Assembly: GCA_963844715.1 (NCBI GenBank)
Contig: CAWJPJ010000005.1
Location: forward strand, 1-64,000
Length of the DNA stretch: 64,000 nt
Direction of reading: 5' to 3'
Source: an uncultured Phycisphaerales bacterium
Lineage (GTDB): Bacteria; Planctomycetota; Phycisphaerae; Tepidisphaerales; Tepidisphaeraceae
Shown: one piece after another, positions 1 through 64,000 of the stretch
Layout: every line of letters begins with the position of its first letter
Position numbering within the stretch: position 1 is the first letter of the stretch
Notes under the pieces: model-generated
Seen by the model: the letters and a program-made list of their open reading frames with translations, nothing else
Database searches by the model: none
Told to the model about the DNA's origin: nothing
Position numbers and translations under genes: made by a program

Positions 1-487
1 GGTCCCGGGCGTGAAACTTGAATCCAGGTCGGTTGCCTGCTTTTCGATTCCCTCGACCAATTGCTCGGCCTGATCCGTGAGGTTCTTTTGCAGGCCTTGG
101 AGCATGTCGAGTTCTTTCAGATCGTCGGGCGTGTTGACGCGGTCGTTGATCCGATAGGGAACGCCGTAGAAGGTGAAAGGCAGGTAATCCGGCCCTGAAA
201 GCCATGGCCGATGATGAACTGCCTGATGGGGGCGATCACGCCGGTTTCGTAGGTGTTAAAGGGCATCTCCTCGGCGTCAGGGAGATCGAGCGGGCAGATG
301 TGATCCGCCGGCACTCCGCGGAGCTGGCATAGAGATTCGCCAGCTTCTGGCTGTCCGGGACGTTCTTGTTGGTAATCAGGAGAATTTGATCCGGTTCCAG
401 AGCCAGCAGGGGGGGTGCAAAAACAGTCAGGCAAAGGAGAAACGCCAGCAGCGACCACTTGGGCTGGAAGGGGGATTTGGGGCTCAC
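1..487 (-). CDS. TIGR03790-like exported protein, N-terminal part (runs off the window; frameshifted)
   Basis: Signal peptide ...LLALEPDQILLITNKNVPDSQKLA joins ..QLRGVPADHICPLDLP across two ORFs; GTG start at 487 preceded by TACCAT. Confidence 0.6.
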
Positions 488-579
488 CCTCGTATGGTAG
501 GCGGCTGGCCGCGGATTGGAAACAGGGGGACCCTTGCGGGGGTTAGCGGGAGGAGTAAAATCCCGGTGGCGGCGGATGG

Positions 580-2050
580 ATGGGGAGATCGGATCCATCG
601 GCGATGTTCGACAAATATGAGGTCAACGGCCTGTTCGACGAGATGTTCGTCACGTCGGACCAACCTCGGGCACATTACGCCCCGCTGGTCAGCCGCCTGA
701 AGGCCTCGGGGCACCCCGCATTCGAGCGCCGGCGGCGGATGACGGACGTTCTGTTTCGCAACCAGGGGATCACCTTTACCGTTTACAGCGACGCACGCGG
801 GGTGGAGAAGATTTTCCCTTTCGATCTGGTTCCCCGGATCGTTCCCGCCGGCGAATGGGAGACAATCGAGCGGGGGCTTATTCAGCGCATCACGGCTCTT
901 AATCTTTTCTGCCAGGACATTTATCACGGGCAGCGAATCCTCAAGGAAAAGATCATTCCCGCCGGAACTGATCTATGGGGCGAAGATGTTCCGGCGGGAA
1001 ATGTTCGGCGTGAACGTGCCGCGGGACATCTATATCCACATCTGCGGCACCGACCTCATCCGCGACAAGGATGGAAAATATTACGTGCTGGAAGATAACG
1101 GCCGAACGCCCAGCGGCGTGAGCTACGTGCTGGAAAACCGCAGCGTCATGAAGCGGGTTTTCCCGAGCCTGTTTAGCGAGTATCGCGTTAGAGCCATCGA
1201 GGATTATCCATATAACCTGCTTCAGTGCCTGCGGCACATCGCGCCGCATCACGCCGACGAGCCGGGCATCGCGATCCTGACGCCGGGCATCTACAACTCG
1301 GCTTACTTCGAGCATAGCTTCCTGGCCCGGCAAATGGGCATCGAACTCGTCGAGGGGCGCGACCTGCTCGTCGATAAGGGGTTTTTGTACATGCGGACGA
1401 CGGCCGGTTTGCGGCGCGTGGACGTGCTCTATCGCCGCGTGGATGACGACTTCCTCGATCCACTCTGTTTCCGGCCGGATAGCGTGCTGGGCGTGCCGGG
1501 GCTGATGAACGGCCTATCGTTGCGGGAATCTTGCCCTGGCGAATGCCGTGGGCACCGGGGTCGCCGACGATAAGGCGATTTATCCGTTCGTGCCGGACAT
1601 GATCAAGTTCTACCTCAGCCAGGAGGCGATACTTCCCAACGTGCCGACTTTCATCTGCGCGCGGGACGACGATCGAAAATATGTGCTGGAACATTTGCAC
1701 GAGTTGGTCGTCAAGAGCACCAACGAATCCGGCGGGTACGGCATGCTCATGGGCCATCAGGCGGACAAAGCAGAACGCGAAAAGTTCGCCGGCCAAGATC
1801 GCGGAAGATCCGCGGAACTTCATCGCCGCAGCCGGTGGTGGAGCTCAGTCAGCATCCCAGCCTGGTGGAGGATCATTTCGAGGGGCGGCGCGTGGACCTG
1901 CGGCCTTACATCGTTTATGGGCAAAAGGTGATCGTCATGCCCGGCGGGCTGACGCGCGTTGCGCTGCGGGAGGGAAGCCTGGTGGTGAATTCCAGCCAGG
2001 GGGGCGGCAGCAAGGATACCTGGGTGCTGGAAGAGGAGCCGATCGGATAA
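580..2050 (+). CDS. Circularly permuted type 2 ATP-grasp protein (several indels)
   Basis: Motifs [74 protein letters not shown] across ORFs 580-1098, 986-1573, 1548-1931, 1835-2050. Confidence 0.9.
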
Positions 2051-2140
2051 TCGCCCATGACCAGCCCGCACACAGGCACATCTTCGTCGTTTGCCACGAT
2101 CGGTTTCAGCGGCGACTCAACCCTGCGCGGGGCTGCGCCG

Positions 2141-3093
2141 ATGTTCGCGCGCGACGCCGATTCCATGTACTGGATGGCTCGATACGTCGAGCGGGCGGAA
2201 CACGTGGCGCGGCTGCTACTGGTCACTTCCACCGTGCTCATCGATATGGGCGAACTCGCCCCGGTGCTAATCGCCCGGCAATGGCAAAGCATTTTGACGA
2301 TTCTGCACCTGCCGGAAATTACCGAGGGGAACGGGAATCTGTCCGTTCGGGTGGCGCAATATCTCACGCTGGATCAGGATAATCCGAATAGCATGATCAG
2401 TTGCATCTCGCGGGCGCGGGAAAACGCGCGGGGAATCCGCGAAAATATCTCGGCCGAGATGTGGGAGAATTTGAACGCTCTCTACTGGTCGCTGCGCAGC
2501 GACGATGCCACGGCTCGATTTGAGGATTCGCCGGACAGCCTCTGGCGGTCGGTCATGACCGGGTCGATGCTTTTTCAGGGGTTGACCGATCAGACCCTGG
2601 CGCACGATCAGCGATGGCTGTTTGCGCAACTGGCCAAATATCTCGAGCGCATCGACGTCACCTGCCGGGTCATCGAGACTAAATTCAATTTCCTCAAATC
2701 CGCCGAGCAATTTCTGGAAAGCACGCTGCGCAATATCAACTGGATGGCGGTGCTGCGGAGTTGCTGCTCGATCGAGGCGTATCGGCGGTATTACCTCGGC
2801 GACATGGATCCGTTCCGCGTGGCGTCGTTTCTGATCCTGGAAAAGAATTTCCCGCGAAGCGTGAGATTTTGCGTGAGCGGGGGCGCTGGCGGCAATGGCG
2901 GCGATCCGCGGCAGCACGCGGCGGGGCGGCGATCGACCCGGCGGAGCGCATTCTGGGCCGTCTCGACGCCCATCTTGAATATGTGCAGATCGCGGACATC
3001 GTCGCCGACGGGTTACCCAATTTTCTCCAGCATATCCAAACCGCCATCAACGACGCGGCGCTGGCGGTTCAACAGTCTTATTTCCTGCAATGA
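2141..3093 (+). CDS. Alpha-E domain protein (DUF403), one indel near 2880
   Basis: MFARDADSMYWMARYVERAEHVAR, ARENARGIRE, second ER motif YLERID, FPRSV. Confidence 0.9.
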
Positions 3094-3097
3094 CACC

Positions 3098-4055
3098 ATG
3101 CTTTTAAAAATCACCCACCAGACCGATTTGATTTACTCCGACATGATCAGCGAATCGATCATGGAACTGCGCATGGTCCCCCGGCAGGAGCAGGACCAGC
3201 ACCGGCTCTCGTTCGATCTGGCGATTGGGCCCCCGACCAGCGTGAGCAGCTACTTCGATTGGCTGGGGAACACGGTACACACGTTTTCCGTGAACGGATT
3301 TCATAAGGAGATCCGGATTTTGGCGACGAGCGTGGTGGAAACGGATCGGCCGCGTAAGGAGCCGGAGCGGTTTCGCGATCGCTGGCCGATACCAAGCGAT
3401 TCGCTCGACTATTCGCTTTACGACTATCTGCAATTTGGCGGCCCGGTCGTGGATAGCCAGGAACTGCGCGAATTGGCGAAAATTCTGGGCGCCGCGGAGG
3501 GGATGCCGCTGGGGGAATTGGCGCTGCGCGTGCTGCATTTGATCGACGATAAATTCACGTACAAGAAGGGGATTACCAACGCCGCCAGTCCGATCACGGA
3601 GATGCTCAAGACCGGGTTCGGGGTTTGCCAGGATTTCACGCACCTGATGATCGGTTTGGCCCGGGAACTGAAAATTCCGGCCCGATACGTCAGCGGCCTG
3701 ATTCATCCGGGAGGCCAAAAGCTTGCGCGGAAACACGCAGACCCACGCCTGGTGCGAACTTTTCTTCCCGTCGGCGGGTTGGATCGGATTCGATCCGGCG
3801 AACCGATGTCTGGTCGGTGGGAATTTTGTGAAGGTTGCCTGCGGGCGCGATTTCCGGGACGTGCCGCCGAATCGCGGGGTTTATCGCGGGAACGCGGCGG
3901 AAATGATCGACGTTGCGGTCCGGAGCGATGAACTGTCGAATATTCCGTCGGAACTGGCGGCGGAGCGATTGCAGTCGCTGGACGTGCCGACCTATCCGCC
4001 GGGCTATACCGGACATCGCGAGGCGGCGAATCAGCAGGAACATCAGCAGCAGTAA
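3098..4055 (+). CDS. Transglutaminase-like protein (Bact_transglu_N plus core), indel near 3725
   Basis: Catalytic GVCQDF (Cys), THAWCE (His), FDPAN (Asp), GRDFRDVPPNRG; ends NQQEHQQQ. Confidence 0.9.
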
Positions 4056-4104
4056 GCCGGGATCATTCCTGCGCAAAAGCCAGGTGCTGTTGGAACCGGC
4101 AACG

Positions 4105-4404
4105 CTACGGGACCAGGCTGAGAATTTCGCGCCATCCGGATTCGATCAGGGGGACGACCTTGTTGTAGAGAGTGCGCCATTGCGGATCGGCCATCCCCTG
4201 GCGCATTTCAGCTTCCCACTTGCTGACCGATTCGAATTCGGATTCCAAGACCAGCGTGTAATACTGCCCGCCGGCGAAATCGGTGAGGAGGCGGGCCTTG
4301 CCGTAGCCGGAATTCGGCTGGAGTTGGGAAAGCTGCTTCATGATGGAGATCGCTTCCTCGGACTGCCCGAATTTGAGTTGGAAAATGTCCCGAACGACAA
4401 TCAT
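4105..4404 (-). CDS. Small NIPSNAP-like/dimeric alpha-beta barrel hypothetical protein
   Basis: MIVVRDIFQLKFG...RLLTDFAG..YTLVLESEF...SGWREI; AAGGAG RBS. Confidence 0.6.
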   Translation of the reverse strand: MIVVRDIFQLKFGQSEEAISIMKQLSQLQPNSGYGKARLLTDFAGGQYYTLVLESEFESVSKWEAEMRQGMADPQWRTLYNKVVPLIESGWREILSLVP

Positions 4405-4506
4405 GACTTGCTCCTTTGGTTCTCCGCGATAGGGTACGGAAATCATCGAAAAACGGGCGAAGCGAGTCAATGGAAATCCGGAATCCGCTGCCGAAGCATG
4501 CGGGAA

Positions 4507-5580
4507 CTAGGCGAGTACCTCTTGAAAATAATTGAGATAATCGGCGGCGATCTTATTCCGCTGCTGAAATTCCTTCGCTCGGCGCAGCGCCGCGGCCTCG
4601 TTGCGCCGGCGCAGTTCGGGGTCGGTGAGGATGGCGATCATATGCTTCGCCAATTGTTCCGTGTCGTGGTTCGGATAGGTCGGGCAATAGCCGTTGAGGA
4701 CCTCGCCCAGTCCACCCAATGACGACCCGATGACGCATTTACCGCATGCCATCGCCTCGGCCGCGACAATTCCCATCGGCTCAATCCATTTGGAAGGCAC
4801 GATCACGACCGCCGCCGAATTCATTGCCCGCACCAATTCCTCTCCCCGCAGAAAGGGAAGCCAGCGCAATTGATTGTCCAATTGCAGCCTGGCGGCGTGT
4901 TCCTGAAACTTTTCCAGGTACCACCCTTCGCCGTAAAGGTCCAGGGTGAATCGGTGACCTTTGGTGTTGCAAAGTTGCAGGGCGTCGAGGAGATCGGTTA
5001 CTCCCTTCTCGAAACTCATTCGCCCGAAATACGCGAAATCGGCGGTGGGCGCCGCGCCGGGAAGGGGGCGAAAACAATCGTCGATGGGATTATAAATCGC
5101 GATGCCGCCCGAAATACCCACCACTTGGCGGATGTATTGGGTGATGAAGACATTTCCAGCCGCGCGGCGAAGCAAGGCCCGGCGCGACGAGAGCCGAAAT
5201 CGCCGCCTCATGCTTTCGATCGCCGAAACGTCTTCGCCCGTCGGGTCCTGCCCGAGGAAGAGCTGATGGATGAAGACGATCGGCTTCCGCCGCCAGACCC
5301 ACAGAGGCCAGTACTTCAAACTCACGCAGTTGCAGACGATCAAATCGGTCTGGTCCAGGATCGGCTTCCATTGTCGCCGGACCTCCTTCATGGCGTTGGA
5401 GAGGCGGACGACGGGAAAGCTGAATTGGCGGTCAAATTCCGGATGGTTTTCCAGCGGCGTTCGCGTCACCACGGTGGTCTGGTGGCCCATTTCCGTCCAG
5501 GTCGAGGCGAGCGTTGCGCTGACGACTTGAACGCCGCCGACGCAGGGAAGGAATTGATAGGAGAAGAGGCAGATTCGCAT
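4507..5580 (-). CDS. Glycosyltransferase family 4
   Basis: FLPCVGGV, GRMSFEKG, EPMGIVAAEAMACG (EX7E). Confidence 0.9.
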   Translation of the reverse strand: MRICLFSYQFLPCVGGVQVVSATLASTWTEMGHQTTVVTRTPLENHPEFDRQFSFPVVRLSNAMKEVRRQWKPILDQTDLIVCNCVSLKYWPLWVWRRKPIVFIHQLFLGQDPTGEDVSAIESMRRRFRLSSRRALLRRAAGNVFITQYIRQVVGISGGIAIYNPIDDCFRPLPGAAPTADFAYFGRMSFEKGVTDLLDALQLCNTKGHRFTLDLYGEGWYLEKFQEHAARLQLDNQLRWLPFLRGEELVRAMNSAAVVIVPSKWIEPMGIVAAEAMACGKCVIGSSLGGLGEVLNGYCPTYPNHDTEQLAKHMIAILTDPELRRRNEAAALRRAKEFQQRNKIAADYLNYFQEVLA

Positions 5581-5640
5581 CCAAACGGCAATTATTGAAC
5601 CTCATGGCCGAATGTGCAAACGGCTGATCATCGGCACGAA

Positions 5641-6712
5641 TCAGCCCGTTACTTTTCGAAAATAATTGAGGTAGACGGCGGCAATTTCGTCGAGCCGCTG
5701 ATAGTCCTTCGCGCGTCGCAATGCCGCGGCTTCGTATCGCTTGCGCAAATCGGGATCGGTCATGACGGCGATCATCTGAAGGGCCAATTGTTCGATGCCA
5801 TGGTTCGGATAGGTCGGGCAATAACCCTGAAGAACTTCTCCTAACCCGCCGCCGGAGGAGCCGATGACGCACTTCCCGCACGCCATGGCTTCAACCGCCG
5901 TGATTCCCATGGGTTCGATCCATTTCGAGGGCATGACGACCACCGCCGCCGAGTTCATCGCCCGCACCAGATCGTCGCCGCGCACGAAGGGTTTCCATCG
6001 CACCTGCCCGTCCAATTGCAATTGGACGGCGTGGTCCTGGAAATCCTTGATCATGTGGCCGTCGCCGTAGAGATCGAGCGTGAACCGATGCCCCTTGGTA
6101 TTGCAGAGGTGCAGGGCGTCGAGCAGATCGGTGACCCCTTTTTCGAAACTCATGCGGCCGAAGTAGGCGAAATCGCTGGTGAGCTGGACATCCGAGAGCG
6201 GAAGGAACATTTCATCGATGGGATTGTTAATGACCGCGCCGTCGGGAAAGCCGACACATTGCCGGATGTAATCGGTGATAAACACATTCCCCGCCGCGCG
6301 GCGGATGATCGCTCCGCGCATCCAGAGGCGAAGCGCCCGAACGAATCCTCTCCCGCACGGGCTGTTCCCTGGTCGGCTCCTGCCCCAGAAAAAGGTGATG
6401 CACGAAGACGATCTTTTTTCGGCGTAAAAACCAGATCGGCCAATATGTCAGGCTCACGTTATGGCAGACGATCAAGTCGGTTTGGTCGAGGATCGGCTTC
6501 CACCGGCGTTTGGCCTGCGGCTTATCGGGGCTGAGGCGCACGACGGGATAGGGGAGTCTGCGGTCGTAATCGGGGTCCGGGTCGGGGGGAGTGCGGGTGA
6601 CCATGACGACTTCATGGCCCGCCGCCTTCCACGCCGCCGCCAGCATGGCGCTGACGACCTGCACGCCCCCGACGACGGGAAGGAATTCGTAGGTGAATAC
6701 GCAAATCCGCAT
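5641..6712 (-). CDS. Glycosyltransferase family 4, paralog of 4507-5580 (indel near 6330)
   Basis: ORFs 6227-6712 and 5641-6321; EPMGITAVEAMACG. Confidence 0.85.
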
Positions 6713-8872
6713 TACTGATTCGCCGGGGGCTGGAAATCGGGCTCGCCAAATTGCCAGAGGAAGAAGGATTCGACATCGGCGCTTTTCTCATCCCGTTGTT
6801 TTTTGGAAGCGCCGATTCCGTGGCCGTTGCTGTAATCGATGCGCAGGAGGACGGGCCTGCCGCTGCTGGTGGCGGCCTGGAGGCGGGCGGCGAATTTGAT
6901 GGGCTGCCAGGGAATGACGCGCGGGTCCTGCATGCCGGTGACCACGAGTACGCCCGGATAAGCGACGCCGTCGCGGATGTGCAGATACGAATCCATGGCA
7001 TAGAGGTCTTCGAAACCTTCGAGGGTCGTCGCGGTTCCAAATTCGGGGACGTTGGGCGCCCCGTTGGGCGAAAGCTCGGCGCGTACCGTATTCATCACGC
7101 CGACTTCCGGGCACGCCGCCGCGAAGAGGTCGGGGCGCTCGGTGATCGATCGCCCAACGGTAATTCCGCCGGCGGAGCCGCCCCAGAGCGCGAGTTTTTT
7201 CGGCGAAGTGTATTTCTGATCGATCAGATACTGGCGCAGGCGATCACATCGCGCCAGGTGTTCGGCTTGGTCAGTTTGTAACCGGCCTGATACCAGTCCT
7301 CACCTCTTTCGCCCCCGCCGCGCGACGTGCGCCACCGCCATCACGCCGCCGCGGCGAAACCAGGCCAGCCGGCGCGGGTTGAATCCAGGATCTTCCGTGA
7401 TTCCATACGCCCCGTAGGCCCAGATATAGGTCGGCCGGTTCCCGTCGCGCGGGGCATTTTTCGCATAAACGATCGAGAGCGGGACCTGCGCCCCGTCATA
7501 ACTCGTCACGTTTACTTCTTCCGAAACCAGATCGTCCGGCTGATCGTACGGCCCGGCGGGTTGCAGATCGGTCTGAAGAACGTGATCCGTCGCAGGATCA
7601 TATGTGCAAATCACGCCGGCGTGAGTCCAGGCTTGCAGGGTCAGCACGATTCCCGGGACATCCGCCTCCGTCGGGTAGATGCCCAGCGATCCCTCAAACG
7701 GAAGCTTGAGCGTCTCTTGTTTTGAATCGAACGGAATGCGCAGCAACTCGAAAAGCTGCGCCGTCGAGATCATGCACGTAAAGAGCGTCGGCGGCAATCG
7801 TGAATCCGTGCACCACCGCATCCGCCTCCGGAAGGATCGTCTGTGCATTGGCGACATCCGGTTGCGCCAAGCTCGTTTTCACAATTTTAAACCGCGACGC
7901 GTCGTGATGGCTAATCAAATACAGGGCGTCGCCATGCATCTCCATACCTGTGATGCCGGCGTCGGCATCGCAAATCTTCGTCCACACCCCTTGCCCGTGA
8001 ATCACCGAGACCAACGTCGCCGCATACGCCTCGATCTCCCGTCTGGTTCCGCGCTGAACTTCGGCGAGTACATAATCCGAACCCGGCCGGGCGACGACGA
8101 CCGGGCCGTCGATCGGATCCAGCGTAATCCGCTTGTTCACGCCGGCTCCGAAGACCGCAAGATCGGCGTCCGGCGATTGGCCCGCAAAGTGCAAATAAAC
8201 GATCGAATTCTTTTCCAGGTCGAGCGGGGAGGATTTCGGGCCGAGCTTTTGTAGGCGGGTGAAGAAGAAGGACTGGTTGTCGGGGGTCCAGCTCACGTCT
8301 CCGTCCCACACCCGGTCGATGGGTTCGCCGACGTCTTTCCCGGCCGCGACATCCAGAACGCGCAGGGAGCCGATCTCGTGCCCCGCCAGTGAAACGACGT
8401 AGGCCACATATTTTCCATCGTGTGATGGAACGAAGGAATTGATCGCGGCGGGCTCGCCGTGCGGGCCTTTGAATTTGTCCGTGTCGACCAGCAGGGTTTC
8501 TTGCCCGTCCAGTCCCTGGCGAACGTAGAGCTTGGCCAGATTCCCCTCGGCCAGCGTCTTCAAATAAAAGTATCGATCGCCGGCGATTCGCCAGACGTCA
8601 AAGACGGATGCGGGGGCGGCGTTGCCGTATTTTTGAATGTCGGCGAGCAAAGCGGCGCGGCCGGGGAGGGAATCGAGGGTCTGCCGCGTGTAATCCGCCT
8701 GCGATTTGACCCATGCCTGCACGGTGGGGTCGTCGAGCTTTTCCAGATTGCGGTATGGATCGACGATCTTGGTGCCGAAATAATCATCGGTTGCCGGTCC
8801 CATGGGAGCGGGGGGCGGAGCCGCGCCGGCAGTTAGCGCGCAGGCGGCCATAAGCAGCAGCAATTGCTTCAT
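6712..8872 (-). CDS. Secreted prolyl oligopeptidase (S9A), frameshifted
   Basis: Signal peptide MKQLLLL, DPYRNLE, SYDGAQVP, AYGAYG, WGGSAGG nucleophile near 7165-7185, QDPRV, GHG. Confidence 0.9.
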
Positions 8873-8953
8873 GCAATTCAGCTTCGCCGAGCCACGCGTC
8901 CAAATCAAGTCGCGCTGGAATCGCCTGTTTAAAACCCGTAATCTCAGCGGCGG

Positions 8954-10614
8954 ATGAATTTACAGGCCGGTGAAGCCCACAACAGAGAGGCCAACGCGCA
9001 TCGCGCCGCCGGGCGGCGCCGCGAGGCGATCGAGGCTTTCCGCGCCGGGATCGATGCCGCTCCGGATTACGCACCAAATTATTGCCACCTGGCGGAGGTT
9101 CTCTTTGAGTCGGGACAGGTGGTGGAAGCGCTGGCGGCATGCCGGCAGGCGCTGCAGGTGCGCCCGGATTATGCGGAAGGATGGTACAGCCTCGGCATCA
9201 TTCTCGGGTCAAAAAAGGAATTGGAAGAGGCGGCGGAGTGCTACAAAAAAGCGATCGCGCTGCGTCCGGATTTTGCCGCGGCGCACAACAACCTGGGCAA
9301 TATCTTCAAGATGCTCGGACAAATTGCCGACTCGTGCCGCGCGTATCAGAGCGCTCTGGCCGCCAATCCCAATTTTGAGATTGCGCACAGTAACTACATT
9401 ATGACGCTGCTTTATCTGGAAGAATTCGACGCGCCGCGGATTCTGGCGGAAATGAAACGGTGGGACCAGCTCCACGCCGCGTCTCTGGCAGCTTCCATCG
9501 CCGAACATACGAACGATCCCGCGCCTGAACGGCGGCTGCGCCATCGGGTACGTCTCGTCGAATTTCTGCGATCATCTTCTGGCGCGAAATCTCCTTCCGC
9601 TGTTCCGGCATCACGATCACGCGCAGTTTGAGATATTTCATTACGCCAGCGTTCGCAAACCCGACCGGTTTACGGATCGATGCCGTCGCACGGCGGACGT
9701 GTGGCGAGACATCCTCGCATTGGACGACGAAGCCGCGGCCCGGAGCATTCGCGATGACAAGATCGATCTCCTCATCGACTTGGCGGGTCATATGGGGGAA
9801 ACGCGGCTGTCGATTTTTGCGCAAGCCGGCGCCGGTCCAAATCACCTTCGGCGGTTATCCCGGCGGGACCGGGCTGGCAACGATGGATGTTCACATTACC
9901 GACCCGTATCTCGATCCCCCCGGCCTGAATGAAAGCCAATACGTTGAGCGCCTCTTCCGGCTCAAACGAAGCTGGTGGTGTTATGACTTTGGTGAGATGG
10001 ACGTGACCGACCTGGTCGGCCCGCTCCCCGCGAACAACGCCGGTTACGTCACGTTCGGCTGTCTGAACAGTTTTATGAAGATTTCAGACAAGACCCTCAG
10101 CCAGTGGAAAGCTTTGCTTGGCGAGGTTCCCAATTCGCGGCTCCTTTTGATTACTCCGCCGGGGACGCAGGCGCCGCGCGTGCTTCAAATGCTCGGGGCA
10201 GGCACGGAGCGAGTTCGATTCGTCAGCAGCAGGCCGCGCCCAGCGTATCTGAAACTCTTCCACGAGATCGATATTTACCTCGACACGCTACCCTATAACG
10301 CCCACACCAGCGCGATGGATGCGCTGAGCATGGGGGTGCCGGTCGTGACGCAATGTGGCTCGACCGCCGTCGGGCGAGCGGGAGTCAGCATTCTTACCAA
10401 TCTCGGTTTGACGCAGCTCATCGCCAACAGCGACACGGAGTACATTCAGATTGCGAAGGATCTGGCGAATGATCTTCCGAAATTGGCGGAATTGCAGCAA
10501 AGCATTCGGCCGCGAATGTTGAATAGCCCGCTATGCGATGGTCCGGGATTCGCGCGAGACGTTGAGGACGCTTACCGCGAGATTTGGCGGCAATGGTGCA
10601 AGACGCAGAAGTAG
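8954..10614 (+). CDS. TPR plus GT41 (SPINDLY/OGT-like) glycosyltransferase, frameshifted
   Basis: TPRs (AHNNLGN), DKIDLLIDLAGH, KPAPVQI..GYPGGTG, TFGCLN, DTLPYNAHTS. Confidence 0.85.
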
Positions 10615-10623
10615 CGTGATCGA

Positions 10624-11625
10624 TTAACGCCCGACGGCGGCCATGCCGCCGGGCTGGTATCTCTCGCCTGCGGCTGCGCCGGCTGGAACATGCCGATCAA
10701 TTTCCGCCAGCTCGTCGGCTGAAAGGTTGATTCGGGCCGCGGCGGCGTTTTCTTCCAGATAATTCATCTTCTTGGTTCCGGGAATCGGCACAATGTCGGG
10801 CCCCTGCGCCAAAAGCCAGGCGAGAGCCAACTGGGATGGCTTACAGTTCTTCTTCGCCGCCAATTGCTCGATGCGCGAGACCAGGTCCAGATTCTTTTGG
10901 AAATTCTCATCCTGGAATCTGGGAAATATGAAGCGGCGGTCGCCTTTGATCAGGTCGTCCGGTTTGCGAATTTTTCCGGTCAGAAATCCGCGCCCCAGCG
11001 GGCTGTAGGGCACGAAGCCGATGCCTAGTTCCCGGCACGTCGGCAGAACCTCCTTCTCCACGTCCCGAGTCCACAGGGAATACTCCGTCTGCAAAGCCGC
11101 GATGGGATGTACCTCCGCGGCCCGGCGGATGGTTCCCGCGCCGGCCTCTGAAAGCCCGAGGTATCTCACCTTTCCCATTTTCACTAATTCCGCCATTGCG
11201 CCGACGGTTTCTTCGATGGGCGTGTTCGGGTCGACCCGGTGCTGGTAATAAAGATCGATGGTTTCGACGCCAAGGCGCTTTAGGCTGGCATCGCAAGCCT
11301 GGTGGACATATTCCGGCTTGCCGTTGACGCCGATGAAGCTCGCGTCGGCATTGCGGACATTGCCGAATTTTGTGGCGAGGATGACGTCTTTTCGTCTGTC
11401 GCGGATGGCCCGGCCGACCAGTTCTTCGTTGCGGCCCATCCCGTATACATCCGCCGTGTCCAGGAAATTGATCCCCAGGTCGATCGACCGGTGAATGACC
11501 CGAAGGGATTGATCATCGTCCGGCGTTCCGTAAAACTCGCTCATTCCCATGCAGCCCAGGCCGATGGCGCTGACGGTGAGGCCCGATTTGCCCAGAACCC
11601 GGCGGGGATAGTCGTTGGCATTCAT
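10624..11625 (-). CDS. Aldo/keto reductase
   Basis: [41 protein letters not shown]. Confidence 0.95.
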
Positions 11626-11732
11626 TATTTGGAGGCCTTTTATAAAGGTTTTCCGATTGTAGGGTATATAAAATCGCCGTGGATCGGGCCCCGGAAACGC
11701 TAAGATTCGTGTAACTTTGAGGAAAATAGCGC

Positions 11733-12269
11733 GTGTCTGACAATGAAGAGACAAATCCAGTGACCGAGGCTTCTTCAGAGGAGCTCTTTGAAAGGGCGGT
11801 TCAGCAGCATTCGCGGCGAATGCTGGCGGTGGCGCGGGCGATTGTAGGAAATCGCGCTTCACCGGAAGATGTGGTACAGCAGGCATTTATGAACCTGTAC
11901 CAGCATCGGCACCGCTATGACTGGCGTCAGCCGGGTGGTTTGGTCCGGCGAACGGTGGTCAACGAGGCTCTGAGGGTTTTGAGACAGCCGCACATGTCGG
12001 TTTTGGCGGAGGAGACGGCAGACGAAGGGTCAGGACAGTCGCCCGGCAAAAGATTGATGGAAAGCGAGACCATTATTCAGGTCCGCAAAGCCATCAACCG
12101 ATTACCTGAGAATTTCCGGGCGGCACTGGTTCTCTGCGAGTACGAGAAAATGCCTTATGCTCAAATCGCGGAAACACTCGATGCCAGCATCCCCCAGGTC
12201 AAAACCTGGATTCATCGCGCCCGACGACAATTGGCGGAGATGTTAAAGGAATACGTCAACCAGGAATGA
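11733..12269 (+). CDS. ECF RNA polymerase sigma factor
   Basis: Region 2 EDVVQQAF; region 4 [28 protein letters not shown]. Confidence 0.9.
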
Positions 12270-12277
12270 GGCGGATC

Positions 12278-12884
12278 ATGGCTGTAAACGATAACGACGT
12301 AGAACTGCTGGATTCGTATCTCGACGGCGAACTGGCGATGAGCGAATGCGAAGGGCTCTGGAGGCGCCTGGCGGTGGAGGCGGATCTCTCCGCCGAACTG
12401 GATCGCCTGCGTGCCGACGCCGCCGTACGCCAGATCGTTTATTCCAGCCTTGAACCCGCCGACGAAATTCTCGCCCAACTGCAACGAAGTATCATCAAGA
12501 ACGCACACAAGGAATCTTTACGCTCGCGGTACAACCGCGTCGTACAGCGCCATCGGCACCATCGCGGCCTGTTTGCTTTTCGGGTTTGGGATCGGTTGGT
12601 GGGGCCACACGCAATATCCGATGTTCGCCCATGGCTGGCTCAACGGCTCGGCCGGAAGCGGCTCGATGGCGGGCATGAGTCTTGGCCTGCCAACCGCGGC
12701 TCCCGCGGCGCCGCAGGGGAAATTCCTGGTGAAGATCCGCGACGGCTCCGGACAGGTGATCGCGACACAGCAATTCAACACCTTTGACGAAGCCAAGCAA
12801 TTTGTAGAGGACTTCGCCAAGGCCCAATCCTCGCGGAGCGCAGCGCACGAGACGCCCGTCGCCCCCGTCAGTGATAAATTTTGA
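12278..12884 (+). CDS. Transmembrane anti-sigma factor (indel near 12545)
   Basis: LLDSYLDGEL N-terminus, single TM (IAACLLFGFGIGWW), directly after the ECF gene. Confidence 0.75.
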
Positions 12885-14022
12885 ATGAGGCAAACGCGGA
12901 CGCACGGAAATACAGGGTATTTCGCCAGGGCGCATCGCGCCGGCGGATATTTTGCCGCCGCGGCTTTGCTGATTTTTCCGGCGGTTTTGCGCCGGCGACA
13001 ACCCGCCTCCCACCAGCCGGCCATTTCTTGACGAACTGAATCGCGAAACCCAGGTGCTCTTCAATCAAGCCTCTCCCAGCGTCGTGCGTTTGCAGCTTCC
13101 CATTGCATCCTTCGCGATGGACGATGAACTTTTGAACAAGTGGTCGGACCGCCTCGACCCGGAGGTTCGCCGCCGCCTGGAAGAACTCGAAAACCGCGGA
13201 CCGGCGGAGGGTCTGGTTCGCGAGGACATCGTGCCGACGACTCTGCCCTCGAATCCCGGCGGAGACACCACTGCCCCGAGCGTCATCGAAATGCAGTTGC
13301 GCTCGTTCGCGCCCAATAGCGTCGGCCTTGTCATCGACGATCAACGGCATGTTCTGGTTCCGCAGTTCCTTGATTCGAGTCAATTCTCTGCGCCGGCGGT
13401 CGTCCTATTGCCGGATGGGTCGCTGACCACCGCGTCGCTGGTCGGCTCCGATCGCCCGACGCAGTTGAGCCTCCTGCAATTGCAATCGGGAGACGTGAAG
13501 GCCGCGTCGATCGCTTCGGACGATTTGATGGCTGGCTCCCTGTTGATGGTTTTGTCCCTGAACCCGGCATTCAATCGACTCTCCGTTTGGCAGGGGGTTG
13601 CACCGGAGCCGTCCGTATTGGTGAATCTGGATGGTGGAATTGTGGGATTCTGCGGCTCGCGCGGATTCATCTCGACTGAGCGAATCGGACCCGTCGTCCA
13701 GGAATTGATCGAGCACGGGCAGGTTCGCCGGGCGCTTTTGGGAGTGGGGGTTCGAGCAGTCGGCCCGGATGACCCGCAAAGAGCAAAAGATCCCGCGCTC
13801 GGCCAAACCCCGGCCCTGCGGATCGAATTGGTCATCGCCGGCTCGGCGGCGGAAAAAGCGGGAATACGCCCTGGGGACTTGATTCTCGAATTAGCCGGGC
13901 AGACGGTTGGAAATGTTCGCGATATCGCCACCGCGATCATCGGCCGCCAGGGGCCCACGCCGCTGGTCATTTTCCGCGACGGGCAGCAACTGACGGTAAC
14001 CGCCGACCTGCAAATTCAATAG
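12885..14022 (+). CDS. HtrA-like trypsin plus PDZ protein lacking an evident catalytic triad (indel near 12990)
   Basis: VGLVIDD, ASLVGSDRPTQLSLL, VNLDGGIVG, GQVRRALLGV, GSAAEKAGIRPGDLI. Confidence 0.7.
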
Positions 14023-14072
14023 GTGAACCCGGTCAACTCGGCTAGAATCCGGCGTTTTTGGACGTCACCGGT

Positions 14073-16718
14073 ATGGCGGATGAATTCCCCAAGAGCGAAC
14101 CGCACTCCAACCTGCCCGGCCGCGAACGCCGCGGGAGGATCTTCTCGTCATCAACCCTGATTTGGGTTGTACCCGCGATTCTATTCGTCGTAGTCATTGG
14201 CTTGACCATACTGGTCTGGTATCTTCAGCGCGTCGACGGTCAGCGCGACGCTCAACTCGATGCGACGCTTTACGGTCAGCGGCTGGTGGAACGCGGCCAG
14301 GGGATGATGGGCGCCGCCACGCGCCATCTGCGCCGCGAATGGATAACCGGACATCTGGCCGATCCCGACAAGTTCACCTCCGCCGTCGGCAACGCCAAAT
14401 TGATCGATCCTTCGCTCACCATGGTTGGTTGGGTCGGCTCCGACGGAAAGTGCCGGGAAATTTGCGGATCGACGACGGGACTCACCCAGGGCGCTTCGCT
14501 CAGTGCCGACGGATTCTGGTCCAGCTTGATGGACCGCGCCAAGGGAGACCGCCTGATCGCCTGCGCCGGACGCATCGATCCGAAAGACGGCCCGGTCATT
14601 CAAGGCGTCCTCCCCGGCGCCGACGGCCGCACACCGGGCACCGCCAGCTATGTCATCTTCCAATTCCGTGTCGCGTCCATGCTTCAGTCACTCGTCGAAC
14701 CATCGGTCAACGGAGTCTTCGTCATGGACCTGTTGGATAACGGCGAATATTTCATGACCGTACCCCGATCCGCCCCAAGAACGGACGCCAGCGCCTCGAT
14801 CGCTCCGATCGATCTTCCCCTGCGGTTTTTGGACCGGGTTTGGATCTTGCATTTGACCCCGACGCGCCTGTTTGTTCGCGAGCATCTCGCCAGCGCGCCC
14901 GATTGGGCGCTGTGGGTCTGGCTGGGCGGATCGATTTTGCTTGCCGTAAGCATCGTTCAGTCGCTCCATCAACGCCGGGAGAACGAATTCCGGTTTGCCC
15001 AGCACCTGCACGCGCTGGAAGCGCTCGCCGAGACGTCGGCGGCGATCCTCAGCAAGGTGGGTTCTTCCGGCGAAGTGTGGACGCGTCTCCCCGAAGCCAC
15101 CAGCCGTCTTTTGGGGATGTCGATGGCTTCGGTGGGCGTTCTGGAGGAATCGGGCGATGCGATTCGGCTCGTCGCCAGTTACGGGTCAGTTCCGTCGGCG
15201 GTCGGGCAACGGTTCCTGTTAAAAGATACCATGACCGCGGCACACTGCATCGAAACGCGCTCGCCGGTGATCATCAGCGACATCAATAAATATCCCGTCG
15301 ATCAGGACAATCCCAACTTTCATCTCATCGCCAAATTCAAGATTCGTTCCGCGGTCCAGGTGCCGCTGTGCATCGGCGATCGAAAGCTGGGGATTCTCAT
15401 GGTTGCGCACACCGAGCCGCGCGAATTCACCGACGCGGAAATCCGCCTTGCGGAATTGTGGGGCACGCTGGCAGCGGTGACGATCGCCAACGATCAGCTC
15501 TACGAGCAGACGAGCCATGCCCTCGACGCCCGGGCGCATATGATGGCGCAGCGCGACGCGCTCTTTGGCATCATCAACGAGTTGACGGCGCACTACAGTT
15601 CCACCGAGCAGATTCTGAGCCGCATCGTCGAGCTTGCGCCGGCGCCTTTGGAGGTCGATCTCTGCCAGGTGAGTTTGCTTGAGGAAGACGGGCAAACGCT
15701 TGTCCTGGCGGCCCAGACGTCCAGTTTCGCGCCGGACCTGGTCGGCATGCGGTATCGTGCGGAAGGGACGCAATCGGGGCGCGCCGTCCTGGAGCGGCGG
15801 CTGGTGACGATTTCCGACGGCGGACCCGACAACCCGGTCCTTCACCCCCACTTCCGAAAGCGCGTTCCGTGCGGGAGCATACTCTTTGCGCCCCTCACGG
15901 GATCGGCTGGGGACCCGATCGGCTCGCTGGTGCTCCTGCGTGAAAAGAAGGGGGGATTCTCCAGCGAGCAGATGAGCATGGCCCAGCTGCTGGCGGTCCG
16001 CGCCGCCTCGGCAATCGAAAACGCCCGGCTCTATCAGCGCACGCGCGAGGACGCCCACGCCAAGGCCGTATTGCTCCGCGAATTGAATCATCGCGTGAAA
16101 AATAATCTTGCCGGCATCGTCGCGCTTCTTTCGATGGAACAGCCCGAGCTGTCGCCCCGGGCCCGGAAATGGCTCGGGCGCATCATCGACCGCGTCCGGA
16201 CCCTGGCGCGCACGCACGAAATGCTCAGCGGCGGCGTCGAGCGCGTCTCGCTGAAGGAACTGGTCGACCAGACGATCAGTTCCCTGGCGGTGGTGACGCC
16301 CTCGAATGTGACGGTCCGGTGCCAGCATCAGGAGGCGGCATTGTTCATGAAAACCGATCGCGCCGTCAGCGTCGCCATGGTGCTGAACGAGTTGTGCTAC
16401 AACGCGCTGGTTCATGGCCTGCCGCAAGGGGGGACGCTCACCCTGCGCACCATGACCCTTGCTTCGACCGCGCTTTTAATAGAAGTTATCGATGACGGTT
16501 GCGGGTTTGGCGAACCCGCTGCCGGGCCGCCCGCGAAGGTGTCCGAAAGCATTGCCGTCCTGCGGCAGACCCGCACGGGCCTGGGCCTGAACCTCGTTCG
16601 CGACTTCGTGACGCGCGAATTGCGCGGAAAATTCGAAATAATCTCCAATTCCGACGGCACCACCGCCCGGGTTGAATTTCCCCTGCGGGAAGAAGAATTG
16701 CCCGCGGCGGACGTATAA
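14073..16718 (+). CDS. Membrane sensor histidine kinase (periplasmic sensor, two GAF, HisKA_2 type)
   Basis: Two TMs, two GAF domains ending A.AIENARLY, H-box ELNHRVKNNL, NELCYNALVHG, DDGCG, GLGL. Confidence 0.9.
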   Translation: MADEFPKSEPHSNLPGRERRGRIFSSSTLIWVVPAILFVVVIGLTILVWYLQRVDGQRDAQLDATLYGQRLVERGQGMMGAATRHLRREWITGHLADPDKFTSAVGNAKLIDPSLTMVGWVGSDGKCREICGSTTGLTQGASLSADGFWSSLMDRAKGDRLIACAGRIDPKDGPVIQGVLPGADGRTPGTASYVIFQFRVASMLQSLVEPSVNGVFVMDLLDNGEYFMTVPRSAPRTDASASIAPIDLPLRFLDRVWILHLTPTRLFVREHLASAPDWALWVWLGGSILLAVSIVQSLHQRRENEFRFAQHLHALEALAETSAAILSKVGSSGEVWTRLPEATSRLLGMSMASVGVLEESGDAIRLVASYGSVPSAVGQRFLLKDTMTAAHCIETRSPVIISDINKYPVDQDNPNFHLIAKFKIRSAVQVPLCIGDRKLGILMVAHTEPREFTDAEIRLAELWGTLAAVTIANDQLYEQTSHALDARAHMMAQRDALFGIINELTAHYSSTEQILSRIVELAPAPLEVDLCQVSLLEEDGQTLVLAAQTSSFAPDLVGMRYRAEGTQSGRAVLERRLVTISDGGPDNPVLHPHFRKRVPCGSILFAPLTGSAGDPIGSLVLLREKKGGFSSEQMSMAQLLAVRAASAIENARLYQRTREDAHAKAVLLRELNHRVKNNLAGIVALLSMEQPELSPRARKWLGRIIDRVRTLARTHEMLSGGVERVSLKELVDQTISSLAVVTPSNVTVRCQHQEAALFMKTDRAVSVAMVLNELCYNALVHGLPQGGTLTLRTMTLASTALLIEVIDDGCGFGEPAAGPPAKVSESIAVLRQTRTGLGLNLVRDFVTRELRGKFEIISNSDGTTARVEFPLREEELPAADV

Positions 16719-16774
16719 TGTAAGTCGTTTAGAGCGCGCTGCGCGGCCGCGGACCGCTCTGAAGGGAGAACCGA

Positions 16775-17395
16775 GTGGAAGAATCTTCTGTGGCAGTTGA
16801 AGTCGCGTCATACCGGTGCCTGGTCGTCGAGGACGAGACGCTGGTCGCGATGGGCCTGAAATCTCAATTGGAAAAGATGGGTCACATCGTGGTCGCGCAA
16901 GCCGCGGATGCCGATCAGGCGGAGGCCTTTTTCCGCGAAAAGCAGCCGGACCTGGTGCTGACCGATATCCGGCTCAATTCGTCGGACGGCCTGGCGCTGG
17001 CGCAGCGGCTGCTGAAAATCCGACCCTGCCCGATCTTGGTGGTCAGCGCCTATGGCGACAAAGAGCTGATCGGCCGGGCGACCAGCGTGGGCGTGTTCGG
17101 CTACCTGATCAAACCGGTTAGCGACGAGGCCCTGGCGGCCCAGATCGAGGTGGCCGTGGCGCGGTGCCGCGAGCACAGCGTGCTGGTGGCCGAGAAGCAG
17201 GCGCTCACGCAAAGCCTGGAACACAGGAAATTGATCGACCGCGCCAAGGGAATCCTCATGCAGCGGGCCAATCTCACCGAGGCCGAGGCGCACAAGCGAT
17301 TGCAACAGGAGAGCCAGAAGCGGCGTATCAGCGCGCCGGAACTGGCCAAGAAGATCATCGAATCGGAAGAGATCCTAGGCGGCGGCGATCGCTAG
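16775..17395 (+). CDS. ANTAR-domain response regulator (PdtaR/EutV-like)
   Basis: REC (VVEDE, PDLVLTDI, YLIKP) plus ANTAR (RKLIDRAKGILM..EAEAHKRLQ..S). Confidence 0.92.
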   Translation: MEESSVAVEVASYRCLVVEDETLVAMGLKSQLEKMGHIVVAQAADADQAEAFFREKQPDLVLTDIRLNSSDGLALAQRLLKIRPCPILVVSAYGDKELIGRATSVGVFGYLIKPVSDEALAAQIEVAVARCREHSVLVAEKQALTQSLEHRKLIDRAKGILMQRANLTEAEAHKRLQQESQKRRISAPELAKKIIESEEILGGGDR

Positions 17396-17503
17396 CGCCG
17401 ACTGCTTCCGCCGTCGCATCAGCAATCCACCCGCGACGTCACCAGGAGGCTAAACGACGCGGGTTCCGGCACTGAATTGTCGTTTTCCACGATATCCTCG
17501 GCC

Positions 17504-17529
17504 TGATCTTCGGTAGTGGGTCAGTTTGA
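17504..17529 (+). repeat. Left TSD plus terminal inverted repeat
   Basis: TGATCTTC|GGTAGTGGGTCAGTTTGA. Confidence 0.95.
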
Positions 17530-17530
17530 T

Positions 17531-18355
17531 TTATTTACCTAAAAGTGCAACCAATTCTTCCAACTCCCAAACGTGGTCGGTCAGACCGGCTTGCATCGCT
17601 GGCGTGACGCGGAGCGTCTGGTGAATCCGGCAGTAGTTGTAGTGCATGAAGTGAAGCGCGACCATCGCGGCGTGGTTCTCGGCCTTCTTTGAAAAGGCAT
17701 TGGTCAGCCGCGTAAACCGCCGCATCGACATCCGCATGGTCAAATTCTGCCGTTCAACGTGGCTGGTCGAAACGTGGCTGATATCCGGCGATCCGCAGAC
17801 TTCTTCGGACTTCACACCGATGATGTTGGCTGGGCTGTATCGGGCTTCGCCGGGCCGCTCAGCGCCGTAGATCTTCACAAGCTGGGCATAATCAACGTCG
17901 CCACCGAAGGCATCGTCAACCGCGTCCAGATAGACCCGAAGGCCATCGGTCGTCAATTGCACCTTGCGGGCGAGTCGGCTGGCAACGTCTCGCATGAACT
18001 CATGGGCGTATCCGCCATCACGCAATCCGACCATGTAGCTGACGATGAGTTTTGAATCGGAGTCGAGCGCCGTCCAGGTCCAGATATCGCCGTACCCCAT
18101 GCCCTTCTTATCTGCTGGGACGTTCTTTTGCTTGGCGTAGCAGAACGCCCAAATCTCATCGCACTGAACGCGCTTGGTCAGCAAGTGGCAAACGTGCTCA
18201 TCGTGGTAGGCCTTGCAGGCTTCACCGATATCGACCAGCAGCTTGATGACCGTGTTCTTGGCAACGCCGGTCATGCGGACGGTGGAACGGATCGAGCAAC
18301 CCTCCACCAGAGCGGAAATCACGCGAACCCGGTCAGCAGTGCTTAGCTTATTCAT
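17531..18355 (-). CDS. IS1-family DDE transposase (274 aa)
   Basis: N-terminal HTH (LVEGCSIRSTVRMTGVAKNTV), QCDEIW, QLTTDG, STSHVERQNLTMR, RFTRLTNAFSKK, TPAMQAGL. Confidence 0.93.
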   Translation of the reverse strand: MNKLSTADRVRVISALVEGCSIRSTVRMTGVAKNTVIKLLVDIGEACKAYHDEHVCHLLTKRVQCDEIWAFCYAKQKNVPADKKGMGYGDIWTWTALDSDSKLIVSYMVGLRDGGYAHEFMRDVASRLARKVQLTTDGLRVYLDAVDDAFGGDVDYAQLVKIYGAERPGEARYSPANIIGVKSEEVCGSPDISHVSTSHVERQNLTMRMSMRRFTRLTNAFSKKAENHAAMVALHFMHYNYCRIHQTLRVTPAMQAGLTDHVWELEELVALLGK

Positions 18356-18362
18356 ACTGACC

Positions 18363-18452
18363 TTTATACTTGAACGCACATGCAATGTCAAGTCAAATGT
18401 ATGCCTGTAGCTTACAGGCATACATTGACATTGCAAGAGACGTTGGTATACT
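18363..18452. promoter_or_regulatory. Divergent sigma70 promoters around a palindromic operator
   Basis: Minus strand TTGACA-17-TATAAA then 7 nt to the transposase ATG; plus strand TTGACA(18425)-16-TATACT(18447) with extended TG; perfect 14-bp IR at 18396-18409/18413-18426. Confidence 0.8.
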
Positions 18453-18460
18453 GGATGCAG

Positions 18461-19588
18461 ATGAATCAGCCTACCGACCACAATCCACAGCTCCCAGGTG
18501 AACGGATTCGCCAACTGCTTATCGAAAGGGGCTGGACCCAAGATGATCTCGCTCAGATTCTCGACAGACCGCGCCCAACCGTCGTCAACATCATCAACGG
18601 GAAAAAGTCGATCACGCCGGAAACGGCGATTGCGCTTGCTGCCGCATTTGGCACGACCGCTGACTACTGGATGGGATTGGAGACTCAGTATCGTCTCGCG
18701 CTGGCCGCGACCGATTCCTCAGGAGTAGAACATCGTCGTCACCTTTATGACGTTGCTCCTATCAAAGAAATGGAGCGGCGCGGCTGGATCAAACCGACAA
18801 ACAGCGCCGAGGAATTGGAGCGAGAGTTATGTCAATTCTTCGGTGTCGAATCACTGGAACACGAACCACAAATCACTGTCGCAACCAAACGTCCCTCCTC
18901 AAATGAACCCCTCACGGCTGCGCAGCGCGCATGGTGCTTCAGAGCACGCCAATTGGCGCGAATTGTCTACGCAGAGAAATTCAATCCAGACCTGTTACCC
19001 CATTGCGAAAAGAGACTGCGAGAACTCGCCGCCTTTCCAGATGAAGCAAGAAACGTCCCAAAAGTTCTGGCCGGATATGGGATTCGGTTCGTCGTCATCG
19101 AGCCCCTTGCGAGCAACCGAATCGACGGCGCGGCATTCTGGCTGTCTGCTGATGAACCAGTCATTGCGCTATCCGTCCGATTCGATCGCATCGACGCGTT
19201 TTGGTTTGCCTTGGGCCATGAATTTGCACACATAAAAAACGGCGATGCCTCTGTTGACGCGGAGCTTGTCGGCGAAAGTGCCACGCCGAGCGAAGGGAAA
19301 ACAGATATTGAGCGGCGCGCCGATGAGCAAGCGTCCAATATGCTCATACCGGCCGACAAGTTGCAATCATTTGTCCTGCGCGTCGGTCCGCTTTATTCAA
19401 AATCGAGAATCAACCAATTTGCGAATATAATGAAGATCCATCCTGGAATTGTGGTTGGACAGTTGCAGCATCGCGGCGAAGTTGCATGGACCGCAAACCG
19501 CGAAATGCTCGCAAGGGTCCGCTCTCTCGTTACCAGTACGGCCCTCACAGATGGATGGGGCCGAACATTCACGCCGGGCGCGGTTTAG
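18461..19588 (+). CDS. XRE/HigA-type HTH fused to an ImmA/IrrE (M78) metallopeptidase
   Basis: PGERIRQLLIERGWTQDDLA..IINGKKSITPETAIALAAAFG; IDGAAFW; HEXXH in GHEFAH; ERRAD; IHPGIVVGQL. Confidence 0.9.
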   Translation: MNQPTDHNPQLPGERIRQLLIERGWTQDDLAQILDRPRPTVVNIINGKKSITPETAIALAAAFGTTADYWMGLETQYRLALAATDSSGVEHRRHLYDVAPIKEMERRGWIKPTNSAEELERELCQFFGVESLEHEPQITVATKRPSSNEPLTAAQRAWCFRARQLARIVYAEKFNPDLLPHCEKRLRELAAFPDEARNVPKVLAGYGIRFVVIEPLASNRIDGAAFWLSADEPVIALSVRFDRIDAFWFALGHEFAHIKNGDASVDAELVGESATPSEGKTDIERRADEQASNMLIPADKLQSFVLRVGPLYSKSRINQFANIMKIHPGIVVGQLQHRGEVAWTANREMLARVRSLVTSTALTDGWGRTFTPGAV

Positions 19589-19600
19589 AAAGGACAACAC

Positions 19601-20140
19601 ATGCCTACGCAAAACCAAACAGCCACTGAGTTCAAACAGGATATCATCAACGATTACCTTCTGGCTCATCCCCAACAACAAGATTGGACGATGGAAGATG
19701 TCGCCAGTTGGGCGATCCACAATGGCCGAATGACACTCACGCTTCACAGTGCGATAAAACTTTGCGCTAGGGAATTGGCTGATGCAGCAAGGGTTGAATA
19801 TCACACTGATGAGCACGGGCGACGAGTTCGCTCAAAATACCCGCGACGCGAAACCATCATGGTGGATGGCAAGCCTCGACAGATGGTCTTTTGGGAGGAC
19901 TATCAAAATCTTCTGCCTAGCCACATGCACGTTCATTTACAGCAGCGACGACAAGGGATAGTTGCCGACTGCGCTCAACTGAAACGCGATGGCGACTCAT
20001 ACAACGACAACAATCCCCATGGCGCTCATATCCAACAGGAATTCGACTTTACGCAGGATTTAGCGGAACTCGAAGCATCGGATCAATATCCATCGGGACC
20101 GGACCAATCCGATGCGGAGGATGACGATCAGGAAGAATGA
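19601..20140 (+). CDS. Uncharacterised IS passenger protein (179 aa)
   Basis: AAAGGA RBS, start 12 nt after the XRE stop, intact ORF, acidic C-terminal tail. Confidence 0.8.
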   Translation: MPTQNQTATEFKQDIINDYLLAHPQQQDWTMEDVASWAIHNGRMTLTLHSAIKLCARELADAARVEYHTDEHGRRVRSKYPRRETIMVDGKPRQMVFWEDYQNLLPSHMHVHLQQRRQGIVADCAQLKRDGDSYNDNNPHGAHIQQEFDFTQDLAELEASDQYPSGPDQSDAEDDDQEE

Positions 20141-20367
20141 CTCCACCGCTTTGCCGCCGCCTTTTTGGCGATAGCCTTGCGTCGGGCCGGCGATAGCGCC
20201 TTCGCCCGCGCCTTGCCGCCCTTTGGCCCCCCCAGCTTCCCCATCGCCACTGCCGCCGGATTCTTCGCCGGGCCGGTAGGCTCGGCCGGTGCATTCCCCG
20301 TGGCCATATCGACTATCATCTTGGCAAGCTGGTTAGGATCGCGGGGCATTCTTGATCGTTTAAGCAT
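20128..20367 (-). CDS. Small basic K/A-rich protein next to the IS end
   Basis: PRDPNQLAKMIVDMATG..KNPAAVAMGKLGGPKGGKARAKALSPARRKAIAKKAAAKRW. Confidence 0.8.
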   Translation of the reverse strand: MLKRSRMPRDPNQLAKMIVDMATGNAPAEPTGPAKNPAAVAMGKLGGPKGGKARAKALSPARRKAIAKKAAAKRWSHSS

Positions 20368-20414
20368 GGCCCCATGATCGCGTGAATCTGGGAAGGGTTC
20401 AAGAACCAAATATT

Positions 20415-20440
20415 TCAAACTGACCCACTACCTGATCTTC
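20415..20440 (+). repeat. Right terminal inverted repeat plus TSD
   Basis: TCAAACTGACCCACTACC|TGATCTTC. Confidence 0.95.
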
Positions 20441-20566
20441 ATATATCTGGTCGATCTGACTGAGCGTCATGGAGGTGACGGGATCGCTAGCGTCAAATCA
20501 GAATAGGCCTCGCGGGGACGGGCTCTGAAAAGCAATCAGGATTGTGCGATCGGGTCGCTTGAGGGC

Positions 20567-22614
<2,048 letters not shown>

Positions 22615-22805
22615 AACCATCCTTAACATCGAGGGTTCCGCCCGCCGGTTTCACCCGCCGCAGGGAACCGAACACCCCATCATACGGAGTTGGAGGCAGT
22701 TATTTCCAGCCTTATTAAATTCATATCGCCCGTTCGATAGACAAACTTTTACATTACGGGGCCTTCGCAGGCTATAGGGCGTTGTTCGGGGACTATCGTA
22801 AGGGG

Positions 22806-23349
22806 TTACCAGGCCGATTGCATCTCATGGACGATCCCTAAAGCCAGTTTCTCGGCTGCGCTCTGCGAGGCCACGTTCTGGTCCTCCCCCAGAATTCCAA
22901 AGTACGTCGAGGTCTGCTCAAAGTTCTTTTCGCTGACCAGAATCTTGCCCGTCCGCAGGTCCTTCCACGTGAAATTAACCATGATCGAATACTCCTGCTC
23001 CTGCGGCGTGTTGGTATCCGGATCCAGCGTCAGGGTGAGCGGCTGAATCGAAATGATCTCCCCCTCGATGATCGTGTCTGCCTTGTCGCGGCTGGTGACC
23101 TTATACGGCGTAAACTCCTCGATCTTCGATACCAGCGCCTGCGAGACTTCAAACTCAACACCCCGATGATAATCCTTTGAAGTAAAGATCGGGACGGCGA
23201 CGGTGGAGATGTCCTCCCGATACAAGCCGCCCCAGTGGTACCCCCCGTTGGAGCCGCAGGCGCGTAAGCAGACACAACACCCACAGCATATATAGCGGAC
23301 GGGCAACGCCCGCCGTTCCCCGAACCGAAAATGCACCGTTGAAGCGCAT
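22806..23349 (-). CDS. lptE: LPS assembly lipoprotein LptE-like (indel near the lipobox)
   Basis: ACGSNGGY..LYREDISTVAVPIF..TPYKV..ADTIIEG..WKDLRTGKIL; downstream of bamD. Confidence 0.65.
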
Positions 23350-23361
23350 GTTTATCGTGGA

Positions 23362-24409
23362 TCAGCCCCGGCCGTCGGCTGGGTCGCCGGCGCATATCCC
23401 GGCGCCGGCGGCGGGGCGCCTCCGCCAGCAGCCTCGGTGAAAGCTCGCCCAATCGCGCCCGCGCCTCACCCGCCTCGGGCGAGGCCGGATAAGTCTGGCA
23501 AAGGAAGCGGTATTGATAGACCGCTCCCCTCGGCTCATGGGTCTTTTCGTACCACTGCGCGGTCTCCAGAATCTTGCGGGCAAAGGCGTCGTCGATCTGC
23601 TCGATCACCGACGGAATGTTCTCTTCCTGCGCCATGTCCGGATAGATCTTCTCGATGTCGATCAGTTGCGCTCGGGCGTCGATGAGGGTGGTGGCGTCGA
23701 ACTTAGTCCCGCGGAACTGCGCCAGGCATGAGAAGGCCGCCCGCAGCTTCACGCGAGCGATTTGCCGCACTGCGCGGGTATCTCTGCACATAAGAGGTAT
23801 AGGCGTCGAATGCCAGATCGTATTCCTGGCTGTTGTAGTAGTAATCCGCCGTCTCCAGCAGCACCTTCTCGGACAGCGGCGACCCCGGCGGCGCTGCTGA
23901 ATCCGGAACATCATTTCAATCCCCTGGTCGCTGGCGTCCAGAAACCGGAACCAGAGGAAGACGCGGCGATAGCCGGTTAAGAACGCGTGGGCGATGTCAA
24001 ACTGCTTTTGCAACGCCTGCTGAAAGAGCGGGCTCGAGGGATACTCGTCCATCAGCTCATCGCAGTAATAAAACGATTTGATGCGGTCGTCGGCCTGGTA
24101 GAAGACTTCCGCCAGAAGAAGAATGCACCGATCGCGGGCTCGCGATCTGGGATGGGTCTTCCACCAGTCCAGGAGGATTTTCTTCGCCGGCTTAAATTCC
24201 CCCCGAGCCAGAAGCGCCTCGGCTTCATCCAGAGCCGGCTCGACGACGGGCGTCGGGGGAGCCTCGGGGTGAACATCCACCCAATACCCGCTGTGAAACT
24301 CCCAGGTGTGCGTGTCCCCGTCATCACCCCGATCTCGATATCGATCAGCCAGCGCAACCGTGGCCAGACCCAGACTGACTAGCCCGATCGCCGCCGCCAT
24401 CCAACGCAT
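23362..24409 (-). CDS. bamD: Outer membrane assembly factor BamD-like TPR protein (indels)
   Basis: Signal peptide, DEYPSSP, LETAQWYEKT..AVYQYRFLCQTYPAS. Confidence 0.7.
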
Positions 24410-24492
24410 GGGCGGGATTGTAAGTGCAGCCCCTCGCCGGGGAAAGGCGGCGGATACCCATCGGGCCGCCTTTTTTCGCTATAATTTGACCC

Positions 24493-25482
24493 GTGCCGCA
24501 AGACTCCCAAAGCCCTCGGCGATTGCGCCTTCGCCCGCAAATGCGCGCGGCTTTGGCCGAGGTGCGGGTTTCGCGCAGCGAGCTGATCGTCCCGGTCTTT
24601 GTGCGGGATGGGACGGGAATCAAGCGGGAAGTCTCGTCGATGCCGGGCGTGCTTCAGATGTCGGTGGACGTCGCGGCGGACTGGATTGCGCAATTGGCCG
24701 ATCAGGGTTTTCCGGCGTTTATCGCTTTTGGCGTGATCGAAGCCGCCGGCAAGGATGGCGTCGGATCGGCGGCGCTCGATGAGAACAACGTGGTCTGCCG
24801 GCTCCTGCGCGAAGTGAAATCGCGCAAGATCCCGATCACCGCCATCACAGATCTTTGCTTTTGCGAATACACCAATCACGGGCACTGCGGTGTTTTGACG
24901 ACGGATCGATCGACGGTCGATAACGAGGCGACGCTGCCGCGCCTGGTTGAGCAGGCAATTTCCCACGCCCGCGCGGGCGCTGATCTGGTCGCCCCGAGCG
25001 GAATGATGGACGGGGCGGTGGGGGCCCTCCGTCGGGGATTGGATGGCGCGGGATTTGGCGACGTTTCGATCCTCGCTTACGCCGTGAAGTACGCCAGCGC
25101 TTTTTATGGGCCGTTCCGAGATGCCGCCGATTCCGCGCCGCAGTTTGGCGACCGCCGGTCTTATCAGATGGATCCCGCCCGAGGCAGCCGCGAGGCGATC
25201 CATGAGGCGGAGCTGGATATACAGCAAGGGGCCGACCTGATCATGGTGAAGCCCGCCGGTCCGTATTTGGATGTGATCGCGGCCGTGCGCGCCGCTACGC
25301 GTGTGCCGCTTGTCGCGTATCAAGTCAGCGGCGAATACGCCATGCTGCAGGCCGCGGCTGCCAATGGTTGGATTGATCGCGATGCCGCCGCCATGGAATC
25401 GCTTTTGTCCATCAAGCGCGCCGGCGCGGATTTGATCATCACCTACTTCGCCCCGCACTTGTCCAAACTTCTGCCGCGATGA
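24493..25482 (+). CDS. hemB: Porphobilinogen synthase
   Basis: DLCFCEYTNHGHCG, APSGMMDG, KYASAFYGPFRDA, MVKPA, AYQVSGEY. Confidence 0.97.
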   Translation: MPQDSQSPRRLRLRPQMRAALAEVRVSRSELIVPVFVRDGTGIKREVSSMPGVLQMSVDVAADWIAQLADQGFPAFIAFGVIEAAGKDGVGSAALDENNVVCRLLREVKSRKIPITAITDLCFCEYTNHGHCGVLTTDRSTVDNEATLPRLVEQAISHARAGADLVAPSGMMDGAVGALRRGLDGAGFGDVSILAYAVKYASAFYGPFRDAADSAPQFGDRRSYQMDPARGSREAIHEAELDIQQGADLIMVKPAGPYLDVIAAVRAATRVPLVAYQVSGEYAMLQAAAANGWIDRDAAAMESLLSIKRAGADLIITYFAPHLSKLLPR

Positions 25483-27227
25483 CTTCGCCATCGAATCAGC
25501 CGATTTTTGATCAGGCGGTCACCCTGCAAAACCGGGGTGAATTCGCACAAGCGGAAAGACTTTTTCTCCAGGTTCTGCAAACTGATCCCCGAAATGGGCG
25601 GGCCATGCATTGCATCGCGTTAATTGCCGGCCAAACCGGGCGGCCGAAAGAGGCGGTGCGCTGGATTGAAAAAGCCATCGCCATCGCGCCGCAAGCCGTG
25701 GAGTTGCACTACAACCTGGGGATTCTCCTTTCGGGCATGGGGGAATATGACAAAGCGATCGCGGCGTTTGAGCAATCGGTCCGGCTCCGTCCAGATTTTG
25801 CCGACGGCTGGTGCAGCCTGGCGACGGCGCATCGGAAATTTGAGGATTACGACAAGGCCATCGCGGCTGTGAAGACCGCCCTCGTCCACCAGCCGAATCT
25901 TGCGAAGGCGCATAACAATCTCGGATCGTATTACCGGGCGATGGGAAAGATGGACAACGCGCTGGCGTGCTACGATCGGGCCCTGTCCATCGAGCCGCAA
26001 AACGCGCCCGTGGCGAGCAATCGGCTGTATCTTCTTCCGTTTCATCCGCGTTTCGACGCGCGGGCGATTTTGCGCGAATGCCGCTCTTTTGACGAAAAGT
26101 TTGCGCGGCCGCTCGGCGGCGAAATTCGCCCGCATTCGAACGATAGAAATCCGGATCGCCGATTGCGCGTGGGGTTTCTTTCGCCGGATTTTCGAAATCA
26201 TTGTCAGGTTTATTTCACGACGCCGCTGTTGAAGAATCTCGACCACAATGAGTTGGAGATTTATTGCTATGCGGATGTGAAAGATCCGGACGATGTCACC
26301 GCGCGGCTGCGGGCATACGCATCGGTGTGGCGAAACATCGCAAACATGCCGGATCAAGCGGTCGCCGAGGGCGTTCGATCTGATCGCGTCGATATTCTTG
26401 TCGACTTGACGATGCACATGGCGGGGGGACGGCCGCTGGTCTTCGCTAGAAAGCCTGCGCCGGTTCAGGTTGCGTGGCTGGCGTATCCGGGGACGACGGG
26501 GTTGGGGGCCATGGATTATCGGTTGACCGATCCTTATCTCGATTCTGGAACGGATGGGGATTATTCGGAGAAGTCAGTGAGGCTTTCGGATTCGTTTTGG
26601 TGTTACGATCCTTTGAGTGAGGGTCCGGGGGTGCAAGCACCCCCGGCTTCGCGGGATGGGTTTGTTACTTTTGGGTGTCTTAATAACTTTTGTAAGGTGA
26701 ATGTTGAAATGCTTGGGGTTTGGGGCCGGGTCATGGAGCAAGTCCCAAACTCCCGCTTGGTTATGATGTGTCCGCCGGGGGGACATCGCGAGGCGGTCAT
26801 CAACGCTCTGGGTGTGGAATCTGGCCGCGTCAGCTTCGTGCCTTTACAGGCGCGGGGGGATTATCTGGCCACGTATGCGCGGATTGACGTGGCGCTGGAC
26901 ACGCTTCCTTACAGCGGACACACTACCAGCCTGGACGCATTTTGGATGGGCGTGCCGGTCGTGACCTGGATCGGCAAAACCGTCGTCGGCCGGGCCGGCT
27001 GGAGCCAGTTGAACAATCTGGGATTGCCGGAATTGGCGGCCCATGGCGAGGCGGATTTCGTTCGCATCGCGTCGGAATTGGCCGGGGATTTGCCTCGGCT
27101 TTGCGAATTGCGGGCCGGACTGCGGCGGCGGATGGAGAAATCCCCGCTTATGGACGCACCGCGATTCGCTCGATCCATGCAGGGGGCCTTGCGCGGCATC
27201 TGGCGCGACTATTGCCGATCAGTCTAA
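25479..27227 (+). CDS. TPR plus GT41 (SPINDLY-like) glycosyltransferase, intact
   Basis: TPRs, RLRVGFLSPDFRNHCQ, DILVDLTMH, KPAPVQVAWLAYPGTTG, DTLPYSGHTTS. Confidence 0.9.
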   Translation: MTSPSNQPIFDQAVTLQNRGEFAQAERLFLQVLQTDPRNGRAMHCIALIAGQTGRPKEAVRWIEKAIAIAPQAVELHYNLGILLSGMGEYDKAIAAFEQSVRLRPDFADGWCSLATAHRKFEDYDKAIAAVKTALVHQPNLAKAHNNLGSYYRAMGKMDNALACYDRALSIEPQNAPVASNRLYLLPFHPRFDARAILRECRSFDEKFARPLGGEIRPHSNDRNPDRRLRVGFLSPDFRNHCQVYFTTPLLKNLDHNELEIYCYADVKDPDDVTARLRAYASVWRNIANMPDQAVAEGVRSDRVDILVDLTMHMAGGRPLVFARKPAPVQVAWLAYPGTTGLGAMDYRLTDPYLDSGTDGDYSEKSVRLSDSFWCYDPLSEGPGVQAPPASRDGFVTFGCLNNFCKVNVEMLGVWGRVMEQVPNSRLVMMCPPGGHREAVINALGVESGRVSFVPLQARGDYLATYARIDVALDTLPYSGHTTSLDAFWMGVPVVTWIGKTVVGRAGWSQLNNLGLPELAAHGEADFVRIASELAGDLPRLCELRAGLRRRMEKSPLMDAPRFARSMQGALRGIWRDYCRSV

Positions 27228-27234
27228 TTCATCC

Positions 27235-29413
27235 ATGAGTGATTCATCCATCGAAAGCATGTACGACGAGGCGGTGAGGCATCACCAGGCCAATCGCTTG
27301 CCCGAGGCCGAGGAACTCTATCGTCAGCATCCTCGAGCAAGACCCGAATTACGCGGATGCCCTGCATTACCTCGGCGTGATTCTCCGCCAGAGCGGCCAG
27401 ACCGAGGAGGCGATCAAGTCGATCCGCCGCGCCATCGAAATCAATCCAAAGCAATCCCATTATCCGTTCAATCTCGGCGTGGTGCTCGTCAAGGCGGCGC
27501 GATGGGAGGAAGCGGTGGCCGCATTTCGTCAAGGCGCTCGAACTGCGCCCGAATTTTGCCGACGCCTGGCACAATCTGGGGGACGCCTATTACGCCATGC
27601 AGCGGCACGAGGATTCGGTATCCGCTTATCGCCAGGCGCCTCGCACTCGAGGCCCAAGCACGTCGAAGCCCACAACAATTTGGGCATGGCGCTGCTTTCG
27701 CTGGAGCGCTTCGCCGACGCCACGGCGGAATTTCGCGAGGCCGTGGCCCTTCGCCCCGATTACCCGCGCGCTTGCAACAATCTCGGGACGGCGCTGCGTC
27801 TGCAGGATCAATGGGAAGAGGCCATCACCTATTTTCAAGCGCGCCGCCAAGCTCCAGCACGATTTCGCGGATGCCTATGTCAACCTCGGCAAGGCGCTGA
27901 TCCACGAGGGCAGCACCTACGAAGCGGAGAACGTCTTCCGAAAGCTCATTGAATTGCGTCCGGACCAGGGCGAAGCGCATTTCGATCTCGGGTGCACCCT
28001 CCGCCTGAACTATCAGCACGAACAGGCGGTGGAAGAATTCACCAAGAGCCGTCGCGCTCAATCCGGAATCGATTGCCGCGCAGAACAATCTTGCCGCCGC
28101 GCTCAATCATCTGGGGCGTCTGGATGAGGCCCTGGCCGTCTACGGCGAGGTTCTAAAGATGGACCCCAGCTTGATCGCCATCGACAGCAATCGCCTCTTC
28201 ACGATGCAGTTTCATCCCGGATATGACAGCCAGGCAATTCTCCGCCACCATATCGAATGGAATATCCGCCAGGCCGAGCCGCTGGCGTCGCAAATCCTCC
28301 CGCACGATAACGACCCCGATCCCAACGCGCCGGCTGCGAATCGGGTATCTCTCCCCCGACTTCAAAAATCACTGCCAGCAATTCTTCACCGTCCCCGTCC
28401 TTTCGAATCATCATCACGACGGCTTTGAGATCTTTTGTTACGCCGACGTGCGGCAGATCGACGACGTGACGACGGTTCTGCGCGGCTACGCCGACGTTTG
28501 GCGCGACATCAACGCGATTGAATATCCGGAAATCGTGAAGCGCATCCGAGACGACAAGATCGACATTCTGGTGGATCTGACCATGCACATGGCGGACTGC
28601 CGGCGGCTCGTTTATGCGCTAAAGCCCGCACCCATCCAGATCGCGTGGCTCGCCTATCCCGGCACAACAGGCATGCCGACGATCGACTATCGCCTTACCG
28701 ATCCTTATCTCGATCCGCCCGGCGAGCATGATGAGGATTACACTGGAAAATCGATCCGCATGCGCGCACACGTTCTGGTGTTACGATCCGCGGGCCAAGT
28801 CGCCGAAGGTCAACCATCTCCCTGCGCTGAGCACGGGGTACATCACCTTCGGGTGCATGAACAACTTTGCCAAGGTCAGCGACCCGGCGCTGCGCCTTGG
28901 GGGAAAGTTCTGGCGGCCATTCCGGATTCGCGGCTGATTCTCATGTCGCCGCCCGGAAATGTGCGGAAGCGAATTCCCGACCTTCTCGGCGTCGACCCGG
29001 GCCGCGTGGAATTCCTGCCGTTTCAATCGCGCGAAAATACCTCAGGACCTATTACCGCATCGATCTCGGCTTGGACACCATTCCTTATAATGGGCATACA
29101 ACCAGTCTCGATTCCCTTTGGATGGGCGTGCCGGTGGTTACGCTGGTCGGAAAAACCGTCGTCGGGCCGCGGCCGGTTGGAGCCAGCTTAGCAATCTCGA
29201 TATGCGGGAATTCGCGGCGTTCTCGGAGGAGGATTTTGTGCGCGTCGCGGTCGAAAGAACGCGCAATCTCCGCAGGCTGGCGGAAATTCGCGCGGAATTG
29301 CGCGGCCGCATGGAAAATCGTCCCTCATGGACGCGCCCCTTTTCGTGAGCGGTCTGGAGGGAATTTACCGCCGGCTCTGGACCGAATGGTGTGCCGCTCA
29401 CAAGCGGCCGTGA
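27235..29413 (+). CDS. TPR plus GT41 glycosyltransferase, many indels
   Basis: Longer TPR array; RIGYLSPDFKNHCQ, KPAPIQIAWLAYPGTTG, DTIPYNGHTTS. Confidence 0.85.
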
Positions 29414-29436
29414 CCGGCATCGTTTAGAATCCAATC

Positions 29437-31097
29437 ATGGACTTGCCCACCAGCGCCGACGCCCTTCATCGAAACGGCGTCGAGGCGTATCAATCGGGGG
29501 GCTCGACCGACGCCCTCAGGCTCATCGCCGAAGCCGTTCGGCTCGCGCCAATCGGGCTGATTTTCGAAACAATCTGGGGCTGGTCCTGTCCGATTCCGAT
29601 CCGGAGGGCGCCATCGCCGCCTTTCGCGAGGCGGTTGCCATTCAGCCCAATCTCGCCCTCGCCCATAAGAATCTGGCGATGATGCTCGCCCCGCGCAGGT
29701 CGCGTTCGATGAGGCGATCGCCGAGTTCTCCCTGGCCCTGGAATTTGGCGCCGATGTGGTCGCCGAATTGAGCGAAATGGCCGAGGCGATGCGACACCGC
29801 GCAAACCTGTATCAGGCCCTCGAGTGTTACGACCGCATCCTGGCCGCCCGCCCGCAGAATCCCGTCATCGCCGGCGAGCGGTGCTACCTCCTGCAACATC
29901 TTTCTCATTTCGATGGGCAAGCGATCTTGCGCGAGCATCGGGCATGGAACGATCGATTCGCCAAACCGCTGCAATCCGAAATTCGCCCCCATGAAAACGA
30001 TCGCGACCCGGACCGGCGATTGCGCAGCGGCTACGTCTCCCCCGATTTTAAAAATCATTGCCAGAAGTTTTTCACGATCCCGCTTTTCTCAAATCACGAT
30101 CACAAGGCCTTTGAGATCTATTGCTATTCGAGTGTTGATGAGCCGGACGACGTGACGCATAAGATCAGGCAATATGCCGACCTGTCGCGCACTGTCGCAG
30201 GCGAGACCGACGAGAAGCTGGCTGAAATCATTCGCCGGGACCGCGTCGACATCCTGGTGGATCTGACGATGCACATGCCTCACGGGCGGCCGCTGCTTTT
30301 TGCGCAAGCCGGCGCCGGTTCAGATTGCCTGGCTCGCGTATCCTGGAACGACCGGGTTGGACGCGATGAATTACCGGTTGACCGATCCTTATCTGGATCC
30401 ACCGGGGGAAGGGGACGCCAACTATTCCGAGAAATCAATTCGGTTGCCCAATACGTTTTGGTGCTTCGACCCTGGCCGGGGCGGTCCGGCAGTGCAAGCA
30501 CTGCCGGCTTTGCGGAATGGGTTTGTTACGTTTGGGTGTCTGAATAATTTTTGCAAAGTGAATCAGGATATGGTGCGCATTTGGGGGAAAGTGCTTCAGG
30601 AATTGCCCAACTCTCGGCTGGTGCTTCGTCTCGATCCTTCGATCGGCGCCGTATGGGTCCCGCGAGTTTTGGGCGTCGATCCCTCGCGCGTGGAATTCAT
30701 CGGCCACCACGATCACCACGATTTCCAAAAGGTCTTTCATCGCATCGACCTCGGTCTGGACGTGCTGCCTTACAATGGGCACACGACCAGTCTCGATTCG
30801 TACTGGATGGGCGTCCCCGTGGTGACCCTCGTCGGCAAAACCGTCGTCGGCCGGGCCGGTTTGAGCCAGCTCAATAATCTGGGGCTGACGGAACTGGTGG
30901 CTTTTAACGAAGCCGATTTCGTGCGCATCGCGGTCGGGCTAGCCAACGATTTACCGCGATTGTCCGAACTTCGCCGAACGCTTCGCCGGCGAATGCAAAA
31001 TTCGCCCCTGATGGATGCGCCGAAATTTGCCCGCGATGTGGAAAACATCTATCGCCAGGTCTGGCGGGAATGGGTGCGCTCGCATGTTCCTGGTTGA
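29437..31097 (+). CDS. TPR plus GT41 glycosyltransferase, indels
   Basis: SPDFKNHCQ, KPAPVQIAWLAYPGTTG, DVLPYNGHTTS. Confidence 0.85.
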
Positions 31098-31880
31098 TCG
31101 CCTGCTCGAGCAATTTCCCAAAGCCAAGCGACAGACGCTCAAGCGGATGGTCGAGTCCGGGCGAGTTACAATCAACGGCGCGAAAGCTTCGAAATTGAAA
31201 CAAGAAGTCGATGAAGGCGACGCCATTCGAATTGATTCAGCCTCCGAGCCGCGCGAAGAGTCGCTTCCCTTTCGGATCATCCACGAAGACGAGGACATCA
31301 TCGTCATCGACAAACCCGCCGGCTTGCTGACCAGCACGGTCCCGCGCGAGCCGCGCCCGACGGCGCTGGCGGCTCTCCGCCGGCGCGGTCGGGTTGGTTT
31401 AATCCACCGTCTCGATCGGGACGCCTCCGGCCTTCTTATCTTTTCCAAAAATTCGCGTGCCCTGGCGTCCCTGAAAAGCCAATTCTTCCATCACACCGCG
31501 ACGCGCGTTTACCTGGCGATTGTCTCGCTGCCGCCAAAGCAAACCCAGGGGCGATTGGAATCTGTCCTTAGCGAGCGCGCCGACGGAACCGTCCGCTCCG
31601 TCAAGACGGGCGGGCAGCGCGCCGTCACCCATTTCGAGACCCTGCGACAAATTGGCGATCGCGCTCTCCTCGCGTTACCCTCGAAACCGGAAAAAAACAT
31701 CAAATCCGCGTTCATCTGTCCGAATTGGGCTCGCCCATCGTCGGCGACACGCTTTACGGCGGGAAGTCCAATTCCGCCGGGCTTTTACTGGCAGCCGTTG
31801 AATTGCAAATCGATCACCCGAAAACCGGCCGCCGTATGACATTTCAAATCGATCCGCCTCCACCCATGAAAATTGCGTGA
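31084..31880 (+). CDS. RluA-family pseudouridine synthase (indel near 31675)
   Basis: S4-like N-terminus, [24 protein letters not shown]. Confidence 0.88.
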
Positions 31881-31912
31881 ACGTTCTGTAGAATGTTCCG
31901 AACTTGAGTTCC

Positions 31913-32720
31913 ATGCCCGATCCTTCGCCGACCACTCGCCTGCTTCTTCCGGCGATTTCCCTTTGCCAGCGCGAATTGGTCCGATTTCTCCGCCAGCGAT
32001 CGCGGATCATCGGCGGCTCTGGCGACCCCGGTCCTCTTTTGGATCGTCCTCGGCGCGGGCGTCGGGCAAAGCTTCCATTCCGGCGTCCCCGGCGGCGATA
32101 ACTTCCTGCAATATTTCTTCGTCGGAACGCTCATCATGATTCTCCTCTTCACGGCCATCTTCTCGACGATCTCCGTCATCGAGGACCGCCGCGAAGGATT
32201 TCTGCAATCCGTCCTGGTCGCCCCTGTGTCCCCCATGGCCATCGTTTTGGGCAAAGTGCTGGGCGGCACGCTGTTGGCAACCGGGCAGGGAGTGATCTTT
32301 CTGCTGCTGGCGCCGCTGATCGGTGTTCACCTGAGCGTCGGGTCGTTCCTGGCGGCTGTCGCGGTCATGCTCCTGGTCGGGTTCGCGCTGAGCGCGCTCT
32401 CCTTCTGCATCGCCTGGCGAATGAGTTCGACGCAGGGCTTTCACGTCATCATGAATCTGTTCTTGCTCCCCATGTGGTTTTTGTCCGGCGCGATGTTCCC
32501 GGCCCAGGGGGCCAAAAGCGTCATGCGCTGGATCATGAGCGTTAATCCGCTGACCTACGGCGTCTCGGCGCTGCGCCGGGCTATTTATTGGTCCGACGGC
32601 TCGGCCCTCACTCTGCCAGGCTGGACGCTGTCCCTGGGCGTCACGCTTTTGTTCGCGGCGGTGATGTTCTGGATGGCCGCCACGATCGCGCGCGGCCGCG
32701 TGGCCGCCGATTGGCAATAG
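31913..32720 (+). CDS. ABC-2 type transporter permease (indel near 32020)
   Basis: IEDRREGFLQSVLVAP, GKVLGG, WFLSGAMFP, NPLTYG. Confidence 0.88.
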
Positions 32721-32726
32721 GAGATT

Positions 32727-33377
32727 ATGAGCAGGCCGCAAAAAACCGTGGTGATCACGATGTGGATCCTGGCGGTCGGCGCCATGATGGGGTTCCTGGC
32801 CCTTCGGACTCTTCCCGCCGAGCAGTCGTCCACCGCGGCCGCGGTGGCCCCCGTGGCCCAGGTTGCCGAGCCTCCCGTCCTTTACGACGCCCCCAAATTC
32901 ACCCTGACCAGCCAGGACAATGTTCCCTTCACGAGCGACCAGCTTCGCGGGCATCCGTGGGTCGCTGATTTTATCTTCACGACGTGCACAAGCCTCTGTC
33001 CGGTGATGTCCACGCATATGTCGGCTCTGCAAAGCGAGTTGCCGTCGGATATCAAGCTGGTTTCATTCTCCGTCGATCCGCAGCACGACACGCCCGCCCT
33101 GTTGCGCCAGTACGCCTCGCATTACGACGCCCAGCCCGGCCGATGGATTTTCCTCACCGGGGATTTGAAGACGCAGACCGCCGTCGTCTCCGGAATGAAG
33201 CTCTATTTCAAACCCGCCGACGGCGCGAGCCCTATTCAGCACGATCAGCATTTCATCCTTGTGGACAGCCAGGGTCGCGTCCGCAACTACTATGACTCCT
33301 ATTCCCAGGACGACATGGATCATCTCATCCGCGACGCAAAAACCCTCGACCAATCCGCCAGCGGGGGAACGCAGTGA
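32727..33377 (+). CDS. SCO family copper chaperone
   Basis: FIFTTCTSLCP (CxxxC), FSVDPQHDTP, QHDQHFILVD. Confidence 0.92.
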   Translation: MSRPQKTVVITMWILAVGAMMGFLALRTLPAEQSSTAAAVAPVAQVAEPPVLYDAPKFTLTSQDNVPFTSDQLRGHPWVADFIFTTCTSLCPVMSTHMSALQSELPSDIKLVSFSVDPQHDTPALLRQYASHYDAQPGRWIFLTGDLKTQTAVVSGMKLYFKPADGASPIQHDQHFILVDSQGRVRNYYDSYSQDDMDHLIRDAKTLDQSASGGTQ

Positions 33378-33811
33378 ATTCCGGCTTCGGCTTCCCCGAA
33401 CTCAACGCCACGCTTAACGCCGTCAGTGCCATCCTGCTTGTGATCGGATTCTGCTTCATCAAATCCGGCCGCTGGTATGCCCACGCCTGCATGATGATCA
33501 GCGCCACGTGCGTCTCCGCCGTCTTCCTCGCCTGCTATCTCACCTACCACATCCTCCACGGCGAGCGCAGCACGCGCCTGAGCCATGCGCCGCATTCGCT
33601 TCGCATGTTTTATTTTGCCGTGCTGTTTCCGCACCTGATTTTGGCGGTCGCGATGCTGCCGATGATCTACCTGACGCTCTACCGCGCGTATCGAAGGGAT
33701 TGGGTCCGGCACCGCAAGATCGCGCCGCCGACGTTCTGGATTTGGCTGTACGTCTCGGTCAGCGGCGTGGCCGTATATTTTCTGCTGTATCACACGGCGT
33801 TGAATTCGTGA
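33374..33811 (+). CDS. DUF420 membrane protein
   Basis: PELNATLN, FLACYLTYH, HLILA, HRKIA..WLYVSVSGV. Confidence 0.9.
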   Translation: MNSGFGFPELNATLNAVSAILLVIGFCFIKSGRWYAHACMMISATCVSAVFLACYLTYHILHGERSTRLSHAPHSLRMFYFAVLFPHLILAVAMLPMIYLTLYRAYRRDWVRHRKIAPPTFWIWLYVSVSGVAVYFLLYHTALNS

Positions 33812-33812
33812 G

Positions 33813-33941
33813 GCGGAAACCCGAAACCAGAAATCCGAATGACGAACCAAATCCGAATGCCTGAATGAACGAAATCGCTGTTCGCCCATTCGGTCATTCG
33901 GGCTTGATTCGTCATTCTGGTTTCAGGTTTCGGATTTCCGC
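33813..33941. repeat. Long imperfect hairpin of 7-bp tandem units between convergent genes
   Basis: About 55-bp arms GCGGAAACCCGAAACCAGAAATCCGAATGACGAA... and ...TTCGTCATTCTGGTTTCAGGTTTCGGATTTCCGC. Confidence 0.85.
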
Positions 33942-34559
33942 TAATCAATCGCCGCAAAATTTGCCAAAACCTTAAGCCCAACCTTCTGGCTCTTCTCCGG
34001 GTGAAACTGCGTGGCAAAGATATTGTCCTTGCGGATGCTGCTCACGAACGGCCTGCCATAGTCCGTCTCGGTGGCGATCACGCTCGGGTCGTTCGGCACC
34101 ACGTGATACCCATGCACAAAATAGACGCTGCACCCAGCCGGCAAATCGCGCAGCACGGGTGACGGGTTTCTCGTGATGAGCTGGTTCCACCCCATGTGCG
34201 GCACCTTCAGCCCCATTTTTTGATCCACGTCGAAGCGAACGCACTTGCCGGGGATAATCCCCATGCCGCGGTGCTCGCCGTCCTCGTAGCCCACATCGAC
34301 AAGGAGTTGCAGGCCGAGGCAGATTCCCAAAAACGGCCGGCCGCGCTCGATGTGCCGTTTGATCGGCTCGACGAGATTCTTCGCCTTCAGCGTCGCGATC
34401 GCATCCTGGAACGCTCCGACGCCCGGCAGGATGATCCGTTCCGATTTCTCGATCTCCTCCGGCGTCGAAATAATCCGCGCATCGGCTTGCACCTCGGCCA
34501 GCGCTTTCAGCACCGAGGCGCAGATTTCCCATTCCGTAATCGACGATTCCGATGGCCAT
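33941..34559 (-). CDS. hisH: Imidazole glycerol phosphate synthase subunit HisH (indel near 34520)
   Basis: MAIGIVDYGMGNL, LPGVGAF, GICLGLQ, PHMGWN, QFHPEKS. Confidence 0.95.
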
Positions 34560-34586
34560 AGATTTGAGTATACGCAGACCGCGGAC

Positions 34587-34955
34587 TTACGACGAGGCGG
34601 GGGGATGTTCCGGTTCCTGCGGGGCGGCAACCGGCTTGGTTTGCAGCATGTCAGCCTTGGCTTTCAAATCCGCCAGGTCCTTCTGGGCCTGGACCGTCGC
34701 GGTATTCGATCGAAGTTGACGGATCTGTTTCACGGTGCGGAAAGCCATTCGCACCATCAGCGTTCCCACCACGCCGGCCAGCAGCAGCGATGGAATCATT
34801 TGCAGCAGCGAAGTCCTCAGTATGTGCCCGAACCACACCCACACATCCAGCGGCTGGCCGGAATTTTGAAGGATGAACATCAGCAGATAGACCAGGGCCA
34901 GGACAAAGACGCCGATCTTGGTCCAGACTTTGATCTTGAGCCACAGGTCGTTCAT
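34587..34955 (-). CDS. Small membrane protein, LapA/DUF1049-like
   Basis: Two TMs with FILQN..V.VWFG and a coiled C-terminus. Confidence 0.55.
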
Positions 34956-34966
34956 CGCGGGAAATC

Positions 34967-36225
34967 CTAACCGCCAAACGCCTGACGGAGAAGTGTAAAC
35001 ATCGCGAACATGCCGGGCGCATGGCGTCCGCGATCGGGCAATAAAAGAGCATCACCAGCCCCGTCGCCAGCGCCAGGTACGGCCCATACTGCAATTGCCG
35101 GCGCCGGCGCGTGATCAGCATATAAATCGCCACCAGGATTCCGAAGAAAGGCGCGATGAAAAATGCGACGGTCGCGCCGCCGCCCCCGATGACCGCGCCG
35201 ACTCCGAACATCAGATGCACGTCGCCCAGTCCCATCGCCTCGCGTCCGAAGGCGTACGAGCCGAAGATTCGCATGAGCCACACCACCACGCCCCCGACCA
35301 TCGCGCCCAGCAGCGACCCGAGCAAGCTGTTGAACCACGTATAGCCGGCCACGTGCGTCCACCAATGAGTCACCCCCGGCCAGTGTGCGAACAGCACGCC
35401 CGAAGCAATCGCCAAAACCAGCGGCGGCAGAAGAAAGACCATCTCCTTGCGCATCTCCGCCCGAACCTGCGCCGCGGAAAACTCCGGCGGTATCTCCGGC
35501 GGTTTTTCGCCCGCCTTTTCCGCCGCGGCGGCTCGCTCCTCCAATTCGGCCCGCTCGACTTCCAGCAGATCCAATTCCTCGAAGCTCAAAGGAATGACCT
35601 TCAGTTCCAAGAGCACGATGCTGATCACCAATCCCACGAACGCCCCGGCCGCCAGCGCCATACTGAATGGAAAAATGATCTGCGCTCCCGGCATCCCCGG
35701 CTTATCGAAGATCGCGTGCGCGACGATCGCGATGCCGCCGATCCACCAGGGAATGCTCGCCGGGATGATGAACAGCTCCGCGTCGATCACACTTGCCGCG
35801 AGCAATCCCGCCAGCAGAATCATGTCCAGGATATAAATCGGCCAGAGATTCGGCGCCGGCTGGGGAATTCCAAAAAGCACATCCATCGCCGGGCGTAGAA
35901 AATCCGGACGCGAGCACGGACCAACCCCGTAAACAAAGAACATGATGTAGTAAAAAGCGAAGATCACCCCAGTCGCCAATTCGATGATCGGATATTGCGG
36001 GGAAATCTTCTGCCCGCAGTAGCGGCATTTGCCGCGCAAGAGGATCCAACCCAAGACAGGAACGTTGTCATACCACGCCAGCCGATGCTCGCAGTTGGGG
36101 CACCTGCTAGGCGGCCACCAGAGGGACTCGGCGCACGGCAGCCGATAGATCACCACGTTCAAAAAACTACCCACGCACGACCCAAGCACGAAGAGATAGA
36201 CTATGAAGAGCAGATGATTGGCCAT
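34967..36225 (-). CDS. Prepilin peptidase (A24), C-terminal indel
   Basis: [37 protein letters not shown]. Confidence 0.92.
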
Positions 36226-36229
36226 GCGT

Positions 36230-36760
36230 TCAGCCCGGCGGCGACTGGAGCATCTCGACGATTCTTTCGACCGCTTCCGGCGGCGTCAGATCGGTCACGT
36301 CCAGCTCGGCGGTCATGACGAGTCTATAGATCGGCTCGCGCTGCGGAAGAAGTCTTTCGATTTCTTCCCTCGTGCTAGCCGAGACCCCCAGATTCGGCCG
36401 ATTATCGGCCGTCGCCGGATCCCCCTCGATCCGCTTCAGCAGTTCGCCCGCCTCGCAGTGCAGATAAATCACCCCATGCCCCGACGACTGAATCGCCCGG
36501 CGATTGTCCTCCAGCCCCAGCGCTCCGCCCCCCAGGGCGATCACCTGATCCTCCAGCTTCAACGCTTCGTTGATCGCGGCCGATTCGAGTTCGCGAAACC
36601 CCGCTTCTTTGCGCTGCTCAAAAATCTCGCGAATGGTTTTGCCGGTCTGCTGGATGATCCGCTGATCGACATCCACGAATTTCATCCCCAACCGCGCAGC
36701 CACGGCTTGCCCGAGGGTCGTCTTCCCGCTCCCGCGATAACCAATAAGAATCAAACTCAT
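36230..36760 (-). CDS. aroK: Shikimate kinase
   Basis: [28 protein letters not shown]. Confidence 0.93.
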
Positions 36761-36902
36761 CGCAAATCAGAATATAGACCCGCGCACTGCTCGCGCCGAA
36801 TTTCGGCGCCGACTTCTTTCCGCGACCCAGGTCCTGCGCGACGCATTTCGCCTTCGCTGTAACGCAGTTTCACATCGGACCTTAAACCGGCTCATTCTTA
36901 AA

Positions 36903-36989
36903 AGCACTGGCACAGAGGCCACAGAGGACACGGAGGGCACAGAAAAAAACAAAAGTTTGAATCGGTCTCTCCTCCTCTGTGCCAATGCT
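36903..36989. repeat. Four 9-bp tandem units (CACAGAG core) with an inverted partner
   Basis: ggcacagag gccacagag gacacggag ggcacagaa ... cctctgtgcca. Confidence 0.75.
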
Positions 36990-37113
36990 GTTTATCATTT
37001 GGATTCAAGCGGGGGGTCCATCCACCCGCCAAGTACCTCCCGGCGGCGATGAGGTTTCTTTCAGCGTTTTCCCAACCATGCGATCCCGCCGCCAATCGCT
37101 ATAATCTTCGCCC

Positions 37114-37863
37114 ATGCAACCAAGCAAACCGCGCAAGCCAGCTCCGGGAACCGCCTATTCGCGAATCCTCCTCAAAATCAGCGGCGAAGGTTTCTGCCAC
37201 GAAGGCTCCTTCGGCATCGAAGCCCCCGAACTCGACGCCATCGCTAAACAATGCGTTGAGGTCGCCCAGATGGGCGTCCAGCTCGCCATCGTCGTAGGCG
37301 GCGGCAATTTCATTCGCGGGGCGACGTTCGCCGAGGATGGCAACATCCCCCGCGCCACGGCCGATTACATGGGCATGCTGGCGACGATTCTCAACGCCGT
37401 CGCGCTTCAGGAGACGATGGAAAAACTCGGGCAGCCCACGCGCGTTCAATCGGCGATCAGCGTGTACAGCGTCTGCGAGCCCTTCATCCGCCGCCGCGCC
37501 GTGCGGCATTTGGAAAAAGGCCGCGTTCTGATTCTCGCCGCCGGCACCGGAAACCCGTTCTTCACGACCGACACCTCTGCCGCGCTCAGAGCCACCGAAA
37601 TCGGCGCGGACGTTTTATTGAAGGCCACCAAAGTCGACGGCATTTACACCGCCGATCCCAAGAAAGATCCCAACGCGAAGATGCTCAAAAGTCTAAGCTA
37701 CGAAAAAGTCCTCGAAGGCAAACTGGGCGTCATGGATCTGACCGCCATCACGCTCTGCATGGAACGGAAAATTCCCCTGGTGGTGTTCAATTTGAAAAAG
37801 CAGGGGAATATCGCACGGGTCGTGCGCGGCGAGGATGTCGGGACGAAGATTACGCCGAAATGA
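37114..37863 (+). CDS. pyrH: UMP kinase
   Basis: LLKISGE, GGGNFIRG, DYMGMLAT, GTGNPFFTTD, MDLTA. Confidence 0.97.
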   Translation: MQPSKPRKPAPGTAYSRILLKISGEGFCHEGSFGIEAPELDAIAKQCVEVAQMGVQLAIVVGGGNFIRGATFAEDGNIPRATADYMGMLATILNAVALQETMEKLGQPTRVQSAISVYSVCEPFIRRRAVRHLEKGRVLILAAGTGNPFFTTDTSAALRATEIGADVLLKATKVDGIYTADPKKDPNAKMLKSLSYEKVLEGKLGVMDLTAITLCMERKIPLVVFNLKKQGNIARVVRGEDVGTKITPK

Positions 37864-38146
37864 GCAAATTGCACTGCGGGAGCCGGCGGCGTTAACGCGT
37901 TCCCTCTTTCCCCTCTCCCTGTACTAAGGGGGAGGACTCGCTGTCCCCTTCCGGTAGTTTCGGCACGATGGGAGGGGTTTCTTTCGGCACCGCGCGGTCG
38001 GCCCCTCACCCATCCTGCGGAAACCAGCGGAGGAAAGGGACCGGGAATGAATGCGTAGCGCCCCGATATGGCGTGGCCCTTGCATTTGCCCGATTCTGAT
38101 TTCGATTTTCTGGTTTCGGATTTCCGTTTCCGTTAGGATAAGGTCC

Positions 38147-38707
38147 ATGCCCATCGACGACATTCTCATGGATGCCGAAATCCACATGGAGAAGGCGGTC
38201 GAGCATGTGCAGCATGAACTCCGCGGCATTCGGACCGGCCGCGCCACGCCGGCGCTCGTCGAGCATTTGAAAGTCGAATATTACGGCTCGATGACCGATC
38301 TGCGTTCGATCGCCTCCATCAGCGTGCCCGAAGCGACGCAGCTTCTCATCAAGCCGTTCAGCCCCGGCGACATGCACGCCATCGAGAAGGCGATCAACGA
38401 CAGCAAGATCGGCCTCACGCCGCACAGCGACGGGAAGCAAATCCGCCTCGTCCTGCCGCCTCTGTCGCAGGAGCGGCGGATGCAGCTCGCCGGGCAGTGC
38501 AAGCAATTCGCCGAGACGGCGAAGATCGCCATCCGCAACGCCCGCCGCGAAGCCAACAAAATCTTGGAAACCGAACTGAAAAGCGGCGACGTCACAGAAG
38601 ACGAAGCGGAAAAGGGGAAAGATCAGATCAACGAACTGACCAAGAGCTACGAAACGAAGGCTGACGAACTCGTCGACAAAAAACGCGCGGAAGTCATGCA
38701 GGTTTGA
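38147..38707 (+). CDS. frr: Ribosome recycling factor
   Basis: IRTGRATP, PPLSQERR, AIRNARR; follows pyrH. Confidence 0.97.
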   Translation: MPIDDILMDAEIHMEKAVEHVQHELRGIRTGRATPALVEHLKVEYYGSMTDLRSIASISVPEATQLLIKPFSPGDMHAIEKAINDSKIGLTPHSDGKQIRLVLPPLSQERRMQLAGQCKQFAETAKIAIRNARREANKILETELKSGDVTEDEAEKGKDQINELTKSYETKADELVDKKRAEVMQV

Positions 38708-38789
38708 TCCCAAATGGGGTTGGGGAAAAACTTTTCTTAATTTTTGCTTTGGCTGGTTGCGTCGAATCGAAATTCCAGTAGCATCCGCC

Positions 38790-38860
38790 CTCCAACACGG
38801 ATGTTCAGACTGTGGCTCAAGGACGGCCCGGAGGGGTGTCTTTGGGCCCGGTCTTTTTTA
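38790..38860 (+). ncRNA. Candidate CsrA/RsmA-binding small RNA
   Basis: TTGCGT-16-TAGCAT promoter, AACACGGATGTT hairpin, CAAGGACG, GC hairpin plus T6. Confidence 0.35.
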
Positions 38861-38921
38861 CCCCTCCATTTCTCATCGAGAACCGCCAAACCTCCCGACA
38901 TTGGCGACTCACTCACGGCCC

Positions 38922-39013
38922 CTCTTAATCATAATCTTAATCGCAATCTTAATCAGGTCTTTCGGATTGACACAAGTCTTTCACTCGCAACTCGCAACTG
39001 GCAACTCGCAACT
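38922..39013. repeat. Short tandem repeats (6-bp AATCNN; 7-bp ACTCGCA x4)
   Basis: cttaatcataatcttaatcgcaatcttaatc; actcgca actcgca actggca actcgca. Confidence 0.8.
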
Positions 39014-39117
39014 ATTCCCCCCTTTTTATCAGCCCACTCAAGTTTAAATCCCAATCGGCCCGAATGAGACAGAGTCGGAACGAACTTTCATCCCCGACAG
39101 CGGAATCACACCACACG

Positions 39118-39151
39118 AGGCGGCGCTTCAAAGCGCCGCCTGTTTTATTTT
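39118..39151 (+). terminator. Intrinsic terminator
   Basis: AGGCGGCGCT-TCAA-AGCGCCGCCT followed by GTTTTATTTT. Confidence 0.75.
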
Positions 39152-39174
39152 GGGATTAAAGAAAGGGAACCGTT

Positions 39175-39399
39175 CTAGTCCATCCCGCACGGGCCGGGGC
39201 CGCCGCAGCGGCCGCACATACCTGGAGCGGGGGCGCTGGATTTGCCGCTTTCGGTACCGACGGCAAAGACGCTGAACGATCGCGACGTTTTTCCTGATCC
39301 ACATTTCGGGCAGGCGGCCTTATCCGCGGCGGCGGCGGATTTCACCAGCTTCTCAAATCGATGATCGCATTCCTTGCAGGCGTATTCATAAATCGGCAT
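39175..39399 (-). CDS. FmdB-family zinc ribbon protein
   Basis: MPIYEYACKECDHRFE..CPKCGS. Confidence 0.9.
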   Translation of the reverse strand: MPIYEYACKECDHRFEKLVKSAAAADKAACPKCGSGKTSRSFSVFAVGTESGKSSAPAPGMCGRCGGPGPCGMD

Positions 39400-39417
39400 C
39401 GGCAAACTCCAGGAAGA

Positions 39418-40743
39418 TTATAGGCGATTGGCGGCCGTCTGCAGGGAATCATCGGTCCAGCGGACGGTCAGGCTGGCCTCGCCGCGCAAGAGGGCCAGGA
39501 GATGCTCGCCGATCGCTTGCCGCCGCCAGCCCCGGCAAATCCGCAGCGTCGCCGGGTCTTCGCCGCTGCGCCACATGCGGAGCAGGTCGGCAATTTCCTG
39601 GCGGCTGGTGACCAGCGCGGGATCGATCTGTCGGCCGGCGCAGAAACATTGCACCGCGAAGAAGAGGGATTCGCCGCGGAATTTCTCGGGGGGCGTGGGT
39701 TCATGATTCGCCGACTCCGGCATCTCGCTGGCGGGCAACGCCATCGCGCGCCGCGTGGCGGCGACAAGTTCCTCGCCGCGCGCCGTCTCCACCGGCCGCG
39801 GCAAGCCGCGCACGTGGGACAAGTCCTTCACCGAATCCACCGGCGTCCGCGCCAAATCCAAAAGAATCTCATCGCGCAACATCGTGCGCGGCGGCACATC
39901 CTCCGCCCGCGCGGCGGCGTCACGCCAGATCGTCAATTCGCGGAGCACCGCCTGATTCTTGGGCGGCAATCCCGCCGCGCCGCGGATTTTCAAATATTGC
40001 GTTTCCGGATCGAACGAATAGACGCCTGGATCGGCCAGCGTCCCCGATTCCTCGAGCGCCCAGGCAATCTTCCCGCCCGCTTCCAATCGCTTTCCGATCT
40101 CATGCCGAAGGGCGGGCAGATACCGCACATCGTCCGCCGCGTAGCGGAGCTGCTGGTCCGAAAGCGGCCGCCGCTCCCAATTCGTAAAGGTCAGCGATTT
40201 GCGCAACCGCGTCCCGAGCATGGTGCCGGTCAATCGCGACAGCGAGAGCGGATAGGTCAGCCCGATGAACCCCGCCCCAATCTGCGTATCAAAAAGATTG
40301 GAAGGCGATTTCTGTATAAACCGGAAAACCGGCTCGACATCCTGTTGCCCGGCGTGCACGATCTTCTGGATCGAAGGATCGGCCACCAGTTCCCAAAACG
40401 GGCGCAGGTCCACGCTCGCCAGCGGGTCGATCAAGGCGACTTGCGCCGTCGACGCCGCCTGGATGAGGCACAACTTGGGGACGTAAGTCAGTTCCCCGAT
40501 GAATTCACTGTCGAAAGCGAACGACCCGGCGACGCGCAAGTGATCGAGCAATTCAGATAGCTGTTCCTGTCGGGTAATGAGCTTTGGAGGCTCATTGGTC
40601 GCCATCGGATGGTCGCAGGTGGGCTGCTCGATTGGATCGGCCTCGGCGTGGGCGGTGGCGTGATGCGAAGCTCGATGATGCGATCGCGGCTGGAACGACC
40701 GCCGCGCTCCCCGCCCTGAGGACGAATTGGCACTGAATGCCAT
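39418..40743 (-). CDS. rnd: Ribonuclease D (DEDD exonuclease plus HRDC); start may instead be 40605
   Basis: AFDSEF, LCLIQ, HAGQQD, FDTQI, WERRPLS..YAADDV. Confidence 0.9.
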   Translation of the reverse strand: MAFSANSSSGRGARRSFQPRSHHRASHHATAHAEADPIEQPTCDHPMATNEPPKLITRQEQLSELLDHLRVAGSFAFDSEFIGELTYVPKLCLIQAASTAQVALIDPLASVDLRPFWELVADPSIQKIVHAGQQDVEPVFRFIQKSPSNLFDTQIGAGFIGLTYPLSLSRLTGTMLGTRLRKSLTFTNWERRPLSDQQLRYAADDVRYLPALRHEIGKRLEAGGKIAWALEESGTLADPGVYSFDPETQYLKIRGAAGLPPKNQAVLRELTIWRDAAARAEDVPPRTMLRDEILLDLARTPVDSVKDLSHVRGLPRPVETARGEELVAATRRAMALPASEMPESANHEPTPPEKFRGESLFFAVQCFCAGRQIDPALVTSRQEIADLLRMWRSGEDPATLRICRGWRRQAIGEHLLALLRGEASLTVRWTDDSLQTAANRL

Positions 40744-41003
40744 TTCCGAAGCCTATACGATCCCCGTTCTTTGACAAGATGCGGTTAAGAGCGGCACAAA
40801 AATTCATCGCCGGCCATAACCCGCCGTTCCTAAAGAAAACCGCCTTTTTGGCCGATATTTGCCCCACCACGGGTGTTTTCAGGCCCGAGAATGTTAAATA
40901 AGGCGGTTTTTGGTGGAAACTGACGCCGGCGCGAGGGTATAGTTCTAGCCCAAATATAAGAGTGCGGGCAAATCGGCTGGCAGGATGGGGATTGGAGTCA
41001 CAA

Positions 41004-41339
41004 ATGAATTTGGAATTCGCCGTGGAACGTCTGGCGGAGGCGGGTTGGAGTCCCTCTGAGGAATTGGAACTCGAGAGGCTTCCTGACGGTAGGGGGTACC
41101 CGTCGGTTCTGACCGTGCAAAAGCGCTTTGCCGAAGCCGGACTGGAACTATCGATCAAGCATAATTTGATGTTTAACTGTTACCGCGCTACGTGGGCGCC
41201 GGCGGGCGAGCCGCTTGATCCCGGCCACTCTGCTGATGAAAAGCATGGGACCGTGGTAGGTTCCTGCGAGCGCGAAGCGGCGGTCTTCGCGCTGGCGCAA
41301 CTTCGCACCGCGCAATCGATGCTCCAGCTCTCAGCCTGA
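41004..41339 (+). CDS. Hypothetical protein
   Basis: GGAG RBS, fills the intergenic gap, natural amino-acid composition. Confidence 0.65.
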   Translation: MNLEFAVERLAEAGWSPSEELELERLPDGRGYPSVLTVQKRFAEAGLELSIKHNLMFNCYRATWAPAGEPLDPGHSADEKHGTVVGSCEREAAVFALAQLRTAQSMLQLSA

Positions 41340-41446
41340 TAGTCGAAAATCTGTCTTATTTTTATTTGGCGGGCGTGCGCGGCACGCCGGGATGGAGTCC
41401 GCTTACGTTCGCACGGCGTGCTGCGCACGCCCGCTAAATAAGTTGC

Positions 41447-42502
41447 TTATACTGGCGCTGCTTCCAGCAACTGATTCCACTTGCGGAATGAGCGCGCCTT
41501 CCAGCCCTCTTTGTGCCAGGCGTATCCCACGATCAGCGGTACGGCCACCGTTGCTTCGCTGAAGACCATTTGTTCGTAGACCGTATCCACCTTGCCCCAA
41601 CTGCTGGCTTCCTTCAGGGTGCTGCCTGAGAGGGCGCCGTCGCGGACGTCGGCGACGGTGATTTGAATGGCGTACTTGTGCATGGGCGCTTCGTTGCCCA
41701 GGATTTCCGCGGCGACGACGATGTCCTGGGCGAAATTCTTCGGCACGCCGCCGCCGATCATGAACAATCCCGTTTGGGGATTTTTGATCTTCAGCAGAGT
41801 GAGTTCGTAAAAGTCTTTGCCGCTGTCGATGCTGACGGTTGGTTGGCCGGATGCCGCCCGGGCGTGAATGTGAGCGACGAACCCGAACCCGGCCGAGCAG
41901 TCGCTGAACGCCGGACAGAAGATCGGGACGTCCTGCTTATATGCCTCGGCCACGATGCTCTCGGCGGTCTTGCCGTTCTTCTGGAGATAGGCTCCCATCT
42001 CGCGGATGATTTCGCGGGAGCTGTAGGGGCCCGGCTCCATGCCGTCGATGACCTTCTGCATCGTCTCATCGCACACGCGAAGCTCTTCCTCGTCGATGAG
42101 CGTGTCGTAAATGCGGTCGATCATGAGATCACGGAGCATGCCGTCGTTCTGGCCGCTCTTGAGATATTCCGGCGCGACGTAATGGCGGAAGCCGAGGGCT
42201 TCGAAGAAATCCTGATCGACGATATTCGCCCCGGTGGAGACGATTGCATCCACCATTTTGCTGCGAATCATCTCGACGAAGATCTTCTTCAGACCCGCGC
42301 TGATGAGCGACCCGGCCAGGCAGAGGATGACCCCGCACTCCTTGTCGCGGAGCATTCGGTCGTAAATTTCCGCCGCCCGGTTCAGGTCGCGGGCGCTGTA
42401 GGCCATGCCTTTCATCGCGTCCACAACGGAGATGACGTTATGCCGGGTAATGTCGATGTGTTCGATGGTTTTGCTGAGCAGTTCCTGTTTCGTTTCGGCC
42501 AT
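41447..42502 (-). CDS. Deoxyhypusine synthase-like protein (probably homospermidine pathway)
   Basis: IVSTGAN, RIYDTLI, PAFSDCSAG, GGGVPKNF, DGALSGSTLKEASSWGKV; AGGAGG RBS. Confidence 0.92.
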   Translation of the reverse strand: MAETKQELLSKTIEHIDITRHNVISVVDAMKGMAYSARDLNRAAEIYDRMLRDKECGVILCLAGSLISAGLKKIFVEMIRSKMVDAIVSTGANIVDQDFFEALGFRHYVAPEYLKSGQNDGMLRDLMIDRIYDTLIDEEELRVCDETMQKVIDGMEPGPYSSREIIREMGAYLQKNGKTAESIVAEAYKQDVPIFCPAFSDCSAGFGFVAHIHARAASGQPTVSIDSGKDFYELTLLKIKNPQTGLFMIGGGVPKNFAQDIVVAAEILGNEAPMHKYAIQITVADVRDGALSGSTLKEASSWGKVDTVYEQMVFSEATVAVPLIVGYAWHKEGWKARSFRKWNQLLEAAPV

Positions 42503-42534
42503 GATCGGCCTCCTCGCAAAAAGTGGGGCGAAAT

Positions 42535-42645
42535 AAAAAAGCCACCTCGGCCAGCTACGGTGTGCTCCCAGTGGAACAACCGCCATTGCGGGCCGGGGTG
42601 GCTTTGACTGTTCCTATCATGCGTCATTGGGGGTCGGAAAGTCAA
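42535..42645 (-). promoter_or_regulatory. Promoter plus structured leader with terminator-like end (candidate riboswitch/attenuator)
   Basis: TTGACT-18-CATGAT; AAAGCCACCCCGGCC...GGCCGAGGTGGCTTTTTT; alternative GGAACAGTC/GGTTGTTCC helix. Confidence 0.5.
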
Positions 42646-42688
42646 GTCAAACTTTCTTCGGTTAGCGAAATTTAATACGATCGCTTAG

Positions 42689-43447
42689 ATGGCGGAGAAT
42701 GCAAATTCCTTTCGGCGCGATCTTTGGCTTCGCAGCGAGCGGGCGTTCGGTCTCGACTCTGTGGCGGTCCCTTCTGAAGCCTCGGAAGCCCCTACGCCGC
42801 CCGCCGCGCCGGCCGAAGCCGTCGAACTGTTTGGCGCGATCTCGTCGGACGTCCTGCCGCGCGAGCAGAAAAATTCCCTTCTGTCGGGCATGGATGAAAA
42901 GGAAGTGAAGGTATGCACACGCTGCCGGTTGTGTGAGTCGAGGAAGCACACCGTATTTGGAGAGGGTGACGCCGACGCCAAAATCTTTTTTATCGGCGAA
43001 GGCCCGGGCGAAAACGAGGATTTGCAGGGGCGTCCGTTTGTTGGGCGGGCCGGGCAGCTACTGGACAAGATGATCGCGGCGATGGGATTGCAGCGCGGGC
43101 AGGTGTATATCGCCAACATCGTCAAGTGCCGTCCGCCGCAGAATCGCACGCCGGCGCCGGACGAAGTCGAGACTTGCACGCCCTATCTGGTCCGCCAGCT
43201 CGAGATCATCCGGCCAAAAGTGATCGTCACGCTTGGACTTCCAGCATCGAAATACATGTTGGACAGCAAACTTTCCATGGGAAAGCTTCGCGGGCAATGG
43301 CACGCGTGGCGCGGAATCAAGCTCATGGCGACGTTTCACCCCGCATTTTTGCTGCGATCCTACACCGAGGAAAATCGCGCCGCCGTCTGGAGCGACCTGC
43401 AAAAAGTGATGGCGGAAGTGGGATTGCCCGCGCCGCGGCGCGGATAA
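42689..43447 (+). CDS. Uracil-DNA glycosylase family 4
   Basis: CTRC, GEGPGENED, GRPFVGRAG, NIVKCRPP, HPAFLLR. Confidence 0.95.
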   Translation: MAENANSFRRDLWLRSERAFGLDSVAVPSEASEAPTPPAAPAEAVELFGAISSDVLPREQKNSLLSGMDEKEVKVCTRCRLCESRKHTVFGEGDADAKIFFIGEGPGENEDLQGRPFVGRAGQLLDKMIAAMGLQRGQVYIANIVKCRPPQNRTPAPDEVETCTPYLVRQLEIIRPKVIVTLGLPASKYMLDSKLSMGKLRGQWHAWRGIKLMATFHPAFLLRSYTEENRAAVWSDLQKVMAEVGLPAPRRG

Positions 43448-43781
43448 AATCAATGTTGAAAACGCGCAAAAAAAATTCCGCGAGATTTTTTTCGCCCGAC
43501 TCATGCGCAACGCATTGTGAAATAACGTCTGAGATGAAGCGCACATTTTTCACGGCGCGAAATGCAAAGATTTCGCTCTTGCATTATGAGCGCGGGGTAA
43601 TAATCTGTTCGACCAATGGGAACGAATGCAGTGGTCGCGCGTTGTCCGTATTGTTTCCCGACGGTCGGCACTGCAATCCGTTTCGTTTTTCAGGACTAAT
43701 GGACCGGGTCGCCGTTGGCTGAGCGGGCGAACCGGAGATGTAACGATCATTTAAGACAAGAGCTCCGCCGAAGATATCGCC

Positions 43782-45137
43782 ATGTCCATTACTTACTCGC
43801 CTTCGCCGCGCGAGCCGATGCCTCGTCGTGCGCCGGAAGCCATATTCGATCCGTCCCTCTGGCATCAGATTCTCCAGCGGGTTCGGGCCGGCCATCCGAG
43901 CCTCAACCGCGTCTGGTTCGACCAGCTTACGCCCCGGCAGCTGACCAACGGCGTGATCCAGGTCATCGTCGCCAACGCCGCCCAGCTCAATTTCTGCCAG
44001 AGCCAGTGCCAGAAACCCTTTACCAACGCCGCTCAGGAAATCACCGGGCGGCTGGTCTCGGTCATGTTCCACTGCGAGAACCTCGGCGGCGGGGGGGTCT
44101 TCGGCGAGATCGAGCAGCCGCTGCCGCTTAATCCCGATTACACGTTCGATCAGTTCGTGACCGGGCCTTGCAATCGTCTGCCGCACGCGGCGTCGATTGC
44201 CGTCTCTGAACAACTCGGGCGAACCTACAACCCGCTCTTCATCCACGGCGGCGTTGGCCTGGGCAAGACGCATCTGCTCCAGGCAATCTGCCAGCAAGTT
44301 CTGGAGCGACAGCCCGAGGCGAGGATTCTTTATCTCTCCTGCGAGAGGTTCATGAATCATTTCATCGAGACCGTCGAAAAAGGCGACATGATGAAATTCC
44401 GCAATCGGTACCGGCATCTCGACATGCTGGTGATCGACGACATCCATTTCCTGGCCGGCAAGGACCGCACGCAGGAAGAGTTCTTCCACACGTTCAACAC
44501 GCTCTACCAGCAGCAAAAGCAGATCATCCTCAGCGCCGACTGCCCGCCGAGCGAAATTCGCGAGCTTGAAGAACGGCTGGTCAGCCGGTTCAACTGGGGC
44601 CTGGTCGCCCGGATCGACAAGCCGTGTTACGAGACCCGGGTTGCAATTCTGCAAAAGAAAGCCCGGGTCCGGGGACTGACGCTGCCGGACGACGTGCTTT
44701 GCTACGTGGCCGGCAAAGTGGAAAACAACACGCGCGAGCTCGAAGGTGCGATCACCAAACTCCAAGGGATGGGAAACTTGCAAAACGGAAAAATCGACCT
44801 CGACCTGGCGAAAACCGCCCTGGGCGAGAGCAGTGCGGCCGAGCAGCGCCGCGTCACGATCCAGCAGATTCTGGATACCGTCACCAAGTACTACAACGTC
44901 CGCCTCAGCGACCTGCAAAGTAAGCGACGCCACAAAAGCATCGCTTTCCCCCGGCAGGTCTGCATGTACCTCGCCCGCAGGCACACGCGGTATAGCCTCG
45001 AGGAAATCGGCGGCTACTTCGGCGGCCGGGATCACACCACGGTTCTTCACGCCGTCCGAACCGTCGAAAAAGATTGCACGGACGAGCGCGACATCGCCGA
45101 TCAGCTTAACCAGATCGAGGGGCAACTCGTCGCGTGA
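43782..45137 (+). CDS. dnaA: Chromosomal replication initiator DnaA
   Basis: YNPLFIHGGVGLGKTHLL, IDDIHF, QEEFFHTFN, RELEG, GGRDHTTV. Confidence 0.97.
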   Translation: MSITYSPSPREPMPRRAPEAIFDPSLWHQILQRVRAGHPSLNRVWFDQLTPRQLTNGVIQVIVANAAQLNFCQSQCQKPFTNAAQEITGRLVSVMFHCENLGGGGVFGEIEQPLPLNPDYTFDQFVTGPCNRLPHAASIAVSEQLGRTYNPLFIHGGVGLGKTHLLQAICQQVLERQPEARILYLSCERFMNHFIETVEKGDMMKFRNRYRHLDMLVIDDIHFLAGKDRTQEEFFHTFNTLYQQQKQIILSADCPPSEIRELEERLVSRFNWGLVARIDKPCYETRVAILQKKARVRGLTLPDDVLCYVAGKVENNTRELEGAITKLQGMGNLQNGKIDLDLAKTALGESSAAEQRRVTIQQILDTVTKYYNVRLSDLQSKRRHKSIAFPRQVCMYLARRHTRYSLEEIGGYFGGRDHTTVLHAVRTVEKDCTDERDIADQLNQIEGQLVA

Positions 45138-45297
45138 CGAGGCGGTGTGGAGTTCTAAATCCTGGGACTCGCGCTGCGGGGGAGAGGCTCGCGGTGCTGG
45201 GCAGCGCCGCTAAATGGGGAGAGGATCGAGACTGATCCGCCAAGGGCACGGGCGTCCCCTCGCCAATTCGATCTGGCCTCTCTAGAATCCCCGCCAC

Positions 45298-47077
45298 ATG
45301 GCGCTGGTCCTCTTTCACACAAGCAAAGTTCGCGAAGCCTTGAAATCGCAGGCGAGCCTGGGCGTGGATTTAATTTTGATCGTCGCCATCGCCGGACTCG
45401 TCGCCGCGGTGGCGATGTGCTTCGGACAAGCCTCCAGTCCGATGCGGCAGACGGTGCACATCGACCTGTCCCTGTGGGCGCTGCCCAAGTACACCATGTT
45501 CAGCCTGGCGCGGCTTCGCGGCGTACATCATCTCACTGGTCTTCACGCTCATTTACGGCACCATCGCCGCCCACAATCACCGGGCGGAAAAAGTCATGAT
45601 CCCGGCGCTGGATATTCTTCAGTCGATTCCCGTTCTGGGGTTCCTGCCGGGTCTGGTCCTGGCGATGATCAGCCTCTTCCCCAATCGCGAAATTGGACTT
45701 GAGCTGGCGTGCGTCATCATGATCTTCACCGCCCAGGTGTGGAACATGACCTTCAGTTTCCACGGCAGCCTGCGATCCATCCCCACCGCCCTGCGCGAAG
45801 CCGCCGCCATGCAGGGGCTCAGCGGGTGGCAGATTTTCCGGCTCCTGGAAGTCCCCGCCGCCATGATCGGACTGGTCTGGAACTCCATGATGTCCATGGC
45901 GGGGGGCTGGTTCTTTCTAAGCGTTAACGAGGCATTCCAATTGACGATCCACGGCGTCAATCACGATTTCCGCCTGCCCGGCATCGGGTCGTACATGAGC
46001 GAAGCCATCGAGCAGCGCGATCACCTGGCGCAGCTCGGGGCGATCATCGCGATGGTGCTCATGATCGTCCTGGTCGATCAGATTTTCTGGCGCCCGATCG
46101 TGGTCTGGAGCCAGCGTTTTAAATTGGAGGACAGCACCGACGCCGATGAGCCGCATTCCTGGGTCGTCGATCTGTTTAAACACTCGGCGATGTTGCGGCA
46201 CCTCTCGCGGGTATTTCGTCGCAAGCACCATGGAGAGCCGGTTGTCGTCGAGCGAGTTCACCGGCCTACTCCCGCCTGGATCGCGCCGGCAAGAAAATTT
46301 CTCACCTGGCTGGTCCTCACCGCCGGGTGCGTCGCCGCGATCATGGGGGCGCTGAAGCTGCTGGATCTGTTCGTCCATCTCCCACTGCGCGATCCTGACC
46401 CCTCGCACCCGTGGTATTTGCGCGAGGATTGGATCACGATTCTCCTGGCGCTCATGGCGTCGTTCGCCCGAACCACGGCCGCGGTCGTCATCGGCGGGAT
46501 CTGGACGCTTCCGGTCGGAATCATGATCGGCCTGTCCCCGCGATGGTCCCATCGCCTTCAGCCTATTAACCAGGTCCTGGCCAGTTTTCCGGCGCCGATG
46601 CTTTTCCCGCTTGTTTACGAACTGCTGGTCCTTCTGCACATTCCCTTCGGCGTGGGTTGCGTCGCTCTGATGCTCCTGGGTGCGCAGTGGTATATACTTT
46701 TCAATGTGATCGCGGGCGCCACCGCGATCCCGGCGGAACTGAAAGAGGCCGGAAGGATTTACGATCTCAGCGCCATCGAACGGTGGAAAAAATTGTATCT
46801 TCCAAGCGTCTTTCCCTATTTGGTCACCGGCCTGATCACGGCGGCGGGGGGGGCGTGGAACGCGACGATCGTCGCGGAGGCCCTCAGCCTGGGTCACGAC
46901 GTGACTATTTATACCTTTGGGCTCGGCTCGATTATTTGCCGCGCCTCCGACAGCGAGAAATACTCGTTGCTTGCGGCCGCCGTGGTCACGATGTCCGTTT
47001 TCGTGGTATTGCTGAACCGAATTGTCTGGAAACGACTGTATAGGCTTGCCGAGGGGCGCTACAGTTTGAATGTCTGA
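45298..47077 (+). CDS. NitT/TauT-family ABC permease, two fused domains (indel near 45510)
   Basis: [41 protein letters not shown]. Confidence 0.88.
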
Positions 47078-48435
47078 CGCAACGCGGAGCGATGGAAAAA
47101 TGGAAAACGGATCGACCATCTCGGAAGCCATCAACGTGACGGTCGCGTTTGGCGATGAGGCGAACGCGAATCGCCTGCTCGTGCTCGATAACGTCTCGCT
47201 CGCCGTCAAGCCGGGCGAGGTGCTCGCCATCCTCGGCCCCAGCGGATGCGGGAAAAGCACGCTCCTGCGCACCATGATCGGGCTGCTCAAACCCACCAGC
47301 GGAACCATCCTCGCGCACGGAAAACCTCTGGTCGGCATCCACCCGGGCGTCTCGCTGGTATTCCAAAACTTCGCGCTCTTCCCATGGCTCTCCGTGCGCG
47401 ACAACATCAAAGTTGCCCTGAACGGCCTGGATATTGATCCGGCGGTGGGACGGGAACGCGTCGCCCGCTGTATCGACGTCGTCGGCCTCGAGGGGTTCGA
47501 GGAAGCCTATCCCAAGGAACTCTCCGGCGGCATGAAGCAGCGCGTCGGAATCGCCCGCGCCCTGCGCGCGGGCCGGAACTGCTTTGCATGGACGAGCCTT
47601 TTAGCGCGCTGGATGTCTTCACTGCTGAAAGTCTTCGCAGCGAAGTCTATCGCCTCTGGTCCGGCGGCGGGAGCAAGCTGCCGTTCGCTCTCAAAAGCGT
47701 GGTGATGATCACCCACCTGATCGAGGAGGCGGTCTTTTTGGCCGATCGAATCGTCGTCATGGGCGCCCGACCCGGGCACATTCGCACGATCATCCAAAAC
47801 GACGTGCCGCACCCGCGCGAGTATCAATCCCCCGCGTTTATCCGGGCGGTGCAGCGCATTCACGATGTCATCACCAAGGAGCAGATGCCGGACGTGCCGC
47901 CGGCCCCCGCGCCGTGGAAGCTCCCGGCCAAATGCCGCAGCCGGCGCCGCTTCCCTCGGTCAACCTTGGCCACATCTTCGGGCTTATGGAAATCGTCCGC
48001 GATCACGACGGGCAGATGGACGTGTTCAATCTCGATCAGCTGACAGATTACGATTTCGGCCACACCATCAGCGTCGTCAAAGCCGGCGAACTCATCGGGT
48101 TCCTGGATACGCCGAAGAACCAGGTTCTATTGACCGATCTGGGCCGGAAATTCCTGGATGCCGATATCAACGCCCGCAAGGATATGTTCCGAATCCAACT
48201 GCTCACTCTGGGAACGTTCCGATTCGTCATGCATCTTCTGAACGATGCTCCTACGCACCGGTTGAGCAAGGATATCGTGGAGGAAGAATTGGCGGTCCGC
48301 CTGACGACTGAAGACGTGGAAAAAGCGTTCGCAACCATCGTCGGGTGGGGACGATTCGCCGAACTCTTCGGCTACGACGCCTCTTCGGAAGAGCTGTATT
48401 TGGACGAACCCACCGGCACGATGCCTCCCCCCTGA
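47070..48435 (+). CDS. NitT/TauT ABC ATPase with AAA-associated C-terminal domain (indels)
   Basis: [38 protein letters not shown]. Confidence 0.88.
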
Positions 48436-49016
48436 GGATTCTTCGCCACGGTCGCAATCGCCTGGCTGGCGCTGGTCGCATGGGCGGGCTGGGGCTGAGG
48501 CTGCGGCATTCTCTGCGATCCATTGCCCGTGATGCTCCGGCCAGGAATCACCAATCGACCGCTTCCGCTGACTGCCCTTTGCGAAACCGATGTGGATGGC
48601 GTGGCCACTTCGCTGAACGCCGTCGGCGTTGCCGGCCGCACCGGGCCCTGGCCCGGACTTGATGAGACCGTGGTCGGCGGTGCGCCGGAGGAAATCGGGG
48701 CTCTGCTGCCCCCTGGCTTTCCGGATACCGATTGGAATGCCGATTCGATCCTCTGCTGGAGCTTCGCGTCGTCGGGGTCGGACGCCGTCAGTAACGCCGC
48801 CGTCGCCTGGGCCTGGAGGGACGATAATTGCGCTTTCATCGCCGCCAGTTCGGAAGCTTGTTTATTGAGTTGTTGCTGCTGCGTCGCGATCGTCTGTTGT
48901 AAACCGGCGATCGTCCCATCCTTGCTGGCGCATTGATGTTGCACATCGGACAAAATTGCCGATAGCTGGTCCCAATCGTCCAAAATCGCCGCAAGCTTTT
49001 CCGTCAGAGGTGACAT
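48372..49016 (-). CDS. Hypothetical coiled-coil/low-complexity protein (true 3' end uncertain)
   Basis: GGAG RBS, Q/A-rich heptads; overlaps the convergent ABC gene end. Confidence 0.45.
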   Translation of the reverse strand: MSPLTEKLAAILDDWDQLSAILSDVQHQCASKDGTIAGLQQTIATQQQQLNKQASELAAMKAQLSSLQAQATAALLTASDPDDAKLQQRIESAFQSVSGKPGGSRAPISSGAPPTTVSSSPGQGPVRPATPTAFSEVATPSTSVSQRAVSGSGRLVIPGRSITGNGSQRMPQPQPQPAHATSASQAIATVAKNPQGGGIVPVGSSKYSSSEEAS

Positions 49017-49220
49017 GTGCACTCCGTTGCAAGCCCCGAATTCCAGCGTTCCTTCGCCGAAATTTCCGTCAGATGGGGACTTTACCGTGACGACCCGTGG
49101 GCTTCAACAGCCTGAGGGCAAAAAAGATGGGAAAGGAGACGCACGAAGGCATTCGCCGCGGCGACTGCTTTCCTGCCCTCCTTGACCCGCTTGGGCCACC
49201 CCCATAAGGTTCCCTTACGC

Positions 49221-50510
49221 ATGACACAGACATTGAATAACGAGCAGATTAACCGCTACAAGCGGCATCTGATCCTGCCGGAAGTGGGGACCGAGGGTCA
49301 GCTTAAGCTGATGAACGCCAAGGTTCTTTGCATCGGCGCGGGGGGATTGGGGTGTCCGATCTCTCTTTATCTGGCCGCCGCGGGCGTGAGGACCATCGGT
49401 CTGGCCGACGTTGACGTCGTCAGCCCGAGCAATCTTCAGCGGCAGGTTCTGTTCGGCGTCTCGTCGATTGGCGAAGCTAAAGTCACCGCTGCCGGGAAGC
49501 GCCTGAGGGATTTGAACCCCGACGTCAAAATCATCGAGCACAAGATCGTGGTGAACAGCCAGAACGTGCTCGATCTGGTTCGTCCGTACGACATCATCAT
49601 CGACGGCACGGATAATTTTCCGACGCGGTACTGCGTCAACGACGCCTGCGTGATCCTGAAAAAGCCGAACGTCTACGGCTCGATCTTCCGCTTCGAGGGG
49701 ATGATCACCGTCTTTGCCCCGCACTTGGAAAACCCCGACCGCCCCGGCGAGCACGGCCCGTGCTATCGCTGCCTCTATCCCGAGCCCCCTGATCCAGGCT
49801 CCGTCCCGAGCTGCGCTGAAGGCGGCGTGATCGGCGTTCTCCCCGGAATCATCGGCACCCTTCAGGCTAACGAAGTCATCAAGCTCATCCTCGGCGTCGG
49901 GCGACCCGCCACCGGGCGGCTTACCACGTTCAGCGCCATGGACCTGGAATTCCGAGCCTTCAAAATCCGCCGCGATCCGAATTGCCCGGTCTGCGGGGAG
50001 CATCCGACGATTACCAAACCAATCGACTATGAAGAATTCTGCGGCGTGCCGATTCTCGATCCTGCCAGTGCTGCTGAGACCGCCGCGGAAGTGAAAAAAG
50101 CAAAGGAGGGACCCGCGATGTCCCAAGCAAAATCCGATCCATCGCTCGATTCGCGCGGATTGCCGCCGCATTATCCATTTAAACCGGATTGGGAGATCAC
50201 GCCGCGCGAGGTGAAAAAACTTTTGGACGAGAAAGCCAATTTTGTTTTCATCGATGCGCGATTGCCGAACGAAGCGGCGATCACCAAAATCGACGGGGCC
50301 ACGCTCATTCCCGTCCAGCAACTTGCCCAGCGCATCGGCGAACTCAAAGGCCACGAAAATGACAAAATCATCGTCCACTGCAAGTCCGGCGGGCGATCGA
50401 TGCAGTTCGCTCAAATCCTCAAGCAGCAGGGGTTCAAGGATGTGAAAAGCATGGCGGGGGGGATATTGCTGTGGAATAAGGACATCAATCCGGGGGGACC
50501 GCAGTATTAG
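49221..50510 (+). CDS. moeB: MoeB/MoeZ adenylyltransferase plus rhodanese domain
   Basis: IGAGGLG, SNLQRQ, DGTDNF, PCYRC, CPVC, HCKSGGRS. Confidence 0.93.
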   Translation: MTQTLNNEQINRYKRHLILPEVGTEGQLKLMNAKVLCIGAGGLGCPISLYLAAAGVRTIGLADVDVVSPSNLQRQVLFGVSSIGEAKVTAAGKRLRDLNPDVKIIEHKIVVNSQNVLDLVRPYDIIIDGTDNFPTRYCVNDACVILKKPNVYGSIFRFEGMITVFAPHLENPDRPGEHGPCYRCLYPEPPDPGSVPSCAEGGVIGVLPGIIGTLQANEVIKLILGVGRPATGRLTTFSAMDLEFRAFKIRRDPNCPVCGEHPTITKPIDYEEFCGVPILDPASAAETAAEVKKAKEGPAMSQAKSDPSLDSRGLPPHYPFKPDWEITPREVKKLLDEKANFVFIDARLPNEAAITKIDGATLIPVQQLAQRIGELKGHENDKIIVHCKSGGRSMQFAQILKQQGFKDVKSMAGGILLWNKDINPGGPQY

Positions 50511-50545
50511 CGCGGGCTTTTTCGTGATGGGGTAAAATGAGCGGC

Positions 50546-51223
50546 ATGGGAAAGCCGCTTACGGCCCGGTCACAGCGGCGCATCATCACGACTCTCATAG
50601 TGGTGGGCGTGCTGGCAGCTTTATACGGATTGGGAATTTGGGCGGTATATGCATCAGAACGAACCAGATGCGCTTGGAATTTGCGCGCCATCGGCCAAGT
50701 GCTTATCCCGTACGCCAATGATAATCGCGGACAGTTGCCGCCTGATCTGGGGACGCTTGCGATTACCGAGGACGTAACCGCGCCGGTATTCACCTGCCGT
50801 GCAACCAATACTTCGGCTCCGGCGAATTTACCTGCCGATCAATTGAAGTCGTGGGTCAATGCCAATGCCGATTATATCTACATTGGAGGTTCGGAGAAGC
50901 TGTTTACGAATAGTCAGACGGTTCCGACCCAATCGAATATCGTCGCGCAAACGGTTTTGGCATACGAGAAAGACGAAAACCACCAGGGCAAAGGGATGAA
51001 TGTCTTATTTGCGGACGGGCACGTCGAGTGGATCACAATCGACGCGGCTCACCAGGCGGTCGCGGCAACGTTGGCGGGACGGGTTCGCAAACCCAGCCGA
51101 TCAGCACGAAATGAAGATTCGTCATCGCCCCCCCAACCTCGCGGTGGAGCACCGGGGCGAGGGGATGAGGACGGTTATCTCACTACTGAATCTTGGTCCC
51201 GAGCACGGCCAAAAACATGCTGA
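50546..51223 (+). CDS. H-X9-DG motif protein (DUF1559-like, planctomycete type); 3' end uncertain
   Basis: TM then [35 protein letters not shown]. Confidence 0.75.
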
Positions 51224-51760
51224 TCCACTCCGGATGCGCCGGCCAGGCGGGGGCGGTTACCAGTTTCCCATCGACGATGGCCTTATCCACGGGGATGGCT
51301 TCGAACTTTCCGCCGCTGGCGGTGACTTCCGGGGCGACGGCGGGGTAGGCGGTGCAGGTTCTTCCTTTGAGGACGTTGGCCGCGGCGAGGATTTGCATGG
51401 CGTGGCAGATGGCGGCGACGGGTTTGACCGTTTCGAAGAAATGGCGGACGGTTTGAAGGACCGCCGGGTTAAGGCGCAGATATTCGGGCATCGGCCGCCG
51501 GGGAGGACGAGGGTGTCGTAGGTCTCCGGGCGGATTTCCGCGAAGGTTGCGTTGAGCGCGAAAGCGTGGCCGGGTTTTTCGGTGTAGGTTTGGTCTCCCT
51601 CAAAATCGTGCACGGCCGTCTTGATCTTCTCGCCCGACTTCTTGTTCGGGCAGACGGCGTGAACCGTGTGACCCACGGCCTGTAGGGCCTGGAACGGCAC
51701 CATCACTTCGTAATCTTCTGAGAAATCTCCGACGATCATGAGAATTTTCTTGGCGGCCAT
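51183..51760 (-). CDS. DJ-1/PfpI family protein (indel near 51490)
   Basis: [44 protein letters not shown]. Confidence 0.92.
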
Positions 51761-51785
51761 GGATCACTCCTGTTTGGAAAAAGCG

Positions 51786-51916
51786 ATTGAACCGCCAAGG
51801 CGCCAAGGACGCCAAGGACGCCAAGATAAAACCGCCAGAAAATGCCTTTTATTTCCGTTCAGTGTTTTCTTGGCGTTTCTTAGCTTGGCGTTCTTGGCGG
51901 CTTTTGGCGGTTCAAT
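51786..51916. repeat. Hairpin element of CGCCAAG tandem units
   Basis: 13-bp terminal IR ATTGAACCGCCAA/TTGGCGGTTCAAT; repeated CGCCAAG on the left arm and CTTGGCG on the right. Confidence 0.85.
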
Positions 51917-51923
51917 ACTCTTC

Positions 51924-52415
51924 TTATACCGGCATCTGATGCGCGACTTTGTACAGATTCCAGGTCAAATGAATCTGCCCATGATGATGCGCCTCGTGCC
52001 AGGCCATGAGGACTAAGGTATCCTCGACGGATCGTTTGCGGCCGCCGAAATCGAGTTCGCGATTCATCGCTTCGGGGTGCGTTTCGATCCAGCTTTTGAT
52101 GGCCGCGTATTTGGTGTCTAGCAACTCTCGAATCTGTTTCATGGACGGCACGTTTGCATCCGTCGGGGTCGAACCACCGGCAAAGGCATCGACCAGCTCT
52201 TTATCCGGCTGCTCGTTGGCAAATCGCATCTTGAGGAATCGCTCATGGGAGGCGGCGCAGTGGGCGAATTGCCACCCCAAATGGGCTCGCCCGGGGGCCG
52301 GGCGCCAGGCCAGGACCTGTCTCATATCTTGCCCGCTTTTTTCGATCGCGTTCAGTTCATCCAGCAAGCGCTGATGAGACATGTCCAGCGCTGCAATCAA
52401 AGTCTTCTGGTCCAC
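51924..52415 (-). CDS. DinB family protein
   Basis: HLGWQFAHCA, WHEAHHHGQI. Confidence 0.88.
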   Translation of the reverse strand: MDQKTLIAALDMSHQRLLDELNAIEKSGQDMRQVLAWRPAPGRAHLGWQFAHCAASHERFLKMRFANEQPDKELVDAFAGGSTPTDANVPSMKQIRELLDTKYAAIKSWIETHPEAMNRELDFGGRKRSVEDTLVLMAWHEAHHHGQIHLTWNLYKVAHQMPV

Positions 52416-52492
52416 GGCGGAATCTCCTTTGTTAAAACGGCAATGCCTTATGGGTTGATCTTATCCCGCAATTCACATCTCGGGTAGGATTC

Positions 52493-52525
52493 AAAAAGGC
52501 GAGTGCCCGCCGCGATGGCGGGCAC
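52493..52525 (-). terminator. Intrinsic terminator after rpoD
   Basis: GTGCCCGCC-5-GGCGGGCAC, then T5 after a 5-nt gap on the minus strand. Confidence 0.65.
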
Positions 52526-52576
52526 CGTAATCAATGTAATAACCTTGCGGGTTCGCGTCGGCGCGTTCCGGCTGAC

Positions 52577-54392
52577 TTATTGCGCCACGCCGCCGGGGAG
52601 AAAGCCTTCCAGCTTTCGGGCCCGGACGGGATGCTGGAGCTTGCGGATCGCCTTGGCTTCGACTTGCGCGCACCCTTTCGCGCGTCACTTTGAAGATGCG
52701 CCCGACTTCTTCGAGCGTGTAGGTGTAGCCGTCGCCGATGCCGTAGCGGAGCTTGATGATCTCGCGCTCGCGATACGTCAGGGTTTTCAGCACCTGCTCG
52801 ATTTTGTCCTTGAGCATTTCCTGAGTGGCGGACTCGACAGGATTGTCGGCTTTTTCGTCCTCGATGAAATCGCCGAAATAGCTGTCTTCGCTCTCGCCGA
52901 CCGGGCGATCGAGCGAGATCGGATGCCGGCTGATCTTGAGGACGCGCCGGGTTTCCGTGACCGTCATCTTCGCGCGGCGGGCGATCTCCTCGATGGTCGG
53001 TTCGCGGCCAAGCTCCTGCATCAGCGCTTTGCTGATGTTCCGCAGCTTGCTCATGGTTTCGATCATGTGCACGGGGATGCGGATCGTCCGGGCGTGGTCG
53101 GCGATGGCTCGCGTGATCGCCTGGCGAATCCACCAGGTCGCGTACGTGCTGAATTTGAAGCCGCGTCGGTATTCGTACTTGTCGACCGCGCGCATCAGGC
53201 CGGTATTCCCTTCCTGGATGATGTCCAGGAAAGAGAGCCCGCGATTGCGATATTTCTTGGCGATGGAGACCACCAGCCGCAGGTTTCCGCCCGACAGTTT
53301 TCGCTTTGCGTCCTCGTATTTGAAATAAATCTTGCGGATCGCGACCACCCGGCGGTGGAGATTCTGCGCATCTTCCAGCACCAGGTCTTCGAGTCCGCTC
53401 AGTTCCTGCTGGCAAACTTCGAGGTCTTCGCCGGGGTCCTTCAGTTTCTTGAGTTCCTCGATTTTCAGTTCGAGTTCCACCATCTTGGCGGAGATCGACG
53501 CCAGCTTTTTCATCAGCGGCGTTACCTTGCTGGTGCGCAGGGCCAGTTCTTCGAGCAGCTTGACGCTGCGGCGGCGGCGGCGGCGGATCGCCAGGCGAAC
53601 TTCGTCCTGGTCCTTCCGGGTCTTGGCGGTCCGCAGTTGTTCCCATTCGTCGCGATTGCGCCCAGCATTTGGCGGACCGACGCCAGGTTCAGCGGAATGC
53701 GCTGCCCGATGGTTCCCTTATCGGCCATGCCTTCATCGGTGCTGATTTTCATGGTGCGGTCGAACGGCAGATCGCCGTCGTCGACCTGCTGGAGAATCTC
53801 CGCCGCCGACTGGAGGCAGTAATCGCTCTCCAGAACTTTGGAGCGGAAAATTTTGCGGGTGATTTCGATCTTCTTCGCCAGCCCGATTTCCTGCTCGCGC
53901 GTGAGCAGGGGGATTTCCCCCATCTGGGTGAGATACATCCTGACCGGGTCGTCGATGCGCTTGGTGGAGGCCTCGGCCAGCTCGGCTTCCAGGTTCAGAT
54001 CCAGCGACTCATCGTCGTCATCCTCGTCGACGACGATCTCCTCTTCCTTCGGACGCGAGGGGCGCGCCCTTCAGGGACTTGACCGCCTTGGCGGCGGTGG
54101 GGGCCCGCTCTCCGGGCTCGGGGGAGGTCTTTTCCGGCTTGGTCGCGGCGCGGCCGGGTTTGGTGAACTCCGCGACGTCGGTGTCATCGATGAGACGGAT
54201 TCCCATCTCGTCGATCATCATCAGCAGCGAATCGAGCTTGTCCGGAGAAACCACTTCGTCCGGAAGGCGCTCGTTCAACTCGTCGTAAGTGAGGTATCCG
54301 CGCGAGGTCCCAAGATCCAAAAGGGCCTGCACGCGCAGGTCTACTTCTTCCTGAGAACCTGATCCAATCAGGGGCGTTTCAATCGTTGCCAT
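52577..54392 (-). CDS. rpoD: Primary sigma factor RpoD (several indels)
   Basis: Region 1.1 [55 protein letters not shown]. Confidence 0.97.
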
Positions 54393-54539
54393 TGTCTACA
54401 ATCCACTTTCCTGGCAGGAATCCGGACCAACGGCTGGCGGCCGCGATCCTCGCCGACGCGGTACCGGGCCAAAGAGTTCGGGAAAATTCCCGATCCTTGC
54501 AACGCGGTCACCGCCACCGGCGGAACACTCTTTAGTTTT

Positions 54540-56394
54540 TCAAACAATCGGCACACCTGTTCTGGCCCGCGCTCTTTCCTGCAACTCCCGCAGGGCCGCC
54601 AAGTCTGCCGACAAATCCACCGACTCCCCGGACGATTCTATGCCCGCTTTTCGCAATTGGGCGATGAGTTGTCGTCCCTCTTCTCGTTGATCCTCTTCGG
54701 TCAGGCGCTTTAAGCAGCCTTCCAATAGTTCCGGCCCATCCGGCATGTTGGTCGCTTCGTTGGCCCATCTGAGGGCCAGGGCTTTTTGCTCCTCATCCTC
54801 GAGCAGAGCGAGGAACTCGGCCAAAATAACAACCCCCTCATCTTCTTGGCGCTGCCACATCGTTTCAGCGAGCTTCTTCAGTCCGGCCTCCGTAAATTGA
54901 GCCGGGACAAGACGTTGCTGCACGGAAGGCCAGTATTCCGGCTCGAGCAAAAGCAGGCCGATAATGAATCCCTCAGCAGTCTGCCGGGCCGTCGGTACGG
55001 GGGGCGGAGCATTGATATTCGGCTCGCTTCCCGCCGCAACTTGAACCGCCGGCCTGCCATATCGAGGTTGCGGGGCCGTTTTAAACCGCCGACTAAGCTG
55101 CTCGACGGGGATATCCGTCAAGCGGCTGACTCGCGCCAAAGCCGAGCCCCAGCGAAGCGAATCGACCGGCCCGGACCCGCGCATCCGCAAGGGTCTGCAA
55201 ATATTGTTCGACGGCCTGCTGCCGATTCGTCACCGAATCGCTCGCCTTCACCTGCCGCTCAAGCTGCTTCCATTTGTACGCCAGGGCGTCTGCGGCCGAG
55301 GCGAGCAGTTGGTTGAACGCATCCGGGCCATGCTTGATCAGATATTCATCCGGATCGAGCCCATCGGGCAGCGAGGCGATCGCGATTTCCACCGGCTGAG
55401 TCAAAAACAATTCGACCGCCCGATTGACCGCCGCTTCTCCGGCCGCATCGGCGTCGAAGATCAGGACGATTCGTCCGGCGTGCCGGCGCAGGAGGTTCAC
55501 GTGCTGTTCCGTCAGCGACGTGCCCAAGACCGAGACCACATTGCTGGCGCCGAACTGATGCGCCATGATCACATCGGTATATCCTTCCACGACCGCGACG
55601 GTTTGCGTCTCGACGATTCTCGGCCGGGCCAGATCCAATCCATAGACGCAGCGGCTCTTCGAAAACAGCGGTGTTTCCGGGCTATTCAGGTACTTCGCCG
55701 GGTCTTCCGATCCCGGCATGACGCGGCCGCCGAACGCGATGATGCGTCCGTTTTCGTCGCGGATCGGAAACATCAGGCGATTCCGAAACGTGTCGTAATA
55801 TCCGTCGCCGCGCTCGCGCGGCTTGGCCAGGCCCGCCAGCGCCAGATGCCGCGGCGAGAACTGCTTCATCGCAGGACTCGTCAGCAGAGCATCCCACTGG
55901 TCAACAGCCAGCCCGATGCGAAAGCGTTTGATCGACGCCTCGTCGAACCCGCGGCCTTCCAGATACTGCCGGGCGGCGAGCCCATGCTGCGGATGAGAGA
56001 GCAACTTTTCAAAGAACAAACAGGCGGCGGAATTCGCTTCCAATAGCGTTTGCCGCTCGCCCGAATTCTGCTGACCGGAATAGGCGGGCAACTCGATTCC
56101 CGCCGCCTCGGCTAAGATCCGCAGCGCTTCCTTGAAGTCGACGCGGTCGCGCTGCATCACAAAGTCGAAAGCCGAACCGCCTTTCTTACAGCCATAGCAA
56201 TAAAAGAATTGCTTGGATGGACTTACGTGGAAGGACGGTGATTTCTCCTGGTGGAAAGGGCAGAGGCCGACAAAATCCTTGCCTCGCCGCTTAAGGGCGA
56301 CGGTTCTACCGATCAACTCGACGATGTCGGTTGCCTGAAGAACGCTGGTCTTGCTATCGCCGGCGAAACTTTGCCCGTTTGGTCGCTTCTCCAT
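54540..56394 (-). CDS. dnaG: DNA primase (indel near 55180)
   Basis: CPFHQEKSPSF..CYGC, FRNRLMFPI, KYLNSPET, EGYTD, FDADAAG, DPD. Confidence 0.97.
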
Positions 56395-56654
56395 TGCCAA
56401 CGACCGGGTCTTCCCCTAAATCCTTCAGGGATAAAGCTTAATACGCGTCCCCAATGGACGCACAGTGCCAAATATATCACCCGATGGTTAAGGGGTCAAA
56501 TATTCAATCCGCAATCAACACAAAAGTCCCGTAACCTCCACAAGTTATAAAAATCTTCATTCTCCCGATCATTGCTTCGGATATTATCGGACGGCACACA
56601 ACGTAACAAAGGTCACAATCCCCACGCTAAGTTGGGGTAGTTTGGGAACTAACT

Positions 56655-57065
56655 ATGACCCGTTTTACCTTGGACGCAAACACAGACGGCAGCGATCACA
56701 TTGTCAACCTGAGTCCGCTGCTTAAGCCGAAGGTCAGCCAGCTTAAAGGGGAGGGGGTTCTCCACCTTTTCCTGGTTGGAAGTACCGCCGCCCTGACGAC
56801 GTTGGAGTACGAGGCCGGGCTGGTGAAGCATGACATGGCCGAGGTGCTTCAGCGCCTTATTCCTGACGACGTCCAGTATCAGCATGAAGCCACCTGGAAC
56901 GACGACAACGGGCATAGCCACGTGCGCGCCGCCCTCATCGGCCCGAGCCTGACCATTCCATTTGGACAGGGGCGGCTCCTCACCGGCGAGTATCAGCAGG
57001 TTGTTTTGATGGAGTTCGACACGCGTCCGCGCAAACGCGCGATTATTTGCACCGTGCTTCCGTGA
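56655..57065 (+). CDS. YjbQ/UPF0047 family protein
   Basis: GSTAALTTLE, DNGHSHVRAAL, GEYQQVVLMEFD. Confidence 0.9.
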   Translation: MTRFTLDANTDGSDHIVNLSPLLKPKVSQLKGEGVLHLFLVGSTAALTTLEYEAGLVKHDMAEVLQRLIPDDVQYQHEATWNDDNGHSHVRAALIGPSLTIPFGQGRLLTGEYQQVVLMEFDTRPRKRAIICTVLP

Positions 57066-58560
57066 GCGATCGCAAATCCGCTGCTGCGCGCTCGATCGGG
57101 CTGGTCCAATCGTCCCACGCGGTCTGGCGATAGAGCTTCAGGGTCGGATACCAGGGAGAACTTTCTCGATCCAGCAGCCAGCGCCAATCGGGGATTCGTT
57201 TCAGGAGCACCCAGGCGGGTTTCCCCATGGCTCCGGCCAATTGCGCTGCGGCTGTATCGATGGTGATGAGCAGGTCCAAATGGTGGATTACCGCGGCCGT
57301 ATCGGCGAAATCTGAGATTTGAGATTTGAGATTGATTACATTTGGATCCGCAAGGCCGTCCTGCAATCCGAAAAACTGGACGTTTGGATTCGACAGGGGT
57401 TTGAGCGACTCGGGCGGGATCGATCGACCGTAGGGCAGCGGGCGGCCCGACCAGGCTAATCCCACTTTCAACCTTTTGCCTGCGCCGGCCATCGCCGGCT
57501 TCCATTTCTCGACGATTTCCGGATCCGCTTTTAGGTAGGGAACGTCTGCCGGAATCGAGTCTAATCTTGTGGCAAACGCGAAGGGTAAGCTGAAGAGCGA
57601 GGATTGATAGTCATACTCCGGTATGTCCTCTTCGGGTCGGAGTAATCGAATCGGGCAGGGGAGGCTTCTCAAAAGCCGATGCAAAACCACCGGGCACGCC
57701 AGGATCAGATTTGCCCCGCGCTGGGCCAGCAAGGGCAAATAGCGGGCAAACCAGATCGTGTCGCCAAACCCCTCCTCGGCGTACAAAAAGATTGTCTTGC
57801 CTTGCAATTCCTGTCCCGCCCATTTCGGCACTTCAATTCGGGCCGCTGCGGCGCACCTTTTAATCGCACGCGCCATTCATACTCCGGCAAGCCGTTCTCA
57901 TAATCCCCGCGGGTCAGAAGCACCTGGGCCAGATTCCAATGGCCGTCGGGATAATTGGGATCGAGCTTAATCGCCTTACGGCAAGCCTCTTCGGCCTGCT
58001 CAAGTTCCCCGACGCACAACAGGGCAAATCCCAACCCCGCCCACGCCTGCACGGAGTTCGGATTCATTTCGATCGGCCGGCGATATGCGGCGATCGCTCC
58101 CGCCAAGTCATTCATACCCGCCAGCACCGCGCCTAGATTTCCATACGCCTCGGCAAAATCGGGGCGGATTTCGACGGCCTTGCGATAGCTTGCCGCTGCC
58201 GATGCAAATTCCCGCTTGTCGGCGAGGGCCTTGCCGAGATTGAAATGTCCGCGCACCAGTTTTGGATCGAGTTCAACGGCTTTGCGGTACGCGGCGATCG
58301 CGTCGTCCAGTCGGCCCGCGCTCTTCGAGCGCGTTGCCGAGATTGGAATGCGCCGGGGCGAACTCAGGCTTGATTTGAATCGCCTGCTTGATCAGTTCCA
58401 CCGCCGACTCGGGCTGGCCGGTTTCCTGCATTATGACCCCGAGAAGATGCAGGGCATCGAAATCCTGGGGATTCTCGGTGAGAATCTGCCGATAGACCGA
58501 CTCCGCCGCCAGGAGTCGCCCGGCCTGATGGTGCTCGACGCCAGTCCGAATCGATGTCAT
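57043..58560 (-). CDS. TPR plus GT9-like glycosyltransferase (indels)
   Basis: TPRs, YEWR, EEGFGDTIWFARY, VGLAWSG, DFADTAA, DTAAAQLAGAMG, DWRW..SPWYP. Confidence 0.85.
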
Positions 58561-60102
58561 TTTTCCGCCACCCGCTGGTGCAGCGCCGCGGCCACTTCGC
58601 GAACCACGGGCTCCCAATCGCCAAATTCTTTCTGCCGGAATAATCGCATCGTGGGATACCACGGCGTTTGCTGGCCCGTCATCTGCCAGCGCCAATCCGG
58701 CACGCGCTTCAGCATCGTCCACACGGGTTTTCCCAGGGCTCCCGCCAATTGCACGACGGCCGTGTCGATTCCGATCACCAGGTCCAGTTGATCGATCAGC
58801 GCGGCCGTGTCCGCGAAATCCCTGATTCGATCGGTTGCATTGATTAGATCCATCCGCGCCGCCGGCGTTTCCTCTGAGCCTTCGCCAATCTGCAAACTAT
58901 AAAACCGCACATCGGGATGACCCAGTGGTTCGAGCATCCGAAGCGGGATCGATCGACCGGCTGGCTGCGCCGCCCGACCACACCAACCCAACCTTGAGCT
59001 TTCCCTCGTCTCGCGCAATCTCGTCAGCAAATCGCTCCCGATCCGCGGCCTCAGTCTTGAAATACGGTCCCGCCCATTGGTAATCTTCCGGCCCGGGCAA
59101 TCCGAACACGAGAGGTAAACTCGGCAGCGCACAATGCAGATCAAAGCCCGGCAATTGATCCGCCGAGGAGAAAAAGTTATCAACGCCCGGCAGACTTCGC
59201 ATCAATCGCAAAACCTTCGGCTGGCATGCCATCATGGCTTTCCCGCCGCGCTGCGCCACCAGCGGCGCATACCCGCGCAAAATGGATCGTGTCCCCGAAA
59301 CCCTGCTCCCCGTACAGTAAAACCGTGCGCCGCGCAAATCTCCGCCGTCCCACATGGGCTGGGAGAATTCGGCCGTGAAGGGTTCGAATTCCGGCACGCG
59401 CCGCCGCCAGTCATATTCCGGCCAGCCTTCTTTATATTTGCCCTGAAGCAGCAAGACCTGGGAGAGATTCCAATGAACCATCGCCGCCGCGGGATTTCGC
59501 CCCAGCGCTCGCTGATAAACGTCCGTCGATTCCTCCAGCTCCCCTCGGCTCAAATGCAATGCACCAAGATTCGTGTACGCCTCGATCAGATTCGGATCCA
59601 ATTCGATAGCTCGTCGGAATGAATCGCGCGCATCCGCGATTTTCCCCGCCAGCTGAAGGGCGATGCCCAGATTGTATAGATAATCGCCATTGTCCGGACG
59701 AAGCTCGGCGGCACGCCGCAACTCATCCATCGAAGCGTCGTATCTTCCGAGCTTGCAGTACGTATTTCCAAGATTATTCCGCGCGACGTCGTTGCCTGGC
59801 TGAATTTTGATCGCCTCTTCGTACGCTGCGATCGATTCTTCGAGCCGGGCCGCGCCTGCAAGGGCAATCCCGAGGTTATACCAAGCCTCGAAAAATTTTG
59901 GCCGCAGGGAAAGCGCCTTCTTCAGCGCCTCGATCGCCTCATTGGTTTTCCCCAGGCGTGTGAGAATCATCCCGCAGTTGCAATAGTCTTCGGCCCCCTT
60001 GTCGTCATCGTGGGTGGCCTGCCTGAAATATTGCACCGCCTCCGCCAACTTGCCGGAGCGGTATTCCTTTGCCGCCAATTGCCGCAATGCTTCACGGTCC
60101 AT
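58557..60102 (-). CDS. TPR plus GT9-like glycosyltransferase (indels)
   Basis: TPRs, GWPEYDWR, VGLVWSG, DFADTAALIDQLDLVI, DWRW..TPWYP. Confidence 0.85.
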
Positions 60103-61542
60103 CTACGACTCTCGTAGCGCCGCGACCGCCTCTTCGACGGCCGCGGTCCAGTCTCCACGATGCTTCTGCCTGAAAATCCGCATCGTGGGATACCACGGAG
60201 AGTCGTTTCGATCCAGCATCCATCGCCAATCCAACACCGGCGGCAGCAGGAGCCAGACCGGTTTCCCCAGCGCTCCCGCCAAATGCGCCACGGCCGTATC
60301 GACGCTGATCACCAGATCCAGTTCGCTGACCAGCGCCGCCGTGTCGCTCCAGTCGTTCAGTTCCGCGGTCCAATCGGTCGCGTTGAGATTCTCCGGCAGC
60401 GCCTCGGGCGCGATCCTTCTGCAAGCTGAAGAACCGCACATTGGCGGCTTCGGAGAGCACCCCCAGCTTTTCCGGTGGAATCGAGCGCATCGCGTCCGTC
60501 GGTTTCGACGCCTCCCCGGCCCAAACCAAACCGACTTTCTTCCTCCGTCCGCCTGGGGCGAGCCGATCTCTCCACGTCCGGCATTTGCCGGAGTCCGCCC
60601 AGAGATAAGGCACCTTCGCCGGCACATTCTCCGGCGTCGTTCCCATGACCCCGGGCAGGCTCAGCATCGGGCAGTGATAGTCATACGGCCCAACCTCCTC
60701 CGGCCGATCCGTCGCGACGACCTTTTCCACCCCGCGCAAACTTTTCAGCAATTCGACCAGCGGCGGCTGAGCCGCGACGATGACCTTCGCCCCCAATTCC
60801 GCCAGCAGCGGCGCAGTACCGCGCAAATTGAATGACATCGCCAAATCCTCCTTCCGGGTGAAGCAGGATTCGCTTTCCGGCGAGATTCTCGCCGTGCCAT
60901 GTCGGGCCTGGAATATTGTGCGTCCGCAAACTCGCATCGCGATAGAGCCAGCGATATTCCAATTGTGCCCACCCGGTGGCCCAGTTTCCCTCGGCGAGAT
61001 ATGCGTGCGCCAGCGCCCAGCGCATGGGGGCATCCTCCGGCCACTTTTCCAATCCGTCCCAGAGCACGTGTCGCGATTCGCAAAGTCTGCCCGTCCAATA
61101 GACGCCCTGACCCAGAATTAAATGCGCCGGCCGCAGTTCCGGGCGCACTTCGATGACCTCCCGATAAATCTTGATCGCGGCTTCCATCTCGTTTTCCGCC
61201 ATGAGCGCCGCGGCCAGGTTGTACTGCGCTTCGAACAGCTCTGGGGCGATCTCCAGCGCCCGGCGATAGCAGGCGATCGCCTCGCGTGATTTGCTCAGCC
61301 GCGCTGCGCCAGACCCTGGTTGCACCAATAATCCGCCCGCGCGGCTCGACTTTCGAGGCGCGGGCAAAGAGCGCCGCCGCCTCTTCCATGCGGTTGGATT
61401 CGAACGCCAGAATGGCCAGTTGATGCAAAGCTTCGGCGTGATTCGGGTCATCCGCCAGAACCTGGCGGAAGCGTTCCTCGGCCTCCGCCGGCCGCCCCGA
61501 ACGCGAAAACTCCACCGCTTCTTGCAGTGCCCGCCCCATCAT
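60103..61542 (-). CDS. TPR plus GT9-like glycosyltransferase (indels)
   Basis: EGGFGDVIQFARY, VGLVWAG, DLVISVDTAVAHLAGALG, SPWYP. Confidence 0.85.
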
Positions 61543-61601
61543 ATTCCGCTATTTTATTACATCAGTGATATCCTGTATGCTTTATTTTTGGAGAGATTTA
61601 A

Positions 61602-62429
61602 ATGCGTTTTTTCGCTGCATTCGCGGGTTTACCGATGATTTTTCTTATTTCCCGCCCCGTGGCGGCGGCCGAACGCTATGTCCTCCACGAAAAGCTGCAT
61701 GTCGGACAGGTGGTTTGCATCCAGTCGGATTACCGTCGCAGCGTTCACAGCATCTCCACGACGGGCGACGTCCAAACCCCCTCCAACATCGATTATCACC
61801 AGATTCTAAAGTCCACCATTAGCGTCCTGGCCGAAAAAGATGGCTCAGCCACCGAGGTCCGCGTTCAAGTCGACGCCAGCAGCCGAGACATCGAGAATCA
61901 TTCGGGCAACTTGAAATGGGTCGACAATAACTTCGCCGGGAAGACCATCACGTTGCGGCGGCTTGCCGATGACTCCATCGCCAACGATTTCACGGGGCAG
62001 GCCGACCCCACCGATCTCGACAATCTCAACGCCTATCTCAACCCCGACGCCGATTGCTATCCCGATCATCCGGTGGCGGTGGGGGACGTCTGGGATGCAA
62101 CCGCGAAGATGCAGCCCCATTCGGGCCTCGGGCCTAATGATCACATGCTTGCCGAATGCCGGCTTGACAGCGTCAAGAACGAGAATGGGCGGCAGATGGC
62201 GCAGATCACCTGCTCCTGCGGCGAGATTTTCCAGGAGGACGGCAACGTCGAGGAAGACGTCCAGTGGACTGCCGTCATGCTCACCGACATCGGCACGGGC
62301 CAGATCATTTCTTCCGATCTCAAAGGCTCCAGCACCTATTCGACGCCGGCAACCGAATCCACGCGCCTTTCCGGCGGTACAACCTTCCACGACATCGATC
62401 TGGTCATCCCCCCGACAACCCGCCCGTGA
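61602..62429 (+). CDS. Secreted beta-rich hypothetical protein
   Basis: Signal peptide; PDHPVAVGDVW; ends PPTTRP. Confidence 0.7.
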   Translation: MRFFAAFAGLPMIFLISRPVAAAERYVLHEKLHVGQVVCIQSDYRRSVHSISTTGDVQTPSNIDYHQILKSTISVLAEKDGSATEVRVQVDASSRDIENHSGNLKWVDNNFAGKTITLRRLADDSIANDFTGQADPTDLDNLNAYLNPDADCYPDHPVAVGDVWDATAKMQPHSGLGPNDHMLAECRLDSVKNENGRQMAQITCSCGEIFQEDGNVEEDVQWTAVMLTDIGTGQIISSDLKGSSTYSTPATESTRLSGGTTFHDIDLVIPPTTRP

Positions 62430-62432
62430 ACC

Positions 62433-63341
62433 GTGGCCGGTATTATCGCGCCTGCGGATGTGATCCAACTCATCCACGGGGCGTTAGCGGCCGAAAATCA
62501 TCATATCTTGACGCGGATTTGCGCAATTTCATCCCTTCTGTTGCTCCTTTCCGCGACCCGCGTATCGGCCGACGCCCCGCAGCAGTACACCCTGCGCGAG
62601 AACTTCGCTGCCGGACAAACCTTCCACACCCGCATCGACGTCAGCGGCGACGAAAATGACGCCCTCACAAAGAGCGGCTCAACCTGGCACAGGGCTTTTC
62701 ATTATCGCCAGTACACGATCGTCGATGTCAAAGTCCTCTCCGTGCAGGATGGGATGCCGATCGACCTTCGCCTCGATGTAGACCCCGACAGCCACGATAC
62801 GCAAACCGACGCCTCGGGGATGAAAATTATCGACAACTGCTATGCCGGCGATTCCCTCACCCTCCATCGCAATCCCGATGGGAAGTTCAAGCAGAATTTC
62901 CGCGGAAAAACGAACGTTAGCGATGAATCCCAGGTCTTTAAACTTATGCACGTCGAGGACGTGATTCTTCCCGATCATCCGGTCGCCGTCGGGGATATGT
63001 GGGAGCCTAAATTTGTGGAATTTTTCAAGCTGCCCCCGCATGTGCAGATGATGGCGCAATGCCAGCTCGGTTCCGTATCCCAGGATGACGGCAAGCCTGT
63101 GGCCACGATCGATCTCTCGCTGGCGGGCCTCCGTGAGGGGCGAGCGGAACTGGAACAGGACATCGAAGTCTCCGGCGTATTCCGCGTGGACATCAATTCC
63201 GGCCGAGTCATCTCGTGGAGCGAAACCACCACCGGAACCAATTCGAATCCGCCGGGAATGCCGGTTGAAATCTCCGGCGGCTGGACCGCCAGGGATTCCA
63301 TGGTTTCCATTCCCGCGGCCCCTCCCGCCACGCAACCTTAA
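62433..63341 (+). CDS. Secreted hypothetical protein, paralog of 61602-62429 (true start probably near 62508)
   Basis: Signal peptide; PDHPVAVGDMW; ends PPATQP. Confidence 0.7.
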   Translation: MAGIIAPADVIQLIHGALAAENHHILTRICAISSLLLLLSATRVSADAPQQYTLRENFAAGQTFHTRIDVSGDENDALTKSGSTWHRAFHYRQYTIVDVKVLSVQDGMPIDLRLDVDPDSHDTQTDASGMKIIDNCYAGDSLTLHRNPDGKFKQNFRGKTNVSDESQVFKLMHVEDVILPDHPVAVGDMWEPKFVEFFKLPPHVQMMAQCQLGSVSQDDGKPVATIDLSLAGLREGRAELEQDIEVSGVFRVDINSGRVISWSETTTGTNSNPPGMPVEISGGWTARDSMVSIPAAPPATQP

Positions 63342-63411
63342 CAAGATCATTGTGGACAATCCGGGCAAAAGTCGCCACAATGCTCCGCCTTAAAACTTAC
63401 AAGGAGAATTC

Positions 63412-63738
63412 ATGGCCGAGGACACCACCGACAGCAATCAGCCCGCCGCCAATGTGCAGGTTCTTTTGGATGAGCGCGAGCTGCGGCAGATTTACAGCAA
63501 CGCCTATCGCATCCACGCCACCGCCGGCGAAGTGGTGGTCGATCTGGGCTTCAATATGCCCAATCCCAACCCGCAGGCCGGGCAGCAACAGCAGTTGCTC
63601 CTCAAGATCACCGATCGGGTAATCATGTCCTACGTCAACGCCAAGCGCCTGGCGCTCTCGCTCGGGCAATTGGTCAAGCGATATGAACAGCAGTTCGGCG
63701 AATTGACGCCGCCGGGCTCGCAGCGCCCTGGTCAGTAA
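63412..63738 (+). CDS. DUF3467 family protein
   Basis: YSNAYRI..T..EVVVDLG..RVIMSYVNAKRL..YEQQFGEL; AAGGAG RBS. Confidence 0.85.
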   Translation: MAEDTTDSNQPAANVQVLLDERELRQIYSNAYRIHATAGEVVVDLGFNMPNPNPQAGQQQQLLLKITDRVIMSYVNAKRLALSLGQLVKRYEQQFGELTPPGSQRPGQ

Positions 63739-63750
63739 AAGGCGAGGTCA

Positions 63751-63839
63751 GCCACAGATGGGGACAGATGAGCACAGATGGAAATGCAGAAATTGAATCT
63801 ATTTTTTTATCTGTTTGAATCTGGTTTTTGATCTGGGGC
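63751..63839. repeat. Hairpin element with three 10-bp ACAGATG units
   Basis: gccacagatg gggacagatg agcacagatg ... atctgt..atctgg..atctggggc. Confidence 0.75.
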
Positions 63840-63846
63840 GAGTGTC

Positions 63847-63999
63847 TTAAGCCGCTTCTTCAGTGACCTGGTCTCGGCCGTGAATCCCTGCCGCTAATTT
63901 CTGTGCGCTAACTGGTTGGTTTCCGAGTTCGCGGATTTCGACGGCTGCCGCGAGGGCGCCCAGATACGCCGCCGCTTGGAGCGATCCTCCCGCCGCCAG
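63847..63999 (-). CDS. C-terminus of a probable PfkB/HldE-like sugar kinase (partial)
   Basis: Manual translation LAAGGSLQAAAYLGALAAAVEIRELGNQPVSAQKL...EEAA*. Confidence 0.5.
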   Translation of the reverse strand: MAAGGSLQAAAYLGALAAAVEIRELGNQPVSAQKLAAGIHGRDQVTEEAA

Positions 64000-64000
64000 C

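Follow-up and report, generated by a model that had tools for sequence, protein, structure and literature searches.

Can the passenger genes of an insertion sequence control the mobility of the element that carries them? The locus described here offers a concrete and cheap test case for this question. It lies in a 64,000-nt stretch of DNA from an uncultured Phycisphaerales bacterium (contig CAWJPJ010000005.1, hereafter the window), where a transposase gene and a gene that fuses an XRE-type helix-turn-helix (HTH) to an M78 peptidase diverge from a 105-nt spacer. With both start codons included, the candidate control region is 111 bp long, and within it lies a well-defined putative operator built of four triplets.

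A preliminary description saw in this arrangement a prophage-like switch, in which the passenger protein binds a palindrome between the two genes and makes both transposition and cargo expression inducible by stress. The comparisons below lead to a more modest reading. Here, the palindrome is probably (at about 60%, in our estimate) the autoregulatory operator of the cargo regulator, called XRE-M78 below, placed 4 nt from the -35 box of the transposase. Should the coupling to transposition not be real, the locus would hold an ordinary autoregulated antitoxin-like gene that sits in the cargo slot by chance.

The carrier and its cassette

Positions 17512-20432 of the window form an intact element, probably of the IS1 family, with cargo. 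It is bounded by 25-nt inverted repeats that are 92% complementary, the first of which (17512..17536, beginning GGTAGTGGGTCAGTTTGA) adjoins the transposase stop and pairs with the distal repeat at 20408..20432. Directly outside both stands the same 8-bp sequence, TGATCTTC, at 17504..17511 and, as a direct repeat, at 20433..20440. Repeats and target-site duplication together bear out the earlier placement of the locus inside an IS. The end sequence is also found in 23 of 80 related loci, and 17 of these 23 have a target-site duplication. Elements of the IS1 family typically have 8-9-bp target duplications and GGT..TG ends.

The transposase (17531..18355, minus strand) matches the Pfam family DDE_Tnp_IS1 (PF03400) with 27.5 bits, above the gathering score of 24.1, and the NCBIfam IS1 model NF033558 with 58 bits, below its cut-off of 100; RefSeq plasmid relatives with 57-62% identity are annotated as "IS1 family transposase". 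Its 274 amino acids come from a single open reading frame, which means that the two-frame insA/insB' layout of classical IS1 is not found here. The element falls instead into a subgroup whose members have a single transposase ORF, carry cargo and share a conserved protein of 79 aa, ORF4. The gene for this basic protein (20128..20367, minus strand) is part of the backbone, lies just inside the distal inverted repeat and is co-oriented with the transposase gene; 54 of the 80 related loci have a similar ORF upstream of the transposase and in its orientation. The transposase N-terminus contains an HTH-like region. The literature searched held nothing specific on the regulation of passengers in IS1-family elements, and ISMhu11 did not appear in it.

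The transposase has a promoter of its own (18353..18392, minus strand), which reads TTGACA, 17 nt, TATAAA, 7 nt, ATG and is probably leaderless. The hexamers are the complements of 18386-18391 (-35) and 18363-18368 (-10), and the start codon is that of 18353-18355. A promoter scan omits this promoter because the scan accepts only a -10 hexamer that ends in T. The pattern -35/N16-18/-10/N5-9/start fits 51 of 81 loci of the family, and 35 of the 51 have exactly 7 nt before the start. This documents a transposase promoter that is conserved across phyla and, by prediction, mostly leaderless. It is an autonomous, family-wide element, found with every type of cargo. Within its spacer, a dyad GCTTGA...TCAAGC has its strict form in no more than 15 of 80 loci and is degenerate in the window.

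Backbone and cargo join at 18392/18393, just past the transposase -35. This is seen by comparison with the locus that has the closest transposase relative (L004, 89% amino acid identity), whose DNA resembles the window only over 17544-18392 and 20137-20432. There, ORF4 is 86% identical although the cargo differs; palindrome and XRE cassette are replaced by other genes with other repeats, of sequence GAAATTATTCCC, which are themselves placed against the transposase -35. A similar placement recurs with P63C cargo, where all six loci have 2-4 copies of TGCTTGC/GCAAGCA against the transposase -35; the other 74 loci have 0-2 copies, and 66 of these have none. The carrier backbone would then consist of the transposase gene and its promoter, of the small ORF4, and of both inverted repeats. 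The cargo module, from about 18393 to 20136, would comprise operator, promoter, XRE-M78 gene and ORF3, and would act as a swappable cassette, with a widespread IS1-family element as the carrier whose cargo slot it occupies.

The first gene of this cassette (18461..19588, plus strand) encodes 375 amino acids. Its N-terminal domain passes the NCBIfam HigA model TIGR02607 (57.5 bits, cut-off 47.7, residues 7-82) and matches Pfam HTH_3 with 47 bits; the C-terminal part is a Peptidase_M78 domain of the ImmA/IrrE type (PF06114, 24 bits, cut-off 22) with the motif HEFAH, whose H253, E254 and H257 (HExxH) are invariant in 15 relatives. The strongest likeness is to the B component of the defence system PD-lambda-2, as modelled in PADLOC (PD-Lambda-2_B, PDLC03982; E 9.4e-42, residues 12-350 on model positions 60-387 of 402). 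No HigB gene is found in the element or in the closest relatives, and the 105-nt spacer holds no ORF; the cargo has no second HTH gene. A HigB-like ORF (PF05015) does precede the gene in one relative, L046, and stands ahead of it in 9 of 10 further relatives at E <=1e-3, scoring above the gathering score in six of the nine. In L046 and L052, the gene order is HigB-like, XRE-peptidase, third gene. Thus, a relative of the PD-lambda-2 defence/toxin-antitoxin module rides IS1-type carriers in several phyla, and such a module also exists without HigB, with a predicted leaderless promoter of its own.

The second gene of the cassette, ORF3 (19601..20140, plus strand; 179 aa), is a conserved partner of XRE-M78, judged by co-occurrence; homologues follow XRE-M78 in L012, L046, L052, L072, L092-L095, L103-L105 and L110-L114. 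It matches no family in Pfam, PADLOC (E <=0.01), NCBIfam or PHROGs, and ORF3 of L046 likewise has no PADLOC match. A 10-sequence profile finds no match among PDB sequences. In the predicted model (pLDDT 84), three N-terminal helices lead into a beta-hairpin and then a long helix; the model has no convincing match in the PDB (best Foldseek E 0.21; best VIA-align Z 4.5, over the long helix only), and its Atlas neighbors are unnamed hypothetical clusters. The protein ends in an acidic tail, and its gene is frameshifted in L103.

The start of XRE-M78 was set at the ATG at 18461 by an alignment of six relatives, in which this residue corresponds to an invariant M28. Ahead of it lies the cargo promoter (18425..18460, plus strand), again probably leaderless: TTGACA (18425-18430), 16 nt, TATACT (18447-18452) extended by TG, 8 nt, ATG. 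The promoter scan gives it 11 of 12 matches and notes the TG ahead of the -10. The layout recurs in L103 and in L092 (TTGACT, 16 nt, TATGAT, 8 nt, ATG). Neither start codon is preceded by a purine-rich Shine-Dalgarno sequence; direct reading agrees with the two divergent, near-consensus promoters that had been proposed, and the family-wide comparison adds conservation for one of them. Public short-read contigs match the window without differences over 18204-18574, and the spacings of promoters and palindrome are therefore not assembly indels.

An origin of one promoter from an inverted duplication of the other was considered, and does not hold as a general feature. When the window's two promoter arms, each of 39 nt, are aligned, their score is reached by 4 of 2000 shuffles in which the hexamers were preserved. 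The cargo-side promoter is, however, common to L092, which lies outside any IS, and the symmetry of the arms is lost in L103, L104 and L093; both count against such an origin. A matrix with fixed spacing finds no inverted second copy of the family promoter in other loci.

Ownership and conservation of the palindrome

Between the two promoters lies a perfect inverted repeat (18396..18426), whose 14-nt arms enclose a loop of 3 nt: AATGTATGCCTGTA (18396-18409), gct, TACAGGCATACATT (18413-18426). It contains the triplet pattern GTA-N5-GTA-N3-TAC-N5-TAC, in which the triplets of one arm are spaced by 8 bp, a distance that does not match a helical repeat. Just 4 nt separate the dyad from the transposase -35. 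On the other side, the dyad lies upstream of the cargo -35 and runs 2 nt into it, covering neither the -10 nor the start. The dyad is upstream of both predicted transcription starts, and a function at the level of DNA is therefore the natural one to propose.

The perfect core of the quasi-palindrome originally described thus stands. Its outer arms fare less well. The sequences TGCAATGTCAA (18381-18391) and TTGACATTGCA (18425-18435) are exact reverse complements of each other, but they are not centered on the core, leaving 4 extra nt on the left and overlapping it by 2 nt on the right, and the relatives in alignment A2 do not keep them as a dyad. Most of this outer symmetry is due to the -35 boxes of the two promoters, of which one is a backbone and the other a cargo sequence.

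Allowing up to 3 mismatches, the 31-mer of the core has no second copy in the window (0 of 100 dinucleotide shuffles matched) and no copy in 400 other genomes of the phylum, and at the same tolerance no further half-site occurs inside the IS. The triplet pattern has a single site in the 4.55-Mb genome. Among 115 loci, it is found in three relatives of XRE-M78 (L103, L104 and L113), in five loci with the DNA of the window, and in L087, which was retrieved by the core pattern itself. It is in none of the 80 transposase loci (L004-L083).

These sequence comparisons assign the palindrome to the cargo and away from the transposon backbone. Consider L092, which has the closest relative of XRE-M78 (69% identity; 63% for ORF3) and lies outside any IS; its 4.1-kb locus, which includes about 1.5 kb upstream of the XRE-M78 start, has no match to the transposase or to ORF4. 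Here, too, is a perfect 14-3-14 palindrome, AATATAGGCTTATA-acc-TATAAGCCTATATT, whose final TT begins the TTGACT -35. Geometry and register to the -35 are those of the window, with all four GTA triplets changed to ATA (ATA/TAT). The recognition-helix region of the protein also differs between the two, being RPRPTVVNIING in the window and RPLPTINEIIGG in L092. The change from GTA to ATA in L092 offers a natural specificity variant of the putative operator.

In L103, L104 and L113, the triplet pattern likewise stands directly upstream of the XRE-M78 genes, and the dyads share geometry and register with those of the window and L092; they are imperfect in L103 and L104 (11 of 14). These relatives agree in the four triplets and differ in the N5 spacers. 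In alignment A2, which has five mutually related sequences, 81.2% of dyad cells are paired, a share that falls to 20-46% in controls with a slid partner; 6 of the 14 pairs have changed on both sides, and none of 500 shuffles reaches the covariation score. Four IS-borne relatives keep the 4-nt linker between dyad and -35 and a spacer of 104-105 nt, with transposases that are only 60-82% identical. More distant relatives without HigB (L012, L014, L072, L093 and L110) have other, often weaker, dyads. Thus, the check that the preliminary description had proposed, whether the palindrome co-varies with XRE cargo, came out positive: it is kept with relatives of XRE-M78 and absent from L004.

An exact 10-3-10 core does turn up in six metagenome contigs, representing about three distinct sequence contexts (L084 and L085 share flanks, as do L086, L088 and L089; L087 stands alone). 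These contigs have no relative of the transposase, XRE-M78, ORF3 or ORF4 and no resemblance to the window beyond the palindrome. In three of the six, a contig end is no more than about 130 nt from the match, and one neighbor therefore falls outside the contig. They are treated here as unrelated palindromes, not as a refutation of an operator linked to XRE.

What may bind the palindrome

In the favored reading, the HigA-type HTH would most likely bind the four GTA/TAC triplets as a dimer or a higher oligomer. So bound, and overlapping its own -35, the protein would act as its own transcriptional repressor, in the manner of HigA antitoxins; the position of the dyad relative to that -35 fits activators too, of course. 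The cargo slot starts one base past the transposase -35, and a bound regulator would therefore sit at about -41 to -71 of the transposase promoter. From there, it could modulate that promoter.

Other partners can be imagined. The dyad lies inside an IS and adjoins the transposase promoter, the transposase has its HTH-like region, and ORF4 is conserved and basic, all of which would suit a site for the transposase, ORF4 or a host factor within the transposition machinery. This reading is already largely refuted, and we consider it very improbable: the dyad is perfect in L092, where no transposase or ORF4 match is found; it is missing in L004, where transposase and ORF4 are 89% and 86% identical; the triplet pattern occurs in 0 of 80 transposase loci; and a single genomic site is unlike a host-factor motif. 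Nor is it credible, except at the very margin, that the palindrome has no protein partner at all, being there by chance or as a structure (a cruciform, or an insulator between two strong promoters). The 10-3-10 core in six contigs with unrelated flanks and no related genes means, to be sure, that such palindromes arise elsewhere. Against this, in the five related sequences the symmetry survives substitutions in both arms, its register to the -35 stays fixed, and the triplets persist as the N5 spacers vary. A better candidate partner is ORF3, alone or together with XRE-M78, in place of the HTH alone. Wherever a relative has the dyad, ORF3 comes after XRE-M78, and this holds for the IS-free L092 too; ORF3 accompanies the dyad as faithfully as XRE-M78 does, and co-occurrence therefore does not separate the two. 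The order of helices, hairpin and long helix in its model, and the PadR-type winged-helix regulators among its top Foldseek rows (at E values of only 0.4-0.7), would fit a DNA-binding role. An acidic tail, a frameshift in L103, and the lack of any DNA-binding family match or significant fold match nevertheless make this improbable.

The preliminary description had gone further, and its proposal is the one that bears on mobility. XRE-M78 at the dyad would silence both promoters, and the M78 domain, activated by stress or phage, would remove or inactivate the HTH and so induce cargo and transposition together. We place this on the unlikely side. In its favor are the nearness of the dyad to the transposase -35, the linker and spacer kept by the four IS-borne relatives, the invariant HExxH, and the habit of other cargo types (the P63C loci and L004) of setting their own repeats against the transposase -35; a precedent is the Tn3 resolvase, which at res controls divergent transposon genes (PMC7157771, in the passages drawn on here). 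However, the transposase promoter is present even with cargo that lacks any DNA-binding domain, and the juxtaposition of dyad and -35 may simply reflect where the cargo slot is. Further, in the passages of the PD-lambda-2 paper drawn on here (PMC9519451), the peptidase fusion acts as a toxic component and is not described as a repressor cleaved under stress.

A still broader generalization is that each cassette's own operator gates the transposase, so that with a PD-lambda-2-like cassette phage or stress would trigger defence and transposition alike, a strategy of "jump when attacked". We regard this as rather unlikely. Were it true, mobility would be conditional on the state of the cargo regulator, with the signal sensed through the M78 peptidase.

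Comparison with known systems

The nearest model for the favored autoregulation is HigA, which represses its operon by binding its own promoter (PMC6987408, in the part consulted). The cargo gene resembles higBA in that its N-terminal domain passes the HigA model and the dyad lies at the gene's own promoter. It differs in having no HigB, as do its closest relatives, in the fusion of the HTH to an M78 peptidase, and in a putative operator that, from its sequence, has a four-triplet layout and lies upstream of the -35 and into it.

PD-lambda-2, an anti-phage system of E. coli (Vassallo et al., 2022; PMC9519451), has a B component that is toxic alone and is rescued by the HigB-like A; the passages of that paper used here do not describe an operator. 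XRE-M78 matches the B model over nearly its whole length, and L046 and L052 share the three-gene order. The element, in contrast, lacks component A, and ORF3, in the third position, has no match to the C model at E <=0.01, although a distant homology may exist.

For dual control, the closest parallel is Tn3, where the passages used of one paper show that a backbone protein, the resolvase TnpR, represses in both directions at res, as established by experiment (Lima-Mendez et al., 2020; PMC7157771). The same passages place toxin-antitoxin modules beside res in Tn3-family transposons, and propose that passengers of this kind are wired into the transposition module. The likeness lies in divergent transposon genes, a short shared promoter region, and an element-encoded DNA-binding protein that sits, or in the window would sit, between them. 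In the window, however, the candidate regulator is cargo, its IS1-type carrier has no resolvase, and control of both promoters is a proposal.

To call the locus a prophage-like switch is an overstatement. It has a single dyad with no further operator, only one regulator is evident, and the gene that diverges from the regulator encodes a transposase, not a second repressor as in a switch of the CI/Cro type.

In ImmR/ImmA of ICEBs1 and DdrO/IrrE of Deinococcus, repressor and peptidase are two separate proteins, and the repressor is the substrate of the peptidase. Like these, the cargo combines an XRE-type HTH with an HExxH metallopeptidase of the M78 type, in the setting of a mobile element or stress regulon. 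Here, however, both parts form one 375-aa polypeptide, whose best model match is PD-lambda-2 B, and for this reason the analogy is imperfect: the M78 domain and its HExxH had been recognized correctly, and a separate XRE substrate is not found.

In IS1 itself, InsA is a small element-encoded DNA-binding protein that represses the transposase at the left inverted repeat. The element described here is probably of the same family; its transposase promoter, however, is internal and not in the inverted repeat, its transposase is a single ORF, and its dyad is the cargo's. By analogy, ORF4 may take an InsA-like role in this group of elements.

The element and its two promoters

The palindrome lies within an insertion element of 2921 bp, present as a single copy in the 4.55-Mb genome. 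The element is bounded by 25-nt inverted repeats (17512-17536 and 20408-20432, 92%), both flanked by an 8-bp target duplication, TGATCTTC. It codes for four proteins. The transposase (17531..18355, minus strand; 274 aa, a single ORF) scores above the gathering score for Pfam DDE_Tnp_IS1 and below the cut-off of the NCBIfam IS1 model; its plasmid relatives carry the annotation "IS1 family transposase." Divergent from it is XRE-M78 (18461..19588, plus strand; 375 aa), which joins an XRE/HigA-type HTH to an M78 peptidase domain with HEFAH. ORF3 (19601..20140, plus strand; 179 aa) matched no family in Pfam, PADLOC, NCBIfam or PHROGs. ORF4 (20128..20367), basic and 79 aa long, is encoded on the same strand as the transposase, immediately interior to the distal repeat.

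The spacer between the divergent genes contains a perfect inverted repeat of 14 nt, AATGTATGCCTGTA-gct-TACAGGCATACATT (18396-18426), the core of the palindrome. The window has no second copy of it, and 0 of 100 shuffles matched it. The cargo-side promoter, on the plus strand, pairs TTGACA (18425-18430) with TATACT (18447-18452) across 16 nt, leaving 8 nt between the -10 and the ATG at 18461; it scores 11/12 in a consensus scan, and a TG precedes its -10. The transposase ATG at 18355 has its own TTGACA and TATAAA on the minus strand, spaced 17 nt apart, with 7 nt between the -10 and the start codon. Direct reading of 18200-18620 found no Shine-Dalgarno sequence before either start codon. Public soil-run short-read contigs show no difference from the window over 18204-18574; the spacings are thus not assembly artefacts.

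The same reading bore out every sequence element of the preliminary description. Its interpretation, a putatively stress-inducible, prophage-like switch in which an XRE-ImmA passenger would control both transposition and cargo, is supported in part.

Beside the element, ftsH (20567-22629, minus strand) is read in three frames: an N-terminal part (21715-22629), a Walker-A segment in an ORF at 21723-22157, and a C-terminal part (20567-21637). These imply two frameshifts, reflecting either a pseudogene or assembly indel errors.

Backbone and exchangeable cargo

Searching one genome for each species gave 501 transposase relatives, and the best 80 (60-89% identity, many phyla) were kept. In 51 of 81 loci, the 60 nt upstream of the start accommodate the layout -35, N16-18, -10, N5-9 and start codon. 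Of these 51, TTGAC is found in 44, a 17-nt spacer in 46, and exactly 7 nt from -10 to ATG in 35; the family consensus is cTTGACaATgCtTgAcCGCTCAAGCATAATGGTCAGTATG. Because it is conserved whatever the cargo, this pattern supports a real, usually leaderless transposase promoter, which is part of the backbone. Five loci (L054, L058, L065, L075 and L082) are leadered variants of this mostly leaderless gene, having an intact family promoter and a 12-25-nt leader inserted before the ATG; a GGAGG-like or AAGGGG-like (SD-like) motif is found in each leader except that of L082.

By simple criteria, 23 of these best 80 of 501 loci have GGTAGTGGGTCAGTTTGA-type ends, 17 of them with a target duplication, and the elements so delimited measure 2285-3288 bp. 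An ORF4-like gene lies upstream of the transposase, co-oriented with it, in 54 of the same 80; within this IS1 group, ORF4 belongs to the backbone. The gap between the two is filled by varied, mostly divergent cargo. Matches among the 60 first divergent ORFs scanned include XRE-M78, P63C (6), Fic (2), STAND/AAA NTPases (2), AbiEii-like ATPases (2), RhuM, a methylase, a ClpP-like protease, and YhaV-like and Gp49-like toxins; many have no family.

Two observations on this family may be added. The ORF4 C-terminal motif has short matches at the N-termini of opposite-strand P63C, RhuM and one unclassified (L067) cargo proteins (L022, L031, L038, L042, L060, L067, L068). On the Acidiphilium multivorum plasmid NZ_CP041717.1 (L109), a 62% identical "IS1 family transposase" is preceded by two small hypothetical genes and two divergent ones, and its locus adjoins a RES/Xre (MbcA/ParS-type) toxin-antitoxin pair.

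The limits of the cassette are drawn by L004, whose transposase (89%) and ORF4 (86%) are close to the window's. Its DNA similarity is confined to 17544-18392 and 20137-20432, stopping one base past the transposase -35; beyond lie other cargo and other repeats. The cassette therefore spans about 18393-20136, dyad and cargo promoter included.

Contigs from two soil runs, X2 and X4, match the window from 20143 on, the cargo/ORF4 junction, and differ before it, a hint that the habitat also harbours other cassettes. One contig from X4 runs up to the end of the IS at 20432 and then enters another flanking sequence, hinting at another insertion site; each hint comes from a single contig of low depth.

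The palindrome and the cargo it accompanies

The closest XRE-M78 relative found (L092; 69% identity, ORF3 63%) has neither a transposase nor an ORF4 match in its whole 4.1-kb locus. Its palindrome, AATATAGGCTTATA-acc-TATAAGCCTATATT, keeps the window's geometry and register in a different sequence: the last TT opens TTGACT, which is separated from TATGAT by 16 nt, with a further 8 nt before the ATG, and all four triplets are ATA/TAT, a concerted change. The window's own pattern, GTA-N5-GTA-N3-TAC-N5-TAC, stands directly before XRE-M78 in three relatives, with varying N5 spacers. L103 (G607, 480-3460) holds a decaying sibling of the element (transposase 82%, ORF4 90%, XRE 65%), with the transposase-proximal repeat lost, ORF3 frameshifted and a dyad of 11/14. 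L104 is an intact IS with perfect 18-nt repeats (XRE 50%); in L113 the XRE identity is 48%. It is the comparisons with L004, L092 and L103/L104/L113 that assign the palindrome to the cargo. The expected co-variation of palindrome and XRE cargo was thus found: the palindrome is replaced, along with the XRE cassette, in L004, and kept before the XRE-M78 genes of relatives.

In a five-sequence alignment, the dyad is kept in 81.2% of cells, versus 20-46% with the partner slid. Both sides have changed in 6 of 14 pairs, and 0 of 500 shuffles reached the covariation score; coming from five related sequences only, this lends support but is not conclusive. The 4.55-Mb genome has the triplet pattern at a single site, and none of the 80 transposase loci has it. 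Among 115 loci it appears only in the three XRE-M78 relatives, in five loci that are extracts of the window itself, and in one contig retrieved by the pattern itself.

The palindrome's exact 10-3-10 core also occurs in metagenome contigs (L084-L089) in unrelated contexts: upstream of the apparent N-terminus of another transposase in L086, L088 and L089, and in a contig with eukaryote-like ORFs in L087.

A candidate operator beside a transposase promoter

XRE-M78 scores above the cut-off of the curated HigA model and matches PADLOC PD-Lambda-2_B over almost its full length (E 9.4e-42). PD-lambda-2, as described by Vassallo et al. (2022, PMC9519451), has a HigB-like gene, a HigA-like Xre HTH-peptidase fusion and a third component; B alone is toxic and is rescued by A, and C is required for defence. 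A HigB-like ORF (PF05015) precedes the XRE-M78 gene in L046 and, at E up to 1e-3, in 9 of another 10 loci (six above the gathering score), the IS-borne L052 included. HigB is absent from the window, its nearest relatives (L092, L103, L104, L093), and L012, L014 and L072. In HigB-less loci, promoter and dyad sit directly before the XRE-M78 gene; in the HigB-less window and relatives, ORF3 is always downstream.

Both predicted starts are downstream of the dyad, so it should work as DNA, and a dimeric or tetrameric HTH protein would be its natural ligand. HigA proteins are described as repressing their own operons at their own promoters (PMC6987408), and the recognition-helix region differs among relatives with different operators. 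Position, precedent and helix variation point to the dyad as a candidate autoregulatory operator of XRE-M78, with a probability of about 0.6.

Among the closest known systems are HigA autoregulation, PD-lambda-2, to whose B component the window cassette is similar but HigB-less, and Tn3 res/TnpR, where one protein controls divergent transposon genes (PMC7157771); the same source describes a proposed regulatory role for toxin-antitoxin modules embedded in the Tn3 family. Any stress induction through the peptidase is hypothetical, and ImmR/ImmA is unlike XRE-M78, where HTH and peptidase are fused. What is new here, as read from sequence, is that the conserved leaderless promoter of an IS1-type carrier directly adjoins a PD-lambda-2B-like, HigB-less cassette with a candidate four-triplet operator.

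A linker of 4 nt separates the left edge of the dyad from the transposase -35. This juxtaposition may, of course, be no more than a consequence of the cargo slot's position. Cross-talk between a dyad-bound regulator and the transposase promoter is nevertheless plausible, because four IS-borne relatives, with transposases 60-82% identical, retain both the 4-nt linker and a 104-105-nt spacer, and because other cargo types likewise place their own repeats against the same -35. At about -41 to -71 of the transposase promoter, such a regulator would fit repression and activation equally. In the P63C-cargo elements (L022, L038, L042, L060, L068, L076), the shared intergenic region has 2-4 copies of TGCTTGC/GCAAGCA in the 160 nt that precede the transposase; the other 74 loci have 0-2, with none in 66. 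This set looks like cargo-specific operators abutting the transposase promoter.
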